A stretch of 64,000 nt of DNA. It comes from Methanomassiliicoccaceae archaeon. Lineage in GTDB: Archaea; Thermoplasmatota; Thermoplasmata; Methanomassiliicoccales; Methanomethylophilaceae. Shown in pieces: positions 1 to 64,000 of the stretch. The position numbers and the translations under genes are program-made. Positions within the stretch are counted from its first letter, which is position 1. Each line of letters starts with the position of its first letter. The stretch is taken from NCBI GenBank assembly GCA_003555025.1, contig PWHV01000011.1:12101-76100 (forward strand), in the 5' to 3' direction. Under the pieces are notes generated by a model, which did not search any database, was not told where the DNA came from, and saw only the letters and a program-made list of their open reading frames with translations.

Positions 1-2
1 CC

Positions 3-176
3 CATTCTTTGAGCGACGGTCTGATAGACGAGGCCGACGTTGTCATATCCTCGGACCCCGACACAATCCTGGACCTCTTGGAGAAGAGGATCAGGCCGAT
101 GAAGGCCTTCGCCCAGCGGCGTTTCCGCGTCGCCGGGGAGATTGAGGACCTGCTGCGCCTGCGCAAGCTTTTCTGA
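3..176 (+). CDS. SCP2 sterol-carrier-like domain protein, C-terminal fragment (5' end outside window)
   Basis: Open frame from the window edge to TGA at 174-176. Translation ...DTILDLLEKRIRPMKAFAQRRFRVAGEIEDLLRLRKLF resembles the C-terminal helix region of SCP2 domains. Too short for the ORF track. Confidence 0.5.
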   Translation, partial: HSLSDGLIDEADVVISSDPDTILDLLEKRIRPMKAFAQRRFRVAGEIEDLLRLRKLF

Positions 177-199
177 AGCGTCCGCGGCGCATGCAAACC

Positions 200-207
200 T
201 TTTTAGA
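200..207 (+). promoter_or_regulatory. TATA-like box upstream of tRNA-iMet
   Basis: T/A stretch ctttttaga about 27-34 nt upstream of tRNA position 1, which is typical archaeal TATA spacing. Confidence 0.35.
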
Positions 208-233
208 TGAGTTAGAGATTAGGTCGCAGATAG

Positions 234-311
234 AGCGGGGTGGGGTAGCCAGGATATCCCGTCGGGCTCATAACCCGGAGATCGGTCGTTCAAATCGACC
301 CCCCGCTACCA
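234..311 (+). tRNA. initiator tRNA-Met (anticodon CAT) with genomically encoded CCA
   Basis: Hand-folded cloverleaf. Acceptor AGCGGGG (234-240) pairs with CCCCGCT (301-307), with an A1:U72 pair. Anticodon stem carries GGG/CCC and the loop CTCATAA has CAT at 269-271. T arm is GGTCG-TTCAAAT-CGACC. Discriminator is A308 and CCA lies at 309-311. Confidence 0.9.
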
Positions 312-394
312 AACCCTTCCCCCCCTCCTTCTTCTCAATCAATATCATAGGAAGAATATTTCTATCTGCTTCGAGTTTACCCACAAGGGGAGAG

Positions 395-1585
395 ATGCAA
401 GCTATAATTTTGGCGGCGGGGCATGGTACCCGGCTGTGGCCGTTGTCAGAGGCCAGGCCTAAAGTTATGATGCCCATCGGGAACAAGCCCATCCTGGAGC
501 ACATAGTCCAATCGCTGGTGAGCAACGGGGTCACCGAGATGGCGATGGTCGTTGGGCACCGGCGCGGCATGATACAGTCCCATTTCGGCGACGGCTCCGA
601 ATTCGGCGCCCTCATCAGCTATTACGAGCAGTCCAAGCCGCTGGGCACCGCGCATGCGCTTCTCTGCGCCAAGGATTTCCCCCGCGGGGACTTCCTGGTG
701 CTGCCAGGGGACAACGTGATCAGCCCCGAGGGGATCAAGGAACTCCTCGCGGCCGAGGAGACGAACTGCGCCCTTCTGGCCCGCAGCCCCATGCCCTCCA
801 AGTACGGGGTGGTGGAGATGAGCGACCTCATTGTCTCCAGCATGGATGAGAAGCCGAGCCGGGCCGATACAAGCATAATCAGCACGGGCGTGTACCGTCT
901 CGGCAGGGAAGTGCTGAAGAGCATGGAGGGGCCGGTCTCCGATGGGAGCACCGGGCTGACGGACGTCCTCTCGTCATTGCTGCCCGAGCTTTCGATGAGG
1001 GGGATAATAACCAGGGGCACGTGGTGCGACGCCGTGTATCCTTGGGACGTGATAGACATGAGCTCCCGTTTCGTATCCTTGGACGGGCAGAGCGTAGCTG
1101 GAAGGGTCGAGTCCGGGGTGGTCATGAAAGGGGCGGTGGAGATTGGCGAGGGGACCCGCATCAGGGCGGGATGCTACATCGAGGGCCCGGTCATAATCGG
1201 CAAGGGCTGCGACATCGGACCTCACGTGGCCCTTTCCCCGGTAAGCATAATCGGCGACAACGTTTCAATTTCATCATTCAGCCATATATCGGGGTCGGTG
1301 TTGTTGTCCGGCTCCAGCATAGACAGCCACTGCCATATCAGCCGCTCGCTCATCGACTCCAACGTGCAGGTGGGCCCCCACTTCTGCAGCGCCAGCCGGA
1401 ACGCCTACGGGAGGGTCAAGGAGGACCTGATACCGCTCAACGACATCGGCTGCGTCATCGGGTCCAACACCGAGGTCGGAGGGGGGGTCAGCGTATCGCC
1501 GGGGGCGGTGGTGGGGACCCACTGCCGCTTGCGCGACGGCACCACGGTGAGAGAGAACATAACCGACCGTTCGGAGGTGTACTGA
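395..1585 (+). CDS. glmU: bifunctional sugar-1-phosphate nucleotidylyltransferase / acetyltransferase (archaeal GlmU-type)
   Basis: N-terminus MQAIILAAGHGTRLWPLSEARPKVMMPIGNKPIL is a nucleotidyltransferase G-loop. The C-terminal half is a left-handed beta-helix hexapeptide repeat. The stop overlaps the glmS start. The upstream 68 codons of the track ORF cover the tRNA and were rejected. Confidence 0.8.
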   Translation: MQAIILAAGHGTRLWPLSEARPKVMMPIGNKPILEHIVQSLVSNGVTEMAMVVGHRRGMIQSHFGDGSEFGALISYYEQSKPLGTAHALLCAKDFPRGDFLVLPGDNVISPEGIKELLAAEETNCALLARSPMPSKYGVVEMSDLIVSSMDEKPSRADTSIISTGVYRLGREVLKSMEGPVSDGSTGLTDVLSSLLPELSMRGIITRGTWCDAVYPWDVIDMSSRFVSLDGQSVAGRVESGVVMKGAVEIGEGTRIRAGCYIEGPVIIGKGCDIGPHVALSPVSIIGDNVSISSFSHISGSVLLSGSSIDSHCHISRSLIDSNVQVGPHFCSASRNAYGRVKEDLIPLNDIGCVIGSNTEVGGGVSVSPGAVVGTHCRLRDGTTVRENITDRSEVY

Positions 1586-3378
1586 TGTGCGGGCTTATAG
1601 GATACTCAGGACCGAGGGACGTCTCTGAAGTGCTGTTGGATTCACTGAAGAAACTCGAGTACCGGGGCTATGACTCCGCCGGCATGGCGACGGTCAACGG
1701 CCATCTCGAGGTCCATAAGGAGAAGGGCGAGATATCGGTGATGGAGAAGAGCATGCCCTGGATGGAGGGCAACACCGGCATCGGGCACACCCGCTGGGCC
1801 ACCTGCGGGGCGCCGTCATGGAAGAACGCCCACCCCTTCCTCAGCCAGGACCGCAGGATCGCCCTGGTGCACAACGGCATCATAGAGAACCATAACCAGA
1901 TACGTAAAGGACTGCTCGAGAACGGGACGGTTTTCGACTCCCAGACCGACACCGAGGTGCTGGTGCACCTCATATCGCAGTATCACAACGGCGACCTCCA
2001 TGCCGCCGTCCGCCGGGCGCTCGAGGATGTGAGGGGGACCTACTCCATCGCGGTGGTGGAGGAGTTCTCCGACGAGGTGGTGGTGGCCAGGAAGGAGAGC
2101 CCGCTGGTGCTGGGCCTGGGCTTGAACGAGAACTTCGCCGCCTCGGACGTCACCGCGCTGCTGGAATACACATCTGACGTGGTGTACATGGAGGACGGCG
2201 AGAGCGCCGTCATATCGCCGCGCGGCATATCATTGCACGGCGCCGACGGCTCCGTCATCGACCGTCCGTCCTCCAAGGTTGAGTGGAGCATGGAGGAGGC
2301 TCGCAAGGGCGGCTTCGAGCATTACATGCTGAAGGAGATCTTCGAGCAGCCGCGCAGCATCAGCGAGACCATAATCAGCTATATAGATGAGCTCGAGACG
2401 CTGGAGATACTCCCCTCAAGAAGGAAGGTGGACTCGGTCAAGATATTGGCCTGCGGAACGTCCTACAACGCCGGCCTGGTGGGGAAGTACGTGATCGAGG
2501 AGCTGTCCGGGATACCGGTCCAGGTGGAGATCGCCTCCGAGTACCGGTACACCACTAAGACCAACCGCTGCTCCTTGGTGGTGCTGATAACCCAGAGCGG
2601 CGAGACCGCCGACACGCTGGCCGCCTGCCGCGAGGCCAAAGAGAGGGGCTCCTACACCCTGGCGATAACCAATGTGGTGGGCTCGAGCATAACCCGCGAG
2701 GCCGATGCGGTACTGTTCACCAAGGCCGGCCCGGAGATCAGCGTGGCCGCCACCAAGACCTACACCGCCCAGCTCATAGCCGTATACCTGCTGGGGGCGA
2801 GGCTGGCTTACACGAGCAGGGCCATGGGTGAAGAGGAGATGCGCATAATCAAGGCCTCGCTGCGGGCCCTGCCCAACAAGGTGTCGGAGGTCCTGGACCG
2901 CGCGCAGAGCCTCCAGGCGGCCGCGGGGATATTCCGAGACGCGACCTCGGCCTTCTTCATCGGGCGCAACCGCAACTTCCCTTCGATGCTGGAGGGGGCC
3001 CTCAAGCTCAAGGAGATATCCTACGTCCACGCGGAGGGCTACGCCGCCGGCGAACTGAAGCACGGGCCGTTGGCCCTCCTCGATGAGAGCACCCCTCTGG
3101 TGGCGGCATGCTTGGATGACCACACCTACGACAAGATGGTGTCCAACGTGTCCGAGGTCGCCGCCCGGGGGAGCCCCATACTGATCATCGCCACCGACGA
3201 CAACGAGGAATGCGAGACCCTGGCGGACCACATAGTGAGGGTCCCCCCCATAGAACCGCTCTTCAGCCCGGTGACTCTGGCGGTGGCGCTGCAGCTGCTC
3301 TCTTATTATGTGGCCAAGGAGCGTGGCATGCCCATAGACAAGCCCCGCAACCTGGCGAAGAGCGTGACCGTGGAGTGA
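1585..3378 (+). CDS. glmS: glutamine--fructose-6-phosphate aminotransferase (isomerizing)
   Basis: Starts MCGLIGY (catalytic Cys2), followed by a class II amidotransferase domain and two SIS domains, and ends ...NLAKSVTVE. ATG overlaps the upstream TGA (ATGA-type coupling). Confidence 0.95.
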   Translation: MCGLIGYSGPRDVSEVLLDSLKKLEYRGYDSAGMATVNGHLEVHKEKGEISVMEKSMPWMEGNTGIGHTRWATCGAPSWKNAHPFLSQDRRIALVHNGIIENHNQIRKGLLENGTVFDSQTDTEVLVHLISQYHNGDLHAAVRRALEDVRGTYSIAVVEEFSDEVVVARKESPLVLGLGLNENFAASDVTALLEYTSDVVYMEDGESAVISPRGISLHGADGSVIDRPSSKVEWSMEEARKGGFEHYMLKEIFEQPRSISETIISYIDELETLEILPSRRKVDSVKILACGTSYNAGLVGKYVIEELSGIPVQVEIASEYRYTTKTNRCSLVVLITQSGETADTLAACREAKERGSYTLAITNVVGSSITREADAVLFTKAGPEISVAATKTYTAQLIAVYLLGARLAYTSRAMGEEEMRIIKASLRALPNKVSEVLDRAQSLQAAAGIFRDATSAFFIGRNRNFPSMLEGALKLKEISYVHAEGYAAGELKHGPLALLDESTPLVAACLDDHTYDKMVSNVSEVAARGSPILIIATDDNEECETLADHIVRVPPIEPLFSPVTLAVALQLLSYYVAKERGMPIDKPRNLAKSVTVE

Positions 3379-4368
3379 TCAGGCCAAGGACTCGGGGCAG
3401 ACGGCCCGCCGCGAGCAGCCGCGGCATTTGCCTGGCCGGTTGTGGTTGCGGTGGGCCTCGCCGCTCTCGCGCAGACGGCGCATCTCCTTCAATTTGAGGA
3501 CCACCAACTCCTCCAGGGACTCGTCGAACTCGATCTCGAACTCCTTCCATCCGTAGCGCAGGACCCCCTTCTCCAGCCTTTGGCCCTCCAGCTCCCCGAC
3601 GATGACGCAATAGGCGCCCAGCTGCAGTATGTGCGAGAACAGAGGCCCCCGTGGCACCCGGCCGGTCTTGATCTCCACTGGCACCAGGTCGTTGTCGCGG
3701 CGCAGCAGGATGTCCGGCCGTCCCGTCAGGCCGTGCCTCTCGGAGACAAGAAGCTCTGACGGGCCCTCGCCGACGTAGACCACTTCCCCTTCCAGGGAGC
3801 TTCTCGTCCGCAGGCCGAGCAGGTCGCCGGTCAGCAGATGGTGCAGCGCGAGTATGACCACGGTTATGATGAACCAGAAGATGGCCAGCAGCAGGTACAA
3901 CGTCCCGTCCACCGCGCCCATCTGTATGAAAGCAATGGTGTTCAGCGCCACCATCATCATCAGTATGCTGATGGCGACAATCGCCATCTCTTGGAAGGTG
4001 TAGCGGTACCAGCGGCCATGCAGGTAGGCGCGGTGCAGAAGGAGAAGGCCGATGGCCAGCCAAACCAACGATATCGCGAAAAGCCACCCGGCCTGCACCC
4101 CCTCCTCAGTGTCCAGGATGCCGATGGTGAAGAGGGCGAGGAGGTTGCCGACCATGGCCACCGAGACGATGTAGGAGAAACGGAGCTCCCATCCTCCCTG
4201 CTCTTTCGTTTTTACGCTCAGGAGGGAGCCCGATATCCGCCGATGCTCATCCGACCCGGCAACGAGCTCATCGTTCTGTGTATCCCCGTCGATGGCCATC
4301 CACCAAGAGAGAGGGCAGTACCCGTACCTCTCCAACTCGCTGGCCGATATCATGTCATTCTTCGACAT
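3379..4368 (-). CDS. Cas4/DUF83-like PD-(D/E)xK Fe-S nuclease with four inserted transmembrane helices
   Basis: ELERYGYCPLSWW (N-terminal Cys), GRPD, VEIK, QLGAY and C-terminal CRGCSRRAVC match Cas4 landmarks. Four hydrophobic segments of about 22 aa lie between the N-terminal Cys helix and the nuclease core. Confidence 0.75.
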   Translation of the reverse strand: MSKNDMISASELERYGYCPLSWWMAIDGDTQNDELVAGSDEHRRISGSLLSVKTKEQGGWELRFSYIVSVAMVGNLLALFTIGILDTEEGVQAGWLFAISLVWLAIGLLLLHRAYLHGRWYRYTFQEMAIVAISILMMMVALNTIAFIQMGAVDGTLYLLLAIFWFIITVVILALHHLLTGDLLGLRTRSSLEGEVVYVGEGPSELLVSERHGLTGRPDILLRRDNDLVPVEIKTGRVPRGPLFSHILQLGAYCVIVGELEGQRLEKGVLRYGWKEFEIEFDESLEELVVLKLKEMRRLRESGEAHRNHNRPGKCRGCSRRAVCPESLA

Positions 4369-5107
4369 TCATATCTAGCAACGACATATCTGTTATAAAG
4401 ACGTCCTCCGGGGGCTCGAGGTCGTCCAAATATCCGAACCAATAGACAACCAGCCCCGGGCCGAAAAGCTCGGTGTAGGGGACCAGCTGCTTGCGGGCAT
4501 TGAAGCGGAACTCCGGGGTGTCGCCGAAGGTGGCCTTGCTCTCGATCCACATGACCTCCATCCCGTTGACCACGACCGGCTCCTCGAAAAGGGAGTCGGG
4601 CGTTTTGGCGTATATCCCGCGCAGGTCCTCCTCGGTGCGGTACTCGACGCCCTGCTCGTCCAGCCATTTCTCGAGGAGCACCTCGCCCCATTCCCCTCGC
4701 TTGCGCTGCTCCTCATTGGCCCAGGGCGAGTAGACGTAGTCGTTGCGGTTTATCTCCTCTATCTCCCGTTTTATGCGCTTGTCCTTGATGTCCTCCTCGC
4801 CGCGGATATGGGACCAGAACTTCTTTCTGTTCCAGCCCATCTCCTCGAAGACGAACATCGCCGTCAGTATGGGGGGGAAGCGCTGGCGCTGCGATATCTC
4901 CATCAGGGTGTGCCCTTGGCGCCAGTCCTTGAGCATCCTGCCGGTGTTGTTCTTGACCTTGTAGAAGCTCTTCTTCACATCCCTGGTCACCTTCTGGGTG
5001 TGGAGGACCATTAAAAGCTCGCGGTCATAGCCCTTTTTGGCCATGCGCTCGACCTCCTCCGGCTTGGAGAGCTTATGGTATATGTCCTTGTAATCTTGGT
5101 ATCTCAT
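4355..5107 (-). CDS. TPD-motif (C15orf41/CDIN1-like) PD-(D/E)xK nuclease family protein
   Basis: AKTPDSLFEEPVVVNGMEVMWIESKATFGD carries the TPD...ExK signature, preceded by a helical HTH-like N-terminal half. Start chosen at MRYQDYK (ATG 5107); the upstream track codons are R/P/S-rich. The stop overlaps the downstream gene by 14 nt. Confidence 0.65.
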   Translation of the reverse strand: MRYQDYKDIYHKLSKPEEVERMAKKGYDRELLMVLHTQKVTRDVKKSFYKVKNNTGRMLKDWRQGHTLMEISQRQRFPPILTAMFVFEEMGWNRKKFWSHIRGEEDIKDKRIKREIEEINRNDYVYSPWANEEQRKRGEWGEVLLEKWLDEQGVEYRTEEDLRGIYAKTPDSLFEEPVVVNGMEVMWIESKATFGDTPEFRFNARKQLVPYTELFGPGLVVYWFGYLDDLEPPEDVFITDMSLLDMNVEE

Positions 5108-5162
5108 CTTCAAACACTCTTTCGTGATAGTCACTAGTGATTTTCGACAATCAGTGCAAGGC

Positions 5163-6506
5163 TCATAATCCGGAGACCAGCTGCTCCACCGCTGCGAAGG
5201 CCACGTCCCTGACCATGGAGGTGGGCGGGCAGTAGGCGTTCTCGTAGCGGGAGAGGAAGTCCTTGGCCCCCACGCCCTCAAGTATGGCGGCGCTGAGCCA
5301 ATTTATCCTTCCGGTGGCATCTTCCCCGGATATTATCTGGGCACCGACCAGCCTGCCGGTGGACCTCTCCGCCAGCACTTTGACGGTCATCGGTTTCCCG
5401 CCCGGGTAGTAACGCGCCCGGGTGAGGCCGCTGGCCACGCCGCTGACAACCTCTATACCGTACCATCCCGCCAGCCCGCTGGATATGCCGGTGCCGGCGA
5501 CCTGCAGATCACCGATGACGCTCACCCAAGGGCTGGTGACGCCTTCATGGAGCGCGTTCCCTCCGGCGGCGTTGATGCCGGCCACACGTCCCTGCCTCAC
5601 CGCGCTCGATCCGAGCTGGCTCATGGTGGGGCCCGGCAGGACCGCCGACTCGCACTGGACCACATCGCCGCAGACGAAGACATTGGGCACCAAGCGGCCC
5701 TTGCGATAGGGCTGCATGGTCGGCGCGACCCTGACCGCGCCGAGGGCCCCGACGTCCAACCCCATCTGCGCTGGGAGCTCCAGGTTCGCCCGGACGCCAG
5801 TGCTGAAAACTGCCATCCCGCAGGGGATCCTCTCGCCGGAGACGGTCACCGACTCCACGCCCTCCTCGCCGTCGACGCTCTGTATGGGCGCCCCCATAAT
5901 GAAACGGACGCCCCGCTCCTCGAGATAGGCGCGCAGACGGTCGGCGAGGTCGGGGTCGAGAATGCGGGGCACCACCTGGTCCATCATCTCGATGACGACG
6001 ACCCCTTTCCCCGATTCCTTCATAGCCAGCGCCATCTCCAGACCGATGACGCCCGCCCCTATTATGGCGACATCGTCAACGGCCGCCATCCCCCTCTCGA
6101 TGGCCTTGCCGTCGTTTATTGTCCGCACCACGTGCACTCCAGGGAGATCGGTGCCCGGTATGGGAGGGATGAACACCTGGCCACCGGTGGCGAGTATCAG
6201 CCGGTCGAAGGACGACTCCTCGCCGCCCGCCCTAAGGACGCAGGACTCGAGGTCTACGGAGGATACCTTGGTGAGGGTCCTGACCTCGATACCCCGCTCC
6301 CGGCGGTAGTACTCCGGGTCATGCATCACGATGCTGTCCCAGTCGGTCCTGCCCTCCAGGACCCAAGGTATGACGCAGGGCGAGTAGGCGATATGCTCGT
6401 CCTCGGTGAAAAGAACTATCTCGGCGCCCGGGTCCTCCTTCCTGGCCGTCGAGGCGGCGGTCATCCCCGCCGCCCCTGAGCCTATGACCGCTATCTTCGC
6501 TGACAT
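5163..6506 (-). CDS. FAD-dependent pyridine nucleotide-disulfide oxidoreductase (NADH oxidase / CoA-disulfide reductase type)
   Basis: MSAKIAVIGSGAAGMTAA forms a dinucleotide fold. AYSPCVIPW is the single redox Cys motif of the Nox/CoADR family. A second GxGxxG (IIGAGVIGLE) is present. The AT-rich TATA-like stretch at 6521-6552 favours ATG 6506 over 6554. Confidence 0.85.
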   Translation of the reverse strand: MSAKIAVIGSGAAGMTAASTARKEDPGAEIVLFTEDEHIAYSPCVIPWVLEGRTDWDSIVMHDPEYYRRERGIEVRTLTKVSSVDLESCVLRAGGEESSFDRLILATGGQVFIPPIPGTDLPGVHVVRTINDGKAIERGMAAVDDVAIIGAGVIGLEMALAMKESGKGVVVIEMMDQVVPRILDPDLADRLRAYLEERGVRFIMGAPIQSVDGEEGVESVTVSGERIPCGMAVFSTGVRANLELPAQMGLDVGALGAVRVAPTMQPYRKGRLVPNVFVCGDVVQCESAVLPGPTMSQLGSSAVRQGRVAGINAAGGNALHEGVTSPWVSVIGDLQVAGTGISSGLAGWYGIEVVSGVASGLTRARYYPGGKPMTVKVLAERSTGRLVGAQIISGEDATGRINWLSAAILEGVGAKDFLSRYENAYCPPTSMVRDVAFAAVEQLVSGL

Positions 6507-6581
6507 GGATTCACCTTCGTCGATTATTGATAATAAAGATATTAAACTATCCATCTTATCGGACGGTCATGGAGGGCCGAT

Positions 6582-7580
6582 TTGGCGAGGAAGCGCGACC
6601 TTGACAGGCCAGAGGCTCTGTGGAAGGAGAAGGACATGGCCGACGGGCGGGAGGTGGACGCCATGGTGCTCATACTTCGCACCAGCGGCTGCGCCTGGTC
6701 CCGCAGCGGCGGCTGCACCATGTGCGGCTACAACAAGGCCAGCGACAGCGATGTCGCCGCTGAGAACCTGCTCGCCCAGCTGGAGGCGGCGTTGGAACGC
6801 TACGACGGCGAGCCGTTCGTGAAGATTTACACCTCAGGCAGCTTCCTCGACGAGAGGGAGGTCCCGGCGAAGGTGCGCGAAGAGGTCCTGCAGGGCTTCT
6901 CGGCCGCGAGGAGGCTGCTGGTGGAGAGCCGGCCCGGCTTCGTCGACGCCGACAGCCTCTCGTCCATGCCCAAGGGAAGCACGGTGGCGATAGGCCTGGA
7001 GAGCTCCGACGACGAGGTGCTGAGGCGCTCAGTGCGCAAAGGATTCTGCACCGAGGACTATCTGCGGGCGGCGGAGGCGATCAAGGAAGGCGGCCTGGGA
7101 CTGCGCAGCTACCTTCTGCTCAAGCCCCCATATCTAAGTGAGAGGGCGGCGCTGGAGGACGCCAAGAGCTCGGTGGCCTTCGCGTCCCGTCACGGCGACG
7201 AGGTCTCCCTCAACCCGGTCAACGTGCAGAGGGGGACTGTGGTGGACAGGCTGTGGCGCCGCGGCGACTACCGGCCTCCGTGGCTGTGGTCGTTGCTGGA
7301 GGTGCTACGGTCCGCTCCTGAAGGAGGGGCGAGGCTCATTTCATCGCCCAGCGGCGGCGGCACGCCCCGGGGCGTGCACAATTGCGGTTCCTGCGATGCA
7401 AAGATACTTGAATCGGTCCGGGACTTCTCCTTCAGCCAGGACCGGAGCCTTCTCGAGGGGCACGGCTGCGGCTGCCGCGACGGATGGCAGCGCTACCTGC
7501 GCGACGAGGCCTCGCTGCTGACCTCGGTGGACGTGGACAGGCATCTCGAGGACCGGGCGGCGATCAGTTGGAGGCGATGA
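6582..7580 (+). CDS. radical SAM protein, TIGR01210/RaSEA-like (archaeosine synthesis partner)
   Basis: LILRTSGCAWSRSGGCTMCGYN is the characteristic Cys cluster of this Elp3-related family. TTG start as given in the ORF track. Confidence 0.7.
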   Translation: MARKRDLDRPEALWKEKDMADGREVDAMVLILRTSGCAWSRSGGCTMCGYNKASDSDVAAENLLAQLEAALERYDGEPFVKIYTSGSFLDEREVPAKVREEVLQGFSAARRLLVESRPGFVDADSLSSMPKGSTVAIGLESSDDEVLRRSVRKGFCTEDYLRAAEAIKEGGLGLRSYLLLKPPYLSERAALEDAKSSVAFASRHGDEVSLNPVNVQRGTVVDRLWRRGDYRPPWLWSLLEVLRSAPEGGARLISSPSGGGTPRGVHNCGSCDAKILESVRDFSFSQDRSLLEGHGCGCRDGWQRYLRDEASLLTSVDVDRHLEDRAAISWRR

Positions 7581-7581
7581 G

Positions 7582-7905
7582 ATGGTTGAGTACGACATCA
7601 AGAAGGGATGGTATCCGAAGATAGAGGGAGACGGCCTCAAGGCCCTGATGAAGGAAACCTTCGGAGATGTGAAGGAGGAGGGAGACCTGCTAGTGAGCTC
7701 GTACGGCGCCATGAGCCGGGTGGAGGCCAAGGCCCTGAGCAGGACGATGCTGCATGTGGCCACCGAGGCCGATCCCCAGGCGGACGACGGCAGCATACTG
7801 GATAGCAAGAGGACCCTCAACCGTTTCGTGGAGGCCGCCACCGGCTTCGACGCCAAGGCACGGATGAAGCGCGCCCAGAAGAAGGCCAAGGAAGGGAAGC
7901 TCTGA
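7582..7905 (+). CDS. small conserved hypothetical protein, translationally adjacent to the RaSEA-like gene
   Basis: 107-aa ORF with a normal, non-GC-artefact composition and a basic C-terminal tail (KARMKRAQKKAKEGKL). ATG lies 1 nt after the upstream stop. I cannot verify any family assignment. Confidence 0.55.
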   Translation: MVEYDIKKGWYPKIEGDGLKALMKETFGDVKEEGDLLVSSYGAMSRVEAKALSRTMLHVATEADPQADDGSILDSKRTLNRFVEAATGFDAKARMKRAQKKAKEGKL

Positions 7906-7923
7906 GTCGCGGCCGACCGTACC

Positions 7924-7932
7924 TTATTTATA
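7924..7932 (+). promoter_or_regulatory. TATA box candidate for the large r-protein operon
   Basis: ttatttata lies in the lower-GC spacer about 210 nt upstream of the rpl3 ATG. Confidence 0.4.
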
Positions 7933-8141
7933 GTACCGCTCTATTGACAATCAAGCGCTGAACACGTTGAGGATATCCGACCAGACGCCCTGGGCAATGC
8001 TTGGCAACCCTCGTTCATACTCATGTCGGTTCTTATCGAGATGAATATGGCGTCACGGTCGGAAGCACCGGAAATGTGACAGTCTATCGATACGAAAGGC
8101 GAGATTAGCGAAGATACTCTCGTCTGGTATGAGGGAATATC

Positions 8142-9137
8142 ATGCCGCAAAAAAGACGTCCTAAACGAGGTTCGAGAGCCTATGGCCCACGCAAGAGGGC
8201 CTCCAGGCAGACACCAAGGCTAGACTCATGGCCCGATATCAGCGGAGCCCCTAAGGTACAGGGCTTCGCCGGTTACAAGGCCGGAATGACACACGCGTTC
8301 ATCACCGACAGCCGCCAGGCCAGCACCACCTCCGGGCAGGAGGTGCAGGTGCCGGTGACCGTGCTCGAGGTGCCGCCCATGAGGGTGGCGGCCGTCCGTT
8401 TCTACGAGGCGAGCGAGTACGGCCTCAAGACCCTGGGCGAGGTTTGGGCCAACGAGCTCGACCCGCTGCTCTCCCGCAGACTGAGCGTTCCTAAGAACCA
8501 CAACGACGCATCGTTCTCCAAGTACGAGGGCGCGGACATCGAGGACGTCCGCGTGCTCGCTTACACCCAGCCCCGGATGGTCAAAGGCATCCCCAAGAAG
8601 GTGCCTGACCTCATGGAGCTGAGGATCGGCGGCGGGACGATCGACGAGCGCGTCGAGCTCGCCAAGAGCGTCCTGGGTGCGGACATGGGAATCTCGGACT
8701 TCGCTGGCGAAGGCTCGCTGGTGGACGTCTCCGCGGTCACCAAGGGCAAGGGATTCCAGGGCGCGGTAAAGCGTTTCGGCGTTAAGCTGCTGGACCACAA
8801 GAACAGCAAGCACCGCCGCATGGGGGGCAACCTCGGCCCCAAGAGGCCCGGGTACGTCAGGCCCACCATCCCCATGGCTGGACAGATGGGCTATCACCAG
8901 CGTACTGAGTTCAACAAGCAGATAATCAAGATCGGCGCCGAGGGGGCGGAGATATCCCCCAGGGGCGGCTTCCTGCAGTACGGCGATGTGTCCAACCCCT
9001 ACGTGCTGGTGCACGGCTCCGTGCCGGGCCCGGTCAAAAGGCTGGTAAGGTTCAGGGATCCCGTGCGCGTGAGCAAGAAGTCGGCCGAGCCGGTCAGCAT
9101 AACCTACGTCTCCACAGAGTCCAAGCAGGGGGCCTGA
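8142..9137 (+). CDS. rpl3: 50S ribosomal protein uL3
   Basis: RGSRAYGPRKRA...GFAGYKAGMTH. First gene of the conserved L3-L4-L23-L2 block. Confidence 0.97.
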   Translation: MPQKRRPKRGSRAYGPRKRASRQTPRLDSWPDISGAPKVQGFAGYKAGMTHAFITDSRQASTTSGQEVQVPVTVLEVPPMRVAAVRFYEASEYGLKTLGEVWANELDPLLSRRLSVPKNHNDASFSKYEGADIEDVRVLAYTQPRMVKGIPKKVPDLMELRIGGGTIDERVELAKSVLGADMGISDFAGEGSLVDVSAVTKGKGFQGAVKRFGVKLLDHKNSKHRRMGGNLGPKRPGYVRPTIPMAGQMGYHQRTEFNKQIIKIGAEGAEISPRGGFLQYGDVSNPYVLVHGSVPGPVKRLVRFRDPVRVSKKSAEPVSITYVSTESKQGA

Positions 9138-9139
9138 AG

Positions 9140-9922
9140 ATGGCGAGCAAGGAGAGATCAACCAACGTTTACTCGGTCAGCGGTGACGTGGTCAAGAGCA
9201 TAGCCGTTCCCCCGGCGTTCGAGACCCCCTTCCGCCCCGACATGATAAAAAAGGCGGTAGTGGCCGCTGAGGCCAACCGGAGGCAGCCCTACGGGCCGTC
9301 CAAGGGGGCGGGCATGAGGCATGCGGTGAGCACCTGGGGCAAGGGCCGCGGCGTGGCACGTGTCCAGAGGCTTTCCCAGGGCCGCAGCGGCGCCGAATCC
9401 CCAAACAACGTCACCGGACGCCGCGGCCACCCGCCGGTCCCGGAGAAGGACTGGTCCAAGAAGATGAACAACAAGGAGCGCATCCTCGCCCGCTTGTCCG
9501 CCCTCGCCGCCGTCGGCGACGAGAGCGCCGTCAGGGCGCGCGGTCATCTTTTCGAAGGCGAACTGCGCTTCCCCTTGGTTATGGAGGACAACGTCCAGGA
9601 GCTCTCGGCCACCGCCGACGTCTACGAAGCGCTGTCATCCATCGGCCTCGAGGACGACCTCGTCAGGGCCAAAGAGGGGCGCAAGATCCGCGCCGGCAAG
9701 GGGACCATGCGCAACCGCAAGTACAAGACCCCGCGCAGCCTGCTGCTGGTGGTCTCTGACAGGGAAGCTCCGGTGTTCAAGGGCGCCGCCAACATCCTCG
9801 GCGTCGAGGTCGCTTCGGTGGACTCCCTCAACTCCAGCGTGCTCGCCCCCGGCGGCTCACCAGGAAGGCTGACGGTGTTCAGCGAGTCCGCCCTCAGGCA
9901 GATAGGAGAGTGGCGAGCATGA
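9140..9922 (+). CDS. rpl4: 50S ribosomal protein uL4
   Basis: RQPYGPSKGAGMRHAVSTWGKGRGVARVQRL, and position in the operon. Confidence 0.95.
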   Translation: MASKERSTNVYSVSGDVVKSIAVPPAFETPFRPDMIKKAVVAAEANRRQPYGPSKGAGMRHAVSTWGKGRGVARVQRLSQGRSGAESPNNVTGRRGHPPVPEKDWSKKMNNKERILARLSALAAVGDESAVRARGHLFEGELRFPLVMEDNVQELSATADVYEALSSIGLEDDLVRAKEGRKIRAGKGTMRNRKYKTPRSLLLVVSDREAPVFKGAANILGVEVASVDSLNSSVLAPGGSPGRLTVFSESALRQIGEWRA

Positions 9923-10200
9923 ATAAGGACAGCATCCTGATACACCCTTACGTGACCGAGAAAGCGATGAACCACCTCTCCGGCTCGCCCGTGCAGGACC
10001 ACCGCGACGGCAACCGTTTGGAGTTCATAGTGCACCGCGATGCCGACAAGGCCCAGATAAAGGAGGTCTTCGAGGAGCGCTTCGAGGTCAAGGTCGAGAA
10101 GGTCTGGACTAGGATCGAGAAGAACGGCAAGCACGCCATAATAAAACTTGCTGAAGGCTACTCCGCCGAGGAGGTCGGCTCCAGGATAGGAGTGTTCTGA
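9919..10200 (+). CDS. rpl23: 50S ribosomal protein uL23
   Basis: MNKDSILIHPYVTEKAMN... ATG 9919 overlaps the rpl4 stop (ATGA). The track GTG at 9910 is an alternative start. Confidence 0.93.
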   Translation: MNKDSILIHPYVTEKAMNHLSGSPVQDHRDGNRLEFIVHRDADKAQIKEVFEERFEVKVEKVWTRIEKNGKHAIIKLAEGYSAEEVGSRIGVF

Positions 10201-10212
10201 GGGGAGATATAC

Positions 10213-10911
10213 ATGGGAAAGAGACTTATCACACAGAGAAGGGGGCGAGGAGGCTCCCACTACCGTTCCCCCAGCCACAGGCACCTCTCCGAGGCGTCCC
10301 ATCCCCGCAACGATAGCGGGGTGGGGAAGATCATAGACCTGGTCCACGCCCCGGGAAGGACCAGCCCCATGGCGCTGGTGGATTTCGACGGCAACAAGGT
10401 CTACACCATAGCCGCCGAGGGGATGAAGGTCGGCCAGGACCTGCAGGTGGCTGACGCGGCCCATCTGCGTCCAGGCAACGTGATGCCCCTGGGCAGTATA
10501 ACCGAGGGCACACCGGTGCACAACCTGGAGGGGGCGCCCGGCGACGGAGGCAAGTTCATACGCACCGCCGGCACCAGTGGCACGGTCGTCAGCCGTGGTA
10601 ACAAGGTCACGATCATGATGCCATCCGGCGCCATGAAGGCCTTCGATCCCAAGTGCCGCGGCGCGGTCGGCATAGTGGCCGGAGGCGGCAGGACCGACAA
10701 GCCCATGGGCAAGTCGGGCAAGAAATTCCATACATACCGGTCCCGGAGCAAATCCCACATCAAGGTGAGCGGCGTGGCGATGAATCCCGTCGACCACCCC
10801 CACGGCGGCGGAAGCCATCAGCACGTGGGCGTGGCCAGCACCGTGAGCAGGAACGCTCCCCCGGGTAGGAAGGTGGGCCGCCTTTCGCCCAAGAAGAAGA
10901 GGAGGAAGTGA
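10213..10911 (+). CDS. rpl2: 50S ribosomal protein uL2
   Basis: MGKRLITQRRGRGG...HPHGGG signature. Confidence 0.97.
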   Translation: MGKRLITQRRGRGGSHYRSPSHRHLSEASHPRNDSGVGKIIDLVHAPGRTSPMALVDFDGNKVYTIAAEGMKVGQDLQVADAAHLRPGNVMPLGSITEGTPVHNLEGAPGDGGKFIRTAGTSGTVVSRGNKVTIMMPSGAMKAFDPKCRGAVGIVAGGGRTDKPMGKSGKKFHTYRSRSKSHIKVSGVAMNPVDHPHGGGSHQHVGVASTVSRNAPPGRKVGRLSPKKKRRK

Positions 10912-10916
10912 TCTAA

Positions 10917-11390
10917 ATGGCAAAAAGATCGAAGAAGATCATAGCCGGCTCGGCGAAGGCATCGAGGAGGAGGGCCCGTAAGAAGGCCAGCGCGATACAG
11001 GCGAGGAGGAAGAAGGAGTTCACCTATCGCGGTTACACCATGGAGGAGCTCCGGGAGATGCCCTTCGATGAGGTGTTGGAACTCCTCCCTTCACGGGCCA
11101 GGCGGACCTACGAGGTGGGCCTCAACCCTGAGCAGAAGGTCCTGGTGGACAAGTTGAAGGCCTCCGACGGCCAGACAATAAGGACCCACCGCCGCGACAT
11201 CCCCATCATACCGCAGTTCGTTGGCAAGTCCGTCGCCGTGTACACCGGAAAGGAATTCAAGGATATCGAGATCAAGCCGGAGATGATCGGCCACTTCCTG
11301 GGAGAGTTCGCGCTCACCCGGAGGAGCCCGCAGCACACCGGACCGGGCGTCGGCGCCACCAGGTCGTCGAAGTTCATGCCGTTGAAGTGA
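10917..11390 (+). CDS. rps19: 30S ribosomal protein uS19
   Basis: FTYRGYTMEEL...HTGPGVGATRSSKFMPLK. Operon position. Confidence 0.95.
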   Translation: MAKRSKKIIAGSAKASRRRARKKASAIQARRKKEFTYRGYTMEELREMPFDEVLELLPSRARRTYEVGLNPEQKVLVDKLKASDGQTIRTHRRDIPIIPQFVGKSVAVYTGKEFKDIEIKPEMIGHFLGEFALTRRSPQHTGPGVGATRSSKFMPLK

Positions 11391-11399
11391 GGTGATGGG

Positions 11400-11846
11400 A
11401 TGGCAGGATACACAGTACAGACCGATCCGGACATAACCGCCAAAGCCATCGGCAAGGAGCTTCCCATATCCCCGCGGCACTCCCGCGAGATATGCAAGAT
11501 GATCCGCGGCATGGACATCGATGAGGCCAAGGGCCTGCTCGGCGATGTCATCGAGATGAAGAAGGCGGTGCCGATGCGCCGTTTCAAGAAGCGCGTGTCC
11601 CACAAGTCCGGGGTCGGCCCCGGCAGGTACCCGCAGAAGGCCGCCAAGGCCATATTGAAGGTGGTGGAGAACGCCGCCGCCAATGCTGAGTACAAGGGCC
11701 TGGAGCCCGACGGCATGGTGCTGGCGGCGGTCTCTTCCTCGTTAGGGAGGACCATACCAGGCCACCGCCCCCGGGCCTACGGCCGCGCCACCCAGTGGAA
11801 TCAGCAGACGGTCAACGTGGAGATCGTGCTGGAGGAGGTAGAGTAA
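11400..11846 (+). CDS. rpl22: 50S ribosomal protein uL22
   Basis: AKAIGKELPISPRHSREICKMIRGM... Operon position. Confidence 0.95.
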   Translation: MAGYTVQTDPDITAKAIGKELPISPRHSREICKMIRGMDIDEAKGLLGDVIEMKKAVPMRRFKKRVSHKSGVGPGRYPQKAAKAILKVVENAAANAEYKGLEPDGMVLAAVSSSLGRTIPGHRPRAYGRATQWNQQTVNVEIVLEEVE

Positions 11847-11848
11847 TC

Positions 11849-12763
11849 ATGGCGTCAGAACGAAGATTCGTCGCCGAGAACGTCCGCAGGGTCCTTCTCA
11901 GGGAGTACCTCATGAAGGAGGTAAGCAGGGCGGGATTCGGCGGATTGGACATACAGAGGACACCCATGGGGACCCGCGTGGTCCTCACAACCGAGAGGCC
12001 CGGGCTGGTCATCGGCAGGCGCGGTCAGACCATCAAGAACCTGACCAGCGCCATCGAGAACAACTTCGGCTTCGACAACCCCCAGATAGAGGTCCAGGAG
12101 GTCGAGGACCCCAACCTCAACGCCCAGATAATGGCGGAGAAGCTGGCCTTCGCTCTCGAGCGTGGATGGCACTTCCGCCGCGCCGGACACTCCTCGGTGC
12201 GCCGCATAATGGAGTCCGGGGCGAGGGGCTGCCAGGTGGTGGTCTCCGGGAAGCTCACCGGACAGAGGCACCGTTGCGAGAAGTTCAAGGACGGCTACAT
12301 CAAGTTCTGCGGCGAGCCCAAGCTGCAGTTCATCGACACCGGCTACGCGGTCGCCAAGCTGAAGCAGGGCGTCATCGGTTGCACTGTGGAGATAATGAGG
12401 CCGGGCTCGACCCTGCCCTCGGACATAACTGTGATCTCCAAGACCGATGCGGCCGAGGCCCTCCCTGAGCTCTTCTCCGCCCCGGCGGAGGACGAAGAGG
12501 GGACGGAAGACGCCTCCCTGGATGTCGACGAGGCCGCGGCGGATGCCGCTATCGAGGCCGAGGAGCCCGCCGCTGAGACCGCCGCTGAGACCGCCGAGGA
12601 GCCCGCCGCTGAGACCGCCGCTGAGACCGCCGAGGAGCCCGCAGAGGGGCCCGATGCGGCCGCCGAGGAGCCTGAAGAAGCTCCCGCGGAGCCCTCCGTA
12701 AAGGCTGAAGAGCCCGCCGAAGGGTCCGATGAGAAGGCCGGGCAGGCGGAGGAGGATCAATGA
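11849..12763 (+). CDS. rps3: 30S ribosomal protein uS3 with acidic repetitive C-terminal tail
   Basis: MASERRFVAENVRRVLLREYL plus a KH domain. ATG 11849 lies 2 nt after the rpl22 TAA. The tail is EEPAAETAAETA repeats. Confidence 0.95.
   Translation: MASERRFVAENVRRVLLREYLMKEVSRAGFGGLDIQRTPMGTRVVLTTERPGLVIGRRGQTIKNLTSAIENNFGFDNPQIEVQEVEDPNLNAQIMAEKLAFALERGWHFRRAGHSSVRRIMESGARGCQVVVSGKLTGQRHRCEKFKDGYIKFCGEPKLQFIDTGYAVAKLKQGVIGCTVEIMRPGSTLPSDITVISKTDAAEALPELFSAPAEDEEGTEDASLDVDEAAADAAIEAEEPAAETAAETAEEPAAETAAETAEEPAEGPDAAAEEPEEAPAEPSVKAEEPAEGSDEKAGQAEEDQ
12560..12643 (+). repeat. 36-nt tandem repeat (2 full copies plus a partial) inside the rps3 3' end
   Basis: gaggagcccgccgctgagaccgccgctgagaccgcc occurs at 12560-12595 and again at 12596-12631, then gaggagcccgca. 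Each unit contains a 12-nt sub-repeat, gccgctgagacc. Confidence 0.9.
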
Positions 12764-12960
12764 CATCAATAAAGCCCTCTGAGGCAAGACAGATGAGCGC
12801 CGAGGAGCGCGAGCAGAAGCTCAAGGAGCTCAGGGACGAGCTCATGCACGAGAGGGGCACCGCCGCCATGGGCGGGGCGCCCGCCAACCCGGGCATGATA
12901 AGGGCCCTGAGGACCAACATCGCCCGCATCCTCACCGTCCAAAGGGAGGAAAAGAGGTAA
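12760..12960 (+). CDS. rpl29: 50S ribosomal protein uL29
   Basis: 66 aa, MSAEEREQKLKELRDELMHERG... Overlaps the rps3 stop. Confidence 0.93.
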   Translation: MTSIKPSEARQMSAEEREQKLKELRDELMHERGTAAMGGAPANPGMIRALRTNIARILTVQREEKR

Positions 12961-13259
12961 TGGCGGAGATCTGCCCCGTATGTGGACTGCCGAAAGAGCT
13001 CTGCATGTGCGAGGAGATAGCTCGCGAGCAGCAGAGCGTGAGGATCAGCACTGACAGCCGTAGATACGGCAAGACCGTCACCGTCATCGAAGGCATCGAT
13101 GAGAACGACATAGACATAGACGACCTGGCAAGACAGCTCAAGAACCGATGCGCCGCCGGCGGCACCGCCAAGGCCGGCCGCATCGAACTCCAAGGGAATC
13201 ACAAGAAGAAGGTGAAATCCGTGCTGGAGGATATGGGCTTCTCGGCCGAGGTCCGGTGA
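12960..13259 (+). CDS. translation initiation factor aSUI1 (eIF1 homolog)
   Basis: CPVCGLPKELCMC Zn knuckle followed by a SUI1 fold (YGKTVTVIEGI...RIELQGNH). Confidence 0.92.
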   Translation: MAEICPVCGLPKELCMCEEIAREQQSVRISTDSRRYGKTVTVIEGIDENDIDIDDLARQLKNRCAAGGTAKAGRIELQGNHKKKVKSVLEDMGFSAEVR

Positions 13260-13260
13260 C

Positions 13261-13518
13261 ATGAACAAGAAGGATTTGATGAGAATGGAACTCATAGGCA
13301 TGGATACGGAAGTGGTGTCGCGCGGCACGTTCCACGGTATGCGCGGAATGGTGGTCGACGAGACCCGCAACACATTGGTGCTCTCCACCCCCGAGGGTGA
13401 GAGGACGGTCCCCAAGAAAGCCAACGAGTTCCTCTTCACATACGATGAACAGGGCATAGCCATACAAGGTTCAGAGATACTGCACCGACCAGAGGACAGG
13501 ATAAAGAAGGTTAGGTGA
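13261..13518 (+). CDS. rnp1: RNase P protein component 1 (Rpp29/Pop4)
   Basis: ELIGMDTEVVSRGTFHGMRGMVVDETRNTLVL is typical Rpp29. Conserved position between SUI1 and S17. Confidence 0.88.
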   Translation: MNKKDLMRMELIGMDTEVVSRGTFHGMRGMVVDETRNTLVLSTPEGERTVPKKANEFLFTYDEQGIAIQGSEILHRPEDRIKKVR

Positions 13519-13522
13519 TCCC

Positions 13523-13852
13523 ATGGATAGCAAGATCAGAGACATAGGCATCGACGTCAACCCTCCCGCCTCCACCTGCGAAGACCCCCACTGCCCCTTC
13601 CACGGAACCATATCCGTGCGCGGCAGGATGATCGACGGCAAGGTGGTCTCCACCAAGATGGACAGGACAGCGGTGGTTGAGAAGACACACCTGAGATATC
13701 AGAACAAGTACGAGAGATACGAGAAGAGGACAGGCCGCTATTCGGTCCACGCCCCTCCCTGTATGGAGATCAGACCAGGGGACGAGGTCCGGATAATGGA
13801 GTGCCGCCCCATCAGCAAGACCGTCTCTTTCGTGGCCATTGACAAGAGGTGA
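13523..13852 (+). CDS. rps17: 30S ribosomal protein uS17
   Basis: CEDPHCPFHGTISVRGR...RIMECRPISKTVSF. Confidence 0.95.
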   Translation: MDSKIRDIGIDVNPPASTCEDPHCPFHGTISVRGRMIDGKVVSTKMDRTAVVEKTHLRYQNKYERYEKRTGRYSVHAPPCMEIRPGDEVRIMECRPISKTVSFVAIDKR

Positions 13853-14256
13853 AGGGCATGAAAGGATTGGCAGGCAATCAGACCAAAGGCATCCAGACCG
13901 GCACCAGGCTCGACGTGGTGGACAACACCGGAGCCAAGGTGATCGAGGTCATAGCGGTGCCTGGCTACAAAGGGGTGGCGCGACGATACCCCCGCGCCGC
14001 CGTGGGCGACATCGTGATCGGCTCGGTGAAGAAGGGCACCCCGGAGATGAGGCGGCAGATAGTGCATGCGGTCGTCGTAAGGCAGAGGAGGCCCTACCGC
14101 CGCGCCGACGGCACCATGGTCTTCTTCGAGGACAACGCCGCCGTGGTGACCACCGAGGATGGTGACACCAAGGGGACCGACATAAAAGGCCCGGTGTCCC
14201 GCGAGTCCGCCGAGAGGTGGCCCCGCGTATCGGCGACGGCGTCGATGATAGTGTGA
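13849..14256 (+). CDS. rpl14: 50S ribosomal protein uL14
   Basis: GTRLDVVDNTGAKVIEVI... GTG 13849 overlaps the rps17 stop. ATG 13858 is an alternative start. Confidence 0.95.
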   Translation: MKGMKGLAGNQTKGIQTGTRLDVVDNTGAKVIEVIAVPGYKGVARRYPRAAVGDIVIGSVKKGTPEMRRQIVHAVVVRQRRPYRRADGTMVFFEDNAAVVTTEDGDTKGTDIKGPVSRESAERWPRVSATASMIV

Positions 14257-14266
14257 GGTGGGCAAG

Positions 14267-14644
14267 ATGGTAAAGAGCAGCAAAGCCAGAAAGCAGAGGA
14301 AGGCGCATTACAACGCTCCCAACCATGCTCGCAGGAAGGCCTTGGCCTCTCCGCTCAGCCCCGAGCTGAGGGAGAAGTACGGCAAGAGGTCGATGCCCGT
14401 CGTCGCCGGGGACACCGTGATGGTGACCCGGGGCAACGAGGACGTGCGCGGCATCGAGGGCAAGGTCCTGGAGGTTAGGACCAGGACGGGCAGAGTAAGT
14501 GTCGAAGGCATCACCTCTGCCCAGGCGGACGGCACCGAGGTAAGCAACCCGGTGCATGCGTCCAACGTTATGATAACCAAGCTGGAGCTCTCCGACGAAT
14601 GGAGGAAGGACAAGCTCCTGAGGAAGAATGAGGTGGCAGAATGA
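14267..14644 (+). CDS. rpl24: 50S ribosomal protein uL24
   Basis: MVKSSKARKQRKAHYNAPNHARRK matches archaeal L24 N-termini. GAGGTG lies upstream of ATG 14267. The track start at 14258 is GTG. Confidence 0.93.
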   Translation: MVKSSKARKQRKAHYNAPNHARRKALASPLSPELREKYGKRSMPVVAGDTVMVTRGNEDVRGIEGKVLEVRTRTGRVSVEGITSAQADGTEVSNPVHASNVMITKLELSDEWRKDKLLRKNEVAE

Positions 14645-15348
14645 GCGGCTATATGAAGAGGCTCACCGCGCCCAGGACTTGGCCCATCAAGAGGAAGGTA
14701 AGCACCTGGGTGACGAAGCAGTACCCCGGCCCGCATTCGGTGGAGAACAGCATGCCCGCCCTGCTGCTTGTCAGGGATGTGCTAGGGCTCTGTGACACCG
14801 CCCGCGAGGCGGAGGGGATCATAGGCAGGAGAGAGATACTCGTCGACGGCAGGAAGGTGAAGAACGCCAAGTTGCCCATCGGCATCATGGATGTGGTCAC
14901 CGTCCCCAAGCTCGATGCGAGCTATCGCGTCCTGCTCAGCGACAAGGGCAAGATAATGCTGATGCCCATCGAGGCCGCCGACGCCGCCTGGAAGTTGGTG
15001 CGCGTTGAGGACAAGACCTCGATCAAAGGGGGCAAGACGCAGATCAACCTCCACGACGGGCGCAACATCGTCCTCGACGAGGACAAATACCGCACCGGGG
15101 ACGTGCTCAAGATGGCGGTCCCCGATCAGGAGATAGTCGACCACTATCCCTTGGACAAGGGAGGGGTGGCGCTGGTGATCCGCGGCAGCCTCGCCGGAGA
15201 GGTCGCCACCGTGGACGAGTACCAGGTCACCCGCAGGCCCACGCCCAACGTGGTCCGCTTTACCAACGGCCACGAGACCGTGAAGGACAATGTGTTCGTC
15301 ATCGGCAGCGGATCGCCGGAGATTAGCCTGCCGGGGGTGTCGGCATGA
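14641..15348 (+). CDS. rps4e: 30S ribosomal protein eS4
   Basis: MKRLTAPRTWPIKRKVSTWVTK... Confidence 0.95.
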   Translation: MSGYMKRLTAPRTWPIKRKVSTWVTKQYPGPHSVENSMPALLLVRDVLGLCDTAREAEGIIGRREILVDGRKVKNAKLPIGIMDVVTVPKLDASYRVLLSDKGKIMLMPIEAADAAWKLVRVEDKTSIKGGKTQINLHDGRNIVLDEDKYRTGDVLKMAVPDQEIVDHYPLDKGGVALVIRGSLAGEVATVDEYQVTRRPTPNVVRFTNGHETVKDNVFVIGSGSPEISLPGVSA

Positions 15349-15854
15349 GCAACATGCGCGAGCCTCGCATCGAGAAGGTGACCGTCAACATCGGCGTCGG
15401 CGAGGCCGGCGAAAGGCTGGTGAAGGCGCAGAAGGTCATCGAGATGGTCACCGGGCAGGACTCGGTCCAGACGATGTCCGGCACCATAAACCGCGACCTC
15501 GGCATCCGCAAGGGCATGCCCCTGGGATGCAAGGTCACCCTCCGTGGCGAGGATGCCAACGAGTTCCTCGTCAAGGCCTTGGAGATAAGGGACAGCCGCC
15601 TTCCGGTCTACTCGTTCGACCCGGAGGGGAACCTCTCATTCGGGATCGGCGACTACACTGACTTCGAGGGCATGAAGTACGACCCCGAGATAGGCATATT
15701 CGGAATGGACGTCAACGTGGTCCTGAAAAGACCAGGATACCGCGTGACCCAGAGGCGGGTGATGAGGCGCAAGCTACCGCGCGGTCACCGCGTCACGCCC
15801 GAGGAGGCGCAGTCTTACATGAAAGAGAACTACGACCTCGAGGTGGTGGAATGA
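15345..15854 (+). CDS. rpl5: 50S ribosomal protein uL5
   Basis: [22 protein letters not shown]... Confidence 0.95.
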
Positions 15855-15997
15855 AACCCAAGAAAGAATTCGGCAGGACCGAAGGGTGCAATCGCTGCGG
15901 CAGGAAGCGCGGCATAATCAGGAGATATGGTATGCACCTCTGCCGCCAGTGCTTCAGGGAGATCGCTCCCCAGCTGGGATTCAAGAAGTATTCGTGA
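15851..15997 (+). CDS. rps14: 30S ribosomal protein uS14 (type Z, zinc-binding)
   Basis: Hand-translated 48 aa: [48 protein letters not shown]. It has CxxC...CxxC and sits in the expected L5-S14-S8 slot. It falls below the ORF-track length cutoff. Confidence 0.92.
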
Positions 15998-16006
15998 GGT
16001 GATGAG

Positions 16007-16396
16007 ATGCAGAGTGATCCTTTGAACGACGCGATGTCGATCATGAAGAACGCCGCAGCGGTGGGAAAGAGCGAATGTTACATCAGACCGTCCTCCAAGC
16101 TCATCGGCCGCGTGCTGAAGGTCATGCAGGACCACGGATACATCAACCAGTTCGAGTACATCGAGGATGGCAGGGCAGGCGAGTTCCGTGTAATGATGAA
16201 GGGCGCCATAAACAACTGCGGCGTCATAAAGCCCCGCCACTCGGTGAAGAGAAGCGATCTGGAGAAATTCGAGGCCCGCTATCTGCCGGCGCAGGACTTC
16301 GGCGTCCTCATACTGACGACGACCGAAGGCGTAATAACCCAAGCCCAGGCCAAGGACCTGGGCATGGGCGGCAAGTTGCTGGCGTACGTCTACTGA
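16007..16396 (+). CDS. rps8: 30S ribosomal protein uS8
   Basis: [21 protein letters not shown]... Confidence 0.95.
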
Positions 16397-16406
16397 GGTG
16401 AAGGAG

Positions 16407-16958
16407 ATGGCAATTACCGGTATCATCGACAAGGAGATAGAGATACTAGAGGACGTCACCGTCACCAAGGAGGGCAACACGCTGACCGTGAAAGGCCCCA
16501 AGGGCGAGCTCTCGCGGGAGTTCAGGTTCCCGCGGGTGGAGGTTGTGGTGTCCGAGGACAAGGTCAACCTGCGCTCGGAGTTCCCCCGGGTGCGGGAGAA
16601 AGCCATCATTGGCACCTTCGAGTCGCACATCCGCAACATGATGTACGGCGTCAAGGAGGGGTACACCTACAACATGAAGGTGTTGTACTCCCACTTCCCC
16701 ATGAAGGTCAGCGTCAAGGACGACATGGTGATGATAGACAACTACATGGGCGGAAAGGCTAGGCGCTACGCCAAGATAGCCGACGAGGTCAAGGTCTCCG
16801 TCAAGGGGGCCGACGTGACACTGGAGAGCATCGACCGCGAAGCCTGCGGCCAGACCGCCGCCAACATCGAGAAGGCGACCCGTCGCCGCGGCTTCGACCG
16901 CCGCACATTCCAGGACGGGATATATATCGTCGACAAGGGCAAGAGGGTGAGCGAATGA
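16407..16958 (+). CDS. rpl6: 50S ribosomal protein uL6
   Basis: Two uL6 repeats (TVKGPKGELSREF...). ATG 16407 is preceded by GGTGAAGGAG. The track GTG at 16398 is an alternative start. Confidence 0.93.
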   Translation: MAITGIIDKEIEILEDVTVTKEGNTLTVKGPKGELSREFRFPRVEVVVSEDKVNLRSEFPRVREKAIIGTFESHIRNMMYGVKEGYTYNMKVLYSHFPMKVSVKDDMVMIDNYMGGKARRYAKIADEVKVSVKGADVTLESIDREACGQTAANIEKATRRRGFDRRTFQDGIYIVDKGKRVSE

Positions 16959-17641
16959 GCATAGAGAAGCTGAATGAGCTGCCCGGCCTCAAGGAGGAGC
17001 ACATCGAGCTCCTGGCGGACATGAACATCGAGTCATTGGCCGACATGAGCGAGGCCCTTGAGGACGAGGAGACCGTCAAGGACATAATGGGGATGCTCAA
17101 GGGAGTGGGCCCCAAGACCGTTGAGAAGTGGAAGGACGCCCTCGTCGACGCCGTCATCGTGGAAGAGGAGGAAGAGGACGAGGAGCCTGAGGACGTGGAG
17201 TTCGTGGACGAGGAGGACGCCGAGGAAGGCGTCCATGTGGCCAAGGCCAAGCCCGAGCTCGATGACTCTATCCGCGCGCGGCTGGCGCTGCGCTCGAGGG
17301 CGAACTCCCTCCGCCCCGCATTCAAGAGGCAGGAGTGGTTCCGCTACAGCAAGCTGGGCGACAAATGGCGCCGGCCCAAGGGCATACATTCCAAGATGAG
17401 GCGCGGCCTAAAGCGCCGCCCGCCATTGGTGAAGGTGGGATACCGCGGCCCCAAGGAGGTCCGCGGTCTGCATCCTTCGGGATTCGCCGAGGTGCTGGTG
17501 CACAACACCTCCCAGCTCGAGGGACTGGACCCCAAGGTGCAGGCGGTGCGCATCGCCTCCACCGTGGGAGTGAAGAAGAGGATCGACATAGAGGACATGG
17601 CCGAAGAGCTCGGCATAAGGGTCCTCAACAGGATGGGATGA
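16955..17641 (+). CDS. rpl32e: 50S ribosomal protein eL32 with N-terminal helix-hairpin-helix and acidic extension
   Basis: C-terminal core RQEWFRYSKLGDKWRRPKGIHSKMR...GIRVLN. The N-terminal roughly 110 aa are HhH-like (LKGVGPKTVEKW) followed by an E/D-rich linker. Confidence 0.92.
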   Translation: MSIEKLNELPGLKEEHIELLADMNIESLADMSEALEDEETVKDIMGMLKGVGPKTVEKWKDALVDAVIVEEEEEDEEPEDVEFVDEEDAEEGVHVAKAKPELDDSIRARLALRSRANSLRPAFKRQEWFRYSKLGDKWRRPKGIHSKMRRGLKRRPPLVKVGYRGPKEVRGLHPSGFAEVLVHNTSQLEGLDPKVQAVRIASTVGVKKRIDIEDMAEELGIRVLNRMG

Positions 17642-18099
17642 ACATGGACCTCAGCAACCAGAGGAGAATGGCGGCGGACGTCCTGAAATGCGGCGAGAAC
17701 CGCGTCTGGATCGACCCCAACAGCCTGGAGGAGGTCGCGGATTGCATAACCCGCGCCGACATCAGGACCGCCGTGGACTCCGGAATAATCAAAGCCCTTC
17801 CCCGGAAGGGCATATCGAAGGGCCGTGCCCGTCACGCCGCGGCGCAGAAGGCCAAGGGCCGCCGCAAAGGCCAAGGGAGCCGCAAGGGCACCAGCAACGC
17901 TCGGCTCTCCGACAAGGGCGTCTGGATGGGGACCATCCGCGCCCTGCGCGACGAGCTCAGGACCCTGCGCGACGAGGGCAGGATAACCCCCGCGGTGTAC
18001 CGCAAGTACTATCTACGCGCCAAGGGCGGGATGTACCGCAGCAGGAGGAACCTGGTATCCCACCTGGCATCCGAGGGACACCTGGAGGATGATAACTGA
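17638..18099 (+). CDS. rpl19e: 50S ribosomal protein eL19
   Basis: [27 protein letters not shown]. ATG overlaps the rpl32e stop. Confidence 0.94.
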   Translation: [153 protein letters not shown]

Positions 18100-18599
18100 T
18101 GGCCAGAGGACCCAGATACAAGGTGCCCTTCCGACGCAGGAGGGAGGGCAGGACCGACTACCGCTCCCGGCAGCGGCTGCTCAGAGGCAACGTGCCCCGG
18201 GCGGTGGTGAGGAGGTCCCTGAAGCACACCAGCGTGCAGCTGGTGGCTTTCGAAGCGGCCGGAGACCAGGTGCTGGCCTCCGCCAGGTCCAAGGAGCTGG
18301 AGGGGATGGGCTGGAAATACTCCGGCGCCAACCTCCCCGCCGCCTACCTCACCGGCTACATGGCCGGCAAGAGGGCCTTGGCGCAGGGCATAGAGTCCGC
18401 GGTGCTGGACATAGGGAGGCAGAAGCCGGTCAAAGGCTCCACCTGCTTCTCGGCTCTGGCAGGCATGGTCGACGCCGGGCTGGATATACCCCACGGCGAG
18501 GATGTGCGCCCCTCCGAGGAGCGCATCCGCGGCAAGCATATAGACGAGGGTATGGAGAAGGCTCTGGACGAGCTTATCGAGAAGATGGAGGCTGATTGA
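18099..18599 (+). CDS. rpl18: 50S ribosomal protein uL18
   Basis: GPRYKVPFRRRREGRTDYRSRQRLL. Confidence 0.95.
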   Translation: MARGPRYKVPFRRRREGRTDYRSRQRLLRGNVPRAVVRRSLKHTSVQLVAFEAAGDQVLASARSKELEGMGWKYSGANLPAAYLTGYMAGKRALAQGIESAVLDIGRQKPVKGSTCFSALAGMVDAGLDIPHGEDVRPSEERIRGKHIDEGMEKALDELIEKMEAD

Positions 18600-18600
18600 T

Positions 18601-19278
18601 TTGGATTGGGTTCCCAAGACCAGACTGGGAAGGATGGTATACGACGGCGAGGTGACCACGATGTCGGACGCCCTCGCCACCAAGCTCCCGCTCCGTGAAG
18701 CGGAGATAGTGGACATACTCCTGCCCGAGCTGCAGGACGAGGTCATCGACCTTAACATGGTGCAGAGGATGACCGACTCCGGCAGGAGGGTGAGGTTCGG
18801 CGTCACCTGCGCGGTGGGCAACGGCGACGGGTTCGTCGGCGTCGGCCGCGCCAAGGGCAAGGAGGTGGGCCCGACAATCAGGAAGGCCATCGACAACGCC
18901 AAGCTGAACATCATTGAGATCAAGAGGGGCTGCGGCTCCTGGGAGTGCGGCTGCGCCAACCCCCACACCCTGCCGTTCGAGGTGAGCGGCAACTCGGGGT
19001 CGGTGCGGGTGAATCTGAAGCCGTCCCCGCGGGGCATATCCCTGGCCACGGGCGACGTCGCCAAGAGCCTGCTGACCCTCGCTGGTGTAAAGGACGCCTG
19101 GGGATTCGCCAAGGGCCACACCAAGACCAAGGTGAACTACGCCCTGGCGACCTTCGAGGCGCTGAAGTTGACCTCGGAGATGAGGATCTCCGAGCAGCAG
19201 CAGCAGCGTCTGCGCATCAGCTCAGGGCCGGTGACCGTCCACGTCCATGAGACCGAAGTGGACCAGATGGAGGAGTGA
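18601..19278 (+). CDS. rps5: 30S ribosomal protein uS5
   Basis: RFGVTCAVGNGDGFVGVGRAKGKEV. TTG start as in the track. Confidence 0.94.
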   Translation: MDWVPKTRLGRMVYDGEVTTMSDALATKLPLREAEIVDILLPELQDEVIDLNMVQRMTDSGRRVRFGVTCAVGNGDGFVGVGRAKGKEVGPTIRKAIDNAKLNIIEIKRGCGSWECGCANPHTLPFEVSGNSGSVRVNLKPSPRGISLATGDVAKSLLTLAGVKDAWGFAKGHTKTKVNYALATFEALKLTSEMRISEQQQQRLRISSGPVTVHVHETEVDQMEE

Positions 19279-19280
19279 GA

Positions 19281-19739
19281 ATGGCCTACGCTGTCATCAG
19301 GGTAAGAGGCCAGGCCGACGTCACCTATGACGTCTCCCGCAACATGGAGCTCCTCAACCTCACCAAAGTGAACCATTGTGTCATCGTCCCCGAGGACGAT
19401 GTCACCAAGGGCATGCTGCAGAAGGCCAAGGACCACATCACATGGGGGGAGGTTTCCCCCGCGACGGTGGTGGAGATGCTGCGCTCCCGCGGCAAACTCC
19501 CGGGCGACAAGGCCATGGACGAGGAGTTCCTGAAGGAGTCCGGTTTCTCGGACCTGGAGGAGCTCGCCGCCGCTTTGGCAGAGAGCAGGTCGAGGCTGTC
19601 GAACATGGGCGCCAAGCCGGTGTTCAGGCTGCACCCTCCGGCGAAGGGGTACGAGGGCGTAAAGCGCTCCTACCGCACCGGTGGGGCGCTGGGATACCGC
19701 GGCGAGGCCATCAACGACCTCATAATGAGGATGATCTAG
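19281..19739 (+). CDS. rpl30: 50S ribosomal protein uL30
   Basis: MAYAVIRVRGQADV... Ends with TAG, then AGG TGA. Confidence 0.93.
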   Translation: MAYAVIRVRGQADVTYDVSRNMELLNLTKVNHCVIVPEDDVTKGMLQKAKDHITWGEVSPATVVEMLRSRGKLPGDKAMDEEFLKESGFSDLEELAAALAESRSRLSNMGAKPVFRLHPPAKGYEGVKRSYRTGGALGYRGEAINDLIMRMI

Positions 19740-19750
19740 AGGTGAACTGA

Positions 19751-20176
19751 ATGCCAAGCAGGACCAAGAAACTCAGGGGATCCCGCACCCACGGCCGCGG
19801 GATGAAGGCCGGCCGCGGAGCGGGCCTCATCGGCGGCCACGGTAACGCTGGCCTATTGAAGCACAAGCGGTTGCGCATGTTGAAATACGACCGCGACCAT
19901 TTCGGCAGGAGGGGATTCAAGAGGCCCCAGAGCATGGTGCGGGCCAACAGCACCATCAACGTGGGCGAGCTCCAGGAGGGGCTGCCGCGCCTGCTGGAGG
20001 GCGGCTTCGCCCGCCAGGAGGGCGACCGCTATGTGGTAGACCTCAGCGGCATGGGCATCGACAAGCTACTGGGCGAGGGCAGGGTGAGCGTCCCCATGGA
20101 CGTCACCGTGGCGGCGATCTCCTCCATCGCCAAGGAGAAGATAGAGGCCCAGGGCGGCTCGGTCGCCGAAGAGTGA
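19751..20176 (+). CDS. rpl15: 50S ribosomal protein uL15
   Basis: RTKKLRGSRTHGRGMKAGRGAG. Confidence 0.95.
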   Translation: MPSRTKKLRGSRTHGRGMKAGRGAGLIGGHGNAGLLKHKRLRMLKYDRDHFGRRGFKRPQSMVRANSTINVGELQEGLPRLLEGGFARQEGDRYVVDLSGMGIDKLLGEGRVSVPMDVTVAAISSIAKEKIEAQGGSVAEE

Positions 20177-20193
20177 TGCTATAAGAGCAAGGG

Positions 20194-21735
20194 ATGGGAA
20201 TGTCCGAGCAGCAGAGCCTACTCTACAAGATCAAGCCCATCGCCGACCGCCTCCCGGCGGTCACGCGCCCGGAAGGCCACGTGCACTTCCGGACCAAGCT
20301 TATCTGGGTAGCGGTCATACTGATAATGTACTTCATCATGACCAACGTCTACCTCTACGGCCTCGATGCCGAGGAGACGCTGGACATGTTCGCCCAGTAC
20401 AGGACCATCATGGCCGGGGCCTCCGGGACCCTGATGCAGCTGGGCATCGGCCCCATCGTCACCGCATCCATCATACTGCAGCTCTTCGTGGGAGCGAAGA
20501 TAATAAACCTAGACCTCACCAAGTCCGCCGACAAGGCGGTCTACCAGTCCTTCCAGAAGCTGCTGGTCATCGTGATGATAATATTCACCGCGGTTCCCCA
20601 GGTCTTCGGTTTCCTGGTGCCGTCGGACGAGTTCGTGGGTGCCGTGGGGATGAACATGGCGCGCTTCGTCATAGTGTTGCAGCTCTGCCTCGGAGCCTAT
20701 CTGTTGTTCCTCATGGACGAGGTGGTCTCCAAATGGGGCATCGGAAGCGGCGTCTCCCTGTTCATCGCCGCCGGGGTCTCGGAGGCTATATTCACCGGCA
20801 CCATAAACTGGTACCCGATGGACTCAGCGGCGGCGGTGGGCGCGGGCAACCCGCCCTCGGGCACCATCCCCAAGACGCTCTATATAATCGGCTCGCAGTC
20901 GGTGTCGGAGCTCTCGCAAGGGGGCTACGAGCAGATACTGATGGCCGAGCCCAACCCGTTGATAGCGCTGGTGGGCACCATCATAATATTCTTCTTCGTG
21001 GCGTACGTGGAGTCGTCGCGCATCGAACTGCCGTTGGCGCACGGCTCCGCCCGTGGCGCCCGTGGCCGCTATCCCATCAAACTGATCTACGCCAGCGTGA
21101 TACCGGTCATACTCATCGCCGCCCTGTTGGCGAACATCAGCATGTTCGGGCTGCTGTTCTACACCAGCGAGACCTTGAGTCAGGTGCCCATACTGGGCGG
21201 CAATCCGGCCCTGGGTCATTTCGAGCCTGGGGCAACGCAGGCCTCCGGAGGGCTGGTGTGGTATCTCTCCGCGCCGATGGGCTTGAGCGACTGGCTGCTG
21301 CCCATCTTCGATCCTGGCACCTACGGCAACGGCCACTCGCCGCTGCAGAACATCCTCAGGGTGCTGATATACTTCTCATTCATGGTCCTGGGGGCCATAC
21401 TGTTCGCCAAGTTCTGGGTCAACACCACTAACCTCGGCCCGGAGGCCGTCGCCCGGCAGATACAGAGCAGCGGCATGCAGATACCCGGCTTCCGCCGCGA
21501 CCCGCGGGTGCTCAAAAGGGTCTTGGAGCGCTACATACCGGTGGTCACGGTCATATCGGGGGCGCTGGTGGGCGGCCTCGCCGCCGGCGCAGACCTCATC
21601 GGCACCACCGGCAACGCCACCGGAACCGGCGTGCTGCTCGCCGTGGGCATACTCATACAGTTCTATGAGGCCATGGGCCGCGAGCAGATGATGGAGATGC
21701 ACCCCGTGATGCGGGGATTCTTCGGAGGTGAATGA
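20194..21735 (+). CDS. secY: preprotein translocase subunit SecY
   Basis: 10-TM protein following rpl15. LMQLGIGPIVTASIILQL is the TM2 plug region. Confidence 0.95.
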   Translation: MGMSEQQSLLYKIKPIADRLPAVTRPEGHVHFRTKLIWVAVILIMYFIMTNVYLYGLDAEETLDMFAQYRTIMAGASGTLMQLGIGPIVTASIILQLFVGAKIINLDLTKSADKAVYQSFQKLLVIVMIIFTAVPQVFGFLVPSDEFVGAVGMNMARFVIVLQLCLGAYLLFLMDEVVSKWGIGSGVSLFIAAGVSEAIFTGTINWYPMDSAAAVGAGNPPSGTIPKTLYIIGSQSVSELSQGGYEQILMAEPNPLIALVGTIIIFFFVAYVESSRIELPLAHGSARGARGRYPIKLIYASVIPVILIAALLANISMFGLLFYTSETLSQVPILGGNPALGHFEPGATQASGGLVWYLSAPMGLSDWLLPIFDPGTYGNGHSPLQNILRVLIYFSFMVLGAILFAKFWVNTTNLGPEAVARQIQSSGMQIPGFRRDPRVLKRVLERYIPVVTVISGALVGGLAAGADLIGTTGNATGTGVLLAVGILIQFYEAMGREQMMEMHPVMRGFFGGE

Positions 21736-22394
21736 TAATGGCAGATAGCAAATCCGCCAACCAGCCGCGTCTGACCACGATGCTCATATTCGTCCTGGCG
21801 ATGTTCATACTGTTCGACCAGAACATCAGGAACGCGCTGGGCCGCATTGTTGGAATGGGCTTCGAGCCGATTATAGGGTTCGATTACCAGTATCCTTTGA
21901 TAACGCTGCTGCTGGCGGGCACAATCATGGTCGGTCTGAGCACGGTGGTCCGTTCCCTCTTCACCGACTATGTGGAGATGGCCCGTTCGCAGAAGATCAT
22001 GAGCGCCTTCAACCAGGAGCTGCGCCAGGCCAGGTTGGACAACAACCTCTACAAGATAAAGAAGCTCACCGATCACCAGCAGGAGATCATGGCCAAGTCC
22101 ATGGAGATGAGCACAAAGCAGCTCAAGCTTCTGCCGGCAACCCTGCTGTTCATCATACCCATATTCTCCTGGATATCCGTCTTTGTCGTCGACCTTCCGT
22201 CGTCGATAATATCTGTGCCCTGGGCGTGGGAGGTGGATCTCAACAAAACCAACGTACTTCCGAACTGGATATTGGTGTACACTGTGGTGAGCATACCCTT
22301 CGGCCACACGCTCACGCGGTTGATACGCTTCTTCCAGTTCAGGAAGAAGCTCGAGGAGATGGACGCCGCCCAGGCCGGGGCGGAAGAGACATGA
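21732..22394 (+). CDS. DUF106 / EMC3-TMCO1-like membrane protein (archaeal YidC/Oxa1-like insertase)
   Basis: Three-TM architecture with a coiled-coil loop (QELRQARLDNNLYKIKKLTDHQQEIM). Conserved position between secY and cmk. Confidence 0.75.
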   Translation: MIMADSKSANQPRLTTMLIFVLAMFILFDQNIRNALGRIVGMGFEPIIGFDYQYPLITLLLAGTIMVGLSTVVRSLFTDYVEMARSQKIMSAFNQELRQARLDNNLYKIKKLTDHQQEIMAKSMEMSTKQLKLLPATLLFIIPIFSWISVFVVDLPSSIISVPWAWEVDLNKTNVLPNWILVYTVVSIPFGHTLTRLIRFFQFRKKLEEMDAAQAGAEET

Positions 22395-22921
22395 GGATCA
22401 CCATCAGCGGGCCTCCGGGCTCGGGCAAGACCACCGTTTGCGGCATGCTCGCCGAGAGGACGGGAAACCCGGCGGTGGTCTTCGGCCGCCTCTTCCGGGA
22501 CATGGCCGCCGAGCGGGGCCTGACCCTGGCGGAGCTGGGGGCGTTGGCGGAGAAGGAGCCCTCCATCGACCATGAGATCGACCAGCGCATACTGAAGATG
22601 GCCGCTGCCGGCGAGGACATGATCCTGGAGTCCCGGCTTTCGGCGCAGATGCTGGAACGGAACGGCATACCCGCTTTCAAGGTCTACCTCGACGCCGACC
22701 CCCTGGTGCGGGCGGAGAGGGTGGGCCGCCGCGAGGGCGAGAACCTGGAGCAGGCGGCGGAGGACATGGTCCGCCGCCAGGAATCGGAGGCCAAACGCTA
22801 CCTCCAGTACTACGGGATAGACCTATTCGACCTCAGCGTCTACGACCTGGTGATCGACACCGGCGCGATGTCGCCGGGGGAGGTCGTGGAGACGATAGCT
22901 AGAAACATGGACGGTGATTGA
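22391..22921 (+). CDS. cmk: cytidylate kinase, archaeal type
   Basis: MRITISGPPGSGKTT P-loop, about 176 aa. Conserved position after DUF106. Confidence 0.85.
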   Translation: MRITISGPPGSGKTTVCGMLAERTGNPAVVFGRLFRDMAAERGLTLAELGALAEKEPSIDHEIDQRILKMAAAGEDMILESRLSAQMLERNGIPAFKVYLDADPLVRAERVGRREGENLEQAAEDMVRRQESEAKRYLQYYGIDLFDLSVYDLVIDTGAMSPGEVVETIARNMDGD

Positions 22922-23896
22922 ATGATAATAAAGTCGGAGGACCCCGTGCCCAACCGCTGGGGCAAGAGGCCCACCGACCGTAGCCTGGGGGAGAGGCTAC
23001 GCAACGGCGTACTGGTCCTGGACAAGCCCATGGGCCCCACGTCTCATCAGGTGGCCTCCTGGGCGCGTGACGCCATCAAGGTGGAACGGATAGCCCACGG
23101 CGGCACCCTGGACCCCAATGTCAGCGGCGTGCTGCCGATATGCGTGGGGAAGGCGGTAAGGCTCACCGACCTCATGCTCGGGGCCGACAAGGAGTACGTC
23201 TGCGTGATGCGCCTGCACCGCAACCGCGGACCCGAAGCGGTCAAGAGGGTGATGGCGGAATTCATCGGGCGTATCTACCAGTTCCCGCCGCTGCGCTCGG
23301 CGGTGAGGAGGCAGTTGCGCATCAGGACGGTGCATGGGATCGATATCCTCGACATCAGCGGCCGCGATGTCCTGTTCCGCGTGGCCTGTGACGCCGGGAC
23401 CTACATACGCACCCTATGCATCGACATAGGCGAGGCGCTGGGCGTGGGCGCGAACATGGTGGAGCTGCGACGCACCCGCTCCGGGGGCATGTCCGAGGAG
23501 GAGGCGGTGACGCTGCAGCAGCTCAAGGACGCCTACGAGCTTTGGCAGGAACGAGGGCGGGCGGACCTTCTCAACGACATCATCCGGCCGGCCGAGTCGC
23601 TGGTCTCCCACCTTCCGCGGGCGGTCCTCAAGACAGCGGCGGTGGACGCTGTCTGCCATGGCGCCGACCTCGCCGTGCCCGGCATCGCCGCTTACGACGA
23701 AACCCTGCGTAAAGGCTCCCCGGCGGCGATGATGAGCTCCCGGGGGGAGCTGGTGGCGATAGGCGACCCTCTGCTTTCAGCGGAGAGGCTCGCCGAGCTC
23801 GAGAAAGGCATCGCGCTGCGCCCCCGCCGGGTGTTCATGGAACGGGGCACATATCCGCGGATGTGGAGATTCTCCACCGACCTCGATTATGAGTGA
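22922..23896 (+). CDS. cbf5: H/ACA RNP pseudouridine synthase Cbf5 (TruB family, PUA domain)
   Basis: VLDKPMGPTSHQV...HGGTLDPNVSGVLPICVG contains the catalytic Asp motif. A C-terminal PUA domain is present. Confidence 0.93.
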   Translation: MIIKSEDPVPNRWGKRPTDRSLGERLRNGVLVLDKPMGPTSHQVASWARDAIKVERIAHGGTLDPNVSGVLPICVGKAVRLTDLMLGADKEYVCVMRLHRNRGPEAVKRVMAEFIGRIYQFPPLRSAVRRQLRIRTVHGIDILDISGRDVLFRVACDAGTYIRTLCIDIGEALGVGANMVELRRTRSGGMSEEEAVTLQQLKDAYELWQERGRADLLNDIIRPAESLVSHLPRAVLKTAAVDAVCHGADLAVPGIAAYDETLRKGSPAAMMSSRGELVAIGDPLLSAERLAELEKGIALRPRRVFMERGTYPRMWRFSTDLDYE

Positions 23897-23912
23897 AATA
23901 TTATTCACAACC

Positions 23913-23920
23913 TTTATCTT
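23913..23920 (+). promoter_or_regulatory. TATA-like box for sensor kinase 1
   Basis: cctttatctt about 25-30 nt upstream of ATG 23944, implying a short or leaderless mRNA. The motif resembles the one before the paralog. Confidence 0.4.
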
Positions 23921-23943
23921 CCTAACAACGTTGCTACTCACGG

Positions 23944-25872
23944 ATGGTCAAAGCCCGCTTACTGCTCGTGGACCCCGACCCCTCCTTCTTGGACCGCGCC
24001 GCTTCGGAGCTGTCCGCCCTGGAGGGCGTCGAGGCATCAGCGGCAGCGGACGCAACCGCGGCCTTGGACATCGTTAGAGATGGGAAGATCGATGCGGTGG
24101 TCAGCGGCCACGAGGGCCGCCTTGACGCCCTGTCATTGATGGCCGAGCTGCGCCGCATCGACCCCGAACTCTCATTCATGGTCGTGGCGGACGAAGGGTC
24201 CGAGGATCTGGCCATAGAGGCGCTGGAGAAGGGGGCCGACCATTACTGCTCCAAAAAGAAGGACCCGCTCCCTTCTCTAATGAACAAGGCGGTCCAGATC
24301 GCCGAGCGTTGCCGTCGCTACCGCGATAACGAGCTGGACAGGTACCGCCTGCAGACGCTGGTGGACCTGGCGGAGAAAAGGTCGGCGCCCTTCCACGAGA
24401 TGGCCCATTTCATGCTGGAGAGCATGGTGGAGATAACCGGAAGCAAGATGGGATACATCGCCACGGTCGACACGGATGAGGGGACCTTGAACATGTTCGC
24501 CTGGTCCCAGGGCGGTTTGACCCGATGCCGCATGAAGGACCGCCCCGTCTTCTACCGGTTGGAGGAGACCGGTCTGTGGGGGGAGCCGGTGCGCCAGGGC
24601 AGGTCCGTCATGATAAACGACTACAGCAACGAGACCGAGCTGCAGAAGGGCTCCCCCAAAGGCCACGTGAGCATATCCCGCTACATGGCGATACCCGTCT
24701 ACAACAAAGGAAGGATAGTCGCCACCTGCGGCGTCGCCAACAAGGCCGAGCCTTATGACGACGACGACCTGCGCCAGCTCACAATGATGATGCATGGCAT
24801 GGAGCACCTCTACGACATAAACGCCCGGGACGCGGTCCTTTACGAGACGGAGAAGCGTTACGAGGGCATACTCCGCGCCATCCCGGTGGCGGTGGCGGTG
24901 CTCGATGCCGACGGCAGGCTGATGGACGCCAACGACCTCTTCATCAACATCGATGGTGGCCACCTGCACCGGGACGATAACATCCTCCATAAGAACGAAG
25001 GGGTGATCGCCGAGATACGCCGGCTGTTCGAGGAGTGCCGCAGGAAAGGGAGGAAGGTCAAGGACCAGATAAGCCATAGGTACTCGGTCGACCGGGATGC
25101 CCACTGGCGATGCTATGTCTCCCCCAGGTGGGACCAGAGCTACCGTTTCAATGGAGCGGTGCTGGTCATGGAGGACGCCACCGAGGAGACGGAGGCGATG
25201 AACGCCCTGGAGCAGAGCGCCAACCGCATCAAGACCATAGACCAGATCACCCGGCACGACGTGACCAACCATCTCCAGGTCCTCCATGGGTACCTGGAGA
25301 TGCTGAAGGACATGGTCGTCAGCGACAACAAGGTCGATATACTGTCCCGCATGGAGCGCAGCCTGATGTCCGTCGAGGACCACATGGATTTCGCCCGCAC
25401 CTATCAATCGCTGGGCGTGCAGAGGCCGCAGTGGCTGCTGCTGCGGCGCGAGGCGGAGTCCGCGCTCCGGCACGGCACACCTCTCGACGTGGACATAAAC
25501 CTGGACGGCCATGAGGTATGGGCGGACCCCTCTTTCAACCGCGCCCTCTACAACCTCGTGGAGAACACCATCAGGCACTCCGGCCATGCCCGCAGGGTGT
25601 GGCTTCACAGCCATATCGACGAGGACGGCTCGCTCATCATAGTCTATGAGGACGATGGGGCGGGCATCCCCGCCGGGAAGAAGGAATCCATCTTCCGCAA
25701 GGGCGTTGGTGCCAACACCGGACTGGGAATGTTCCTCGTCAAGGAGATACTGCGGCTCACCGGCATGGACATCCAGGAATGTGGAAGGGAGGGAGTGGGC
25801 GTCCGTTTCGAGATAAAGGTGCCCTCTGAGGCCCACCGCTCCGCGCAGGGGGATCGGGCCGGTCCAGCATGA
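23944..25872 (+). CDS. REC(pseudo-receiver)-GAF-PAS sensor histidine kinase
   Basis: N-terminal CheY-like fold, a GAF domain (IATVDTDEGTLNMFAWSQ...GVANK), a PAS domain, an H-box ITRHDVTNHLQVLHGYLEML, an N-box NLVENTIRH, G1 DDGAGIP and G2 GLGMFLV. Confidence 0.85.
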   Translation: MVKARLLLVDPDPSFLDRAASELSALEGVEASAAADATAALDIVRDGKIDAVVSGHEGRLDALSLMAELRRIDPELSFMVVADEGSEDLAIEALEKGADHYCSKKKDPLPSLMNKAVQIAERCRRYRDNELDRYRLQTLVDLAEKRSAPFHEMAHFMLESMVEITGSKMGYIATVDTDEGTLNMFAWSQGGLTRCRMKDRPVFYRLEETGLWGEPVRQGRSVMINDYSNETELQKGSPKGHVSISRYMAIPVYNKGRIVATCGVANKAEPYDDDDLRQLTMMMHGMEHLYDINARDAVLYETEKRYEGILRAIPVAVAVLDADGRLMDANDLFINIDGGHLHRDDNILHKNEGVIAEIRRLFEECRRKGRKVKDQISHRYSVDRDAHWRCYVSPRWDQSYRFNGAVLVMEDATEETEAMNALEQSANRIKTIDQITRHDVTNHLQVLHGYLEMLKDMVVSDNKVDILSRMERSLMSVEDHMDFARTYQSLGVQRPQWLLLRREAESALRHGTPLDVDINLDGHEVWADPSFNRALYNLVENTIRHSGHARRVWLHSHIDEDGSLIIVYEDDGAGIPAGKKESIFRKGVGANTGLGMFLVKEILRLTGMDIQECGREGVGVRFEIKVPSEAHRSAQGDRAGPA

Positions 25873-25873
25873 C

Positions 25874-25881
25874 TTTATATT
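25874..25881 (+). promoter_or_regulatory. TATA box for sensor kinase paralog 2
   Basis: tttatatt lies 23-30 nt upstream of ATG 25904, immediately after the upstream stop. Confidence 0.45.
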
Positions 25882-25903
25882 CACTCGCCGATACGTTTGA
25901 CGG

Positions 25904-27823
25904 ATGTACAGGGCGCTTCTCGTTGAGAAGGACCAGGCCTTCATGGAAAAGGCCGTTACCTTTCTCACCAGGATCAACCGCGACCTCAGGGTGATTCCGT
26001 GCCCGGAACCCGACGATATGCCTGAGCTCATAGACAAATACCATCCTGACATCGTGGTCTCCGGCCACGACCCCACCGCGGGGATGGACGGCTTCACCCT
26101 CTTCAAATCGTTGCTGCGCCGAAGCGACAACTTCCCCTTCATAATCATGGTCTCCAACGGCTCCCAGGAGCTGGCGGTGGAAGCCATGAACCTGGGCATC
26201 GACTTCTACCTCATCAAGGACCGTCCCCCTCGGGAGCTCTTCAACGACCTGACCGACAAGATAATCCTGGCGGTGGAGAAGAGGCGCATAGACGAGGAGC
26301 GGTCCCTAAGCGAGCGGCGCCTCAAGGCCCTGGTGAGGCTGGCGAAGATGCACAGCTACGGGTTCTCGGAGGTGGCGCACTTCGTCCTCGAGGAGATGGT
26401 GAAATTGACGCGCAGCGAGATGGGTTATTTCGCCCTCTATGACGAGAAGCGCGACCTGCTCACCATGTACTCATGGTCACAGGCGGGCATGAAACAGTGC
26501 CGCGTGGAGGATAAGCCCATAGAGTACCCCATGGAGACGGTGGGCATATGGGGTGAGCCGGTGCGGCAGAAGCGGGCCATAATCGTGAACGACTACTCCG
26601 CTCCCAGCCCCCTCATAAAGGGCATACCCAAGGGGCACGTGGCTCTGGACAGGCTGCTGATGGTGCCTCTGATGCACAACGGCAAAGTAATCGGCACCGC
26701 CGGGGTCGCCAACAAGGCCCAGCCTTACGACGGCTCCGACATCAACCAGATGGCCCTGCTGATGGACGGCATGGCCAGCATATACATGGGCCGCATGTCG
26801 GGAGAGGCGCGGTACGAGACCGAGAGACGCTACGAGGACATGCTACACTTCGCCCCGGTGGGCATAATGGTGGTGGACAACCAAGGGCTGATAGTGGAGT
26901 GCAACCTAAAGGCGAGGAACCTCCTCGACCAACTCTCTGACGAGGGCCACATCGGCAAGTCGCTCATCGATTACAAGGATGATTTCACCGTGCAGCTGTA
27001 CTCGGCGGTTATGGAGTCGTTGCGCTCGCGCAGCCCCAGCAGCGCCAAGATCAGATTCAAGACGCCGCAGACCAACATCTCCATCCAGGTGTCCATACAG
27101 CCCCGCATGAATGGCCAGGACCCCAAGGGGGCGATAATAACCCTGGAGGACATGAGCGAGATCGAGACCTCGCTGGAGAAGCTGGAGAGGGCCTCCTTCC
27201 AGCTGAACGTGGTGGACCGAATGACATTCTTGGAGGTCTCCAACCAGCTGCAGATAATCAACGGCTACGTCAACTTCGTCAGTTCCATGAGCGACGACGA
27301 GGTCCTGGAAGAGCACATGGAACGCATACTTGACGCATCCGGCCGCATACAGGAGAGGATGCGCTTCTCCCGCGACTTCCGCAACGTGGGAATAATGAAC
27401 TCCGAGTGGCAGAGCGTCACCGATGCCGTGGCGCAGGCATCGCTGGCGGCCGATGTCCCGGAGGGGATGCTGCAGATCAACACCGGGAACCTGGAGGTCC
27501 TCGCCGACCCACAGCTCCCCAAGGTCTTCGAGAACCTCATGGCGATGAGCCTGCAAGAAGAAGGCGTGACCGCCATCAAGGTGGGGTTCAACATAATCGA
27601 TGGCCGCATGCGTATCGTCTACCAGGACGACGGCAAGGGCGTGGCCGAGGAGCACAAGGACCAGGTCTTCGATGCCAGCGCCTCGTGGGCGGCGAACGGA
27701 ATGTATCTGGTCAAGGAGGTGCTCTCCGTGTCCAAGATCACCGTGATGGAGAATGGCGTCCCCGGCGAGGGCACCCGCTTCGAGTTGATAGTCCCCAACA
27801 ACAGCTACCGGCTGCGCTCCTGA
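25904..27823 (+). CDS. REC(pseudo-receiver)-GAF-PAS kinase-like protein (paralog, apparently degenerate catalytic motifs)
   Basis: Same architecture as the upstream gene and alignable throughout. The H-box position reads MTFLEVSNQLQIINGYVNFV (no His). The N-box reads ENLMAMS. G1 DDGKGVA is retained. Confidence 0.8.
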   Translation: MYRALLVEKDQAFMEKAVTFLTRINRDLRVIPCPEPDDMPELIDKYHPDIVVSGHDPTAGMDGFTLFKSLLRRSDNFPFIIMVSNGSQELAVEAMNLGIDFYLIKDRPPRELFNDLTDKIILAVEKRRIDEERSLSERRLKALVRLAKMHSYGFSEVAHFVLEEMVKLTRSEMGYFALYDEKRDLLTMYSWSQAGMKQCRVEDKPIEYPMETVGIWGEPVRQKRAIIVNDYSAPSPLIKGIPKGHVALDRLLMVPLMHNGKVIGTAGVANKAQPYDGSDINQMALLMDGMASIYMGRMSGEARYETERRYEDMLHFAPVGIMVVDNQGLIVECNLKARNLLDQLSDEGHIGKSLIDYKDDFTVQLYSAVMESLRSRSPSSAKIRFKTPQTNISIQVSIQPRMNGQDPKGAIITLEDMSEIETSLEKLERASFQLNVVDRMTFLEVSNQLQIINGYVNFVSSMSDDEVLEEHMERILDASGRIQERMRFSRDFRNVGIMNSEWQSVTDAVAQASLAADVPEGMLQINTGNLEVLADPQLPKVFENLMAMSLQEEGVTAIKVGFNIIDGRMRIVYQDDGKGVAEEHKDQVFDASASWAANGMYLVKEVLSVSKITVMENGVPGEGTRFELIVPNNSYRLRS

Positions 27824-28440
27824 CCGCCGTTATCCCTCGCCATCCGTTTGACCTTCTCCAACGCCTCGGCCAGCAGCCCATAGCCGCCCACGGTCTCCTC
27901 GTGGCTGAGGTCCATCTCGGCGGCGAACTGCTGGGATCGTTGCCGCAGGGACTCCACATCCCCCACGCCCGTGTCGATGAACAGGCAGCGGGAGTAGCTT
28001 TCGAACATCATCCGCAGCAGGTCCATGGGGTCCACGCCCTCCACGGTGTCCAGGTGCAGCTCCTTTATCGAGCCCTCGATGCCCAGATTGGTCCAGCCTG
28101 GAGAGTTGTACCAGGTGCCGGCGCATCTGCGCCGCTCCTCGGCGTACCCGGACGGGGTGAGGAAGACGCCGATGCAGTCATCGGTGTGCACCATCTCCGC
28201 CGGTATGCTGACGTCCTTGGTCACGCCCATGAGGCTCTGGCAGTAGCAGTATCCCAGCAGCAGGGCGTCGACCTTGCCCTTTAGGGCGTTGGCCCTCTCC
28301 ACCACCTCCGTCCTCATCCGCTCCGGCTCTATATGGAGGCCGAATTCCAGGAATTCCACGTGGACGATGTCCTCGTCCCCCGCGACCAGCGCCTCGACCT
28401 CCTCCTTGAATATGTCGCAGGCGATGACACCCAATTTCAT
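27805..28440 (-). CDS. DUF1638 domain protein
   Basis: MKLGVIACDIFKEEVEAL...LLLGYCYCQSL...CLFIDTG resembles the DUF1638 family. ATG 28440 overlaps the upstream TGA (ATGA). Ends in TAG. Confidence 0.65.
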   Translation of the reverse strand: MKLGVIACDIFKEEVEALVAGDEDIVHVEFLEFGLHIEPERMRTEVVERANALKGKVDALLLGYCYCQSLMGVTKDVSIPAEMVHTDDCIGVFLTPSGYAEERRRCAGTWYNSPGWTNLGIEGSIKELHLDTVEGVDPMDLLRMMFESYSRCLFIDTGVGDVESLRQRSQQFAAEMDLSHEETVGGYGLLAEALEKVKRMARDNGGQERSR

Positions 28441-30452
28441 CGGCACGCCCCTCCGGCGTAGAACTGCCGCGGCTTGCCGACGGCGGTCACCATTATTTGC
28501 TTCTCCAGGAGAACCTCGCCGTCGTACTCCTGCCCGAATCCGAACTTGCGGTCGTGGTTCTCCACCTTGATCTCCACCGAGTCCGCCCCCGCCACCCGGG
28601 CCATGCGGTCGACGTGCTCCGAGCCGATCTTTCGGGCGTACTCCGCCGCCTCGCTCACGGAGTCGAAATCCCTCTTCTCTAGGGTGGAGAACAGGGTACA
28701 GGGCGGGTCCTCGGCGGTCCCCATGCCCGTCTTGGGCTTGATCAGGATGTTCATCTTCTCCACCACGCTGCCGGTTATGGCCCCTACGGCGTTGCCCACC
28801 TCGGCGTGCTCCGGCAGCAGCAGTCCAGTGGAGAAACGCTCCGCGATCATCGGGAAATAGGCCCCGATGGGGGCGCCGATGCCGATTATGGGCTTGTTCA
28901 GGCTCAGCCGGCAGGAGAAGTCCTTGCCCATGGCGCCGGTTATGGACTTGTCCAGAAGGTCGTAGGCCACTGTTCCCTCGCTCTCCTTTCCGGTCTCCTC
29001 GTAGACCAGCTTCCGGAGGAGCTCCATGGAGAGCTTCTCCACCACCATGGTCTTGGCGATGGAGAGGAAGTCCTCGCTGGACACGCCCATGCGCTTGGCC
29101 TGCTGCTCGAGGGCGATGCGCGAGGCCTCGGCGCAGTACTCGACGTAGGACCCCTCGACATGGAGCAGGTCAGTGGGCGTCAGCCCCATGCGGGTTATGA
29201 TGCCCATCTCCTCCATCTTCTTCACGTTGAAGGAGAACTGGTGTATGCCCAATGCCTCTTTGGCCTCCAAGAGGGAGTGCGGGCCCTCTTGGAGGAGGCG
29301 TAGGAACACCTTGTCGTTTTCGGACAGGGACCCGTCCCCGTCGTCCTTGAGCAGCACGAAGAATTCCACGTCCTGTATGACGTTGTCGATGTCCATGCTC
29401 TCCGGCGTGAAACGGGAGGCTCTGGCCGCGGCCTTCTTGAGCCTCTCCGTCACGTCGGGGCGCTGAGAGGCGCCGATGCACAGCGGTATCACCCGCAACG
29501 GTGTTAGCATGAGCTTGTTGCCGTTGACCACGAAGCGGCTATCGCCCCCGATGCCGGAGGTGGATATGTCCGCCGCCAGCACCCTGGTGCGGCGACCTCC
29601 GATCAGGGCGCCCTCCGGGTCCAGGCGCGGATGGCCGTTGCGGAGTATGCCGATGTCGGTGGTGGTCCCTCCCATGTCCACAACGATCGCTTCCTCCTCG
29701 CCGGTGAGCATCTTCGCCCCGGTGAGGCTGGAGGCGGGGCCGGAGAGTATGGTCTCCACCGGCCTCTGCAGCGCCACCCCCTCGTCCATCATCGAGCCGT
29801 CGCCCTTGACGATCATCATGGGCGCCTCGATGCCCAGCTCGCCGAGGACCTTCCTGACCGAATCCATGAGGTCGGCGATGATGGGTATCAGGCGGGCGTT
29901 CATCACCGTGGTGAGGGTCCTCTCGTTGAATCCCAGGCTCGACGATAGCTCATGCCCGCAGACCACCGGCTTCGAGCATACATCCTTGACCATCCTCTTG
30001 ATGCGGTCCTCGTGCTCGGGGTTGCGGACGCTGAGGAAAGAGGACACGGCGAAAGCGTCCACCGCGCCAGCGTACTGACGGATGAATCTCTCCGCCGCCT
30101 CCTCGTCCAAGGGCTCCGCCTCCTCCCCTGATAGCATGTGGCCGCCGGAGACCCTGCCGATCACGTCCACCGGTATTGACCGGTCGTAGTCCCTGCCCAC
30201 CACCAGCAGGGCGACGCGACAGCCTTTGCCCTCCACGATGGAGTTGGTCGCCAAGGTGGAGGAGACTGAAACCAGCTCCACCTCGGACAAACGACCGCTC
30301 CCCATATGGGATATGGCCTTGGAGATGCCGATGGAGAGGTCGTCCCTGGTGGTGAGTGACTTGGCCTTGCCGAGAACCTCCAGGCATCCGAAGTCGTACA
30401 ACGCCGCGTCGGTGTAGGTGCCACCCGTGTCTATTCCCAGGCCCAGGGCCAT
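28437..30452 (-). CDS. hydantoinase A / oxoprolinase-family ASKHA ATPase
   Basis: MALGLGIDTGGTYTDAAL is the phosphate-1 motif, and VVDMGGTTTDIG is the second ASKHA motif. 671 aa. A strong AGGAGGTGA RBS is present. No HyuB-like partner lies nearby. Confidence 0.8.
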   Translation of the reverse strand: MALGLGIDTGGTYTDAALYDFGCLEVLGKAKSLTTRDDLSIGISKAISHMGSGRLSEVELVSVSSTLATNSIVEGKGCRVALLVVGRDYDRSIPVDVIGRVSGGHMLSGEEAEPLDEEAAERFIRQYAGAVDAFAVSSFLSVRNPEHEDRIKRMVKDVCSKPVVCGHELSSSLGFNERTLTTVMNARLIPIIADLMDSVRKVLGELGIEAPMMIVKGDGSMMDEGVALQRPVETILSGPASSLTGAKMLTGEEEAIVVDMGGTTTDIGILRNGHPRLDPEGALIGGRRTRVLAADISTSGIGGDSRFVVNGNKLMLTPLRVIPLCIGASQRPDVTERLKKAAARASRFTPESMDIDNVIQDVEFFVLLKDDGDGSLSENDKVFLRLLQEGPHSLLEAKEALGIHQFSFNVKKMEEMGIITRMGLTPTDLLHVEGSYVEYCAEASRIALEQQAKRMGVSSEDFLSIAKTMVVEKLSMELLRKLVYEETGKESEGTVAYDLLDKSITGAMGKDFSCRLSLNKPIIGIGAPIGAYFPMIAERFSTGLLLPEHAEVGNAVGAITGSVVEKMNILIKPKTGMGTAEDPPCTLFSTLEKRDFDSVSEAAEYARKIGSEHVDRMARVAGADSVEIKVENHDRKFGFGQEYDGEVLLEKQIMVTAVGKPRQFYAGGACR

Positions 30453-30456
30453 GCAA

Positions 30457-30777
30457 TCACCTCCTGCCGCTCCATCCCATGTCCTTGTTGTACTTGTTAA
30501 CGACCTGCGATATATGGTCGGCCATCAGCCTCTCGTGGTTCTTCCCGAACACCTCGGGCGTGTCCCGGATGTAGAACTCGGCGTCGCACTTGGCGCAGCG
30601 CACCTTCGGACAATCCCTCATCGCCTCTGAACAGCCTTGGCAGGCTATGGTGCGCGCGTACATCATCGAGAACTCGAAGCCGCAGAACGGGCACTCGAAC
30701 TTCCGCAAGGACCTCACCGTCTGCGGCGAGAAGCCCTTGCTCCTCATGGCATCATAGTATCCTTTACTACCTAGCAT
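30457..30777 (-). CDS. Cys-rich small protein (zinc-ribbon or metal-binding)
   Basis: FECPFCGFEF...IACQGCSEAMRDCPKVRCAKCDAEF contains 8 Cys including three CxxC. ATG 30777 is preceded by GAGGTG. The track GTG at 30786 is an alternative start. Confidence 0.55.
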   Translation of the reverse strand: MLGSKGYYDAMRSKGFSPQTVRSLRKFECPFCGFEFSMMYARTIACQGCSEAMRDCPKVRCAKCDAEFYIRDTPEVFGKNHERLMADHISQVVNKYNKDMGWSGRR

Positions 30778-30787
30778 CAACAACACC

Positions 30788-31258
30788 TCAGTGATGGTCT
30801 ATCCCCTTCTCCACCTCATAATGATCATCTACTATCTCGAAGTCCATGTCGTAATCGGCGAAGACCTCGTCCAGTATGGAGCGGGTGAGGTCCCTGACCA
30901 CATCGTCCCATATCCCGTGGACGATGACGTGCATGGTGAATTCGAACTCCCTCAACGATTCCACCGGCAGCGAGTCCTTGAACGCCGCCTTCTCTTGGGC
31001 GGCATCGACGATGCTCCCCATGATGTTGCCCTCCGAGCTCCACACGAAGGACTTCACATGGCCGACGATGTCCGCGCCGTTCTCCATGCATATTTGGACG
31101 GAACGCTTCATAATGTGGTCGACGAACCTCAGTATCTCTTCCTTGCTCACTCCGCTCTCGGACCGGACCTTTATCACTATGGCGTACTTCCCCAGCTCAT
31201 CGACCGCCCGGTGCAGGTCGAGATGCAGGTCGTCGTGGTCGTCTCCAGACATGGTCAT
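30788..31258 (-). CDS. acidic, His-rich-termini hypothetical protein
   Basis: 156-aa ORF, MTMSGDDHDDLHLDLH...DDHYEVEKGIDHH. The start overlaps the CobW-like stop (ATGA). No family recognised. Confidence 0.55.
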   Translation of the reverse strand: MTMSGDDHDDLHLDLHRAVDELGKYAIVIKVRSESGVSKEEILRFVDHIMKRSVQICMENGADIVGHVKSFVWSSEGNIMGSIVDAAQEKAAFKDSLPVESLREFEFTMHVIVHGIWDDVVRDLTRSILDEVFADYDMDFEIVDDHYEVEKGIDHH

Positions 31259-31926
31259 TCCCTCTTGGCGTACTGCTTGCGGAGCAGCTCCTCCTCCACC
31301 GCATCGTCGTAGCGCGGCGATATCCTGTCGACTATCGTGTCGTAAACCAGATCAAGCCCCTCCCCGGTCACGGATGAAAGGTGGGCGATCTCCGCCCGCG
31401 GGTTGATGCTGGCTATGAACTCCTCGGTCTTGGCCACGGCCTCGGGCGAAGCGGCATCGACCTTGTTCACGAAGCAGACGTCGCTCTCGCGTATCTGGGT
31501 CTCGACCAGTCGGCGCACGGCCTTCAGCAGCATGTCGATGCGCGTGGCATCGACCAATGTTATGACGGGCGCATGCTCGATGATCATCTCCGCCTTGGCC
31601 TCGGAGTACTCGGCGGCCCTTTTCAGGCCCCAAGGTATGGCAACCCCGGAAGGCTCGACGATGACTATCTGGGGGTCGAAGACCTCGTGGAGCTTGACCA
31701 GCGTCTCGGCGAAAGAGCCGGCTATCTGGCAACAGATGCAGCCGCCGGCTATCTCCCGGGCCTCGAGCCCGTTGGCCTCCACGAACTTGGAGTCGATGCT
31801 GATCTCACCCACGTCGTTGACCACTATGGCTATGCGGCAGCCTTTGTTGACCAGCCCCTCCGCTATCTTCATGAGGGCGGTTGTCTTCCCGCTGCCGAGG
31901 AATCCTGCAATCTGCGAGACCTTCAT
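31255..31926 (-). CDS. CobW/HypB/UreG-family (G3E) P-loop GTPase
   Basis: GFLGSGKTT Walker A, the GGCICCQ (GCxCC) metal-binding motif, and NKVD G4. ATG 31926 (MKVSQIAGF). Confidence 0.85.
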   Translation of the reverse strand: MKVSQIAGFLGSGKTTALMKIAEGLVNKGCRIAIVVNDVGEISIDSKFVEANGLEAREIAGGCICCQIAGSFAETLVKLHEVFDPQIVIVEPSGVAIPWGLKRAAEYSEAKAEMIIEHAPVITLVDATRIDMLLKAVRRLVETQIRESDVCFVNKVDAASPEAVAKTEEFIASINPRAEIAHLSSVTGEGLDLVYDTIVDRISPRYDDAVEEELLRKQYAKRE

Positions 31927-31999
31927 TTTTATCACATTCTACGGTAAAGTGTTTGGGAAAGGGTTTGCCGCATAAAGTCGGTTGTGGAAGTTTCCCCGG

Positions 32000-33109
32000 T
32001 CAGCAATCGACCTTGCCGTTCTCCTTGGTCACGTCGACCACGGCCTTGATGTTCTCCATCTTGGTGGCGATGTCAGGCGGCACCTCGCAACCGCTGGATA
32101 TGCAGTAGCGGGAATTCAACCCCCTCTTGCAAAGGGAGGTCTTGACCTCTTGGCAGAGATCCTCCGTCACCTTGGAGATCTTCTCCGGGGTGGCGCGGAT
32201 GAACATCTGCGGGTCAATGTTCCCCGCCAGCAGGCAGTTGTCCGCATAGCCCTGGTCGATGACCTCGCCCGCGGTGGGCGACCCGGGGATCAGGGGGTAG
32301 TAGGCCATGCTGAAGATCACTGGCTTGAACTCCGTCACCTGGGTGTCCATATGGGGGAGGTCGGAGCAGTTGTGCACGCAGAAAGCCATGCCGCTGTCCG
32401 TGGTGAGCTTGTTCAGCATGCCAGCGTACTTGCTCTGCCCCTCGAACTCGTGGTACTCCGAATCACCGAGGCAGGAGTAGTTCGCCCACAGATAGTCCCA
32501 GACCAGGCCGTTGCAGCCCGTCTCGCCGAAGGCCTCGACCATCTGCCTGTCGAACTCCACCATAGTCTCCATGCCCTTGTGGACCACCGATGGGTCGGTG
32601 AACATGTCCATGAAGACCCTCTCAGCTCCAGCGGTCTGTGTCAAGGCCAGCAGCGGACCCTCCAGGAAACCGGCGGTGATTACCTCGCCCGCCAATTTCT
32701 CGGAGAAGATCTTGGTCCCCTCGACTAGGACGTTGGTTCTCCCCTTCTTGATGTCTGGGACCTCTAACTTCTCATAGTCCTCGGGGCTGTGGATGATGTG
32801 CTTGTCCACGAACGGGGTGTTCTCATCATCCATGCGGACGTTGGCTCCGAGGTCGCCAGCCAAGACGGAGAGGTCCATCAGGCCGATGGCGAAGTCGAAG
32901 TCGAAGTACTTGTGCCCAGCGATGAAACTCTCGGCGAAGAGCTTGGGATCCCGGCACCATTCGGCATAGGTGACGCCGTTGCCGCCGTTCAGCAGCTTGC
33001 GGTTGATGCCGCACGCTATTGGATAGGCGGGCAGGCGGTCGACCTCTTCATTCCCGAGCGCGGCCATTCCCCTCTCGAGATGGTTCAAAACAAGGCCTCC
33101 TTCAGCCAT
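32000..33109 (-). CDS. URO-D superfamily MT2-type methyltransferase (methylcobamide:CoM methyltransferase-like, MtaA/MtbA/MtsA family)
   Basis: 369 aa. VHNC (the HxC Zn ligands of MtaA-type enzymes) plus a distal SSGCEV Cys. N-terminus LERGMAALGNEEVDRLP is typical of the family. Confidence 0.8.
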   Translation of the reverse strand: MAEGGLVLNHLERGMAALGNEEVDRLPAYPIACGINRKLLNGGNGVTYAEWCRDPKLFAESFIAGHKYFDFDFAIGLMDLSVLAGDLGANVRMDDENTPFVDKHIIHSPEDYEKLEVPDIKKGRTNVLVEGTKIFSEKLAGEVITAGFLEGPLLALTQTAGAERVFMDMFTDPSVVHKGMETMVEFDRQMVEAFGETGCNGLVWDYLWANYSCLGDSEYHEFEGQSKYAGMLNKLTTDSGMAFCVHNCSDLPHMDTQVTEFKPVIFSMAYYPLIPGSPTAGEVIDQGYADNCLLAGNIDPQMFIRATPEKISKVTEDLCQEVKTSLCKRGLNSRYCISSGCEVPPDIATKMENIKAVVDVTKENGKVDC

Positions 33110-33726
33110 GCCACGGAGTCCTGGGCGTTCGCGTCGCGGTGGTCGGCGCCGATCTCCTCGGCGAAGTCCGGCGATGTCGGCGGGCCGCCGATGACCACTT
33201 TGGCCTTGGAGCGGTAGCCGCTCTCCACCAGCCCGTCGATGACGTCCTTCATGCCGTCCATTGTGGGCGTCATCAAGGTGCTCATGGCCACCACGTTGGT
33301 CTTGATGCTCTCCGCGGTGTCAATGAACGTGGTTATGGGCACGTCCTTGCCGAGGTCCTTGACCTCAAGGCCGCCGGCGGTCATCATGGTCTTGACGATG
33401 TTCTTGCCGATGTCGTGCACATCACCCTCGACAACGCCGATGACCACCTTCTTCTTGTCCGCAAGATCCTCGGTGGGGATCATGGGGAGAAGCATGTCCA
33501 GTCCAGCGTACATGGTGTTCGCCGACATCAATACTTGGGGAAGGTACACCTCGCGGGCGGCGTACCTGTCGCCAACGACCGACATCCCCTTCACGAGGCC
33601 ATCATTGATGGCGTCGAGGGGGCTGACCTTCTCGTCAATGGCCCTCTGGGCGTATGACTTGGCCTGGTCAGGCTTCCCTAGGACCACTCCCTCGCTCAAT
33701 CCGTTCAATATCTCATCTTTGCTCAT
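33085..33726 (-). CDS. corrinoid (cobalamin-binding) methyltransferase protein, MtaC/MtbC/MtsB family
   Basis: N-terminal B12-binding-2 helical cap followed by a Rossmann B12 domain with the DxHxxG motif (GDVHDIGKN). Confidence 0.9.
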   Translation of the reverse strand: MSKDEILNGLSEGVVLGKPDQAKSYAQRAIDEKVSPLDAINDGLVKGMSVVGDRYAAREVYLPQVLMSANTMYAGLDMLLPMIPTEDLADKKKVVIGVVEGDVHDIGKNIVKTMMTAGGLEVKDLGKDVPITTFIDTAESIKTNVVAMSTLMTPTMDGMKDVIDGLVESGYRSKAKVVIGGPPTSPDFAEEIGADHRDANAQDSVAWLKEALF

Positions 33727-34157
33727 TGGGTTCCTCCTCGGACGGAATGTTCGCCGTCTCGTGAAGAAAATCCGCTATATCTTTATTAAATAATACAGTA
33801 TGGATGGATGATAGAACCATGTTGAACAGGTATACATACAATCAAAATAGTTTTTCCTTTTAAATACTGAACGAGTGATAACAGTTATTTACAACAGAGA
33901 TGGTAGATGATAGGCCTATAAACGAAAAACGCATATATACATCATATAAATAATTTATCTTAGGCGCAAACAATAGTTAACATGACCCTCCCGACTATAA
34001 GCCGTTAATAACAAAACACTTGGTAAACATATATATAAAATAAATATAATATTATCAGAACTCCCCTATTATTAATACCCTCATGCAGAATCCTCTGTCC
34101 GGTGAGGGTGCGGCCAAAGGAGCGACCATCGACCGCAACACGGGAAAAGGTGAGCAA
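33727..34157. other. AT-rich intergenic island with divergent promoters
   Basis: Strikingly A/T-dominated sequence in a GC-rich genome. It contains several TATA-like runs (tttaataaagatata on the minus strand near 33775-33795; atatataaaataaatataatatt near 34030-34055). No credible ORF is present. Confidence 0.7.
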
Positions 34158-34457
34158 ATGGACCTTGAACAGTTCGAGATAGACCTGAACGCCAGGTGCG
34201 TCTGCGGATGCATGGAGGGCGGCAGGTTCCACAAGATCTACCGCTTCGACAACGGCTACGGGGCGTCAGTTGTCGGCAATCCTCGCATGGAGGGCTTCGA
34301 CTCCGACGGCTACCAGGTGATGTTCCTAAAATTCACGGGTGACGAGTACAGCGTGGAGGAGCCTCCCGGCATGGGATCGAAGACAGTGAACGTGGGTTCA
34401 TGGGAGGATGCCCTGCGGCTCCTTATGCGCCTCTCCGAGCTGGACGAACAAACATGA
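34158..34457 (+). CDS. hypothetical protein
   Basis: 99-aa ORF, MDLEQFEIDLNARCVCGC..., with a GGAAAAGGTGAG RBS. The upstream track codons lie in the AT-rich/G-rich leader. No family recognised. Confidence 0.5.
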   Translation: MDLEQFEIDLNARCVCGCMEGGRFHKIYRFDNGYGASVVGNPRMEGFDSDGYQVMFLKFTGDEYSVEEPPGMGSKTVNVGSWEDALRLLMRLSELDEQT

Positions 34458-34484
34458 AATAACCGTCTGCGCCATTAATGGTCG

Positions 34485-35543
34485 ATGGCGGAGAGGCACG
34501 ACGTCCTGGTGGTGGGGGCCGGCCCCGCCGGTCTCTCGGCGACCCTTTTCCTCAGGCTGTCGGGGCGGGATCTGGACGTGCTCGCCCTCGACCGCCTCCA
34601 GGGAGAGCGCAGGTCGAGATACCATCGGATATGCGGTGGAGGCGTCAGCCGCCGGGCCTTCCGGGGTCTGGACCCCATCGAGCCATGGGGCGCCATGGAG
34701 GAGATATCGCGCGCTCTGCTGCGCTGGCCCGGCGGTGTGGAGACTGAACAGACGATCGACGGCCATATCATCGACCGCCCCCGTTTCCTCGATGAGCTAG
34801 CCGTCCGCTGTCGCGAGGAGGGCGCTATGTTGGAGAGGGGGTCGGTGGTCTCCGTGGTTCCGGACGGTGACGGCTATCGCGCCCGTCTCTACGACGGCAG
34901 CGAGCTCCGCGCCCGCCACATAATCGGCGCTGACGGGGCCCTCTCCGTGGTGCGGCGCGACCTCTTCGGCACCCGGCCTTGGCGGATCATGGCCGCGGAG
35001 AGGTATCTGGTGGAGGGAGACGCGGAGCCGGGCACCCTCGTTTTCCATATGGAGCAGCGCTACCGCGGCGGGTATCGCTGGGAGTTCCCCTGCGGCGGAC
35101 TGGTAAACACCGGTTTCCCCCGAGGGACGGACAGCGTTGAGGAGTACCTGGACCGTGGATGCCGTCACATCCCCTTCGGCGGTGTGGGGCCGGTGGTAGA
35201 AGGCGATGCCCTCCTCGTCGGCGACGCCGCCGCCCAGGCCAACCCTGTCAGCTACGGGGGCATAAGGGCGGCGCTGCAGGCGGGCCGCCAGGCGGCTTCC
35301 GCGGTGGCCGCCGGAAAGCCGGACCTTTACCGGAGATGGTGGGAGAGGTCGCGACTCTCCTCGCCGTGGTACCTAAAGGCCCATGAGGCCATGTCCTCAT
35401 GGAGCGATGAGGACATGCGGGCCGCCGCCGCGCCCTTCCAAGGGAGGTCCAGGGCGCTGCCCCTCCTGCGCCGCCTCATCGAGGCGCCGCGGGATTACCA
35501 TATGTACGTGGCCTACGGCATGGCCCTCCGCGACAGCTGGTGA
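34485..35543 (+). CDS. FAD-dependent oxidoreductase, geranylgeranyl-reductase-like
   Basis: HDVLVVGAGPAGLSA dinucleotide fold and LVGDAAAQANPVSYGGI (GD motif), about 350 aa. Confidence 0.75.
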   Translation: MAERHDVLVVGAGPAGLSATLFLRLSGRDLDVLALDRLQGERRSRYHRICGGGVSRRAFRGLDPIEPWGAMEEISRALLRWPGGVETEQTIDGHIIDRPRFLDELAVRCREEGAMLERGSVVSVVPDGDGYRARLYDGSELRARHIIGADGALSVVRRDLFGTRPWRIMAAERYLVEGDAEPGTLVFHMEQRYRGGYRWEFPCGGLVNTGFPRGTDSVEEYLDRGCRHIPFGGVGPVVEGDALLVGDAAAQANPVSYGGIRAALQAGRQAASAVAAGKPDLYRRWWERSRLSSPWYLKAHEAMSSWSDEDMRAAAAPFQGRSRALPLLRRLIEAPRDYHMYVAYGMALRDSW

Positions 35544-35583
35544 CCTCTGCAAAACACAAATACCCCCCGGGGCATCACCAAGC

Positions 35584-35916
35584 ATGCCCATCCTGCGAAA
35601 GCGCTCGCCGGTGCTGTCCAAACAGACGGTAAGAATCGGGGAGCTGGACCTATCCCTCCCCGGCGGCTACGACAACGTCAAGACCTTCCCTCTCAAGGTG
35701 CGCAAGGGCCGCGGCCTCACCGTCAAGGTGGAATCCGACGCCCCGGTGGACATGGCGGTCTCCGGCCCCGACGGACGGGTCCTGGATTTCAAGGAGGGCA
35801 TCAGCGACGGGATACTGGGTCCCATACCATTCACCGAGACCTGCACCGCAGCCCTCCTTCTGGGGGTCTACCGCGGCGACAGGGCGGAGTTGGAGATCGA
35901 GGCCTGGCAGGAATGA
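35584..35916 (+). CDS. hypothetical small protein (predicted all-beta)
   Basis: 110-aa ORF, MPILRKRSPVLSKQTVRIGELDLSLPGGYDNVKTFPL..., with normal composition. No family recognised. Confidence 0.45.
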   Translation: MPILRKRSPVLSKQTVRIGELDLSLPGGYDNVKTFPLKVRKGRGLTVKVESDAPVDMAVSGPDGRVLDFKEGISDGILGPIPFTETCTAALLLGVYRGDRAELEIEAWQE

Positions 35917-35957
35917 GTGAAAATATTGTATAGTCACGGCGTGGATGTGGATTACGG

Positions 35958-37052
35958 ATGAGATTGGAGGCGTTGGCCGGCAGGAGGAGAAGGCGCAAAC
36001 TGGACCTGAGCAGCGATTACGACACAGCCCTGCTGCGGCTCTTCGTGCTGTCATTGCTGGTCTGTGTGGTGGCATCGGTGATCACCCTGGTCGCCGGCTT
36101 GGTGGAAAGCTTCGTGCTCACCATGCCCATAATCTCGTTCGCCCTGGTGGTCGTGGGGCTGGTATCGTTTGCCGACCGTTTCAGATGGTACTACGCGCTG
36201 CTGCTGCTGGCCGTGGTCGCGGCCCTCTACGTCTACGGCGCCCCCTTGATCCTCATCCTCTTCATAGTATACGCGGTCCTGGGCGGCTTCGGGGTGGTGG
36301 CGGTGATCGTCACGCTGCAGAGGAGGATGTTCTACCGCACCCTGGCCCGGATAGAGGGCATAAGCCTGAGGGAGGAGCTGGATCCCAAGGACAAGATCCT
36401 GATGTTCATCTTCAACATACCGGACGACCTCAACACTGCCGATCTGGTTATGGAACACAACATGAGCCGCGACCACGTCCCCCTGGACGAGACCCTGCGC
36501 ACCATGGGATTGGGATTCTTCCTGGGCATCGCCCTGTGGATATTCATAAGCCTCAACCCCTCCCTGGTGCAGGCCTACCCGCTGGAGTATATCCTGTTGC
36601 TGATGTTCCTCATAACCCTCTACATCCCGTTCATGGTGCTGCCGTGGTCCATCTTCCGCTCCTTGGACGTGAGGATCAAAGGCCCTTACCAAGACATGCG
36701 CCTGTACAAGGGCGCGGTGGCCACATTCAAGAAGATCGCCATGCCCATCATCCCCATATCACTGTACACCGTGGGCGCGGCGAGGATGATGGGCTTGGAG
36801 ACCCTGGCGGGATTCATCGGCATGGCGGTCCTCTTCAACATCGCCATAATGGCCAGCACGTCCATAGTCTATTTCGCCCTCTATGAGCGGGACCTCATCG
36901 AGGACGTCGTGTCGCGGTGGAGGGACTTCCGCCCCACCCCTCTGCTGGTGGAGGTGATGCAACAGGAGGGGGAGGAGGTCAAGAAGGTGCCGGCGACGCC
37001 CCAGAGGCGATACGAGCTCGACGACCTGCCCGAGGTCAACCAGATCCGCTGA
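35958..37052 (+). CDS. multi-pass membrane protein, unknown function
   Basis: 364 aa with at least 7 hydrophobic segments and a soluble acidic C-terminus. Confidence 0.6.
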   Translation: MRLEALAGRRRRRKLDLSSDYDTALLRLFVLSLLVCVVASVITLVAGLVESFVLTMPIISFALVVVGLVSFADRFRWYYALLLLAVVAALYVYGAPLILILFIVYAVLGGFGVVAVIVTLQRRMFYRTLARIEGISLREELDPKDKILMFIFNIPDDLNTADLVMEHNMSRDHVPLDETLRTMGLGFFLGIALWIFISLNPSLVQAYPLEYILLLMFLITLYIPFMVLPWSIFRSLDVRIKGPYQDMRLYKGAVATFKKIAMPIIPISLYTVGAARMMGLETLAGFIGMAVLFNIAIMASTSIVYFALYERDLIEDVVSRWRDFRPTPLLVEVMQQEGEEVKKVPATPQRRYELDDLPEVNQIR

Positions 37053-37488
37053 TCCTTCGCAGCATCCGCGGCTCGCCGATGCCCCATTCGTCCTTCTTCA
37101 GGGCCAGCACGGTCAGCAGACCGCTGGAGAAGAACAGCACCGACGCCCCCACGGCCATGTTGTCGATGAACACGTAACCGCCCATGTAGAGGGCCGCCGC
37201 GCATCCCGCCATGGTGGCGTAGTACTGGTGCACCTGCGGCATCCATAGGCCGAAACGGTCGCCGTAGTAGTAGACGATGAAAACCGCTATGGCGGAGACT
37301 AAAAGAGATGGAACGAAGAACGTAGAGCCCAGCACCTCCATCATGGCATGGTACCTCTCGCCGGAGGGGTCCCGAATCATACGCGAGAACACCCCGGACA
37401 TTATGACGGAGAAAGAGGCCCCCATCCATTTCTCCACTGAGGGGTAGGACCTCCTCAGCTCCGCCAAAGGCTTGTCCTCCATGTGCAT
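37036..37488 (-). CDS. membrane protein, unknown function
   Basis: 150 aa with four hydrophobic segments. Convergent with the previous gene and overlapping it by 17 nt. Confidence 0.5.
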   Translation of the reverse strand: MHMEDKPLAELRRSYPSVEKWMGASFSVIMSGVFSRMIRDPSGERYHAMMEVLGSTFFVPSLLVSAIAVFIVYYYGDRFGLWMPQVHQYYATMAGCAAALYMGGYVFIDNMAVGASVLFFSSGLLTVLALKKDEWGIGEPRMLRRISGSG

Positions 37489-37560
37489 CCCGCGATATCA
37501 TCCGTTACAGGCGATATAACGTTTCTCCCTCAACTTTCGGGACGCCCTCCCCCACTCGCG

Positions 37561-37568
37561 TTATAATA
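37561..37568 (+). promoter_or_regulatory. TATA box for the PolB2-type operon
   Basis: ttataata lies 30-37 nt upstream of ATG 37598, suggesting a leaderless or very short leader. Confidence 0.45.
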
Positions 37569-37597
37569 CCACGCAGACGAACTGCCCTTCTCCGGAC

Positions 37598-38206
37598 ATG
37601 AGAGCGAGAAGGCGAGCACGAGCATCCGCGAACCCCCTGCGCGGGACGACGGCGGCGGAGGCCCTCCAGGCCGAAGGATTCCGGCCTGGTGAGCTGACGC
37701 TCCTGCTGGGGCCCCGCTCGGAGTCCTCGGCGGTGCTGCACGCTTGCTGCGCCGAGGCCGCCTGCCGGGGGCAGGGGGCGGTGTGGGTGGACGGGGGCAA
37801 CGCCCTCGATACACTGGCGCTCTCGCGCCGCTGCCGCGCCCTGCGCTGCGGCACCCGCGAGGCCCTGGACCGCGTCAACGTGGCACGGGCGTTCACCGCC
37901 TACCAGCTGCAGGCCATCATCGGAGAGAGGCTGGAGGCCAAGGTCCTCGAGGCCTCCCCGTCCCTGGTGCTGGTGGCGTCTCTGGACGAGCTGTTCGGGG
38001 ACCAGGACGTCGACCGCCGCGAGGCCCGCCACCTGATGCGGGCGTCGCTGGAGGACCTGAGGTCTATGGCGGTAAGGACGGGCGCAGCGGTGCTGGTGTC
38101 CGCCTCTGCAGAGGGCGTTCCGCCCTCTGAGGCCGCCCTCGCCCACCGGGTGCTGAGCGCTGGCAAGCTCGCCGGGCCCGCTTCGGTCCGGCGCGGGGGT
38201 GTCTGA
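37598..38206 (+). CDS. RadA/RadB-like RecA-superfamily protein with degenerate Walker A (predicted inactive)
   Basis: RadB-like layout. GELTLLLGPRSESSAVL sits where GPPGSGKT is expected, and LVLVASLDELF at the Walker B position. About 200 aa. Confidence 0.65.
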   Translation: MRARRRARASANPLRGTTAAEALQAEGFRPGELTLLLGPRSESSAVLHACCAEAACRGQGAVWVDGGNALDTLALSRRCRALRCGTREALDRVNVARAFTAYQLQAIIGERLEAKVLEASPSLVLVASLDELFGDQDVDRREARHLMRASLEDLRSMAVRTGAAVLVSASAEGVPPSEAALAHRVLSAGKLAGPASVRRGGV

Positions 38207-38207
38207 G

Positions 38208-38450
38208 ATGGGCCGCACCTCGCCCACCTACCGCCGCGCGTCGGAGCGCGTCATCCAGGAATGGAGGGGGTTCCGCCGCGCCCTCGGCCCGGAGGACCGG
38301 GAAGCCTTCGACCGCCTGCTGGAGCACGTGCGCGACCACGCCGCCGCCGGCAGCAGCTGCGACTCCCCCGACCCGGTGGAGAGCATGCTGATATCGATGC
38401 TGCTGGAGCACGAGAAGGAGCTTAGACGGCTGAGGCGGGATGAGGGGTGA
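38208..38450 (+). CDS. small alpha-helical hypothetical protein of the PolB2-type operon
   Basis: 80 aa (83 from GTG 38199), wedged between the RadA-like and polB genes. The stop overlaps the polB GTG start. Confidence 0.55.
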   Translation: MGRTSPTYRRASERVIQEWRGFRRALGPEDREAFDRLLEHVRDHAAAGSSCDSPDPVESMLISMLLEHEKELRRLRRDEG

Positions 38451-40627
38451 GGGGATGGATCACCGACTGCCACCCCAGCGACGACGGCCGCGGTGTGGTG
38501 GTATGGATACGTGGCTCCGAGGGGCACCTGCGCCTCGGCTTCCCGCTCCGGCCCTCGTTCTTCGTCTCCGGCGAGGGCCTGGCGTCTCTGTCCCGCGACC
38601 TGGAGGGCTGCGGGGCGACGACCGAGATGCGCCAGGCCCGAACCCGGCTTGGCGGCCCGCGGGAGGACGTCCTCATGGTCAGCGTGGAAGGCTTCCAGAC
38701 CATGGCCCGCCTGGCGAGGGCGGTGGACCGTTGGGGCGGACACCGCGCCTACGAGCTCTACAACGTGGACCTCTCCCCGGCTCAGCGTTTCATGCTCCCG
38801 CGCGGCCTCTTCCCCTTCGGCCTGGTGGAGCATGACGGCCCCCTCCGTGCCATTGATTCGCCGCAGCGCATCAACTACCCGGTCCCGCCGTTGCTCTCCC
38901 TTCGCCTGGAGATCTCCACGGGAACCCCCTTCGACCCGTTGCCTGGAGAGGAGATACGCTCCCTGTCGTTGGACGGCGAGGCCCTGGAGGGCGACGAGGA
39001 GGGGATGCTCCGTCGTCTCTCCGAAGAGCTGGAGCGGAGGGACCCCGACGTGCTGCTGGTGGACAGGGGGGACAAAGGCAGGACCGCCCACCTCCTCGAG
39101 CGCGCCGAGCATCTAGGTCTGGGCCTGGCGCTGGGCAGGGACCGGGGCGTGAGGGCCGGAGGGTCCAAGAGCTACCACAGCTACGGGACGACGGTTTACA
39201 AGCCCCCCGCCCTCAAGCTCAACGGCAGGATCCATCTCGACACCTCCTCGTTCATGCACTCCGAGGGCGGACTGCCGGGGCTGATCGAGCTGTCGCGCCT
39301 CAGCGGCATACCCTTGCAGGACCTCTCTCGCCTGTCGCCCGGAAGCGCCATAAGCGCCATGCAGTCGGACCATGCCCTGAAAGGGGGCCACCTGCTGCGC
39401 TGGAAGAAGAACATGCCCGAGGACTTCAAGACCCTGTCCCACCTGGTGGCCTGCGACCGCGGCGGCATGATACACCAGCCCCGGCCGGGGGTGCACGAGG
39501 ATGTGGTCGGCATGGACTTCTCCTCCATGTACCCTTCCATAATCTCCCGGTTCAACATATCCCCTGAGACCCTGGAGTGCGCCTGTTGCCCGCGGTCAGA
39601 GGCGATCGTCCCCGGTATCGGCCACCGCATATGCCAGAGCCGCCGCGGGCTGTTGCCGGAGGTCATCGGCCCGGTGGTGGAGAGACGGAGGGCCCTGAAG
39701 GCCATGGCCCGCCGCGACCCCCTGCGGGCGGAGTCCTGCCGCCAGCGCTCATCGCTTCTCAAATGGATACTGGTGACCTGCTTCGGTTACACCGGCTACC
39801 GCAACGCCCGCTTCGGCCGCATAGAGTGCCACGAGGCCATAACCGCCTACGGCCGGGAGATAATGTTGCGGGCCTCGGAGATGGCGGCTGCCATGGGCTT
39901 CAAGGTGCTGCACGGGATAGTGGACTCGCTCTGGCTGCAGGGCGGAGGCGATCCGGACAGCTTCGCGGCGGCGGTGATGGAAGAGCACGGCATCCCTCTG
40001 GAGACTGAGGGACGCTACCGCTGGATCGTGTTCCTGCCCAACCTGCACAACGGCGCCGGGGCCCTCAACCGTTATTACGGTCTTTTCGAGGACGGGGAGA
40101 TCAAGATGAGAGGCATCGCCGCCCGCAAGCGGGACTGCGTTCCCATGGTTCGCGATTTCCAGGTCGATGCCTTGGAGATCCTCTCCGAAGCCGACGGCCG
40201 CGAGGGGATGGAGGGGCGGCTGCCGCAGGTCATATCCCTGCTGAACGAGAAGGTCGAGGATCTGCGCCATGGCGCCGCCGGCGCCGAGGACCTCACCGTG
40301 CTGCGCCGCATCTCCCGTCCGCTGGGAGCTTACAGGCAGTTCAACGACGGCCGCGCCGCCGCCGAGCTGATGGCCGCGCACGGCCACGAGCCGCGGCCGG
40401 GGCAGTCGGTGGCCTACATCGTCAGGGACTCGTCGGCCAAGGCCGCCGCCGAGAGGGTGGCGATACCATGGCTGTGGGACGGCGTCTACGATGCCGAAAG
40501 GTACGCCGAGATGCTGCTGCGCGCCGCCGAGGAGATACTGGTCCCGCTGGGGTGGGACCGTGAGCGCCTGCGGCGGGTCACAGGAGGCCAGTCAGGAAGG
40601 GCTGCGCACCAGTGTAGAATAGCATGA
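38447..40627 (+). CDS. polB: family B DNA polymerase, divergent (PolB2-like), exonuclease motifs degenerate
   Basis: Motif A DFSSMYPSII, motif B KWILVTCFGYTGY, motif C region HGIVDSLWL (DTD replaced by IVD). The Exo I position reads LRLEIS instead of FDIET. 726 aa. Confidence 0.85.
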   Translation: MRGWITDCHPSDDGRGVVVWIRGSEGHLRLGFPLRPSFFVSGEGLASLSRDLEGCGATTEMRQARTRLGGPREDVLMVSVEGFQTMARLARAVDRWGGHRAYELYNVDLSPAQRFMLPRGLFPFGLVEHDGPLRAIDSPQRINYPVPPLLSLRLEISTGTPFDPLPGEEIRSLSLDGEALEGDEEGMLRRLSEELERRDPDVLLVDRGDKGRTAHLLERAEHLGLGLALGRDRGVRAGGSKSYHSYGTTVYKPPALKLNGRIHLDTSSFMHSEGGLPGLIELSRLSGIPLQDLSRLSPGSAISAMQSDHALKGGHLLRWKKNMPEDFKTLSHLVACDRGGMIHQPRPGVHEDVVGMDFSSMYPSIISRFNISPETLECACCPRSEAIVPGIGHRICQSRRGLLPEVIGPVVERRRALKAMARRDPLRAESCRQRSSLLKWILVTCFGYTGYRNARFGRIECHEAITAYGREIMLRASEMAAAMGFKVLHGIVDSLWLQGGGDPDSFAAAVMEEHGIPLETEGRYRWIVFLPNLHNGAGALNRYYGLFEDGEIKMRGIAARKRDCVPMVRDFQVDALEILSEADGREGMEGRLPQVISLLNEKVEDLRHGAAGAEDLTVLRRISRPLGAYRQFNDGRAAAELMAAHGHEPRPGQSVAYIVRDSSAKAAAERVAIPWLWDGVYDAERYAEMLLRAAEEILVPLGWDRERLRRVTGGQSGRAAHQCRIA

Positions 40628-41885
40628 CCGGCAGCAGCAGCGACCCGGTCAGATGGACGCGGCCCACCCCCGCCGCCGAGGGCAGGAGGCCGAGGCAGGT
40701 CCCCGCCACCAGCATCAGCAGCCCCCCCGGCCCGCTGACCGCCAGCACCAGTACGCAGAGGAACAGGGCGATGGCCAGGTTCAATCGCCATAGGTCCCTT
40801 CCCTGGAGGGCGCGGGCGAAGAACGCCCCCGCCCTGACGGTGAGGAGATAACCGAGCACCGCAGATGCCAGCACGCAGAGCAGCAGCAGGGCGAAATGTG
40901 GGTTGTCCAGGCCTCGCAGGCCATCGCCCATCACGTCCGAGACCACCAGCATTGTCCCCGTCCTCCCCCGTCCGGCCACTGACAGGGTGACCAGAGCGAA
41001 GACCGTGGCCGCGGTCCCCACCGATGATACCATGGCGATGAACCTCTCCGGGGTCCTCTCCGGGGACCCCAAAGAGGCCACCACCGTTCCGGCGGTCGAG
41101 GTCACACCCGGCAACCATCCCACCGCCAGACCGGCCACCAGGCCCCGTAGCGCCGGGCCGCTGTCCACCGTCGGCAGCGCGGAGCCGGTCTGCACCGGCA
41201 CCCCTCCGGCGCCCAATGATATGAGCAGGGCAGGCATGCCGAAGAGGCCGGCGAGCATCGGCAGCATCAGGCCCCCGGCCTGCACCATGCCGGCGGAGGC
41301 GGGCATGGACCCGAACATCGTCACCGTCCCCAGGACCCCCGAGGCGAGACAGAGTGAAACGGCCCACGCCCTCTTGCGCGGGGCGGAGTCCCCACGCTCG
41401 GAGAGGATCATGAGCAGGAGGCAGGCGGGAAGCATGAAAGGTATGTGCCTCTGCAGCGTCTCCCAGCCCCCTGACTCCATCGCCAGGTGCACGGGTAGCG
41501 CCAGGACCACCGCCGCCGCCGCCCCCACCAGGCTTCCTTGGGCTGAGCACGCCACCGCCTCCGCGCCCTTCCCTCCCATCAGCATCCTGTGCCCTGGAAG
41601 GACGCTCAGGACGTCCTCCTCGCCGGGCGACCCGAGGAAGACCGAGGGCACGAAGTCCATGAAAGAGTGCACCACCGAGGCCGATACCACCGCCGCCGCC
41701 ACCATGACTGGCAGCATGGAAGGGCATACGGCGGAGGACAGCAACGACGCGAGAACGGGATAGCCAGCGAGGAGCAGCGCTGCCAAGGTGTTGACGTGTA
41801 TCCCGGGGACGAGGCCGCTCACGCTGCCTATCAGCGAGCCGAAGAGCATCATGTAGGCGACGAGGAGCAGGGATCCGGGGTCCAC
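40578..41885 (-). CDS. TctA-family (DUF112) tripartite tricarboxylate transporter-like permease
   Basis: 435-aa polytopic membrane protein. GLVPGIHVNT near the N-terminus is typical of DUF112/TctA. Confidence 0.7.
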   Translation of the reverse strand: MDPGSLLLVAYMMLFGSLIGSVSGLVPGIHVNTLAALLLAGYPVLASLLSSAVCPSMLPVMVAAAVVSASVVHSFMDFVPSVFLGSPGEEDVLSVLPGHRMLMGGKGAEAVACSAQGSLVGAAAAVVLALPVHLAMESGGWETLQRHIPFMLPACLLLMILSERGDSAPRKRAWAVSLCLASGVLGTVTMFGSMPASAGMVQAGGLMLPMLAGLFGMPALLISLGAGGVPVQTGSALPTVDSGPALRGLVAGLAVGWLPGVTSTAGTVVASLGSPERTPERFIAMVSSVGTAATVFALVTLSVAGRGRTGTMLVVSDVMGDGLRGLDNPHFALLLLCVLASAVLGYLLTVRAGAFFARALQGRDLWRLNLAIALFLCVLVLAVSGPGGLLMLVAGTCLGLLPSAAGVGRVHLTGSLLLPVMLFYTGAQPFLTGLL

Positions 41886-41938
41886 CTGGCTGCATCGCGC
41901 CGGCGGAGAAAAACGGGGACCGCTGCATCCAGTCTAAT

Positions 41939-42499
41939 TCATTCGTAGTAGACCGTGCGCCCTTCGACCACGTCCACCTTGAGAAGCGTCTTTATGTCGA
42001 CGCCGATGTCCTCCTCGATCTCCTTCTTCTTGTCGGTCTTCTCGAAGACCATGACGATGTCGGCCACCTCCGCCCCCACCTTGTGCTTCAGGGCATGCAC
42101 CAGCGCCCTCAGGGTGCCGCCGGTGCTGAGCACATCGTCCACTATGACCACCCTCTCTCCCTGCTTGATTCCGTTGATGTACATGTCGGAGCTGGAGTAT
42201 CCGGTGGCCTGGGCGATGTTCACCTCCCCGTCCAGGCCGTAGCCTCTCTTGCGCACGATGCTGTAAGGTATGCCCAGCTGCAGGGATATGGGAACGGCAA
42301 GGTGTATGCCCATCGCCTCGGGGGCGATGATGCGGTCGCAGCGGAAGTCCCCTACCTCCAGCATCCGGGCCACGACCTCCAGGAGCAGGTCGGGGTCCAT
42401 CTCCGGTATGCCGTCCGTGATGGGATGGACGAAGTACTGATAGTCTCCGATGCCCACCACCGGGCATTCCTCTACGCTCCTCTTCAACCTGTCCAGCAT
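41939..42499 (-). CDS. hpt: hypoxanthine/guanine phosphoribosyltransferase (archaeal type)
   Basis: VVIVDDVLSTGGTL PRPP-binding motif, 186 aa. Adjacent to adenine deaminase. Confidence 0.85.
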   Translation of the reverse strand: MLDRLKRSVEECPVVGIGDYQYFVHPITDGIPEMDPDLLLEVVARMLEVGDFRCDRIIAPEAMGIHLAVPISLQLGIPYSIVRKRGYGLDGEVNIAQATGYSSSDMYINGIKQGERVVIVDDVLSTGGTLRALVHALKHKVGAEVADIVMVFEKTDKKKEIEEDIGVDIKTLLKVDVVEGRTVYYE

Positions 42500-42534
42500 G
42501 CACTGGTTAAGGTGATGTTACGGATAAAAGGTTT

Positions 42535-44163
42535 TCATTCCCCCACCATGAGGTCCACGAAGCGGAACTCCCGCGAGTCGAAGAGCCCGCGGTCCCCTAT
42601 CTTGAGGCTGGGGAGCACGAGCAGGCTCTGGAACCCCATGGTCATGAACGGGGCGTGCAGCTTGCAGCCCAGGTCGTGGACGAAACCGCTCAGCTCTCTC
42701 TCCTTGGCGGCCACCTCCGCGGCGGTGGCGGTGCTCATAAGACCTGCGACAGGCAGCGGCAGGGACGCGTGCCGATCCCCGTCGGTGGCGTAGTACCCCC
42801 CGTTAACGGAGACGCCGTTGATGACCCTCGCCAAGGATTCCAGGTCGACGGCCACGGCGATGATGTTGTGCGAGTCGTGGGCTATGCTCGAGGCCATGCC
42901 CCCTCTCTCGAGGCCGAATCCGGTCACCAGCCCCACAACGGGAGGGGAGTCGTCGTAGCGGCTCGCCACCGCTATGTAGCTCAGGTCCCTGGAGGGGTCG
43001 GCGCGCACATGGCCGTCGGCAACGTCGACATCCACGATCTCCTCTCCGCTGACTATCTGGTCAGGGTAGACCCTTATGGCCCTCGCCCGCCGCAGCCCGT
43101 TGGAGGGAACGCGGAGATCTTCGCCCCTCAGCCCCCTCGGCCTGATGTTGGTGGCGGCCTCCGATGGCTCGGCCTCGAAGAGGGCCCTTCCTCCTTCGGC
43201 GACGAGGTCGCCCCCTATGTAGACCTCGAGGACGTCGAAGTCCTTGAGGTCGGAGACGACGACCATGTCGGCGGGCATGTCCAGGTCTATGTATCCTCCA
43301 TCCAGGCGGTAGTGGCGCGCAGGCCAGAGGCTCGCCGCCTTCACTGCGTTCAAAGGCGAGGCCCCCAACGATACCGCTTTGCGGAGAAGCCGGTCCATGT
43401 ATCCTTCCAGGATGTCATCGGCGTGCATGTCGTCAGTGGCGAGCAGGAACTCATGCTCGTCGGCGACGGCGATGAGCTCCTCCATGTTCTTGCTGGCGCT
43501 CCCCTCACGGACCTGCACCATCATGCCCTTGTCCGCCTTCTCCAGCGCCTCCTCGGTGCTGGTGCACTCATGGTCGGTGCTGATGCCCGCCGCTATGTAT
43601 CTCTCCAGGTCTTCGCCGGTCAATCCCGGGGCGTGGCCGTCGACTGGCTTGCCGCGGGAGAGGGCGGACTCTATCTTGGCCATGACCTCCGGGTCCTCGT
43701 TGAGCACGCCGGGGAAGTTCATCATCTCCGCCAGCGCCACGACCTCTCCGCGTTCCATGAGCCGGTCGACCTCCTCCGGGCCCAGTACGGCGCCTGAGCT
43801 CTCCCACGGAGTGGAGGGCACGCAGGAGGGGGCGGCGAAGTGGAAACGCAACGGCACCCGGGCGCCGTCATCGATCATGAACTCCACACCATCGACGCCG
43901 AGGACGTTGGCTATCTCGTGCGGGTCGGCTATGACGGCGGTGACCCCGCGGGGGACCGCCGCCTCGGCGAACCGGGAGGGGACGAGGAGGGACGACTCCA
44001 CGTGCACGTGGGAGTCGATCAGCCCTGGCAGTATGTAACGATCCATCCCCTCGTCGGTCTCTTCGATGGCAGTGACCCTGCCGTCCTGGACGGTGACGCG
44101 GGCGGGGATTATCCGGTCTCCGACAACGTCAACGAGCTTGCCTTCGACGGTGAGGCTATTCAT
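42535..44163 (-). CDS. ade: adenine deaminase
   Basis: ILPGLIDSHVHVESS metal-binding motif of amidohydrolases, about 540 aa with the adenine deaminase C-terminal domain. ATG 44163 (MNSLTVEGKLVDV) is preferred over 44199. Confidence 0.88.
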   Translation of the reverse strand: MNSLTVEGKLVDVVGDRIIPARVTVQDGRVTAIEETDEGMDRYILPGLIDSHVHVESSLLVPSRFAEAAVPRGVTAVIADPHEIANVLGVDGVEFMIDDGARVPLRFHFAAPSCVPSTPWESSGAVLGPEEVDRLMERGEVVALAEMMNFPGVLNEDPEVMAKIESALSRGKPVDGHAPGLTGEDLERYIAAGISTDHECTSTEEALEKADKGMMVQVREGSASKNMEELIAVADEHEFLLATDDMHADDILEGYMDRLLRKAVSLGASPLNAVKAASLWPARHYRLDGGYIDLDMPADMVVVSDLKDFDVLEVYIGGDLVAEGGRALFEAEPSEAATNIRPRGLRGEDLRVPSNGLRRARAIRVYPDQIVSGEEIVDVDVADGHVRADPSRDLSYIAVASRYDDSPPVVGLVTGFGLERGGMASSIAHDSHNIIAVAVDLESLARVINGVSVNGGYYATDGDRHASLPLPVAGLMSTATAAEVAAKERELSGFVHDLGCKLHAPFMTMGFQSLLVLPSLKIGDRGLFDSREFRFVDLMVGE

Positions 44164-44213
44164 GGGTGTCGATGAGGGATAGAAGGATAAATAGTTCATG
44201 ACAATGGCATGCC

Positions 44214-44444
44214 ATGCGCTTTCCGCGGCAGGTGCTGAACGAGGTCAAATGGCGGGAGGACATGGAACTCTCCCGTTGCCGGGTCAGTTATGTGCACCGC
44301 GGCGCCGAGGGCGACACCAGGACCATATCCGGGGATGAGATAGAGCATCTGGGTCGGTCGTTCTTCCGCGCCGGCGGATCGATGATACCGTACCACCGCA
44401 TCAGATCGATCACTTACGAAGGGCGCACCTTGTTCGAAGGGTGA
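44214..44444 (+). CDS. DUF504 (UPF0248) family small protein
   Basis: VLNEVKWRED...VSYVHRGA...IPYHRIRSI pattern is typical of DUF504. Confidence 0.65.
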   Translation: MRFPRQVLNEVKWREDMELSRCRVSYVHRGAEGDTRTISGDEIEHLGRSFFRAGGSMIPYHRIRSITYEGRTLFEG

Positions 44445-44460
44445 TGAGGATGCAGCGGAT

Positions 44461-45171
44461 ATGTATTTAACCGGCCTGCAGGATGCGGTGGCGATGTCCG
44501 AAGGCGCCGCCAGGATGCCGTTGATAGACCCCGTCCCAGGGATCAGGAGCCTGCTCAGCAGCCTGCGCTGGTTCCCCCGCCGGTTCTGGAGGTTCCCGTT
44601 GCTGCGCAATTACCCTCTCAAGGTCCATCGCGGCCGCGGGTCCGTGTTCGAAGTGGACGGACGGGCGCTGTTCGTCTCCCTTCCTCATCTGGTGGAATCG
44701 TACTCCGCCAAGCTGGCGGGGGACCGCGCCGTCATCATGCTCCAGGACGCCGCCGCCCTTCGCATCGGGGACCGCTCCGTGGTGAGCCCGGGGGCAAGGT
44801 TCAACATCGGCGAGGGTGCCAGCGTGACGGTGGGGAGCAGGACGCTCATCAACGAGAACTGCATCATCTACAGCCGGGATAGCGTGAGCATCGGCGATGA
44901 CTGCGCCATATCCTGGGGGGTGCGCATAATGGATACTGACTTCCACGTGCTGGTTAAGGAGGGGGAGAGGCTCCCCATGGAGGCGCCCGTCCGCATCGGG
45001 GACCATGTGTGGATAGGGTCCAACGCCACCGTGCTCAAGGGGGTGAGCATCGGCGACGACGCGGTGGTGGGCGCGGGGGCGGTGGTCACCCGCGACGTCC
45101 CTCCCCGGACGGTGGTGGCCGGGAACCCCGCCCGGCCCATCCATGAGGGGATGGGCTGGCACTGGATGTGA
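44461..45171 (+). CDS. hexapeptide-repeat (LbH) acyl/acetyltransferase
   Basis: IGDHVWIGSNATVLKGVSIGDDAVVGAGAVVTRDVPPRTVVAGNPARPI. The exact start is uncertain. Confidence 0.8.
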   Translation: MYLTGLQDAVAMSEGAARMPLIDPVPGIRSLLSSLRWFPRRFWRFPLLRNYPLKVHRGRGSVFEVDGRALFVSLPHLVESYSAKLAGDRAVIMLQDAAALRIGDRSVVSPGARFNIGEGASVTVGSRTLINENCIIYSRDSVSIGDDCAISWGVRIMDTDFHVLVKEGERLPMEAPVRIGDHVWIGSNATVLKGVSIGDDAVVGAGAVVTRDVPPRTVVAGNPARPIHEGMGWHWM

Positions 45172-45190
45172 GCCCCGCCGCTCAATATCA

Positions 45191-45198
45191 TTTTATAA
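45191..45198 (+). promoter_or_regulatory. TATA box for tyrS
   Basis: ttttataa lies 29-36 nt upstream of ATG 45227. Confidence 0.45.
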
Positions 45199-45226
45199 GC
45201 GACCGGGGATTGAGGGGGCGATAGAA

Positions 45227-46288
45227 ATGGACCTGGAAGAGAGGCTGCATCTGGTCACCAGGAACTTGGAGGAACTGGTTACCGAGGAAGAGCTGAAAGA
45301 GGCGATGGCATCAGACAGGGAGCTGCGGGCTTACATAGGATTCGAGCCCTCTGGCCTGGTGCACATAGGCTGGCTCATCTGCGCCTCCAAGATACGGGAC
45401 CTGGCCGACGCCGGTTTCAAGGTCACCGTCTTCTGGGCCGATTGGCACGCCTACATCAACGACAAGCTGGGCGGCGACATCGATAAAATACGCACCTGCG
45501 CCCGCTACATGGAGGACTGCTTCGAGGCCCTGGGAGTCCCCCGCGACAAGGTGGATTACCGCTATGCCAGCGAGATACTGGATGATATCGACTACTGGGA
45601 GGGGGTGATCAAGGTCGCCAAGGCCACATCGCTGTCGCGGGTGAAGAGGGCGATGACCATCATGGGCCGTGGCGAGGACGATGCGGAGCTGGACTCGTCC
45701 AAGCTCTTCTATCCCATACTGCAGGCTACCGACATGTTCGCCATGGACATCGACCTGGCCTACTCGGGCATGGACCAGAGGAGGGCGCACATGCTCGCCC
45801 GCGACGCCGCGGAGAAGCTGGGATGGAAGAAACCGATCGCCATCCACACACCGTTGCTGCCCGGCCTCAAGGGCGGGGAGAGGATGGACCCCATCGCCGC
45901 CAAGATGTCCAAGAGGGACCCCGACAGCGGCATAATGATCCACGACGGCATCGAGGACCTGCAGCGCAAGCTGAAGAAGGCCTACTGCCCGCCGGAGGTC
46001 GAGGAGGAGGGTCGCAACCCCGTGCTGATGCTCTGCAGCCTGGTGCTCTTCCCTCGCTTGGGGGCGGTCAGCATCGACCGCCCCGAGAAGTTCGGCGGAC
46101 CGTTGCGCTATGAGGACTACGGGTCGCTGCGGGACGATTATCTCTCGGGAGCGTTGCATCCCGTGGACCTCAAGAAGGGGGCGGCCGTGGCATTGGCCGA
46201 GGTGTTGGCCCCGGTGGCGGAATATTTCGAGCGCCGGCCGGAGAACTACGAGGCCATAAAGGCGACCTTAGAGGCCTTGGGGCGCTGA
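45227..46288 (+). CDS. tyrS: tyrosine--tRNA ligase (archaeal type)
   Basis: Collinear with my recollection of archaeal TyrRS: AYIGFEPSGLVHIGW (HIGH region), YPILQATD, and KMSKR (KMSKS loop). Confidence 0.9.
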   Translation: MDLEERLHLVTRNLEELVTEEELKEAMASDRELRAYIGFEPSGLVHIGWLICASKIRDLADAGFKVTVFWADWHAYINDKLGGDIDKIRTCARYMEDCFEALGVPRDKVDYRYASEILDDIDYWEGVIKVAKATSLSRVKRAMTIMGRGEDDAELDSSKLFYPILQATDMFAMDIDLAYSGMDQRRAHMLARDAAEKLGWKKPIAIHTPLLPGLKGGERMDPIAAKMSKRDPDSGIMIHDGIEDLQRKLKKAYCPPEVEEEGRNPVLMLCSLVLFPRLGAVSIDRPEKFGGPLRYEDYGSLRDDYLSGALHPVDLKKGAAVALAEVLAPVAEYFERRPENYEAIKATLEALGR

Positions 46289-47233
46289 GTCACGCATCTC
46301 GCGGAACAGGTCCATGGCCTTGCTCATGCACATGTGCAGCACGGCCTCCACATCGCCCTCGCCGGTCATACCGGCGGCGCCCCCGTGGCCGCCGCCCTCG
46401 CTGAGCGTCTCCCCGCCCAGCTCGTCGAGGGATCGACCGAGGTGCAAACCCTTGCGCACCATCTTCTGGGAGCAGCGGGCGCTGACGCGGAAACGCTCGT
46501 CCCGCTGCGAGCCCACGAAGGCCACGTCCGCGCCCGAGTTCAGCAGGGCGCGGCAGATGGATGCCTCGTAGGTGCTCCCGTAGGCGACGGCAACCACGTG
46601 CTCTCCGACACGGTCGAAACGGGACCTCTGCAGCCCTTTGAGGACCGCCACCCTCTCTGATATGCCGGTCTCGGCGCGGGTGACGGCCATAACCTCGTCC
46701 ACCGCGATGCTGTGCCCCTCCATCATGGATGCGAAACGGCGCATCAGCGCGGGGTTCCCGTGCTGGAAGTGCCCGCTGTCGGTGAGCATGCCCACCATCA
46801 TCGCCAGGGCGGCGTCCCGTGGGAGGGTCATGCCCGCATCGTCCAATATGTCGGCCACCACCTCGGCGCAGGAGGCCTTGCCCTCGTCGCAATGGAACAT
46901 CATGCCCTCCCAACGGCCGTTGGGCAGATGGTGGTCTATGACCACCGAGCCCGGGGGTATCTCCCCAACGGGGAGGACCTGCTCCGGAGAGGAGGTGTCC
47001 ACCAGCACCACGCGGTCGTAGCGTGACAGGTCGCAGTCCTCCACCAGCTCTATGCCCAGGGCCTGCTGCAGCGCCTTCCCGGAACGGTCAAGGCCCTCAG
47101 GGGCATGGATGTCGGCAGGCGGGAAGCAGCTGGCGATGGCGAAGGCCGACCCCAGGGCGTCGGGGTCGGCGTTGCTGTGCACCACGACGATCTTGCTACC
47201 GGAGCGCAAGGCGTCCACAAGCTCGCTGCTCAT
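46268..47233 (-). CDS. DHH/DHHA1 family phosphoesterase (NrnA-like)
   Basis: HSNADPDALGSA, DHH (VIDHH), and GGGHGGAAG in DHHA1. ATG 47233 is preferred; 47272 is possible. Confidence 0.82.
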   Translation of the reverse strand: MSSELVDALRSGSKIVVVHSNADPDALGSAFAIASCFPPADIHAPEGLDRSGKALQQALGIELVEDCDLSRYDRVVLVDTSSPEQVLPVGEIPPGSVVIDHHLPNGRWEGMMFHCDEGKASCAEVVADILDDAGMTLPRDAALAMMVGMLTDSGHFQHGNPALMRRFASMMEGHSIAVDEVMAVTRAETGISERVAVLKGLQRSRFDRVGEHVVAVAYGSTYEASICRALLNSGADVAFVGSQRDERFRVSARCSQKMVRKGLHLGRSLDELGGETLSEGGGHGGAAGMTGEGDVEAVLHMCMSKAMDLFREMRDSAPQGL

Positions 47234-47279
47234 GCTGCTCTGATGACCGTGGGGTATTTTGTTGTTTCGCATCGCGCAT

Positions 47280-48590
47280 TCAGCGCAGGCGCAGCAACTT
47301 CCCCAGAGGCCCGCTTCTCAGGGTGGTGCCCAGGCCGGTGAGCAGTATGTCCGATTTGTACAGGCGTACGGTGACCATGATGGTCGCCAGGGTGAACAGG
47401 GCTTGATAGGCCATCCCCGAGAAGATCAGGCCCATGTGCCCCATCATCAGGTTGTCCATCGCTATCATGGGGTGGGTGAAGGGGATGATGAACAGCACCG
47501 CCTGCACCAGCGCTGGCAGGCTCTTGAAGTCGGCGAACATCACCACGAAGAACGGGATGACGGCGAGGAAGCTTATCGGTATCGTAAGGCTCTGGGCGAC
47601 CTTGTAGTTCTTGGCGAAGGCCCCGAATATCATGCAGAGGCCGAGTGCGCACAGTATCGCCAGGACCATCATCGCGCCCACGATCGCCAAGTCCAGGGTG
47701 CCGAGCTCCATGCCGTACTCGCTCATATCCACCGGGGCGGTGGCGGTGAGGCCATCCATGTAGTAGCTCATGCCCATCATGTAGATGCCTGCGAACAACA
47801 GGCCGACGATGGCGGAGCCCAGAAGCTTGCCGCTGACGATGGTGGTTCGGTTCACCGGGAGGGTGAGCAAGGTCTCCAACGTCTTGTTCTCCTTCTCCTG
47901 GCCCATGGACGATATGATTATGCCGCCGAGCATGACGATCACTATCATTATCAACAGGGGCATGAGGAAGTTCTGGGTCATCATGAAGGACGAGACCTGT
48001 TCAGGTCTTATGTCCTCCATCACCATGTCCCCCAGCAGGGTGTTGGACGAGTAGGATATGGGGGCGGTTATGTTCCCGGGCTCCCTGTCGTCAAGCTGGC
48101 CGTCATCTATCATCGACTGTATCAGGGCATGGGTCGTCTCCCTCTCCACAACGGCCAGCAGCAGTTCCACCGGGGCGGTGGACACCGAGTTCATAAGTCC
48201 GGTGCCCTTCATGTTCCAGTAGACGGTGATGTTGCCGTGCTCGCCCTTCTCGATGGATGACGAGTGGTCCGGCCCTATCACCAGGGCCGCCATCGACCCG
48301 TTGTCCTTGACCGCGGCGACGGCGTCGCCAACGTCATCGCTCTGGTTGCCATAGAGCACCACGGTGGCGTTCGCCTGCTGCACCACCTCCATGAACAGCG
48401 CCGAGTAGTTCCCGCCCTCGTCCAGGTTGACTATGGCCACTTCGGGCTCGGCGGCGACGGACTCCTCCAGGTTGCCGGTGAGGCCGCCCATGGAGGCGAA
48501 GATCAGGGCCAGCAGCACGATGGGCAGGACGGTGGCGGGGGTTAGCAGCTCGCGCAGCTCCTTCTTGATGAGGGTGAAGAGGTGGCTCAT
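47280..48590 (-). CDS. ABC-2 type transporter permease
   Basis: 436 aa with an N-terminal TM, a large extracytoplasmic loop and five C-terminal TMs. The start overlaps the ATPase gene stop. Confidence 0.8.
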   Translation of the reverse strand: MSHLFTLIKKELRELLTPATVLPIVLLALIFASMGGLTGNLEESVAAEPEVAIVNLDEGGNYSALFMEVVQQANATVVLYGNQSDDVGDAVAAVKDNGSMAALVIGPDHSSSIEKGEHGNITVYWNMKGTGLMNSVSTAPVELLLAVVERETTHALIQSMIDDGQLDDREPGNITAPISYSSNTLLGDMVMEDIRPEQVSSFMMTQNFLMPLLIMIVIVMLGGIIISSMGQEKENKTLETLLTLPVNRTTIVSGKLLGSAIVGLLFAGIYMMGMSYYMDGLTATAPVDMSEYGMELGTLDLAIVGAMMVLAILCALGLCMIFGAFAKNYKVAQSLTIPISFLAVIPFFVVMFADFKSLPALVQAVLFIIPFTHPMIAMDNLMMGHMGLIFSGMAYQALFTLATIMVTVRLYKSDILLTGLGTTLRSGPLGKLLRLR

Positions 48591-49306
48591 GACGCCACCG
48601 CCCTGGTGAACACCTCTTCGATGTTCGCCGCGCCGTAGCGCCTCTTCAGCTCCTCCGGGGTGCCCTCCGCCACTATCCTCCCCTCGTCTATGAGGGCGAG
48701 GCGGTCGCAGAGGTACTCCACCTCGAACATGTTGTGCGAGGAGAGGAGTATGGTGACCCCCTCCCTGGCCATGTCCTTGATTATGTTCCTTATCTCGGCG
48801 GCGTTTATGACGTCAAGGCCGGAAGTCACCTCGTCCAGTATGGCGAATTTGGGCCGGGTCATTATCGCCCGGGCGATCAGCAGGCGCCGGGTCATGCCCT
48901 TGGAGTAGGTGTCGACCTTGCTGTCGATGCGCTCGCCGAGGTCGGCGATGGCCATGCCGCGCTCGACCATGCGCTCGCGGTCGTCGCCGGTGGTGAAGAA
49001 CTTGGAGATGAATTCCAGGTACTGCCGGCCGCTGAGGTGCTTGTAGGCGCCGGCATCCTCCGGCAGGTAGCTGATGATCTTGCGCACCTCTTTAGGCTCG
49101 TCGACCACGCTCCTCCCGTAGACCAGCATGTCGCCGGAGCTCACCGACAGCAGGGTCGACAGCACCCGGAGGGTGGTGGTCTTGCCGGCGCCGTTGGGCC
49201 CGATGAGGCCGAAGACCTCGCCGTGCTTGACCGTGAAGCTGATGCCGTCGACGCCGACGTGCTTACCGTAGGACTTGTGGAAGTCCTTTACCACCAACGC
49301 GTCCAT
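48587..49306 (-). CDS. ABC transporter ATP-binding protein
   Basis: Walker A GPNGAGKTT, signature YSKGMTRRL, Walker B FAILDEVTSGLD. Confidence 0.92.
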   Translation of the reverse strand: MDALVVKDFHKSYGKHVGVDGISFTVKHGEVFGLIGPNGAGKTTTLRVLSTLLSVSSGDMLVYGRSVVDEPKEVRKIISYLPEDAGAYKHLSGRQYLEFISKFFTTGDDRERMVERGMAIADLGERIDSKVDTYSKGMTRRLLIARAIMTRPKFAILDEVTSGLDVINAAEIRNIIKDMAREGVTILLSSHNMFEVEYLCDRLALIDEGRIVAEGTPEELKRRYGAANIEEVFTRAVAS

Positions 49307-49411
49307 ATGATCACCTGGAGAGGCCTCGATGCCAACTCAAAGGTAAATCGAACGGCTATATATAAATGACAGATGAAAAGACGGGAAGGTGGTTGGTAAG
49401 CGGTTTGCGGC

Positions 49412-49783
49412 TCAGTTGCCCTGGGGTTTCCCCTGGGAACTGTTGCTGAGGGCCTTGTTCAAGGTCTCCTGCAGGTTCTGGAACTTCTCGCGCAGGGTCT
49501 TCTCCTGGCGCTCCAAGGCCTTGATGCGGACCTCGAGGGTCTCTTTGGAGTCCTCCAGGTCCTTCTTGACCTTCTCCTTGTCCTGGACCTTGATGAGCAG
49601 GGAGCCGACGCTGCGGTAGACGTCGGAGTCCTCAGGCGTGGCCGCCAGCTCCTCCAGGGTCCTCTCCATCTCCTTCATCTGCGCGTCCATCTGGTTTTTC
49701 TGGCCGCTCACCGACTGGAGCTGCTGTTGGACCTGCTGGAACTGGGTAATCTGGTTTTGCAGCTGGGGGCTCATGTCCTTCAT
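49412..49783 (-). CDS. pfdB: prefoldin beta subunit
   Basis: Coiled-coil/beta-hairpin/coiled-coil pattern (QQVQQQLQS...VYRSVGSLLIKV...LERQEKTLREK). Terminal gene of the exosome superoperon. Confidence 0.88.
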   Translation of the reverse strand: MKDMSPQLQNQITQFQQVQQQLQSVSGQKNQMDAQMKEMERTLEELAATPEDSDVYRSVGSLLIKVQDKEKVKKDLEDSKETLEVRIKALERQEKTLREKFQNLQETLNKALSNSSQGKPQGN

Positions 49784-50019
49784 TTTTCTTCACCTGTCAA
49801 TCCGTTTATGTCTTCATTGATCCTTATCCAACCCAGGTATGAGTTGAGGGCGGCCCGGAGGGCGGAGACGTCCTCCGCCTCGAACTCCAGGACCATGGCG
49901 CCGCCGTCCACGCGGCCGCGGACGCGGCTGCGGGGGACCTCCCGGCCCATCTCGGGGCTCAGGGTCGCCAGCAACTCGGCGGCATCGGCGGAGTCCATCC
50001 TCAGGGTCGCCGTCAGCAT
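49780..50019 (-). CDS. pcc1: KEOPS complex subunit Pcc1
   Basis: 79 aa, ...AMVLEFEAEDVSALRAALNSYLGWIRI... is typical Pcc1/CTAG. Conserved position beside rpoP and prefoldin. Confidence 0.75.
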   Translation of the reverse strand: MLTATLRMDSADAAELLATLSPEMGREVPRSRVRGRVDGGAMVLEFEAEDVSALRAALNSYLGWIRINEDINGLTGEEK

Positions 50020-50026
50020 GATCGCA

Positions 50027-50158
50027 CTAGCGGCCCCTCAGGACCTTCTTCACGTTGGGCCTGTCCTTGTAGAAGATCTTCGATCCGCACTTCTCGCACT
50101 GCAGGCCCAAGGCGTTGACGTTCCTTATGGGCTCGTTGCATTTACCGCATCTGTACAA
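50027..50158 (-). CDS. rpoP: DNA-directed RNA polymerase subunit P (Rpo12)
   Basis: Hand-translated 43 aa: (TTG)YRCGKCNEPIRNVNALGLQCEKCGSKIFYKDRPNVKKVLRGR. It has the CxxC...CxxC zinc ribbon and the KIFYKxRP motif. GAGGTGA lies 5 nt upstream. Ends in TAG. Below the ORF-track cutoff. Confidence 0.8.
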   Translation of the reverse strand: MYRCGKCNEPIRNVNALGLQCEKCGSKIFYKDRPNVKKVLRGR

Positions 50159-50177
50159 TCACATCACCTCAGCAGGC

Positions 50178-50429
50178 TCATTTCTCGGGCACCTTGGATA
50201 TCAGCTTGCGCGGCGCTGGGGTGTAGGCGGATGCGGCGAACTTCGTGTCGCAGCGCCTGCATGCCCATATGCCTGACCCCGCGCGCTTGACGCTCTCATG
50301 GTGGCAGGAGGGGCACTCGTGCTTGCCATTCTGTCTCCTCTCCATGTCGCGCACCCTCTTGCGGACTTTGACGCCGTAACGGGTGCCGAACCTTCCCGCG
50401 CTCCCTGCCTTAGTTGTCCTTTTGGCCAT
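50178..50429 (-). CDS. rpl37ae: 50S ribosomal protein eL43 (L37Ae)
   Basis: MAKRTTKAGSAGRFGTRYG...CPSCHHESVKRAGSGIWACRRC zinc ribbon. Confidence 0.93.
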   Translation of the reverse strand: MAKRTTKAGSAGRFGTRYGVKVRKRVRDMERRQNGKHECPSCHHESVKRAGSGIWACRRCDTKFAASAYTPAPRKLISKVPEK

Positions 50430-50434
50430 GTGAA

Positions 50435-51208
50435 TCACCCGATGATCTTCCTGATCTCCTCGCCCTTCTCGCGGGCGAGGTCTACGATTTCGCTAATCTC
50501 ATCCACGGTGAAGGATCCGCTCTTCCCCTTCTGCATGGCCCGTATGTCGCCGTTCTCGTCAGTGGTCACAGTGAGCCGGGCCGAGGAGACCATATCCTCG
50601 TCGAAAGTTGGGTCTACTATTAAAGTATTTTCTATCTTGGCCACGGTCACGGTCACGGGCAGGCAGCTGATCGGCAGCGGGAAGTCCTCGCCCTTGTCGA
50701 AGTTCGAAGCGGGCGCCATTGCGGTCTTGAGGGCCGACACCAGGGCCAGGGCGGCGGCGTCGAAGAGGTTGCCGTCGTAATTGAGAGCGTATATGTCCAG
50801 GAAGCACATCCATACCTCCTCGCCGGCGCTGATGCACAGTTTTTCCACGTCCACCATGCCGCTCTCGCGTATGCCGCGGTCCACCACTCGGGCGAGCTCT
50901 ATGGCGTCGCCTCCAGGGGGCCCGGACTCGAAGTCGGGGTGGGCCATGGGTATGAGCTCCATGCTGGTGGTGAGGACGCCCTTGTCGGGGGTGTCCGGGA
51001 ACGGTGTGCCGATCGCCATCTTGACGCCCGCCATCACCTCGGTGTCGCCGTAGCGCACCCTCGCCGAGCCCTCGGCGGTGTCGATGACGCCGGTCTCCAC
51101 GCTTATGTCCCTGAGCTCCAGGGGTCCGCGCCCGTCCATGCGGGCGCCCTTCCTCAGCAGTTCGTTTATGTGGTTCCTTCTTATCTCTGAGACGACCGAC
51201 CTGCTCAT
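50435..51208 (-). CDS. rrp42: exosome complex protein Rrp42
   Basis: Inactive-type RNase PH-like domain. LRKGARMDGRGPLELRDISVETGV. Confidence 0.9.
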   Translation of the reverse strand: MSRSVVSEIRRNHINELLRKGARMDGRGPLELRDISVETGVIDTAEGSARVRYGDTEVMAGVKMAIGTPFPDTPDKGVLTTSMELIPMAHPDFESGPPGGDAIELARVVDRGIRESGMVDVEKLCISAGEEVWMCFLDIYALNYDGNLFDAAALALVSALKTAMAPASNFDKGEDFPLPISCLPVTVTVAKIENTLIVDPTFDEDMVSSARLTVTTDENGDIRAMQKGKSGSFTVDEISEIVDLAREKGEEIRKIIG

Positions 51209-51942
51209 TCTTCCACCTCCTCCTCCTCGCCGACGGAGTACCGGCGGCGCAGCGCGTCCTTCTGCATCTCGTATATCTCGTGGCAGGCGGCCACGCCCGT
51301 CTTCATGGCGGAGTCGAACTCCTCCTTGGTCATGTGGCCGTCCATCTGCAACAGGACCACCTCATCGGTCTTGGGTATGATGGCCAGCGGCAGGTCGGCC
51401 TCGCCGAAGTTGTCCTCCTCCTTGTTGAGGTCGAGGAGCAGCTTGCCGTCGGCCTTGCCCACCGCCACCGAGGGCACCAGGTCCCGCATTGGCATTCCGG
51501 CGTCGGCCAGGGCGACGGAGGCGGCGGTGAGGCCGGCGCAGCGGGTGCCGGCGTTGGCCTGCATTATCTCGATGTACACGTCGATGGAGGCCCGCGGGAA
51601 GAGCTCGGTCAATATCACCGACTCCAGGGCCTCGGATATTATCTTCGATATCTCCGCCGAGCGGCGGTCCGGTCCCGGCCTCTTGCGGTCGCTGACCGAG
51701 TACGACTGCATGTTGTACTTACACTGCACGATGGCCTTGGTGGGGTCCTGCAGGTGCCGGGGGTGGCACTCCCGCGGCCCGTAGACCGCCGCCAGGACCT
51801 TGTTCTTTCCTATCTCCAGATAAGCGGAGCCGTCCGCGTTGGGAAGGACCCCCGCCTCGATCTTCATGGGGCGGAGATCGTTGGCCTCCCGGCCGTCGAC
51901 CCTCTTGCCCTTGTCGTCTACCATAACGATGTCTGAATCCAT
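51205..51942 (-). CDS. rrp41: exosome complex exonuclease Rrp41
   Basis: RNase PH domain. RVDGREANDLRPMKIEAGVL...GTRCAGLTAAS. Confidence 0.92.
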   Translation of the reverse strand: MDSDIVMVDDKGKRVDGREANDLRPMKIEAGVLPNADGSAYLEIGKNKVLAAVYGPRECHPRHLQDPTKAIVQCKYNMQSYSVSDRKRPGPDRRSAEISKIISEALESVILTELFPRASIDVYIEIMQANAGTRCAGLTAASVALADAGMPMRDLVPSVAVGKADGKLLLDLNKEEDNFGEADLPLAIIPKTDEVVLLQMDGHMTKEEFDSAMKTGVAACHEIYEMQKDALRRRYSVGEEEEVEE

Positions 51943-51958
51943 AGAATCACATCCCGGG

Positions 51959-52651
51959 TCACTGCCCCTCGGCAGGGGCGTTCCTCTCCAGGTATTCCTT
52001 CACCCTATCGGTGAGGTTGGAGGCCTGGGCCTCTTCGTCTATCATCTCGATGGCCTTGCTGGCAACCAGTATGTTGTCCAGCTCGCCCTCTATCCATATC
52101 ATCCCGTTCTGTCCCACGAACACCCGGCAATCGGTCATGTTCTTGATCATCTGGATCATGGAACCGCCCTTGCCGATGACCCGGGGCACCTTGGAATAGG
52201 ACACCTGAATCACATGACCGCCCTGGAGCTTGCGCATCCCGGACTCGTTCATGGTCACCTGTATCTTGTTGGTCTCGTCCATCATCAGTATCTTGGCCAT
52301 GATGACGTCCCCGACGTTGAGGAACCGGGCGGTGTCGCCGAACTCCACCCTCCACGGCACCTCGTTGACGTGCAGGGGCGCGGGGTAGGGGGCGTTGATG
52401 TCAACCAGCCAGTTGGACGGCCCGATGTCGATTATCTTTCCCACCACGGTGTCCGCGGTCTGCGGCAGGTACCTGCCGGAGAGGGGGATGACGTTGACGT
52501 AGTTCGATCTTATGCTCTTCACGCCCAGCAAGGAGGAGTATAACTTCCCGTCCTGCACATATGTGCCGCTTCCCGGGCGAAGCTCCTTGTCGTCGAGGAG
52601 GTCTCCCGGAACCACTACCTCCCTCTTGGGCTTGGCGTTTGTATTTTCCAT
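51959..52651 (-). CDS. rrp4: exosome complex RNA-binding protein Rrp4 (S1 + KH)
   Basis: N-terminal domain, S1 domain and KH domain (VIGKGGSMIQMIKNMTDCRVFVGQNG). Confidence 0.9.
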   Translation of the reverse strand: MENTNAKPKREVVVPGDLLDDKELRPGSGTYVQDGKLYSSLLGVKSIRSNYVNVIPLSGRYLPQTADTVVGKIIDIGPSNWLVDINAPYPAPLHVNEVPWRVEFGDTARFLNVGDVIMAKILMMDETNKIQVTMNESGMRKLQGGHVIQVSYSKVPRVIGKGGSMIQMIKNMTDCRVFVGQNGMIWIEGELDNILVASKAIEMIDEEAQASNLTDRVKEYLERNAPAEGQ

Positions 52652-52686
52652 GTTATCACTTCACGACCTTGATGGTCGGTGAGGGT

Positions 52687-53388
52687 CTAGAGGGGCCTCA
52701 TCTCGGCCTCCCCTTTGGTCTTGGATTTGATCCTCGAGAACAGCTCGTCCTTGACGCCGGCGGGTATCTCCACGACACCTATCCAGCTCCCGTCCTCCTG
52801 CCACTCGTCCTGCACCACTTCCCCTAGGGCGCGGAGGTCGTCGTAGCACCGCCCGTAGTCCTCACCCTTCATCCGCACCGCGATCCTGTTGCGGGCGAAC
52901 TTGATGGGCATCATCGGCCGCAACAGGTCCATGGCCCTCTTGACCTGCTGGTCAAGGGGCTTGAACGGATCCACATGGAACTTGGCCTCGTCCAGCGCCA
53001 GCTCGATCCGCGTCGGCGGATGGGGGGAGTTGGTCTGGGGATTGATGGCGTTCTTGGCGATCTCGCCGATCACCCTTCTCCGTTTCCCCTCCATTATCTC
53101 GCGGCGCTGCTCGATGGTGAGCTGCACCTCGCCTTTGAGGATGATACGGCGGGCGATCTCCACGATGTCATCGGTCCCGAAAACCTCCTGGATCTTCTCG
53201 TCGGCGGGGCGGGTGCCTTTGCGGGCGTCCTTGAAGACCTCATCGATGACCATCCGATCCAGCAGTTCGACTTCCTTACCGTCCCTGACCTCTTTTGCAA
53301 CGTCAGGGTCGATCAGTATCTCGAAAGTCTCCCCATGGGATTCGAGTCTGGCCACGATAGCGTCCTCGAGATTTACCATATAGACCAC
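52687..53388 (-). CDS. SBDS-family ribosome maturation protein (Sdo1)
   Basis: AIVARLESHGETFEILIDPDVA... FYSH domain, 233 aa. Conserved superoperon position. Confidence 0.88.
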   Translation of the reverse strand: MVYMVNLEDAIVARLESHGETFEILIDPDVAKEVRDGKEVELLDRMVIDEVFKDARKGTRPADEKIQEVFGTDDIVEIARRIILKGEVQLTIEQRREIMEGKRRRVIGEIAKNAINPQTNSPHPPTRIELALDEAKFHVDPFKPLDQQVKRAMDLLRPMMPIKFARNRIAVRMKGEDYGRCYDDLRALGEVVQDEWQEDGSWIGVVEIPAGVKDELFSRIKSKTKGEAEMRPL

Positions 53389-53396
53389 TCAGACCT

Positions 53397-54110
53397 TCAC
53401 TCGATCTTCTTGATGTATTTCTCGACTTCCTTGTCGTCGAGCTTCTTGAAGTCCTCGCCCTTCCTGACCACTCCGACCTCCAAGGCCTGGGCCTTGAGGC
53501 CCTCCTCGGTGGCCGAGGACAATGCCTTCAGGCCCAGCTGCAGGGCGTCCTCGAACTTCATGCCCTCCTCGTATTCGGACTCGAAGACCTCGTTGACGGC
53601 GGACCTGCCCGCCCCGATGCTCCCTGCCTTGTAGGAGACGAGGGCGCCGCTGGGGTCGGTCTCGTAGAGGTGGCTGCCCATCTCGTCGATGCCGGCCGCC
53701 AACAGAGCGGTGCCGAACGGCCTCAGGCCGCCGTACTGGGTGAAGTTCTGCTTGTAGTCGCAGATCCTCTTGACCAGCCCCTCCACCCCGATCCTTTCAT
53801 CGTAGGTGACCTTGTGAATCTGGGCCAGCTGACGGGCCTGGTCCACCAGGATGCGGGCGTCCGCCACCAGTCCGGAGGTGGCGCAGCCTATGTGCTCGTC
53901 GATGTTAAATATCTTCTCGATTGACTTCGGTTCCATCAGCCTACTGGAGATGCGTTTGTCCACTATCAGTAGGACCCCGTCCTTGAACTTGAGCCCGATG
54001 GTAGTGGTGCCTCTCTTAACGGCCTCCCTGGCATACTCCACCTGGAACAGCCTCCCATCGGGTGAGAAAACGGTGATTCCCCTGTCATATGCCATTTGTC
54101 CTGGTTGCAT
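53397..54110 (-). CDS. psmA: proteasome subunit alpha
   Basis: MQPGQMAYDRGITVFSPDGRLFQVEYAREAV. The upstream track codons were rejected (Cys/Pro/Arg-rich, crossing a TATA-like atatatatctatatt region). Confidence 0.95.
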   Translation of the reverse strand: MQPGQMAYDRGITVFSPDGRLFQVEYAREAVKRGTTTIGLKFKDGVLLIVDKRISSRLMEPKSIEKIFNIDEHIGCATSGLVADARILVDQARQLAQIHKVTYDERIGVEGLVKRICDYKQNFTQYGGLRPFGTALLAAGIDEMGSHLYETDPSGALVSYKAGSIGAGRSAVNEVFESEYEEGMKFEDALQLGLKALSSATEEGLKAQALEVGVVRKGEDFKKLDDKEVEKYIKKIE

Positions 54111-54234
54111 ATAAACTACCTCTGTTCGATTCCTCTCTGTTATTGAGAGCACATATATATCTATATTCCTAAAACGCGAGGCTGGAACAGCCCTACCAGG
54201 AAAGTGGCCGACGGCGCTGGCCCTTTCCAATGCC

Positions 54235-54504
54235 CTATAAAAAGGAGCGGAGCTTGCGCAGAGTGCCCGAGGTCCGCAGGGGCAGCAGCCCCGGGCGGGA
54301 TGCGGAGAGCTCCGCAACCACAGCGCTCCGGTCCTCTGGTGAGCAGCGGACGATGAGGTGCCCGCCCGCCTCGATCACATGCGGCGGCCGCAGGCCGCGG
54401 AAGACACTGTTCACGTGCTCGATGGCCTCCGCCCGGTCGCGGAAAGGGGGCTCCGCCGAGAACAGCACGTACCTCCTCCTGCCGCGGCGCTCCTTCACCA
54501 CCAT
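54235..54504 (-). CDS. rnp2: RNase P protein component 2 (Rpp14/Pop5-like), short form
   Basis: KERRGRRRYVLFSAE...HLIVRCSPEDRSAVVAEL pattern, at the canonical position upstream of psmA. Only 89 aa. Confidence 0.6.
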   Translation of the reverse strand: MVVKERRGRRRYVLFSAEPPFRDRAEAIEHVNSVFRGLRPPHVIEAGGHLIVRCSPEDRSAVVAELSASRPGLLPLRTSGTLRKLRSFL

Positions 54505-54505
54505 A

Positions 54506-55195
54506 TCAGTCCCTCACGAACTCGAACATCAGGCCGCATATGGGGCAGAGCTCCTCATGTTTCCCCAACGAGCAGCCGCAGTCAGGGCAGTCGTCTCCCA
54601 ATAGAGTGCCGCAGTCGCAGACCGTCTCCCCGTCCGGGGCCAGGGAGCGGCAGCGAGGGCAGTGCGCCGCATGGTACTCGCGGAACCTCTCCTCGCATGC
54701 GGGGCAGCGGTCCATGTCCCCCTCCACACGTTGGCCGCAGGAGGGGCAGGAGAAGGACCCGTCCTTGTCGAGGAAGACGGCGCCGCAATCGCAGACCGTG
54801 GCCTCCCGCGGTATGAAATCGCCGCAGACCGGGCATCTCCGCAATGTCACCTTGGCGTCATCGGGGAGGTTGTAGCGCCTCCTGAAGGCCTTGCGGCTGT
54901 ATTCCTGGTCGCAGTAGGGGCAGTAACCCGTCCTCTCCACGCAGGGGCGGTGGAATCCCATGCCGCAAGGGCAGACCACGAAGCCCTGGCCGACCTTGAT
55001 CCTTCCCAGGCATATCTGGCAGAAGACCGATCTCTCCCGGGGGGCGTGTATGCTCAGCGAGGGGGCCGCCGGGACGGGCTTCTCGTCGCCACGCCCCTTC
55101 GGTGGCGGAGGAGGCCGCCGCCGGCGCAAAAATCCGATGGCCACCGCCGCCGTCAGCGACAGGCCCTTGCTGCTGTTGACCGGGGTTCCGTTCAT
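54506..55195 (-). CDS. multi-zinc-ribbon protein with basic/Pro-rich N-terminal region
   Basis: At least 6 CxxC/CxC pairs (CQIC, CPYC, CPVC, CPSC, CPAC, CPRC, CPDC, CPIC). Start taken at MNGTPV (ATG 55195). The stop lies 1 nt before the rnp2 start. Confidence 0.65.
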   Translation of the reverse strand: MNGTPVNSSKGLSLTAAVAIGFLRRRRPPPPPKGRGDEKPVPAAPSLSIHAPRERSVFCQICLGRIKVGQGFVVCPCGMGFHRPCVERTGYCPYCDQEYSRKAFRRRYNLPDDAKVTLRRCPVCGDFIPREATVCDCGAVFLDKDGSFSCPSCGQRVEGDMDRCPACEERFREYHAAHCPRCRSLAPDGETVCDCGTLLGDDCPDCGCSLGKHEELCPICGLMFEFVRD

Positions 55196-55597
55196 TTTAC
55201 ATAAGGCAATCGGGGCACTCGATATATAACATTCTTGCACATAATAATTAGTGAGCGAAAAGGTAATTAGCATCCGCCAGCATTAACTTTGTTGGTATCA
55301 TCGGTATATCATTCGTGAATATACGAATAGAATCGTCGCTGAGCCGCGGACGCCCCCCTCTCACAAGGGCTTCGACACCCCTGTGTTTCCGATGGAAAAA
55401 AGCATGACGCAACATTGCTGGCAAGGGGGAAGAGATGAGGTCGGCGCCTGTTAAAACGCCGTTAAAGGCGGTACGTTTTTTCAAGACCCTTCACTTAAAT
55501 GCAACATGGAATATGAAGGTTTTGGAGAAAGCATTAAAGAACTGATATGTTATTCCGAATGTAATCCAAACACTGTCGAAATAACGGAGGCATTGAT

Positions 55598-58597
55598 TTG
55601 ACAAAATCGGCATTAGTTATCGGCGGAGGGATTGCAGGCATCCAAGCATCGTTGGATCTTGCGGACCGTGACATCCACGTCTACCTGGTGGAGAAGGAAC
55701 CCACCATAGGAGGCAGGATGAGCCGGCTCGACAAGACGTTCCCGACGAACGACTGTTCCGCCTGTATTCTTTCGCCCAAGATGGCTGACTGTTTCGGTCA
55801 CCCGAACATAGACGTATTGAGCTATTCTGAGGTCAAGAACGTCGACGGTCAGCCCGGGGACTTCAAGGTGAAGGTCGTCAAGAAGGCCAGGTATGTGGAC
55901 GAGGAGAAGTGCACCGGTTGCGGCGACTGTCTCCAGAAGTGCCCTCAGAAGAACATACCCGACCAGTTCGAGTACGGACTGACGACCAGGAGAGCGATCT
56001 ACATTCCCCATGCGCAGGCCGTGCCGCGTGTGGCCCTCATCGACCCCGAGCACTGCAAGAAGTTCTTGGAGGACAAGTGCGGCGTGTGCAAAAAGGTCTG
56101 CACCCGCGGCGCCGTGGACTACGAGATGAAGGACGAGGAGATGGCCCTAGACGTCGGGTCAATCATCTGCGCCACCGGGTACCAGACCTGGGACGCCAGC
56201 ATCTCCACGGAGTACGGCTACGGGCGCTTCGCCAACGTGGTGAGCGCCATGGAGTTCGAGAGGATGATGTGCGCATCCGGCCCTGACCATGGGCACCTGA
56301 GGATGCCCTCGTCCGGAGAGGACCCCAAGAAGATAGCGTTCATCCAGTGCTGCGGGTCACGCAGCGAGAAAGAGGGATGGAAGAAGTACTGCTCGTCGGT
56401 GTGCTGCATGTACGCCACCAAGCAGGCCATGATCACCAAGGAGCACGCCGACGTTGATGAGGACATATTCTTCATGGACATCCGCTCCTACGGCAAGGAG
56501 TTCGAGGACTACATACACCGCGCCGAGGGAGAGTACGGCATCAATCTGCACAGGAACGCCCGCGTCGCTTCGGTGGAGGAGGACCCTGAGACCAAGAAGC
56601 TCACCCTCCGCTACGCCGATTCCGAGGGTAGCCCTCAGGCCACGGAGTACGACCTCGTCGTGCTGTCGGTGGGCATGAATCCCCAGTCCGACGCCGAGGA
56701 TTTCGCCAAGACGCTGGGCATCGAGCTCAACGAGCACGGTTACTGCAAGACCGATATATTCAACCCCCTGGAGACGAGCAGGGAGGGTGTGTTCGTGACC
56801 GGGGCCCTCGCGGCACCCAAGGACATACCCACCTCCGTCGCCGAGGCCTGCGGATCGTCAGCCAAGGCCGGCTCGTTCATAGTGGACGAGAACTTCAAGC
56901 CTTGCGAGCCCAAGGAGTACCCCCCTGAGCGCGATGTCTCCGAAGAGGAGCCCCGCGTGGGCGTTTGGGTCTGTGAGTGCGGCATCAACATCGGTGCCAC
57001 CGTTAACGTCCCCACCGTCGCCGAGTACGCCGCCGAGCTGCCGGGAGTGGTGCACTCCAGCAATAGCATGTACGCTTGTGCCCAGGACTGCCTGGAGGAC
57101 ATAACAGCCACTATCAAGGAGAAGGAGCTGAACCGCGTGGTCGTCGCCTCGTGCACACCGAGGACCCACGAGCCGCTGTTCCGCAACGCTTGCCGTGAGG
57201 GAGGTCTTAACCAGTACCTCTTCAACATGGCGAACATCCGCGACCAGTGCTCTTGGATACACATGCACGAGCCGGAGAAGGCCACCACCAAGGCCAAGGA
57301 CCTGGTGCGCATGGCCATCGCCAAGTCGCTGCTGCTGGAGCCGTTGCAGGGCTCGAAGCTGCCTGTCACCAACTCCGCCGCCGTCATCGGCTGCGGCGTG
57401 ACCGGCATGACCGCCGCCCTCGACCTTGCCGCCCAGGGCTTCGAGGTGCACATCATCGAGAAGACCGACAGCATGGGAGGCAACGCCAAGAACTTCTATC
57501 ACAAGGAGGACGGCAAGGACGTGAGCGAGCATCTCGCCGAGATGATCGCCAAGGTGGAGTCCAACCCGCTGATAAAGGTCCATCTCGGCACCGAGGTCAT
57601 GGACATGCCAGGATACGTGGGCAACTTCACCGTCAAGACCAGCGCCGGAGACCTGGAGGTCGGATCGGTGATACTTGCAGTGGGCGCCAGCCCATACAAG
57701 CCCACCGAGTACGGCTACGGCAAGGATGAAAAGGTCGCCACCGCGCTGGAGGTGGAGAAGATGGTCCACGACGGCTCCTTCAACGCCAAGGACGTGGCGT
57801 TCATCCAGTGCGTCGGGTCCAGGAACGACGAGGTCAAGTACTGCTCCCGCGTGTGCTGCACCACCGCCCTGCGGAATGCCATCGCCATCAAGGAGGCCGA
57901 CCCATCCGCCAACGTCAGCGTGTTCCACAAGGACATCAGGACCTACGGCTACCGCGAGGAGCTGTACCGCCGCGCCTCCGAGCTAGGCGTGATGTTCCTG
58001 CGCTTCCCTGAGGGCAAGATGCCGGAGTACGACGGCTCCAGCGTCAAGGCCTATGACACCATCCTCAACATGGACGTGTCGGTGCCCGTGGACTGCCTGG
58101 TGCTAAGCGCCGGCATATCCCCTGACCAGGAGGAGAAGGAGGAGCTCGCCAAGATGCTCAAGATACCCATCAGCAAGGACGGGTTCTACTTCGAGGCGCA
58201 CCAGAAGCTGCGGCCGGTCGACTTCGCCACCGAGGGCGTCTTCGTCGCCGGACTTGCGCACTGGCCCAAGCACATCGACGAATGCGTCGCCCAGGCATCC
58301 GGAGCCGCCTCCAGGGCGCTCACCGTGATATCCAAGGAGGAGATCATCTCCGAGGGCATAATCGCCAGCGTCAACGACGACCTGTGCGACGGATGCGGCG
58401 TCTGCGAAGGCTGCTGCCCGTACAGCGCCATCGAGATCGTCGACGTGGGCGACGGGAAGCTCCGCAGCCAGGTCAACGACGCTCTCTGCAAGGGATGCGG
58501 CAGCTGCGTCGCCGCCTGCCCCTCCGCGGCCATGGAGCAGAAAGGCTTCAAGAACGTCCAGATACAGGCGGAGATCGATGCCGCCCTGGAGGAGTGA
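55598..58597 (+). CDS. hdrA: heterodisulfide reductase subunit A-like flavoprotein, enlarged two-module form (999 aa)
   Basis: Module 1: ALVIGGGIAGIQASLDLA...GGRMSRLDKTFPTNDCSACIL plus an inserted 2x4Fe-4S ferredoxin (CTGCGDCLQKCP, CGVCKKVC). Module 2: the canonical HdrA N-domain (VWVCECGINIG...ASCTPRTHEPLF...ANIRDQCSWIH), a second GCGVTGMTAALDLA fold, and a C-terminal ferredoxin (CDGCGVCEGCCP, CKGCGSCVAACP). TTG start after GGAGG. Confidence 0.88.
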   Translation: MTKSALVIGGGIAGIQASLDLADRDIHVYLVEKEPTIGGRMSRLDKTFPTNDCSACILSPKMADCFGHPNIDVLSYSEVKNVDGQPGDFKVKVVKKARYVDEEKCTGCGDCLQKCPQKNIPDQFEYGLTTRRAIYIPHAQAVPRVALIDPEHCKKFLEDKCGVCKKVCTRGAVDYEMKDEEMALDVGSIICATGYQTWDASISTEYGYGRFANVVSAMEFERMMCASGPDHGHLRMPSSGEDPKKIAFIQCCGSRSEKEGWKKYCSSVCCMYATKQAMITKEHADVDEDIFFMDIRSYGKEFEDYIHRAEGEYGINLHRNARVASVEEDPETKKLTLRYADSEGSPQATEYDLVVLSVGMNPQSDAEDFAKTLGIELNEHGYCKTDIFNPLETSREGVFVTGALAAPKDIPTSVAEACGSSAKAGSFIVDENFKPCEPKEYPPERDVSEEEPRVGVWVCECGINIGATVNVPTVAEYAAELPGVVHSSNSMYACAQDCLEDITATIKEKELNRVVVASCTPRTHEPLFRNACREGGLNQYLFNMANIRDQCSWIHMHEPEKATTKAKDLVRMAIAKSLLLEPLQGSKLPVTNSAAVIGCGVTGMTAALDLAAQGFEVHIIEKTDSMGGNAKNFYHKEDGKDVSEHLAEMIAKVESNPLIKVHLGTEVMDMPGYVGNFTVKTSAGDLEVGSVILAVGASPYKPTEYGYGKDEKVATALEVEKMVHDGSFNAKDVAFIQCVGSRNDEVKYCSRVCCTTALRNAIAIKEADPSANVSVFHKDIRTYGYREELYRRASELGVMFLRFPEGKMPEYDGSSVKAYDTILNMDVSVPVDCLVLSAGISPDQEEKEELAKMLKIPISKDGFYFEAHQKLRPVDFATEGVFVAGLAHWPKHIDECVAQASGAASRALTVISKEEIISEGIIASVNDDLCDGCGVCEGCCPYSAIEIVDVGDGKLRSQVNDALCKGCGSCVAACPSAAMEQKGFKNVQIQAEIDAALEE

Positions 58598-58602
58598 TAC
58601 AA

Positions 58603-59022
58603 ATGAGCGAAGAGTTCGATCCGAAAGTGATAGCCTTCTGCTGCAACTGGTGTTCGTACGCCGGCGCCGACGGCGCCGGTGTGGCCAGGCTGCAGATGCC
58701 TACCAACTTCCGCATCATCCGCACGATGTGCTCCGCGAGGGTAGACCCCGAGCACATCCTCAGCGCACTTGCCAAGGGCGCTGACGGCGTGATCGTGCTG
58801 GGATGCCACCCCGCGGACTGCCACTATATCGGCGGCAACTACCGGGCCCGAAGGAGGATGGCCCTTCTCCGCTTCGTGCTGGAGGAGTACGGCTTCGACC
58901 CCAAGAGGCTGAGGCTGGAATGGGTCTCCGCTTCCGAGGGGGATAAGTTCCAGACCACCATGAGCGAGTTCATAGACGATATCAAGGGCCTCGGCCCCAA
59001 CCCGCTGAAGGAGGTGGCCTGA
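58603..59022 (+). CDS. mvhD: F420-non-reducing hydrogenase subunit MvhD
   Basis: KVIAFCCNWCSYAGADGAG...VIVLGCHPADCHY is typical MvhD/FlpD, 139 aa. Confidence 0.92.
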   Translation: MSEEFDPKVIAFCCNWCSYAGADGAGVARLQMPTNFRIIRTMCSARVDPEHILSALAKGADGVIVLGCHPADCHYIGGNYRARRRMALLRFVLEEYGFDPKRLRLEWVSASEGDKFQTTMSEFIDDIKGLGPNPLKEVA

Positions 59023-60242
59023 TGGGTCTGAAGGACAAGATAATGGGCTTCTTCAAGAAGGCGGGCGAGAAGATGGAGGAGGCCGCCATCCCCGCAAAGA
59101 ATGAGAAGCCCGCCGCCGAGAAGGCCGAAGAGTCCATGGACGACACTCCCATCGCACAGGAGGTCTCGCCCAAGGCCGAGCTGCCTCCGGAGCTCAAGGC
59201 GCTCCTTCCCGGACCACCTCCGGGCGGAAAGATAAAGTTCGCCCACTACTGGGGAGCCGGCTGCGGAGGCTGCGACGTCTCCTTACTGGACATCAACGAG
59301 AAGATCCTCACCGTCAACGACATGGCGGACGTGGTCTTCTGGCCCATAGCCGTGGACGGCAAGACCAAGGATGTGGAGGCCATGGAGGACGGGGAGATCA
59401 CCGTGACCCTTTTCAACGGCGCGGTGCGCAACTCCGAGAACGAGCACATGCTGAAGCTGCTACGCCAGAAGTCCACAATTCTGGTTTCCTACGGCGCCTG
59501 CGCCATGTGGGGCGGCATGCCCGGCCTGGCCAACCTGCACAACACCAAGGAGATAATGGACTACGTGTACACCAAGACGCCCACCATGAAGGCGTTCCAG
59601 GACACACAGTCCGAACCGGTGTTCCCCCAGACCACATACCAGGCCCCCGAGGGCGAGCTGCACATCCCGGTGCTCTATGACACCGTGAGGGCGGCCGACG
59701 ACATCGTCGACGTGGACTATTACGTCCCCGGATGCCCGCCCATGCAGACCAGCATCGACGTGCTGCTCGGCGCGCTCATCGGCCATGTGTACCATGGATC
59801 CGATCTGCCTCCCAAGGGCACCCTCATCGGCGCCTCGGAGAAGACCCTCTGCGAGGAGTGTCCTCGCAAGAAGGAGAACCGCAGAATCGAGAAGGTCGTG
59901 GAGCCGCACGAGATCGACGTCGACCCCGATCTCTGCCTCATGGACCAGGGCATAATATGCATAGGCCCGGCGACCCGGGCCGGCTGTGGCTCGCCCTGCA
60001 CCATCGCTGCACAGCCCTGCCGTGGCTGCTACGGCCCCACCGGAGCGGTCTCCGAGCAGGGTGCGAGCATGCTTACGGCCGTCGCTTCCCTGTTCCCGGT
60101 GCTGGATAACGACCCCAATATCGATGAGGATGAGATAATGAAAATAATGAGCCAGATAAAGGACCCCTTAGGGTACTTCTATCAGTTCAGCTTGGCCAAG
60201 TCCTTAATCAACAGGGCCGTCAAGGAAAAGGGGGGTAAGTGA
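59022..60242 (+). CDS. mvhG: [NiFe] hydrogenase small subunit MvhG with roughly 75-aa N-terminal extension
   Basis: The core starts at KIKFAHYWGAGCGGCDVSLLD (proximal cluster Cys). Distal and medial cluster Cys lie in the C-terminal part. ATG overlaps the mvhD stop, with a GGAGGTG RBS. Confidence 0.88.
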   Translation: MGLKDKIMGFFKKAGEKMEEAAIPAKNEKPAAEKAEESMDDTPIAQEVSPKAELPPELKALLPGPPPGGKIKFAHYWGAGCGGCDVSLLDINEKILTVNDMADVVFWPIAVDGKTKDVEAMEDGEITVTLFNGAVRNSENEHMLKLLRQKSTILVSYGACAMWGGMPGLANLHNTKEIMDYVYTKTPTMKAFQDTQSEPVFPQTTYQAPEGELHIPVLYDTVRAADDIVDVDYYVPGCPPMQTSIDVLLGALIGHVYHGSDLPPKGTLIGASEKTLCEECPRKKENRRIEKVVEPHEIDVDPDLCLMDQGIICIGPATRAGCGSPCTIAAQPCRGCYGPTGAVSEQGASMLTAVASLFPVLDNDPNIDEDEIMKIMSQIKDPLGYFYQFSLAKSLINRAVKEKGGK

Positions 60243-60243
60243 A

Positions 60244-61761
60244 ATGACAGCCCCGATAATATGGGATGAGACAACCAAGAGCGAGTCCAACCGGATAACC
60301 ATCGACCCGATAACCCGTCTCGAGGGCCACGGGATGATAGAGATATTCCTGGACGAGAACGGCAACGTCGCGAACGCCTATTGGCAGACACCGGAGCTGC
60401 GCGGCTTCGAGAGGTTCTGCATCGGTCGCAGGGTGACCGAGATGAACCAGCTCACCGCCCGCCTCTGCGGCGTCTGCCCCGGAGCTCACCACATGGCCTC
60501 CACCAAGGCCGCCGACATGTGCTACAACACCAAGCCGACCGACACTGCGTTCATGATAAGGGACCTGTTCTACGGGGCCCATTTCGTGCACAGCCACATC
60601 GCTCACTTCTATGCGCTGGCCTCGGCAGACTTCGTGCTCGGCCCCTCGTCACCCGCCGCCACCAGGAACGTCCTGGGAGTGGTGGGCGCGGTGGGCCTGG
60701 AGCTCGGCTCGGCGGTGCTCAAGGCGCGTGCCTACGCGCAGAGGATACAGGCGATAATCGGCGGCAAGGCCACCCACCCCGTGATGGGCGTCCCCGGCGG
60801 CGTCTCCAAGCCCATAAGCAAGGAGGAGCAGGCGGAGATCCTGTCCATGAGCGAGTACATGGTGGACTTCGCCAAGACCACGCAGCAGGTGTTCGCCGAT
60901 GTGGTGCTCGCCAACCAGGACTACGTGGACATAATCGCCAACCCGGACATCTTCTACCATGAGACCTACTACATGGGGATGGTGAACAAGGACAACAAGG
61001 TCGAGTTCCACGACGGTCCCATAAGGGTTGTGGACCAGAAGGGCGCCGAGTTCGCCAAGTACGACCCGGTCGATTACCTGGACAACATCGCTGAGGCGGT
61101 GGAGCCCTGGTCCTACCAGAAGTTCCCCTACTTGAAGAAGATCGGGTACAAGGGACTGGTCGACGGCCCGGACAGCGGCATCTACCGTGCCATACCGCTC
61201 AGCAGGCTCAACGCCGCCGACGGCATGAAGACCCCGCTGGCGCAGGAGGAGTACGAGAAGTTCTACGCCACCTTCCGCGACCTGGGCGTCGAGGGCCCGG
61301 TGCACAACACCCTGGCAATACACTGGGCGAGGGTCATCGAGATGCTCTACGCCGCTGAGCTGGTGAACGAGCTCGCGCAGAACCCCGACCTGACCACCGG
61401 CGACATCAAGCAGCACGACATCTCGCCCGGAGGCGAGGGCATCGGTTGCGTCGAGGCGCCGCGGGGCACGCTGACCCACCACTACGTCAGCGACGAGAAC
61501 GGCATCGTCACCGACTGCAACATGGTGGTCGGCACCACCAACAACAACGGCCCGATGAACATGAGCGTGGCCAAGGCCGCCAAGGCGCTCATCAAGGACT
61601 ACCAGGTCTCGCCGGGTCTGCTGAACATGGTGGAGATGGCCTTCCGCGCCTACGACCCCTGCAACTCCTGTGCCACGCACAGCCTGCCGGGGCAGATGCC
61701 GCTGAAGGCGGTCATCAAGGACGCCGACGGCGAGGTCTTCAAGACCTTCTCGCGCAACTGA
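60244..61761 (+). CDS. mvhA: [NiFe] hydrogenase large subunit MvhA
   Basis: RLEGHG, N-terminal RLCGVCPGAH (RxCGxC) and C-terminal DPCNSCATH (DPCxxCxxH) Ni-Fe ligands. Confidence 0.93.
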   Translation: MTAPIIWDETTKSESNRITIDPITRLEGHGMIEIFLDENGNVANAYWQTPELRGFERFCIGRRVTEMNQLTARLCGVCPGAHHMASTKAADMCYNTKPTDTAFMIRDLFYGAHFVHSHIAHFYALASADFVLGPSSPAATRNVLGVVGAVGLELGSAVLKARAYAQRIQAIIGGKATHPVMGVPGGVSKPISKEEQAEILSMSEYMVDFAKTTQQVFADVVLANQDYVDIIANPDIFYHETYYMGMVNKDNKVEFHDGPIRVVDQKGAEFAKYDPVDYLDNIAEAVEPWSYQKFPYLKKIGYKGLVDGPDSGIYRAIPLSRLNAADGMKTPLAQEEYEKFYATFRDLGVEGPVHNTLAIHWARVIEMLYAAELVNELAQNPDLTTGDIKQHDISPGGEGIGCVEAPRGTLTHHYVSDENGIVTDCNMVVGTTNNNGPMNMSVAKAAKALIKDYQVSPGLLNMVEMAFRAYDPCNSCATHSLPGQMPLKAVIKDADGEVFKTFSRN

Positions 61762-61779
61762 GCGCGTCCCAAACCCCTT

Positions 61780-62541
61780 TCACAAAACCTTTCTTTTTCT
61801 GCATCTTCTGCCAGGCACCGACAGGTCCGGCAATCTTCCCAGCGCCGCCCCGTCCATCAGGTACACCCGGGCATCCTCCAGCGCCAGCAGCTCGCTGTTG
61901 AGCACCGGCCCCAGCAACCCTTCGCCCTCCACGTTGACGGGGGACCCTCCCAGGTTGGGGTTGAAGGCCGGCAGCACCAGCAGCTCGTCGGGATAGCCAT
62001 CGCCCTCCTGGAAGGGTATGCGCAGCCAGCAGGGCTCGGTGGGGCCGGAGCCCCTCGCGCCGGCGAAGGAGACGCGGGAGTGGTTGTGGGCGCTCAGCAG
62101 AACCCGGCAACCCAGCGTCCTCACTGAGGGCAAGGTGTGGCCGTGCACCATGCCCACGTCGTCCTGCAGGGCGCCTGACGCCGGCAGCAGCTCCACCCCG
62201 GGAGGGAGGAACCCGTCCAGGCCCGCGTCGTGGTTCCCCCTCACCACGCGCACCCGCGGATAGGCCTGCAACAGGCTCTCGAAGAATCGGGGTATCTCGC
62301 GGTGCTCCTGGCGGGTGCTACCCGGAACGCGATGCTTGACATCGCCCAGTATGATCAGCGTGTCCACGCCCTCGGCGGCGTTGAGCAGCTCCGCCTCCAT
62401 CTTCACGGTCTGCGAGGGGATGTGGAACCCCTTCCAGGACAGATGCGCCTCCAGGCCGATGTGCAGGTCGGCGACCACCAGCAGCTCCTCTTCGCCGGAG
62501 ACCCGCAGCATGGGCTTGTCGGGCACGGGGAGTACCTTCAT
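61780..62541 (-). CDS. calcineurin-like metallophosphoesterase
   Basis: VVADLHIG, ILGDVKH, VRGNHD and MVHGH motifs. ATG 62541 overlaps the nnr stop. The upstream 108 track codons are an R/G-rich artefact overlapping nnr. Confidence 0.82.
   Translation of the reverse strand: MKVLPVPDKPMLRVSGEEELLVVADLHIGLEAHLSWKGFHIPSQTVKMEAELLNAAEGVDTLIILGDVKHRVPGSTRQEHREIPRFFESLLQAYPRVRVVRGNHDAGLDGFLPPGVELLPASGALQDDVGMVHGHTLPSVRTLGCRVLLSAHNHSRVSFAGARGSGPTEPCWLRIPFQEGDGYPDELLVLPAFNPNLGGSPVNVEGEGLLGPVLNSELLALEDARVYLMDGAALGRLPDLSVPGRRCRKRKVL
61790..61800 (+). terminator. oligo-T tract after mvhA (candidate archaeal terminator)
   Basis: tttctttttct about 30 nt after the mvhA stop. It overlaps the 3' end of the convergent gene. 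Confidence 0.35.
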
Positions 62542-63968
62542 ATTCCCCTGCCGAAATCCAACGCAGCCATGAGCGAGGGGCCGATATGGTCGAGCATGTC
62601 GGTCGCCATCATCCCGTGGCCGTGCAAGGCCTCCGCCCTCTCGCCGGCGTTCCCGCCGATGTATGCCCCTAGGCGGGAGGCGTCGAAGGCCCCCATCCCC
62701 TTGGCGGCCAATCCGGCGCATATGCCCGCCAGCACATCGCCGGTGCCGCCGACTGTCATAGCGGGGCAGCCGCTGCGGTTCAGCTTGCATCTGTCGCCGT
62801 CGCTGATCACGTCCACCGGCCCTTTGAGTAGGATAGTGGCCCCCAAGGCGGAGGCGGCGCTGCACACGTAATCCGTCCTATCTTCGATGTCGGAAGGGCA
62901 GGTGCTGCCGACCAGCCTTTCCAGCTCTTTGCTGTGGGGTGTGATCAGGATGTCGCCCTCCGTCCTGGCGGCCTGGCCGAGGGCGGATACCGCGTCAGCG
63001 TCCAGGATCATGGGCAGGTTGCATTCCTCTATGATCGCCCGCACCGCGGCAAGGGTCCCCCCGCCGTCCCCTAGGCCCGGGCCCATCAGGAGCGCGTCAG
63101 CGCCCTTGGCCAATTCCAGCACCTCCGGTACATCGCTCTCCTGCAGGCTATCGCCGCTCAGGCAATGGGTGATGAACATCGGCGAATACGAGGCCACCGT
63201 GGTGAAGCTCCGCCAGGGGGTTGCGATGTGCACCAGGTCGCTGCCGATGCGATAGGCGGCGAGGGCGGCGAGGGCGGGCGCCCCGGTGTAAGGGCCTCCG
63301 CCCAGCACCAGGACGCGTCCGTTCTGGCCCTTGTGTGACGAAGTGGGGGGGAGCGGGTACAGCAGCGCCTCCCCCGGGCCGGTGAACGTCGCCGCCTCCG
63401 TGGGGATGCCGATGTCCGCAACCACGACCTCTCCGCAACCATCCTCGTCCATGCCCTCTTTGAGGTCATGGAAGGTGACGGTTATGTCAGGTATTATCGG
63501 CTGCGCGGTGCCGAAACCGGAAGGGCAGTCCACCGACACGATGGAGGAGGCGGACGAGATCATGTTTAGGGCGGAGGCGTGCGGCTCCCGCAGCTCGCCG
63601 CTGACTCCCAAGCCGAGGACGGCATCAACGACCAGGTCGTAATCGTCGATGTCCGCCTCGGCCAGCATCATCGAGCTATCCTCCACCATCTTGTAGTTGC
63701 GCCTCGCAACGTCCGTTCTGATGGACGACTCGTGCTTGACGAGCAGCACCTCCACTTCACGGTAGGGGAGCAGGTGCCTCGCCGCCACGAAGCCGTCGCC
63801 GCCGTTGTTGCCGCTGCCGCAGACGACCGCTATCCTCTCCTTGTCGGGGAATCGCTCGAGCACCAGGTCGGAGACGGCGCAGCCCGCCTGCTCCATGAGC
63901 ATCTCCACCGGCACGCCCCAATGGGCGGAGTTCACATCGAGGACGCGGAACTCGGACACGGGCAACAT
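62538..63968 (-). CDS. nnr: bifunctional NAD(P)H-hydrate repair enzyme (epimerase / ADP-dependent dehydratase)
   Basis: YjeF-N (VVCGSGNNGGDGFVAARHL) fused to a YjeF-C carbohydrate-kinase-like domain (GGPYTGAPALAA...GTGDVLAG). Confidence 0.9.
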   Translation of the reverse strand: MLPVSEFRVLDVNSAHWGVPVEMLMEQAGCAVSDLVLERFPDKERIAVVCGSGNNGGDGFVAARHLLPYREVEVLLVKHESSIRTDVARRNYKMVEDSSMMLAEADIDDYDLVVDAVLGLGVSGELREPHASALNMISSASSIVSVDCPSGFGTAQPIIPDITVTFHDLKEGMDEDGCGEVVVADIGIPTEAATFTGPGEALLYPLPPTSSHKGQNGRVLVLGGGPYTGAPALAALAAYRIGSDLVHIATPWRSFTTVASYSPMFITHCLSGDSLQESDVPEVLELAKGADALLMGPGLGDGGGTLAAVRAIIEECNLPMILDADAVSALGQAARTEGDILITPHSKELERLVGSTCPSDIEDRTDYVCSAASALGATILLKGPVDVISDGDRCKLNRSGCPAMTVGGTGDVLAGICAGLAAKGMGAFDASRLGAYIGGNAGERAEALHGHGMMATDMLDHIGPSLMAALDFGRGI

Positions 63969-64000
63969 GCTCTTTATAAGGACGCATGATTTGATAAGCC

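What the first reader, a model, noticed from the sequence alone, without database searches (positions are those of the whole stretch)
3379..5107. Translationally coupled nuclease pair: a CDIN1/TPD-like PD-(D/E)xK protein plus a Cas4-like Fe-S nuclease split by four transmembrane helices
Seen in sequence:
- ORF 4355-5107 (-) carries the K-TPD...WIESK signature (AKTPDSLFEEPVVVNGMEVMWIESKATFGD) behind a helical HTH-like N-terminal half.
- Its stop overlaps by 14 nt the start of ORF 3379-4368 (-).
- That second ORF has every Cas4/DUF83 landmark: the N-terminal Cys in ELERYGYCPLSWW, GRPD, VEIK, QLGAY and the C-terminal CRGCSRRAVC. Together these give the 1+3 Cys of the Cas4 [4Fe-4S] site.
- Inserted between the N-terminal Cys helix and the nuclease core are four hydrophobic stretches of about 22 residues: FSYIVSVAMVGNLLALFTIGIL, WLFAISLVWLAIGLLLLH, MAIVAISILMMMVALNTIAFIQ and LYLLLAIFWFIITVVILALHHLL.

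Inference:
- An even number of membrane passes keeps both halves of the cluster site on the same side, so the insertion looks functional rather than a fusion artefact.
- There is no cas1, cas2 or repeat array anywhere in the 64 kb, so this is a solo Cas4.
- I know of no described system that couples a membrane-embedded Cas4 with a CDIN1-family nuclease. Candidate roles are defence, or processing of DNA at the membrane.
Basis: partly seen in the sequence, partly recalled or inferred. Interest (0 to 1): 0.7.

Follow-up and report, generated by a model that had tools for sequence, protein, structure and literature searches.

The report
Membrane-embedded Cas4 beside archaeal CDIN1 homologue
A methanogen chromosome carries a Cas4-type iron-sulfur nuclease interrupted by a four-helix membrane anchor, placed directly after the archaeal counterpart of the human anaemia gene CDIN1; the membrane-bound Cas4 appears undescribed, but it is not shown that the two genes work together.

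Summary
ORF 4355-5107(-) is a strong PF14811/TPD (CDIN1/C15orf41) protein. ORF 3379-4368(-) is a complete Cas4 with a 131-residue insert of four transmembrane helices. With the insert removed in silico, it matches the Cas4 profile end to end. Charge distribution places both nuclease halves in the cytoplasm. There are no cas genes or repeat arrays in the 64 kb, which is a housekeeping region, so this is a solo-Cas4.

The "coupled pair" reading is only partly supported.
- For: every TM-Cas4 found lies directly after a TPD gene on the same strand (6 look-ups starting from Cas4, 51 loci starting from TPD).
- Against: its adjacency to the unrelated glmS is just as invariant (43/43).
- Against: a conserved TATA-like box sits 25-31 nt before the Cas4 start, inside the TPD gene, which suggests its own leaderless transcript.
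- Against: TPD occurs without TM-Cas4 in most Methanomethylophilaceae, in Methanosarcinales and in other lineages. There it neighbours a DNA glycosylase gene or rad50-mre11.

Best reading: a vertically inherited, membrane-anchored, cytoplasm-facing DNA-end nuclease, possibly cooperating with a 3'-5' CDIN1-type exonuclease in genome maintenance. It is a new variant of a known kind and of moderate interest.

The parts
4355..5107 (-). Gene for the archaeal CDIN1/C15orf41-family (PF14811 'TPD') protein, 250 aa
   Evidence: ORF. Pfam TPD E 8.3e-45. AF2 model pLDDT 96. 1278 cluster representatives with E<=1e-3 in the exhaustive search.
4652..5107 (-). TPD residues 1-152: all-helical N-terminal half, HTH-like by analogy with human CDIN1
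   Evidence: DSSP on the AF2 model gives helices only up to residue 152. No HTH Pfam match. The two-HTH description of human CDIN1 comes from PMC7261414.
4358..4651 (-). TPD residues 153-250: PD-(D/E)xK core with D171 (codon 4595-4597), E189 (4541-4543) and K191 (4535-4537). E142, in the preceding helix, is also invariant.
   Evidence: E142, P170, D171, W187 and K191 are invariant in 48 diverse homologues; position 189 is E or D. The D-to-E spacing of 18 equals that of human D196/E214 (PMC13463051).
4355..4368 (-). 14-nt overlap between the TPD stop and the Cas4TM start
   Evidence: The same -14 overlap occurs in L007-L010, -4 in L011/L090 and -22 in L012/L091.
4393..4399 (-). TTTATAA, a TATA-like box at -31..-25 from the Cas4TM ATG, inside the TPD coding sequence
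   Evidence: Sequence. It is built from rare codons: TTT is 2% of Phe codons and ACA is 6% of Thr codons. The AT fraction peaks at 0.81 at -30..-26 across 43 distinct loci. Promoter function is inferred.
3379..4368 (-). Gene for the membrane-embedded solo-Cas4 (Cas4TM), 329 aa
4195..4368 (-). Cas4TM residues 1-58: N-terminal Cas4 module with cluster ligand C18 and metal-ligand candidate H42
   Evidence: C18 and H42 are invariant. The N-terminal stretch aligns weakly with Cas4 chain 8d3l_I (2.2 bits). It is covered by the cas4 profile once the insert is removed.
3802..4194 (-). Cas4TM residues 59-189: 131-aa insert with four TM helices. TM1 is 4111-4173, TM2 4030-4083, TM3 3919-3987, TM4 3832-3897. 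The insert looks like two homologous 2-TM hairpins.
   Evidence: Hydropathy in 25 homologues. Positive-inside charge pattern. AF2 helices at 33-84, 90-117, 125-148 and 155-190. No family match for the insert alone. hhalign of hairpin 1 against hairpin 2 gives 95.5% probability.
3382..3801 (-). Cas4TM residues 190-329: RecB-like nuclease core (D219, E232, K234, Q249, Y253) with C-terminal cluster ligands C315, C318, C324 and the family-specific HRNH motif at 306-309
   Evidence: Invariant columns. Profile alignment to SSO0001 4ic1 at 1.8e-6. Foldseek top hits are Cas4 8d3l/7mi4, MGME1, 4ic1 and Dna2.

Best explanation
Shown:
- The locus holds two chromosomal, vertically inherited nuclease genes of a Methanomassiliicoccales methanogen.
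- The downstream gene encodes a canonical-size solo-Cas4 ([4Fe-4S] RecB-like nuclease). A 131-residue module of four transmembrane helices has been inserted between the N-terminal Cys/His helix and the beta-core.
- The predicted topology is N-in/C-in. The reassembled nuclease therefore sits directly on the cytoplasmic face of the membrane, held by two helices that run continuously out of TM1 and TM4.
- The upstream gene encodes the archaeal orthologue of CDIN1, with an intact E...PD...ExK site.

Inferred mechanism:
- Cas4TM works as a metal-dependent DNA-end nuclease. Characterised Cas4 proteins are 5'->3' ssDNA exonucleases or dsDNA nucleases.
- Its action is confined to nucleic acid that touches or enters at the membrane. 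This would also keep a potentially toxic nuclease away from the nucleoid.
- The CDIN1 orthologue supplies an activity of opposite polarity. [quoted passage not shown]
- Together the two would trim both strands or ends of a substrate, in genome maintenance rather than in CRISPR adaptation or a dedicated defence island.

Expression: the Cas4TM gene probably has its own leaderless promoter inside the 3' end of the TPD gene, so expression is not simply translationally coupled.

My probabilities:
- Architecture and topology: about 0.9.
- Active membrane-face DNA nuclease: about 0.7.
- Real functional partnership with TPD: about 0.4.
- Maintenance or repair rather than defence: about 0.5.
For: Cas4 identity and clean insertion.

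TM helices and topology.

TPD identity and conserved active site.

Adjacency:
- All six look-ups that started from a Cas4TM protein found TPD immediately upstream.
- 51 loci found starting from TPD carry Cas4TM directly downstream; no Cas4TM match lay anywhere else in a locus. In the 52 complete pairs assembled from all loci fetched up to then the gap is -22 to +174 nt.

Cellular and housekeeping character:
- The window is a core region with SecY, PolB, exosome, proteasome and Hdr/Mvh genes.
- GC3 is the same as in neighbouring genes.
- Both proteins are absent from IMG/VR.

Repair flavour of TPD neighbourhoods elsewhere:
- An HhH-GPD glycosylase gene lies directly upstream of TPD in three Methanosarcinaceae loci, overlapping its start by 4-8 nt in two of them (L173, L176).
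- TPD is convergent with mre11-rad50 in Methanosarcina and Methanolapillus.

Enzymology from the literature:
- Cas4 5'->3' exonuclease (PMC5704561).
- M. mazei solo-Cas4 is a dsDNA nuclease and its overexpression slows growth (PMC12501428).
- Human CDIN1 is a 3'-5' RNA exonuclease that needs a partner for full activity (PMC13463051).
Against: - Cas4TM-glmS convergent adjacency is equally invariant (43/43). Adjacency therefore does not by itself show function.
- One lineage has TPD convergent directly with glmS and no Cas4TM (L155).
- A conserved TATA-like element precedes the Cas4TM start. This suggests a separate transcript.
- TPD persists without Cas4TM in 65 of 75 informative GTDB species loci and in Methanosarcinales.
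- No TPD residues could be tied to the presence of the partner.
- Human CDIN1 does not cut DNA, and Cas4 is not known to cut RNA, so a shared substrate is speculative.
- No activity, localisation or expression data exist.
- TM prediction rests on hydropathy, charge bias and an AF2 model of moderate confidence (pLDDT 59-79 in the TM region). No dedicated TM predictor was used.
Confidence: 0.42

Rival explanations
1. Neighbours by conserved synteny only. Cas4TM is a lineage-specific membrane-anchored solo-Cas4 that acts alone. The CDIN1 orthologue acts independently, as it must in the many archaea that lack Cas4TM. The block TPD > Cas4TM > <glmS <glmU is simply a stable piece of chromosome.
For: - Cas4TM-glmS adjacency is 43/43.
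- TPD is convergent directly with glmS, without Cas4TM, in L155.
- The Cas4TM gene has its own TATA-like box.
- TPD occurs without Cas4TM in most Methanomethylophilaceae, in Methanosarcinales and in other lineages.
- No conservation signature specific to paired TPDs was found.
Against: - The genes are on the same strand, with overlaps of 4-22 nt in three sub-lineages and gaps of 65 nt or less in nearly all others.
- No Cas4TM was ever found apart from TPD, although the context upstream of TPD varies (oxr directly upstream in 7 loci, other genes in 34).
- Both are nucleases, and CDIN1-type enzymes are known to depend on a partner.
Confidence: 0.35
2. An innate defence or DNA-entry module. The membrane-anchored Cas4 destroys or processes linear foreign DNA (virus, plasmid, transforming DNA) as it enters the cell, with TPD removing RNA or hybrid strands.
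For: - The membrane position of the nuclease.
- A defence role for solo-Cas4 proteins has been proposed, and Argonaute-associated Cas4 (ACE1) acts in defence.
- Cas4TM is missing next to TPD in the host-associated clade, a pattern typical of accessory functions.
Against: - The surroundings are not a defence island.
- Inheritance looks strictly vertical within a fixed syntenic block.
- TPD matches no PADLOC model.
- Neither protein occurs in viral contigs.
- M. mazei solo-Cas4 does not respond to virus challenge.
Confidence: 0.13
3. A membrane-tethered RNA-processing unit, analogous to RNase Y or RNase E. TPD is the RNA exonuclease and Cas4TM is mainly its membrane anchor.
For: - Human CDIN1 is RNA-specific.
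- In one lineage, TPD sits at the head of the proteasome-exosome gene cluster (L089).
Against: - All Cas4 catalytic and cluster residues are invariant, so Cas4TM is not a mere anchor.
- Characterised Cas4 enzymes are DNases.
- No interaction has been shown.
Confidence: 0.07
4. An ordinary CRISPR adaptation Cas4 that serves a CRISPR-cas locus elsewhere in the genome.
For: It passes the TIGR00372 equivalog cut-off. Databases name its homologues 'CRISPR-associated protein Cas4'.
Against: - No cas1, cas2 or repeat array is in the 64 kb window, or among the called genes within about 4-6 kb on either side of the gene in the contigs returned by six look-ups.
- The gene always sits in the same housekeeping block.
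- A membrane tether is hard to reconcile with assembly onto Cas1-Cas2.
Confidence: 0.03

Closest known systems
Solo-Cas4 of archaea (e.g. Methanosarcina mazei solo-Cas4, PMC12501428; the solo-Cas4 branches of Hudaiberdiev et al. 2017, PMC5704561)
   Same: It is a Cas4-family Fe-S nuclease encoded away from cas genes. It is vertically inherited within an order and located in a housekeeping context. All catalytic and cluster residues are present.
   Different: It carries a 131-aa four-TM insert within the fold, whereas described solo-Cas4 proteins are soluble oligomers. It also has a family-specific HRNH motif and a fixed position after a CDIN1-family gene.
CRISPR-associated Cas4 (SSO0001 4ic1; type I-C Cas4 8d3l; Cas4-Cas1 fusion 7mi4)
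   Same: These are the best sequence-profile and fold matches. The same motifs are found: N-terminal Cys, His, D, ExK, QxxxY and C-terminal CxxC...C.
   Different: There is no cas1, cas2 or array, and the protein is membrane-embedded.
Human CDIN1 (C15orf41) with Codanin-1
   Same: It belongs to the same Pfam family at E 8.3e-45. The PD...ExK spacing and the helical N-half are the same. In both cases a nuclease may need a partner. Archaeal orthologues were already noted in the literature.
   Different: Archaea have no Codanin-1. The neighbouring gene here encodes a second nuclease, not a scaffold. The substrate of the archaeal enzyme is unknown.
Membrane-tethered nucleases of bacteria (RNase Y, RNase E, ComEC); this is a functional analogy only
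   Same: A nucleic-acid-cleaving domain is held at the cytoplasmic membrane.
   Different: The folds are unrelated. Those proteins use terminal anchors or channels, whereas here the anchor is inserted inside the catalytic fold. The comparison rests on general knowledge and on titles seen; it was not tested.

Membership tests
Cas4 (TIGR00372 / PF01930 DUF83) | Profile score above the curated cut-off | tested here: met
   TIGR00372 scores 65.4 bits against a cut-off of 65 for the native protein. With the insert excised it scores 71.0 bits over profile positions 2-179 of 180. PF01930 scores 28.5 bits against 22.7.
Cas4 (TIGR00372 / PF01930 DUF83) | Four Cys ligands of the [4Fe-4S] cluster (one N-terminal, three C-terminal) | tested here: met
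   C18, C315, C318 and C324 are invariant in 25 homologues. The C-terminal three lie in the stretch aligned with the cysteine-containing C-termini of 4ic1 and 8d3l. Cluster binding itself was not tested.
Cas4 (TIGR00372 / PF01930 DUF83) | RecB-type catalytic motifs (His, Asp, Glu-x-Lys, Q-h-x-x-Y) | tested here: met
   H42, D219, K234, Q249 and Y253 are invariant, and position 232 is E or D. They align to SSO0001 and type I-C Cas4. The SSO0001 metal ligands are cited.
Cas4 (TIGR00372 / PF01930 DUF83) | Cas4/RecB-nuclease fold | tested here: met
   Foldseek top hits are 8d3l, 7mi4, MGME1, 4ic1 and Dna2, with E 1e-5 to 1e-3. The nuclease core of the model has pLDDT 80-95.
Cas4 (TIGR00372 / PF01930 DUF83) | Metal-dependent nuclease activity | not testable with these tools
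   Needs biochemistry.
CRISPR-associated Cas4 (adaptation module) | Adjacent to, or fused with, cas1/cas2 and near a CRISPR array | tested here: not met
   No array was found. No cas genes are among the ORFs of 200 aa or more tested between 20 and 62 kb. None is in the related loci.
CDIN1 / C15orf41 (PF14811 TPD) | Pfam profile above the gathering score | tested here: met
   152.5 bits against 27, covering profile positions 2-136 of 138.
CDIN1 / C15orf41 (PF14811 TPD) | PD-(D/E)xK catalytic residues (human D196, E214, K216) | tested here: met
   D171, E189 and K191 have the same 18-residue D-E spacing. D171 and K191 are invariant and 189 is E or D in 48 homologues. No direct alignment to the human sequence was made.
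CDIN1 / C15orf41 (PF14811 TPD) | N-terminal helical (two HTH-like) domain | tested here: inconclusive
   The AF2 model is all-helical for residues 1-152 at pLDDT above 94. There is no HTH family hit and no significant PDB fold match.
CDIN1 / C15orf41 (PF14811 TPD) | 3'-5' RNA exonuclease activity with a partner protein | not testable with these tools
   Known only for the human enzyme (PMC13463051).
Known anti-phage defence systems (PADLOC) | Both components match models of one described system and lie in a defence context | tested here: not met
   Cas4TM matches Cas4, Cas4-Cas1 fusion and DruK (PD-(D/E)XK nuclease) models only through its nuclease core, and TPD matches nothing. The neighbourhood is housekeeping.
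Translationally coupled operon pair | Overlapping or abutting ORFs, no internal promoter, co-occurrence across genomes | tested here: inconclusive
   The ORFs overlap here and in close relatives but are 8-174 nt apart elsewhere. A conserved TATA-like box precedes the Cas4TM start. Cas4TM always occurs with TPD, but TPD often occurs alone.

The most novel reading that the evidence does not exclude
Characterised Cas4 proteins form ring-shaped oligomers. If Cas4TM does the same, its many TM hairpins could build a membrane-embedded ring with the nuclease toroid directly beneath it. That would be a portal that receives, threads and trims nucleic acid at the membrane: for DNA uptake, for destroying entering DNA, or for clearing DNA trapped at division. 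In this reading the CDIN1 orthologue is its obligate partner. The pair would then be the first prokaryotic partner system for CDIN1 and a tractable model for the ancestral function of a human disease nuclease.
Probability: 0.1. Interest if true: 0.85.

Novelty: new variant of a known kind. Interest (0 to 1): 0.5.

Why it matters
- The function of solo-Cas4 proteins, present in most archaea, is an open question, and no partner or cellular location is known for them. A lineage in which the enzyme is built into the membrane gives a concrete, testable clue about where at least one solo-Cas4 works.
- The CDIN1 family has only just been shown to be a nuclease in humans, where it depends on a partner. 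Archaeal orthologues are uncharacterised. Their gene neighbours recorded here (TM-Cas4, an HhH-GPD glycosylase, mre11-rad50) point to nucleic-acid repair and suggest simple experimental systems.
- An insertion of a four-TM module inside, rather than at the end of, an Fe-S nuclease fold is also an unusual piece of protein architecture.

Tried and rejected
1. Range of Cas4TM outside Methanomassiliicoccales. This could not be settled. The homology search lists only the best 120 hits, all of them this family. The single genome-collection and single metagenome scans each returned the 80 closest loci.
2. First alignment for the locus scan (A2).
3. Viral contigs. Neither protein was found.
4. Signature of partner dependence in TPD. 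Paired and unpaired TPDs were compared column by column. Only 9 scattered columns differ and there is no clear patch, so the result is uninformative.
5. PDB relatives of TPD. Sequence search found nothing, and the best fold match has E 0.1 (Rpb5 N-domain, DdmD nuclease, AF1548). No solved CDIN1 structure was available to compare.
6. Linker-fused TPD-Cas4TM chain for AlphaFold. Paired sequences were prepared but not submitted, because the tool returns neither PAE nor coordinates and an interface could not have been judged.
7. Bacterial-type promoter and terminator scan. It is not meaningful for an archaeon and was ignored.
8. Family match for the TM insert. None was found in Pfam or NCBIfam. 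The weak TssN and DUF4396 hits on the full-length protein were dismissed.
9. Whether host-associated genomes keep Cas4TM elsewhere. This could not be tested directly. Loss is inferred only from the absence of such sequences among the 120 best hits.
Full report
**1. The observation**

Both ORFs are present as described. ORF A (4355-5107, minus strand, 250 aa) starts at ATG 5107 and ends with TGA 4355-4357. ORF B (3379-4368, minus strand, 329 aa) starts at ATG 4368, giving a 14-nt overlap. An in-frame ATG six codons further in could also serve as a start. However, the closest relative has Leu at that position and the same N-terminus, so 4368 is the likely start. All quoted motifs are in the translations.

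**2. Identity of ORF A**

- Pfam PF14811 (TPD, the C15orf41/CDIN1 family) matches at E 8.3e-45 over residues 109-240.
- An exhaustive profile-free search found 1278 cluster representatives at E<=1e-3.
- In 48 diverse homologues, E142, P170, D171, W187 and K191 are invariant, and position 189 is E or D. This is an intact E...PD...(E/D)xK site. Its D-to-E spacing of 18 residues equals that of human CDIN1 D196/E214 (PMC13463051).
- An AlphaFold2 model is very confident (pLDDT 96). It has an all-helical N-half (residues 1-152) and an alpha/beta C-half.
- The model has no significant PDB neighbour. The best hits, at E about 0.1, are distant PD-(D/E)xK-like folds.
- NCBI already names homologues 'C15orf41 family protein', and orthologues in Euryarchaeota have been noted (PMC7092493). 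None appears to have been studied.

**3. Identity of ORF B**

- The Cas4 and PDDEXK_1 profiles match only residues 207-325.
- An alignment of 25 full-length homologues (36-83% identity) shows invariant C18, H42, D219, K234, Q249, Y253, C315, C318 and C324, with E or D at 232. That is the full set of Cas4 cluster ligands and RecB-type catalytic residues.
- A profile of the family finds SSO0001 (4ic1, 1.8e-6), type I-C Cas4 (8d3l) and the Cas4-Cas1 fusion (7mi4). The core motifs are in register, and the N-terminal Cys/His stretch also aligns, though weakly (2.2 bits), with 8d3l.
- The AF2 model has pLDDT 75 overall and 80-95 in the core. Its best fold matches are Cas4, MGME1, SSO0001 and Dna2.
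- Decisive test: deleting residues 59-189 in silico leaves a 198-aa protein that aligns with TIGR00372 over positions 2-179 of 180. The score rises from 65.4 to 71.0 bits against a cut-off of 65. ORF B is therefore a normal-sized Cas4 carrying one clean internal insertion. The insert alone matches no Pfam or NCBIfam family.

**4. The insert**

- Four segments reach Kyte-Doolittle means above 2 in all 25 homologues.
- AF2 predicts four long helices at 33-84, 90-117, 125-148 and 155-190. The first and last run continuously into the soluble parts.
- Mean K+R counts are 3.8 before TM1, 0.4 in loop 1-2, 3.6 in loop 2-3, 0.2 in loop 3-4 and 4.0 after TM4. This is a clear positive-inside pattern for an N-in/C-in topology. 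Both halves of the nuclease, and hence the Fe-S site, face the cytoplasm.
- The two hairpins resemble each other (hhalign 95.5%, E 1.4e-8). This suggests an internal duplication, with the caveat that TM segments inflate such scores.
No dedicated TM predictor was available.

**5. Context in the window**

- Flanking genes are glmU and glmS (convergent, downstream) and a pyridine-nucleotide disulfide oxidoreductase (upstream, same strand). Beyond the oxidoreductase, on the opposite strand, lie the ribosomal protein genes.
- Further on lie SecY, Cbf5, methyltransferase/corrinoid genes, PolB, adenine deaminase, TyrRS, the exosome-proteasome cluster, HdrA2 and Mvh-type hydrogenase genes.
- There is no CRISPR-like repeat, no Rfam CRISPR family and no cas gene among the ORFs of 200 aa or more tested between 20 and 62 kb.
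- GC3 of the two genes (0.83-0.84) equals that of their neighbours.
- The closest public contig is a soda-lake sediment MAG of the Methanomassiliicoccales (L007).
- This is a solo-Cas4 in a core chromosomal region, not a defence island. Neither protein was found in IMG/VR, and TPD matches no PADLOC model.

**6. Is the pair conserved?**

Starting from Cas4TM proteins:
- Six look-ups were made: M. luminyensis P0092, P0049, P0119, P0008, P0010 and P0053.
- All showed the order TPD > Cas4TM > <glmS <glmU.

Starting from TPD:

| Collection | With Cas4TM directly downstream | Without, 1100 nt or more of downstream sequence available | Too short to tell |
|---|---|---|---|
| GTDB species loci (80) | 10 | 65 | 5 |
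| Metagenome loci (80) | 41 | 27 | 12 |

- The 65 species loci without Cas4TM are mostly host-associated Methanomethylophilaceae.
- In 52 complete pairs the gap is -22 to +174 nt. Overlaps are restricted to the window's clade and its near relatives.
- No Cas4TM was ever seen away from TPD.

Three observations weaken the case for functional coupling.
- (a) Cas4TM is just as invariably followed by convergent glmS (43/43). One lineage has TPD convergent directly with glmS and no Cas4TM (L155). The region is therefore a stable syntenic block irrespective of function.
- (b) TTTATAA lies at -31..-25 from the Cas4TM ATG (window 4393-4399), inside the TPD gene. It is written with codons that are rare in this genome (TTT 2% of Phe, ACA 6% of Thr). 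Only 0.55% of coding 8-mers in the window are this AT-rich. Across 43 distinct loci the AT fraction peaks at 0.81 in the -30..-26 bin, against 0.42-0.49 further upstream, and visible TATA-like motifs are present whether the element falls in the spacer or in the TPD coding sequence. By position this looks like an archaeal TATA box for a leaderless Cas4TM mRNA (inference). 'Translationally coupled' is therefore not the best description.
- (c) TPD is much more widespread than Cas4TM.

**7. TPD in other archaea**

- In Methanosarcina and Methanolapillus the TPD gene is convergent with rad50 (about 1030 aa, CPTC hook) and a Metallophos (Mre11-type) gene.
- In three Methanosarcinaceae loci (Methanolobus, Methanococcoides and one unnamed contig) an HhH-GPD DNA glycosylase gene lies directly upstream of TPD; in L173 and L176 it overlaps the TPD start by 4-8 nt.
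- In another lineage a TPD with a long basic tail precedes the proteasome-exosome cluster (L089).
- Several TPDs carry Lys/Arg/Gly-rich tails.
- No Cas4 domain occurs among the neighbours in the 27 metagenome loci without Cas4TM.
- These varied but repeatedly repair-flavoured neighbours suggest that the archaeal CDIN1 orthologue works on nucleic-acid ends in genome maintenance. This is guilt by association, not proof.

**8. Mechanism**

Established enzymology:
- Cas4 proteins are metal-dependent Fe-S nucleases, 5'->3' on ssDNA (PMC5704561).
- The M. mazei solo-Cas4 is a large soluble oligomer that cuts dsDNA and slows growth when overproduced (PMC12501428).
[quoted passage not shown] It binds but does not cut DNA, and it needs Codanin-1 for full activity (PMC13463051).

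My best reading is that Cas4TM is an active DNA-end nuclease fixed to the cytoplasmic face of the membrane. That restricts it to DNA that contacts or crosses the membrane. The adjacent CDIN1 orthologue may add an activity of opposite polarity.

- Shown: identities, intact active sites, the insertion, the likely topology, the chromosomal vertical context and the neighbourhood statistics.
- Inferred: enzyme activity, membrane localisation in vivo, the promoter, any cooperation between the two proteins, and the biological role.
- I put functional partnership at about 0.4 and the synteny-only rival at about 0.35.

**9. Comparison with what is known, and novelty**

- The protein meets every sequence and fold criterion of the Cas4 family that could be tested. 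It fails the CRISPR-association criterion, so it is a solo-Cas4.
- ORF A is a member of the CDIN1/TPD family.
- The phylogenomic survey of Cas4 does not mention transmembrane forms: there are no occurrences of the word, and the single 'membrane' refers to another gene.
- Searches for Methanomassiliicoccales plus Cas4, for Cas4-like plus transmembrane, and for PF14811/C15orf41 family found nothing relevant.
- Within the limits of that library, the membrane-embedded Cas4 and its fixed position after a CDIN1 orthologue are undescribed.
- I rate the finding a new variant of a known kind, with moderate interest (0.5). The architecture is unusual and gives a handle on two poorly understood nuclease families. 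It is, however, confined to part of one archaeal order, and the proposed coupling remains unproven.

Noticed in passing
window 4393-4399 (-): TTTATAA lies 25-31 nt upstream of the Cas4TM start, inside the TPD coding sequence, and is built from rare codons. An AT peak at the same position is conserved in 43 related loci. It is probably a TATA box for a leaderless transcript.
   Followed up: yes
window 5163-6554 (-) and loci L007-L086: A pyridine-nucleotide disulfide oxidoreductase gene (CoA-disulfide reductase/NADH-oxidase type) ends 13-55 nt before the TPD start. This holds in the window and in about 70 Methanomethylophilaceae loci, with or without Cas4TM. It may form an operon with TPD.
   Followed up: partly
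L173:5384-6004, L175:3374-3994, L176:3367-4008: In Methanolobus/Methanococcoides-type genomes an HhH-GPD (EndoIII-like) DNA glycosylase gene lies directly upstream of the TPD gene, overlapping its start by 4-8 nt in L173 and L176. In L175 the gene was not called by the source annotation.
   Followed up: partly
L118:7915-12893, L121, L128, L146, L150, L153, L165, L174: In Methanosarcina and Methanolapillus the TPD gene is convergent with a rad50-like gene (about 1030-1160 aa). In Methanosarcina (L118) the next gene is Metallophos (Mre11-type); the corresponding 567-aa product in L174 has no Pfam hit.
   Followed up: partly
proteins P0242-P0252; L127:6992-8230: Many TPD homologues from other lineages carry C-terminal tails of 70-160 residues. 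The tails are low-complexity and rich in Lys, Arg, Gly and Pro. They may bind nucleic acid and so substitute for a partner protein.
   Followed up: no
L052, L055, L059, L083: GTDB records titled Lachnospiraceae bacterium, Bacteroides ovatus and Bifidobacteriaceae bacterium contain contigs with the archaeal oxidoreductase-TPD arrangement. These are apparently mis-binned Methanomethylophilaceae contigs.
   Followed up: no
window 3802-4194 (-): The two TM hairpins of the insert are similar to each other (hhalign 95.5%, E 1.4e-8), which suggests an internal duplication. The compositional bias of TM helices may inflate the score.
   Followed up: partly
window 234-308 (+): A tRNA gene (Rfam, 56 bits) lies inside the mechanically listed ORF 191-1585. 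The real glmU-like gene must therefore start further downstream, around MQAIILAAGHG.
   Followed up: no
window 12533-12673 (+): A 12-nt periodic repeat encodes an Ala/Glu/Pro/Thr-rich acidic tail at the C-terminus of ORF 11795-12763, which lies among the ribosomal protein genes.
   Followed up: no
window 38627-40627 (+): The family-B DNA polymerase ORF is only 666 aa. It scores below the curated cut-off of its best NCBIfam model (461 against 516 bits) and the match starts at profile position 70. It may be a short, split or divergent PolB.
   Followed up: no
L084:6001-8751 compared with L090: In a host-associated Methanomethylophilaceae chromosome, TPD is followed by GTP cyclohydrolase (GCHY-1, minus strand), RNase HII and SCP2. 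This is the far end of the block that follows glmU in relatives carrying Cas4TM. The Cas4TM-glmS-glmU segment was therefore removed or relocated by a rearrangement whose breakpoint lies right after TPD.
   Followed up: partly

Follow-up and report, generated by a model that had tools for sequence, protein, structure and literature searches.

A predicted pseudo-histidine kinase and its tandem kinase paralogue next to an MtsAB-like methyltransferase cluster in a Methanomethylophilaceae archaeon

Two intact tandem paralogous ORFs, here copy 1 and copy 2, were studied in a Methanomethylophilaceae MAG, that of a methane-producing archaeon. They lie in a stretch of DNA of 64,000 nucleotides (the window), from whose first letter all positions are counted. 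Judged by its sequence, copy 2 is a pseudo-histidine kinase, predicted to be unable to autophosphorylate on the canonical His. It probably controls the adjoining methyl-thiol-type methyltransferase pathway without phosphotransfer, because the old and conserved family of dead kinases to which it belongs always adjoins the methyltransferase operon; the regulatory link is thus one of gene neighbourhood.

The tandem gene pair

The genes and their putative promoter elements are the following:
23911..23920, + strand: TATA-like box of copy 1, CCTTTATCTT (sequence)
23944..25872, + strand: copy 1, predicted cytoplasmic sensor histidine kinase, REC(pseudo)-GAF-PAS-DHp-CA, with a complete catalytic core (ORF, Pfam)
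25873..25881, + strand: TATA-like box of copy 2, CTTTATATT, beginning right behind the copy 1 TGA, in the 31-nt intergenic spacer (sequence)
25904..27823, + strand: copy 2, REC(pseudo)-GAF-PAS-DHp-CA without a phospho-acceptor His (ORF, Pfam, AF2 model)

The products (642 and 639 aa, respectively) are 32% identical end to end (E 2e-113) and share the domain order REC-GAF-PAS-DHp-CA, with Pfam matches to Response_reg, GAF_2, PAS and HATPase_c in both and DHp helices that are ~40% identical in pairwise alignment. The tandem paralogues of a preliminary description of this DNA are hence confirmed. Six genomes of the genus keep the two genes in tandem, separated by 31-65 nt, and so does a second lineage (P0026/P0019; L043, L053).

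Both TATA-like boxes lie ~23-33 nt 5' of the respective ATG, and 5-6 related genomes have them at the same position of the corresponding locus: (i) the copy 1 box recurs as TTTATC/TTTTATA at equal distance in G001, G002, G003, G004 and G005; and (ii) the copy 2 box recurs as GACTTTATA(T/C)T, with a downstream CGATA, at equal distance in the same five genomes and in G016. In line with the two TATA boxes described earlier, each copy seems to have its own promoter, and the distance of ~25-33 nt from box to ATG in copy 1 would imply a leaderless or very short-leader mRNA.

Kinase cores and GAF domains

The following features were located in the sensor and catalytic portions:
24385..24801, + strand: copy 1 GAF (GAF_2, residues 148-286), with family-invariant Cys195 (TRCRM) and His241 (KGHV)
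25246..25275, + strand: copy 1 H-box ITRHDVTNHL, His438 being the predicted phospho-acceptor (aligned with the other HKs of this genome and with HK853 H260)
25552..25740, + strand: copy 1 ATP-binding motifs (motif alignment), comprising the next three features
25552-25578, + strand: N-box NLVENTIRH (motif alignment)
25651-25671, + strand: G1 DDGAGIP (motif alignment)
25720-25740, + strand: G2 GLGMFLV (motif alignment)
26366..26779, + strand: copy 2 GAF (GAF_2, 92.7 bits, residues 155-292), with invariant Cys199 (KQCRV), His245 (KGHV) and a GVANK motif
27221..27250, + strand: copy 2 degenerate H-box MTFLEVSNQL, with Leu443 instead of His (aligned with copy 1, HK853 and the other HKs of this genome)
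27533..27712, + strand: copy 2 degenerate ATP site, with N-box NLMAMSLQE (Met549 at the Mg-Asn position), G1 DDGKGVA kept and G2 turned into (A)ANGMYLV

Copy 1 matches GAF_2 (80.3 bits), PAS_4 (27.4), SPOB_a (24.0) and HATPase_c (53.8; 58.0 in a genome-wide scan), and its orthologues, 47-70% identical, occupy the equivalent position in G001-G005. The complete core attributed to it stands, since the four motifs align with those of the 10 other HKs of this genome, all of which keep (T/S)RHDxxN, NLxxN(S/T)xxHG and GxGLFL. Copy 1 and these paralogous HKs, which also have DDGxG in common and whose H-box reads (T/S)RHDxxNxL, are of the archaeal 'RHDxxN' kind (HPK11-like; weak Pfam SPOB_a/HisKA_2). 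To this core copy 1 adds a REC-GAF-PAS input array with a pseudo-receiver; in copy 2, three of the four motifs are gone. Copy 1 is probably an active histidine kinase whose N-terminal receiver has turned pseudo-receiver. Because all catalytic motifs are kept and canonical receivers are encoded elsewhere in the genome (two proteins with REC alone, one REC-DUF835 and several hybrid kinases), it may feed an ordinary His-Asp route, and the earlier idea of non-canonical signalling is not supported for the pair as a whole.

In copy 2, the degenerate motifs previously pointed out do fall at positions homologous to those of copy 1. When compared with HK853, it has Leu at H260, Met at the Mg-binding N380 and a degenerate G2, and its HATPase_c match (29.5 bits) is the weakest among 17 in the genome. 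Among its orthologues, which are 69-86% identical, TFLEV is identical in all 7 of the crown group, and the Mg-Asn position is free to vary in the close ones (M, M, A, L, N, S, R). Since the Asp and Gly of G1 do not vary in the alignment, copy 2 included, and deeper members of the His-less clade retain the N-box Asn, copy 2 could still bind nucleotide and its relatives could have ATPase activity. The AF2 model of copy 2 (pLDDT 84.3) has continuous helical linkers at residues 109-151, 277-315 and 418-462. The GAF is the most conserved portion of copy 2 (dN/dS 0.02-0.09); that of copy 1 likewise has the lowest dN/dS among its domains, and the Cys and His columns are invariant in the alignment.

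Origin, conservation and distribution of the His-less clade

In a tree with the HKs of the same genome as outgroup, the His-less clade is monophyletic (support 100/99) and sister to the copy 1 clade. The H-box His is absent from every tabulated member of the copy 2 clade, from the methyltransferase-adjacent genes (22/22) and from full-length relatives in ~26 further clusters (at the 50% identity level), and H, N, G1 and G2 are kept in 8/8 upstream copy-1-type genes. According to the tree, a single loss of the His took place at the root of a clade spanning Methanomethylophilaceae and related Methanomassiliicoccales, and substitution rates show this clade as having evolved under strong purifying selection ever since. 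It persists over many genera at ~30% identity, with an intact ORF in all genomes examined. Purifying selection is stronger on copy 2 (dN/dS 0.08-0.16) than on copy 1 (0.13-0.39, identical genome pairs), the CA domain being the least constrained part of copy 2 (0.16-0.44).

The His-less gene occurs without a tandem partner in G009, G012, G014, G016, G019 and G020, in many MAGs and in most related genera. All of these named genomes except G016, which belong to five other genera, have it as their sole HK-like gene, one REC-DUF835 being the only further receiver protein. The earlier interpretation as a kinase/pseudokinase pair with pseudo-receivers is, therefore, partly supported: the alignments support the pseudokinase and, as described below, the putative pseudo-receivers, but the pair is not obligate, because most related genera have the His-less gene without a partner, five have it as their sole HK-like gene, and it is better conserved than copy 1.

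Receiver domains

The receivers and their acceptor codons are located as follows:
23956..24297, + strand: copy 1 pseudo-receiver, with Gly55 in the acceptor column, Pro11 at D13, Ala83 at T87 and Lys104 (K109) kept
24106-24108, + strand: copy 1 Gly55 codon GGC, acceptor column (receiver alignment)
25913..26260, + strand: copy 2 pseudo-receiver, with Gly54 in the acceptor column, Glu8/Lys9 at the DD positions, Ser85 at T87 and Lys105 at K109
26063-26065, + strand: copy 2 Gly54 codon GGC, acceptor column (receiver alignment)

Both N-terminal domains may be regarded as pseudo-receivers, a reading supported by the loss of the acceptor Asp and by non-acidic residues at the D13 metal position (Pro in copy 1, Lys in copy 2). 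The acceptor column holds Asp in seven other receivers of this genome, in CheY (D57) and in Spo0F (D54). In both copies it holds Gly, also according to phmmer alignment to the solved receivers 3jte, 6ifh, 3b2n and 7w9h, and in the copy 2 model Gly54 lies toward the C-terminal end of strand beta-3 (50-56). The Response_reg match of copy 1 (33.1 bits; 36.5 in the genome-wide comparison) is the weakest of any REC in the genome (vs 75-94). The preliminary description correctly reported that Asp was missing but placed Ser at the acceptor position, while the Ser of VVSGH corresponds in both copies to CheY S56, one residue before the acceptor column. Since that column holds Gly, the alignment gives no ground for the suggested phosphorylation of Ser in this loop. 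On the other hand, the alignments contain no Asp in either acceptor column and no His in the copy 2 H-box, in agreement with the original reading.

Where both copies of this genome have SGH, orthologues have SDH or CDH, and those of sister species retain the acceptor Asp. A second, independent MAG (G005/L048) also has SGH in its two genes, so that neither chance nor an assembly error accounts for it. The loss of Asp is recent and lineage-specific, and happened on the lineage leading to this species and its sister. There GAC changed to GGC in each paralogue, very probably independently, given that Ser is encoded by AGC in copy 1 but by TCC/TCA in copy 2. A single step leads from the ancestral Cys codon TGC (as in G001 and G004) to the AGC of copy 1, and the copy 2 acceptor codon is GAC (SDH) in orthologues and GGC (SGH) here.

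The adjoining methyltransferase cluster

Downstream of copy 2 lies one further feature:
27805..33726, - strand: convergent MtsAB-like corrinoid methyltransferase cluster (Pfam), overlapping copy 2 tail to tail (3' ends) by 19 nt

According to Pfam, the cluster encodes (i) DUF1638, a Hydantoinase_A/MutL-like (HydA) ATPase, a 109-aa Cys-rich protein and a 156-aa protein; and (ii) a CobW GTPase, a URO-D-type methyltransferase and a B12-binding protein. The preliminary description took the pair in isolation, and this neighbouring operon was not considered in that finding. The His-less gene abuts the HydA/Cys-rich/URO-D/B12-binding cluster in 19/19 GTDB loci that have 1 kb or more of flanking sequence, and the adjacency is also present in G009, G014 and G020 and at L043, L045 and L047. 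Across the cluster-adjacent loci, the opposite-side neighbours and the gene orientation vary. The HydA orthologue, a marker of the cluster, is found in 38/41 relatives, sensor-less genera included, and therefore the sensor is dispensable for the pathway. Methanomethylophilus alvi is known to have mtsAB homologues, their substrate being unknown (PMC10673518).

Relation to known systems

A closely comparable arrangement is that of the methyltransferase-associated sensors MsmS/RdmS ('MA_type 2') from Methanosarcina acetivorans, which share with copy 2 a cytoplasmic PAS/GAF plus HATPase_c layout, the absence of the phospho-acceptor His, adjacency to Mts (methylsulfide-type) corrinoid methyltransferase genes and a lack of autokinase activity, predicted in copy 2 (PMC11784639, PMC12626013, PMC6944256). 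RdmS/MsmS have no H-box and bind and hydrolyse ATP without autophosphorylation, and an earlier claim of Tyr autophosphorylation of RdmS was retracted as unspecific by its own authors (PMC11784639). Their genes adjoin Msr regulators of methylsulfide methyltransferases (PMC12626013, PMC6944256). Nevertheless, copy 2 differs in that (i) it retains the DHp helix with only the His substituted, while MA_type 2 kinases lack the whole H-box region; (ii) its core is of the RHDxxN type, with an N-terminal (pseudo)receiver and, in the genus, a degenerate ATP-binding Asn and G2; and (iii) the adjacent methyltransferase is split (MtsB-like plus MtsA-like), not fused. The analogy is also incomplete because no Msr-type/DUF1724 regulator was found in 11 Methanomethylophilaceae genomes.

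The comparison with MsmS/RdmS relied on their descriptions, and the sequence alignment was made with a sensor of Methanosalsum natronophilum (L122), from another class. This PAS-GAF-HATPase sensor is of the RdmS/MsmS type and has no H-box; next to it come genes for a regulator of the Msr type (FilR1_middle/DUF1724) and a fused B12-binding/URO-D methyltransferase, and then a HydA-like gene. The GAF of this sensor and that of copy 2 are 38% identical over 182 gapless residues (E 5e-43), and both the Cys and the GH motif are retained; homology is demonstrable for the GAF only, the kinase cores being of different types. The Methanosalsum layout shows the sensor-methyltransferase association as having apparently recurred independently in another class.

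The REC-GAF half of the copy 2 model has its best structural match in the dual-sensor histidine kinase 6oap/6oaq/6ob8 (TM 0.72-0.78, target-normalised; rmsd 4.1-4.8; ~315 columns), at an identity of just 18-20%. That protein also has an N-terminal REC and a GAF, which binds a bilin, and both are inputs to one kinase; unlike copy 2, it has a phosphorylatable Asp (BeF3-bound crystal) and is an active kinase. Its GAF is a light sensor, since the PDB titles give green-light-absorbing and illuminated states.

As regards the receivers, the Lys of copy 2 at the D13 position mirrors the CheY D13K mutant, which Bourret et al. reportedly found in 1990 to be active without phosphorylation. Both copies resemble aspartate-less and pseudo-receivers (ALR, PsR) in their PF00072 CheY-like fold without acceptor Asp and with an incomplete acidic pocket, but here Asp has given way to Gly, very recently and in parallel in two paralogues. 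ALRs make up 10-15% of archaeal receivers, and none has been studied functionally (PMC12632262). As for the kinase core, the multi-PAS HK homologue DivL of Caulobacter crescentus also lacks the phospho-acceptor His, having Tyr in its place (PMC4211667) where copy 2 has Leu, and its DHp-CA has taken on a new role in binding and sensing (PMC4211667, PMC5361649). Structures matched by the copy 2 model include 4q20, the DivL C-terminal portion (E 4e-10). DivL works amid true kinases and receivers, whereas copy 2 orthologues also occur in genomes without any kinase.

Proposed mechanism and alternative explanations

The explanation considered rather probable is that copy 2 is a conserved GAF-sensing pseudokinase steering the MtsAB-like system without phosphotransfer, with copy 1 as an accessory. 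Its GAF, with invariant Cys and His, would bind a ligand or cofactor or sense redox state, and the signal would travel through the long helical linkers and the PAS to a DHp-CA module in which phosphotransfer has given way to a conformational or protein-binding output. This output would act on the adjoining methyl-corrinoid methyltransferase system, on the model proposed for the H-box-less MsmS/RdmS and the Mts genes of Methanosarcina. The receiver may serve as an input or dimerisation module no longer needing phosphorylation, the lost Asp having been vestigial. However, most His-less relatives keep the acceptor Asp, kinase-free genomes among them, which a purely phosphorylation-independent receiver would not account for. 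Copy 1, where present, would be a faster-evolving kinase that may contribute a His-Asp branch or act as a modulator of copy 2, whose function would not need it.

It is unlikely that copy 2 is only a heterodimeric or allosteric partner tuning the autophosphorylation or phosphatase activity of copy 1 in an obligate pair: the tandem arrangement kept in six genomes and a second lineage, the identical architecture and the similar DHp helices would fit, but the solitary His-less genes, the better conservation of copy 2 and the separate conserved TATA boxes do not. The loss of Asp in both receivers on one species branch also hints at coupled function, a hint that would be void if VVSGH were shared through gene conversion. 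That is very unlikely: although the two copies of this genome share GTG GTC ... GGC CAC GA and three adjacent copy 1 residues changed from LIC to VVS, toward copy 2, the Ser codon families differ in G000 as well as in G005, one step from TGC suffices to give the AGC of copy 1, and the flanking codons differ (GCG vs ATC; GAG vs GAC).

Phosphotransfer to another acceptor, either Ser/Thr/Tyr in copy 2 itself or a separate protein, as proposed for MA_type 2 kinases, is quite unlikely. The invariant G1 DxGxG, the N-box Asn and near-normal G2 of deeper clade members, the Tyr directly before the lost His in many of the clade (TYRDV, TYGKI, IYKEM), the Tyr of DivL (PMC4211667) and the ATP hydrolysis by RdmS (PMC11784639) would accord with it; nevertheless, the Mg-Asn position is M/A/L/S/R in this genome and genus, varying among 70-86% identical orthologues, copy 2 has AANG at G2 and Phe, not Tyr, before the lost His, and the claim of Tyr autophosphorylation of RdmS was withdrawn (PMC11784639). 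Strongly disfavoured, and barely credible, is a decaying, near-pseudogene duplicate whose adjacency to the methyltransferase is meaningless inherited synteny. Its degenerate catalytic motifs, a CA dN/dS of up to 0.44 and a cluster that appears to work without the sensor in some genera point that way, but the ORF is intact throughout, dN/dS is low overall and above all in the GAF, the clade spans many genera, and the adjacency outlasts rearrangements on both sides and recurs in Methanosalsum. For copy 2 as a probable regulator of methyl-thiol-type metabolism, and for the pair as a whole, no feature is as informative as the conserved association with the MtsAB-like operon.

Tandem Genes and Their Genomic Setting

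The source of the window is a metagenome-assembled genome (MAG) of 1.4 Mb, 97% complete, from the Methanomethylophilaceae (order Methanomassiliicoccales), whose genus is known from soda-lake sediment and brine MAGs. Two paralogous genes, here called copy 1 and copy 2, lie in tandem downstream of secY, EMC3, cmk and cbf5 and are followed by a cluster of genes on the opposite strand:

23911-23920, TATA-like box of copy 1
23944-25872, + strand, copy 1, intact ORF of 642 aa
25873-25881, TATA-like box of copy 2
25904-27823, + strand, copy 2, intact ORF of 639 aa
27805-33726, - strand, seven genes: DUF1638, Hydantoinase_A/MutL-like (HydA-like) ATPase, 109-aa Cys-rich protein, 156-aa protein, CobW GTPase, URO-D-type methyltransferase and B12-binding protein

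The two proteins are 32% identical over their full length (E 2e-113) and both match the Pfam domains Response_reg, GAF_2, PAS and HATPase_c. The preliminary description had assigned each gene its own TATA box. Indeed, both boxes are present, ~23-33 nt before the ATGs, and their positions are kept across orthologous loci in which the flanking sequence is variable, a pattern that fits separate promoters giving leaderless or near-leaderless mRNAs. A scan of the locus for bacterial-type promoters and terminators was uninformative, the host being an archaeon.

Kinase Cores

For comparison, both copies were aligned to HK853 and to 10 paralogous histidine kinases (HKs) encoded elsewhere in the genome. 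Copy 1 has every motif in its local form, i.e., (T/S)RHDxxNxL, NLxxN(S/T)xxHG, DDGxG and GxGLFL, in agreement with the complete core attributed to it earlier; having the H-box His, the N-box Asn, G1 and G2, it would qualify as an HK by its motifs. Copy 2 presents a different picture, also as previously described: (i) Leu443 aligns with H260 of HK853 and with the His of 11 paralogues, so that the H-box has no His in either comparison; (ii) Met549 occupies the position of the Mg-binding Asn (N380 of HK853); and (iii) AANG replaces G2. Its G1 (DDGKG) is intact, and it is the lowest-scoring of the 17 HATPase_c matches in the genome. The degeneracy of the N-box and G2 argues against ATP hydrolysis by copy 2, as far as motifs can tell.

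The AF2 model of copy 2 (pLDDT 84.3) comprises a (beta-alpha)5 receiver with Gly54 close to the C-terminal end of beta-3, long helices that connect REC, GAF and PAS, a dimerisation (DHp) hairpin (418-462 and 466-491) and an alpha/beta catalytic (CA) domain. The REC-GAF half finds its closest structural match in the dual-sensor kinase 6oap/6oaq/6ob8 (TM 0.72-0.78), and the DHp-CA half matches CpxA, ZraS, HK853 and the pseudokinase DivL. By sequence and model, copy 2 is a pseudo-histidine kinase, in which the DHp and CA folds are retained under selection and one or more catalytic functions are lost. To our knowledge, only a few pseudo-histidine kinases have been recognised, all of them bacterial.

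Receiver Domains

Both receivers had been described as carrying Ser at the phospho-acceptor position. This assignment was off by one, and Ser as the acceptor residue is ruled out by three independent alignment routes, namely against receivers of solved structure, other receivers of the same genome, and orthologues. The acceptor column (CheY D57, C-terminal end of beta-3) holds Gly in both proteins (G55 in copy 1, G54 in copy 2). In phmmer alignments, the Gly of VVSGH stands opposite the phospho-Asp of 3jte, the Spo0F homologue 6ifh, 3b2n and FleR (7w9h), the alignment to NtrX being ambiguous at this site because of a loop insertion. All nine references (seven other receivers of the genome, CheY and Spo0F) have Asp in this column, and the orthologues read CDH or IDH for copy 1 and SDH for copy 2. 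A Ser just before the acceptor column is common to several true receivers (VVSDYE, VISDWN).

Other positions of the active site have diverged as well. The acidic Mg2+-binding pair after beta-1 (CheY D12/D13) corresponds to Asp-Pro in copy 1 and Glu-Lys in copy 2, where the AF2 secondary structure supports the register of the loop (beta-1 at 2-7, alpha-1 starting at 11). At the T87 position copy 1 has Ala and copy 2 has Ser; the Lys of K109 is retained in both. PF00072 scores above its cut-off for both copies (33-43 bits across scans); they are its weakest matches in the genome, with 36.5 and 42.7 bits versus 75-94 for the others. With Gly at the site and an incomplete acidic pocket, both domains are pseudo-receivers, i.e., receiver folds lacking the Asp phosphorylation site, and on this point the preliminary description was right for both copies. 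The residue at D13 is non-acidic family-wide, and the receiver had probably departed from the canonical type well ahead of the loss of its Asp. Pseudo-receivers account for 10-15% of archaeal receiver domains and none has been functionally studied (PMC12632262).

The Gly occurs only in this genome and its sister (PUJZ01000017), in both paralogues of each, and in both paralogues the acceptor codon changed from GAC to GGC. Gene conversion could be proposed as the origin of the shared SGH. It is disfavoured by the codons around the site: for the neighbouring Ser, copy 1 uses AGC, which a single step separates from TGC, the ancestral Cys codon, and copy 2 uses TCC/TCA; the flanking codons differ too. 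Judging from these codons, two independent point mutations on one species branch are the better explanation. The coincidence of such a double loss has p ~0.01-0.1 (a rough, post hoc estimate that falls short of proof), and its occurrence on the same branch is suggestive of a coupled function, be it the loss of a shared phosphodonor or a REC-REC contact.

Evolution of the His-Less Clade

In a maximum-likelihood tree of the DHp-CA region, rooted with nine HKs of the same genome, copy 2 and its orthologues form a monophyletic His-less clade (19 rows, support 100/99). Its sister is the copy 1 clade of this genus (98/95), and a His-containing homologue from another genus (G017/P0026) is basal. This topology indicates a single, early loss of the His. 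In the set of GTDB species representatives, the His is absent from 22 of 22 genes of the clade and all four motifs are retained in 8 of 8 upstream genes of the copy 1 type; an exhaustive search of 1.8 billion representatives added ~26 further clusters (50% identity) of full-length His-less relatives.

The ATP site degenerated later. The Mg-binding Asn and G2 are still kept in deep branches of the clade and were lost in this genus plus one related genome (G016) and, apparently separately, in a Methanogranum-like group. Among proteins of the genus that are 70-86% identical, the residue at the Asn position is M, M, A, L, N, S or R, and this site is evidently unconstrained. Copy 2 as a whole is under stronger purifying selection than copy 1 (dN/dS of 0.08-0.16 versus 0.13-0.39 for the same genome pairs), which argues for a functional non-catalytic protein and not for a decaying duplicate; of its domains, GAF is the most constrained (0.02-0.09) and CA the least (0.16-0.44). 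The archaeal family is well delimited, and in it the degeneration of receiver and kinase can be followed stepwise on one tree: the His went once, the ATP-site motifs later and apparently separately in two lineages, and the acceptor Asp last, in parallel in two paralogues.

Genomes Without a Partner Kinase

In five related genomes (G009, G012, G014, G019 and G020), the His-less gene is the sole HK-like gene. The remaining HATPase_c matches there are partial or contain insertions and belong to conserved proteins of ~640-750 aa, taken to be putative GHKL housekeeping ATPases of the GyrB, TopoVI-B or MutL type. The sole other receiver in these genomes is that of a REC-DUF835 protein, which sensor-less genomes have too. 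As no other HK is available, neither a partner kinase nor His-Asp transfer can be a requirement of the His-less protein. Copy 1 itself is limited to this genus and the P0026/P0019 lineage, where it invariably separates cbf5 from copy 2; the 646-bp spacer between cbf5 and copy 2 in G016 holds no ORF and no similarity that could be a remnant of it. Of the proposed kinase/pseudokinase pair with pseudo-receivers, the pseudo-receivers and the pseudokinase nature of copy 2 stand, and the pairing does not, in that copy 2 is not defined by partnership with copy 1.

The REC-DUF835 protein (~305 aa; outside the window, at C26:82790-83737 of this genome) has a canonical receiver (DD, D, T, K). It is present in all Methanomethylophilaceae genomes examined, with orthologues in the five genomes above and in G007 and G011, and is conserved even where there is no histidine kinase at all (G007, G011).

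Association With MtsAB-Like Genes

Copy 2 converges on the seven-gene cluster, whose URO-D-type methyltransferase and B12-binding protein are the "MtsAB homologues" described for Methanomethylophilus alvi. This species does not grow on dimethylsulfide, and the substrate of its MtsAB homologues is unknown (PMC10673518, PMC4153887). At each informative locus the His-less gene directly adjoins the cluster, namely in 19 of 19 GTDB loci whose flank measures 1 kb or more, in G009, G014 and G020, and in three metagenome contigs; the 6.5-kb contig of P0071 shows no methyltransferase neighbour and is too short to count either way. Three orientations are seen: (i) convergent with the ATPase gene; (ii) divergent from the B12-protein gene; and (iii) between cobW and the ATPase gene. 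On the side opposite the cluster, the neighbours vary between loci.

In the window, copy 2 (+) and the DUF1638 gene (-) share 19 nt at their 3' ends (27805-27823), and overlaps of 7-10 nt occur in two other loci (L043, L045). Transcription that converges and overlaps in this way could by itself link the expression of sensor and operon.

An orthologue of the HydA-like ATPase, used as cluster marker, is found in 38 of 41 relatives, sensor-less genera included, which makes the sensor an accessory to the pathway and not a requirement; with the marker present irrespective of the sensor, a phylogenetic profile of sensor versus cluster was uninformative. The ATPase (28437-30786, - strand) accompanies Mts-type methyltransferase genes in Methanomassiliicoccales and in Methanosalsum (L122:10397-12469; 37% identity), and in the window and in Methanomassiliicoccales relatives its neighbour is a small protein rich in Cys, of 109 aa in this case. 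The ATPase is a candidate for a factor, other than RamA, of corrinoid activation or maintenance. Some genomes (G014:C1, G019:C1) have two HydA-type paralogues, the sensor-adjacent one being more divergent (49% versus 55-59% identity to the window's protein), which suggests that a sensor accompanies just one of two methyltransferase clusters.

The archaeal His-less sensor beside the B12-protein/URO-D/HydA cluster also occurs on contigs of three human-gut "bacterial" bins titled Ruminococcus sp. CAG:579, Prevotella hominis and Dialister hominis (L066, L067 and L068); the contigs are probably of Methanomethylophilaceae and were mis-binned into bacterial genomes.

GAF Domain and Comparison With MsmS and RdmS

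The GAF domain of copy 2 belongs to a subtype widespread in PAS/GAF kinases of anaerobes, with Cys199, His245 and a GVANK motif as invariants. The invariant Cys and His are compatible with a GAF cofactor; a PDB sequence search with the domain gave no match at E <= 1, so no cofactor can be inferred by homology. The same subtype occurs in Methanosalsum natronophilum (locus L122), where it is part of a PAS-GAF-HATPase protein whose DHp region lacks the His. Its gene is followed by an Msr-type (FilR1_middle/DUF1724) regulator, a fused B12-binding/URO-D methyltransferase and a HydA-like ATPase, i.e., the published arrangement of RdmS and MsmS, the methyltransferase-associated Methanosarcina sensors without an H-box (PMC12626013, PMC6944256, PMC11784639). 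Copy 2 and the L122 protein are 38% identical over 182 gapless residues (E 5e-43); the homology is limited to GAF and its leading helix, and the kinase cores do not align.

Copy 2 resembles MsmS/RdmS (MA_type 2) in that it (i) has no phospho-acceptor His; and (ii) adjoins Mts-type corrinoid methyltransferase genes. It differs in that (i) the DHp region itself is retained; and (ii) no Msr regulator (HTH plus DUF1724/FilR1_middle) lies beside it. An output through such a regulator is ruled out: none of 11 Methanomethylophilaceae genomes has PF08350, a control search having found it in M. acetivorans, and the output partner of copy 2 must therefore be of another kind. By this comparison, copy 2 would be functionally analogous to RdmS/MsmS-type sensors and homologous to them in GAF, the homology being that to the Methanosalsum sensor of RdmS-like layout.

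Two further occurrences of the GAF subtype may be mentioned. At 13 Methanolobus/Methanosarcinaceae loci (L087-L119), a kinase with this GAF is followed by cobW, which is also a member of the cluster beside copy 2. For one of them (L101:4663-9205), Pfam gave a MEDS-PAS-GAF-HisKA-HATPase kinase and, after cobW, a gene with a DUF2148 ferredoxin domain. The recurring pairing hints that the GAF signal is related to metal or corrinoid supply. In addition, a family member from the MAG Methanomassiliicoccaceae archaeon UBA593 (L082:6001-7920, DAEQ01000001.1) carries one TAG codon, in frame and exactly where the others have the invariant Lys of GVANK, and a further 361 codons without a stop lead to the normal C-terminus. 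Within a pyrrolysine-using order, this TAG looks like pyrrolysine, a lysine derivative, in place of the invariant Lys; RdmS of M. acetivorans is likewise a pyrrolysine-containing sensor (PMC12626013).

Implications

The best reading of copy 2 places it in a conserved, hitherto undescribed family of GAF sensors that work independently of phosphotransfer and are tied to the MtsAB-like operon. The analysis establishes the motif states, phylogeny, selection pattern and synteny, as well as the lack of partner kinases in relatives; that GAF senses, which target is regulated and that the output is non-catalytic are inferred from these. A broader joint reading can be offered as a tentative and rather unlikely whole. 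On this reading, methylated-thiol (MtsAB-like) methanogenesis would have its dedicated regulators in the His-less REC-GAF-PAS proteins, which would work independently of phosphotransfer in all Methanomassiliicoccales, including gut species that have no other "two-component" protein. Their GAF module would be ancestral and common with MsmS/RdmS of the Methanosarcinales, and its signal would be pathway-specific (e.g., a corrinoid, a metal, a methyl-thiol or the redox state of heme). The direct targets of the pseudo-kinase core would be methyltransferase or activation proteins, or else the machinery of basal transcription, and the parallel Asp-to-Gly change would reflect physical REC-REC coupling of the two paralogues.

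For the His-less family, a clear candidate for the target pathway is at hand in the MtsAB homologues of the Methanomethylophilaceae, those of human-gut methanogens among them. A sensor hard-wired to this operon offers a handle for finding both the operon's substrate and its signal, and the GAF domain common to copy 2 and RdmS/MsmS-type sensors would be one sensing module that links two distant orders of methanogens.
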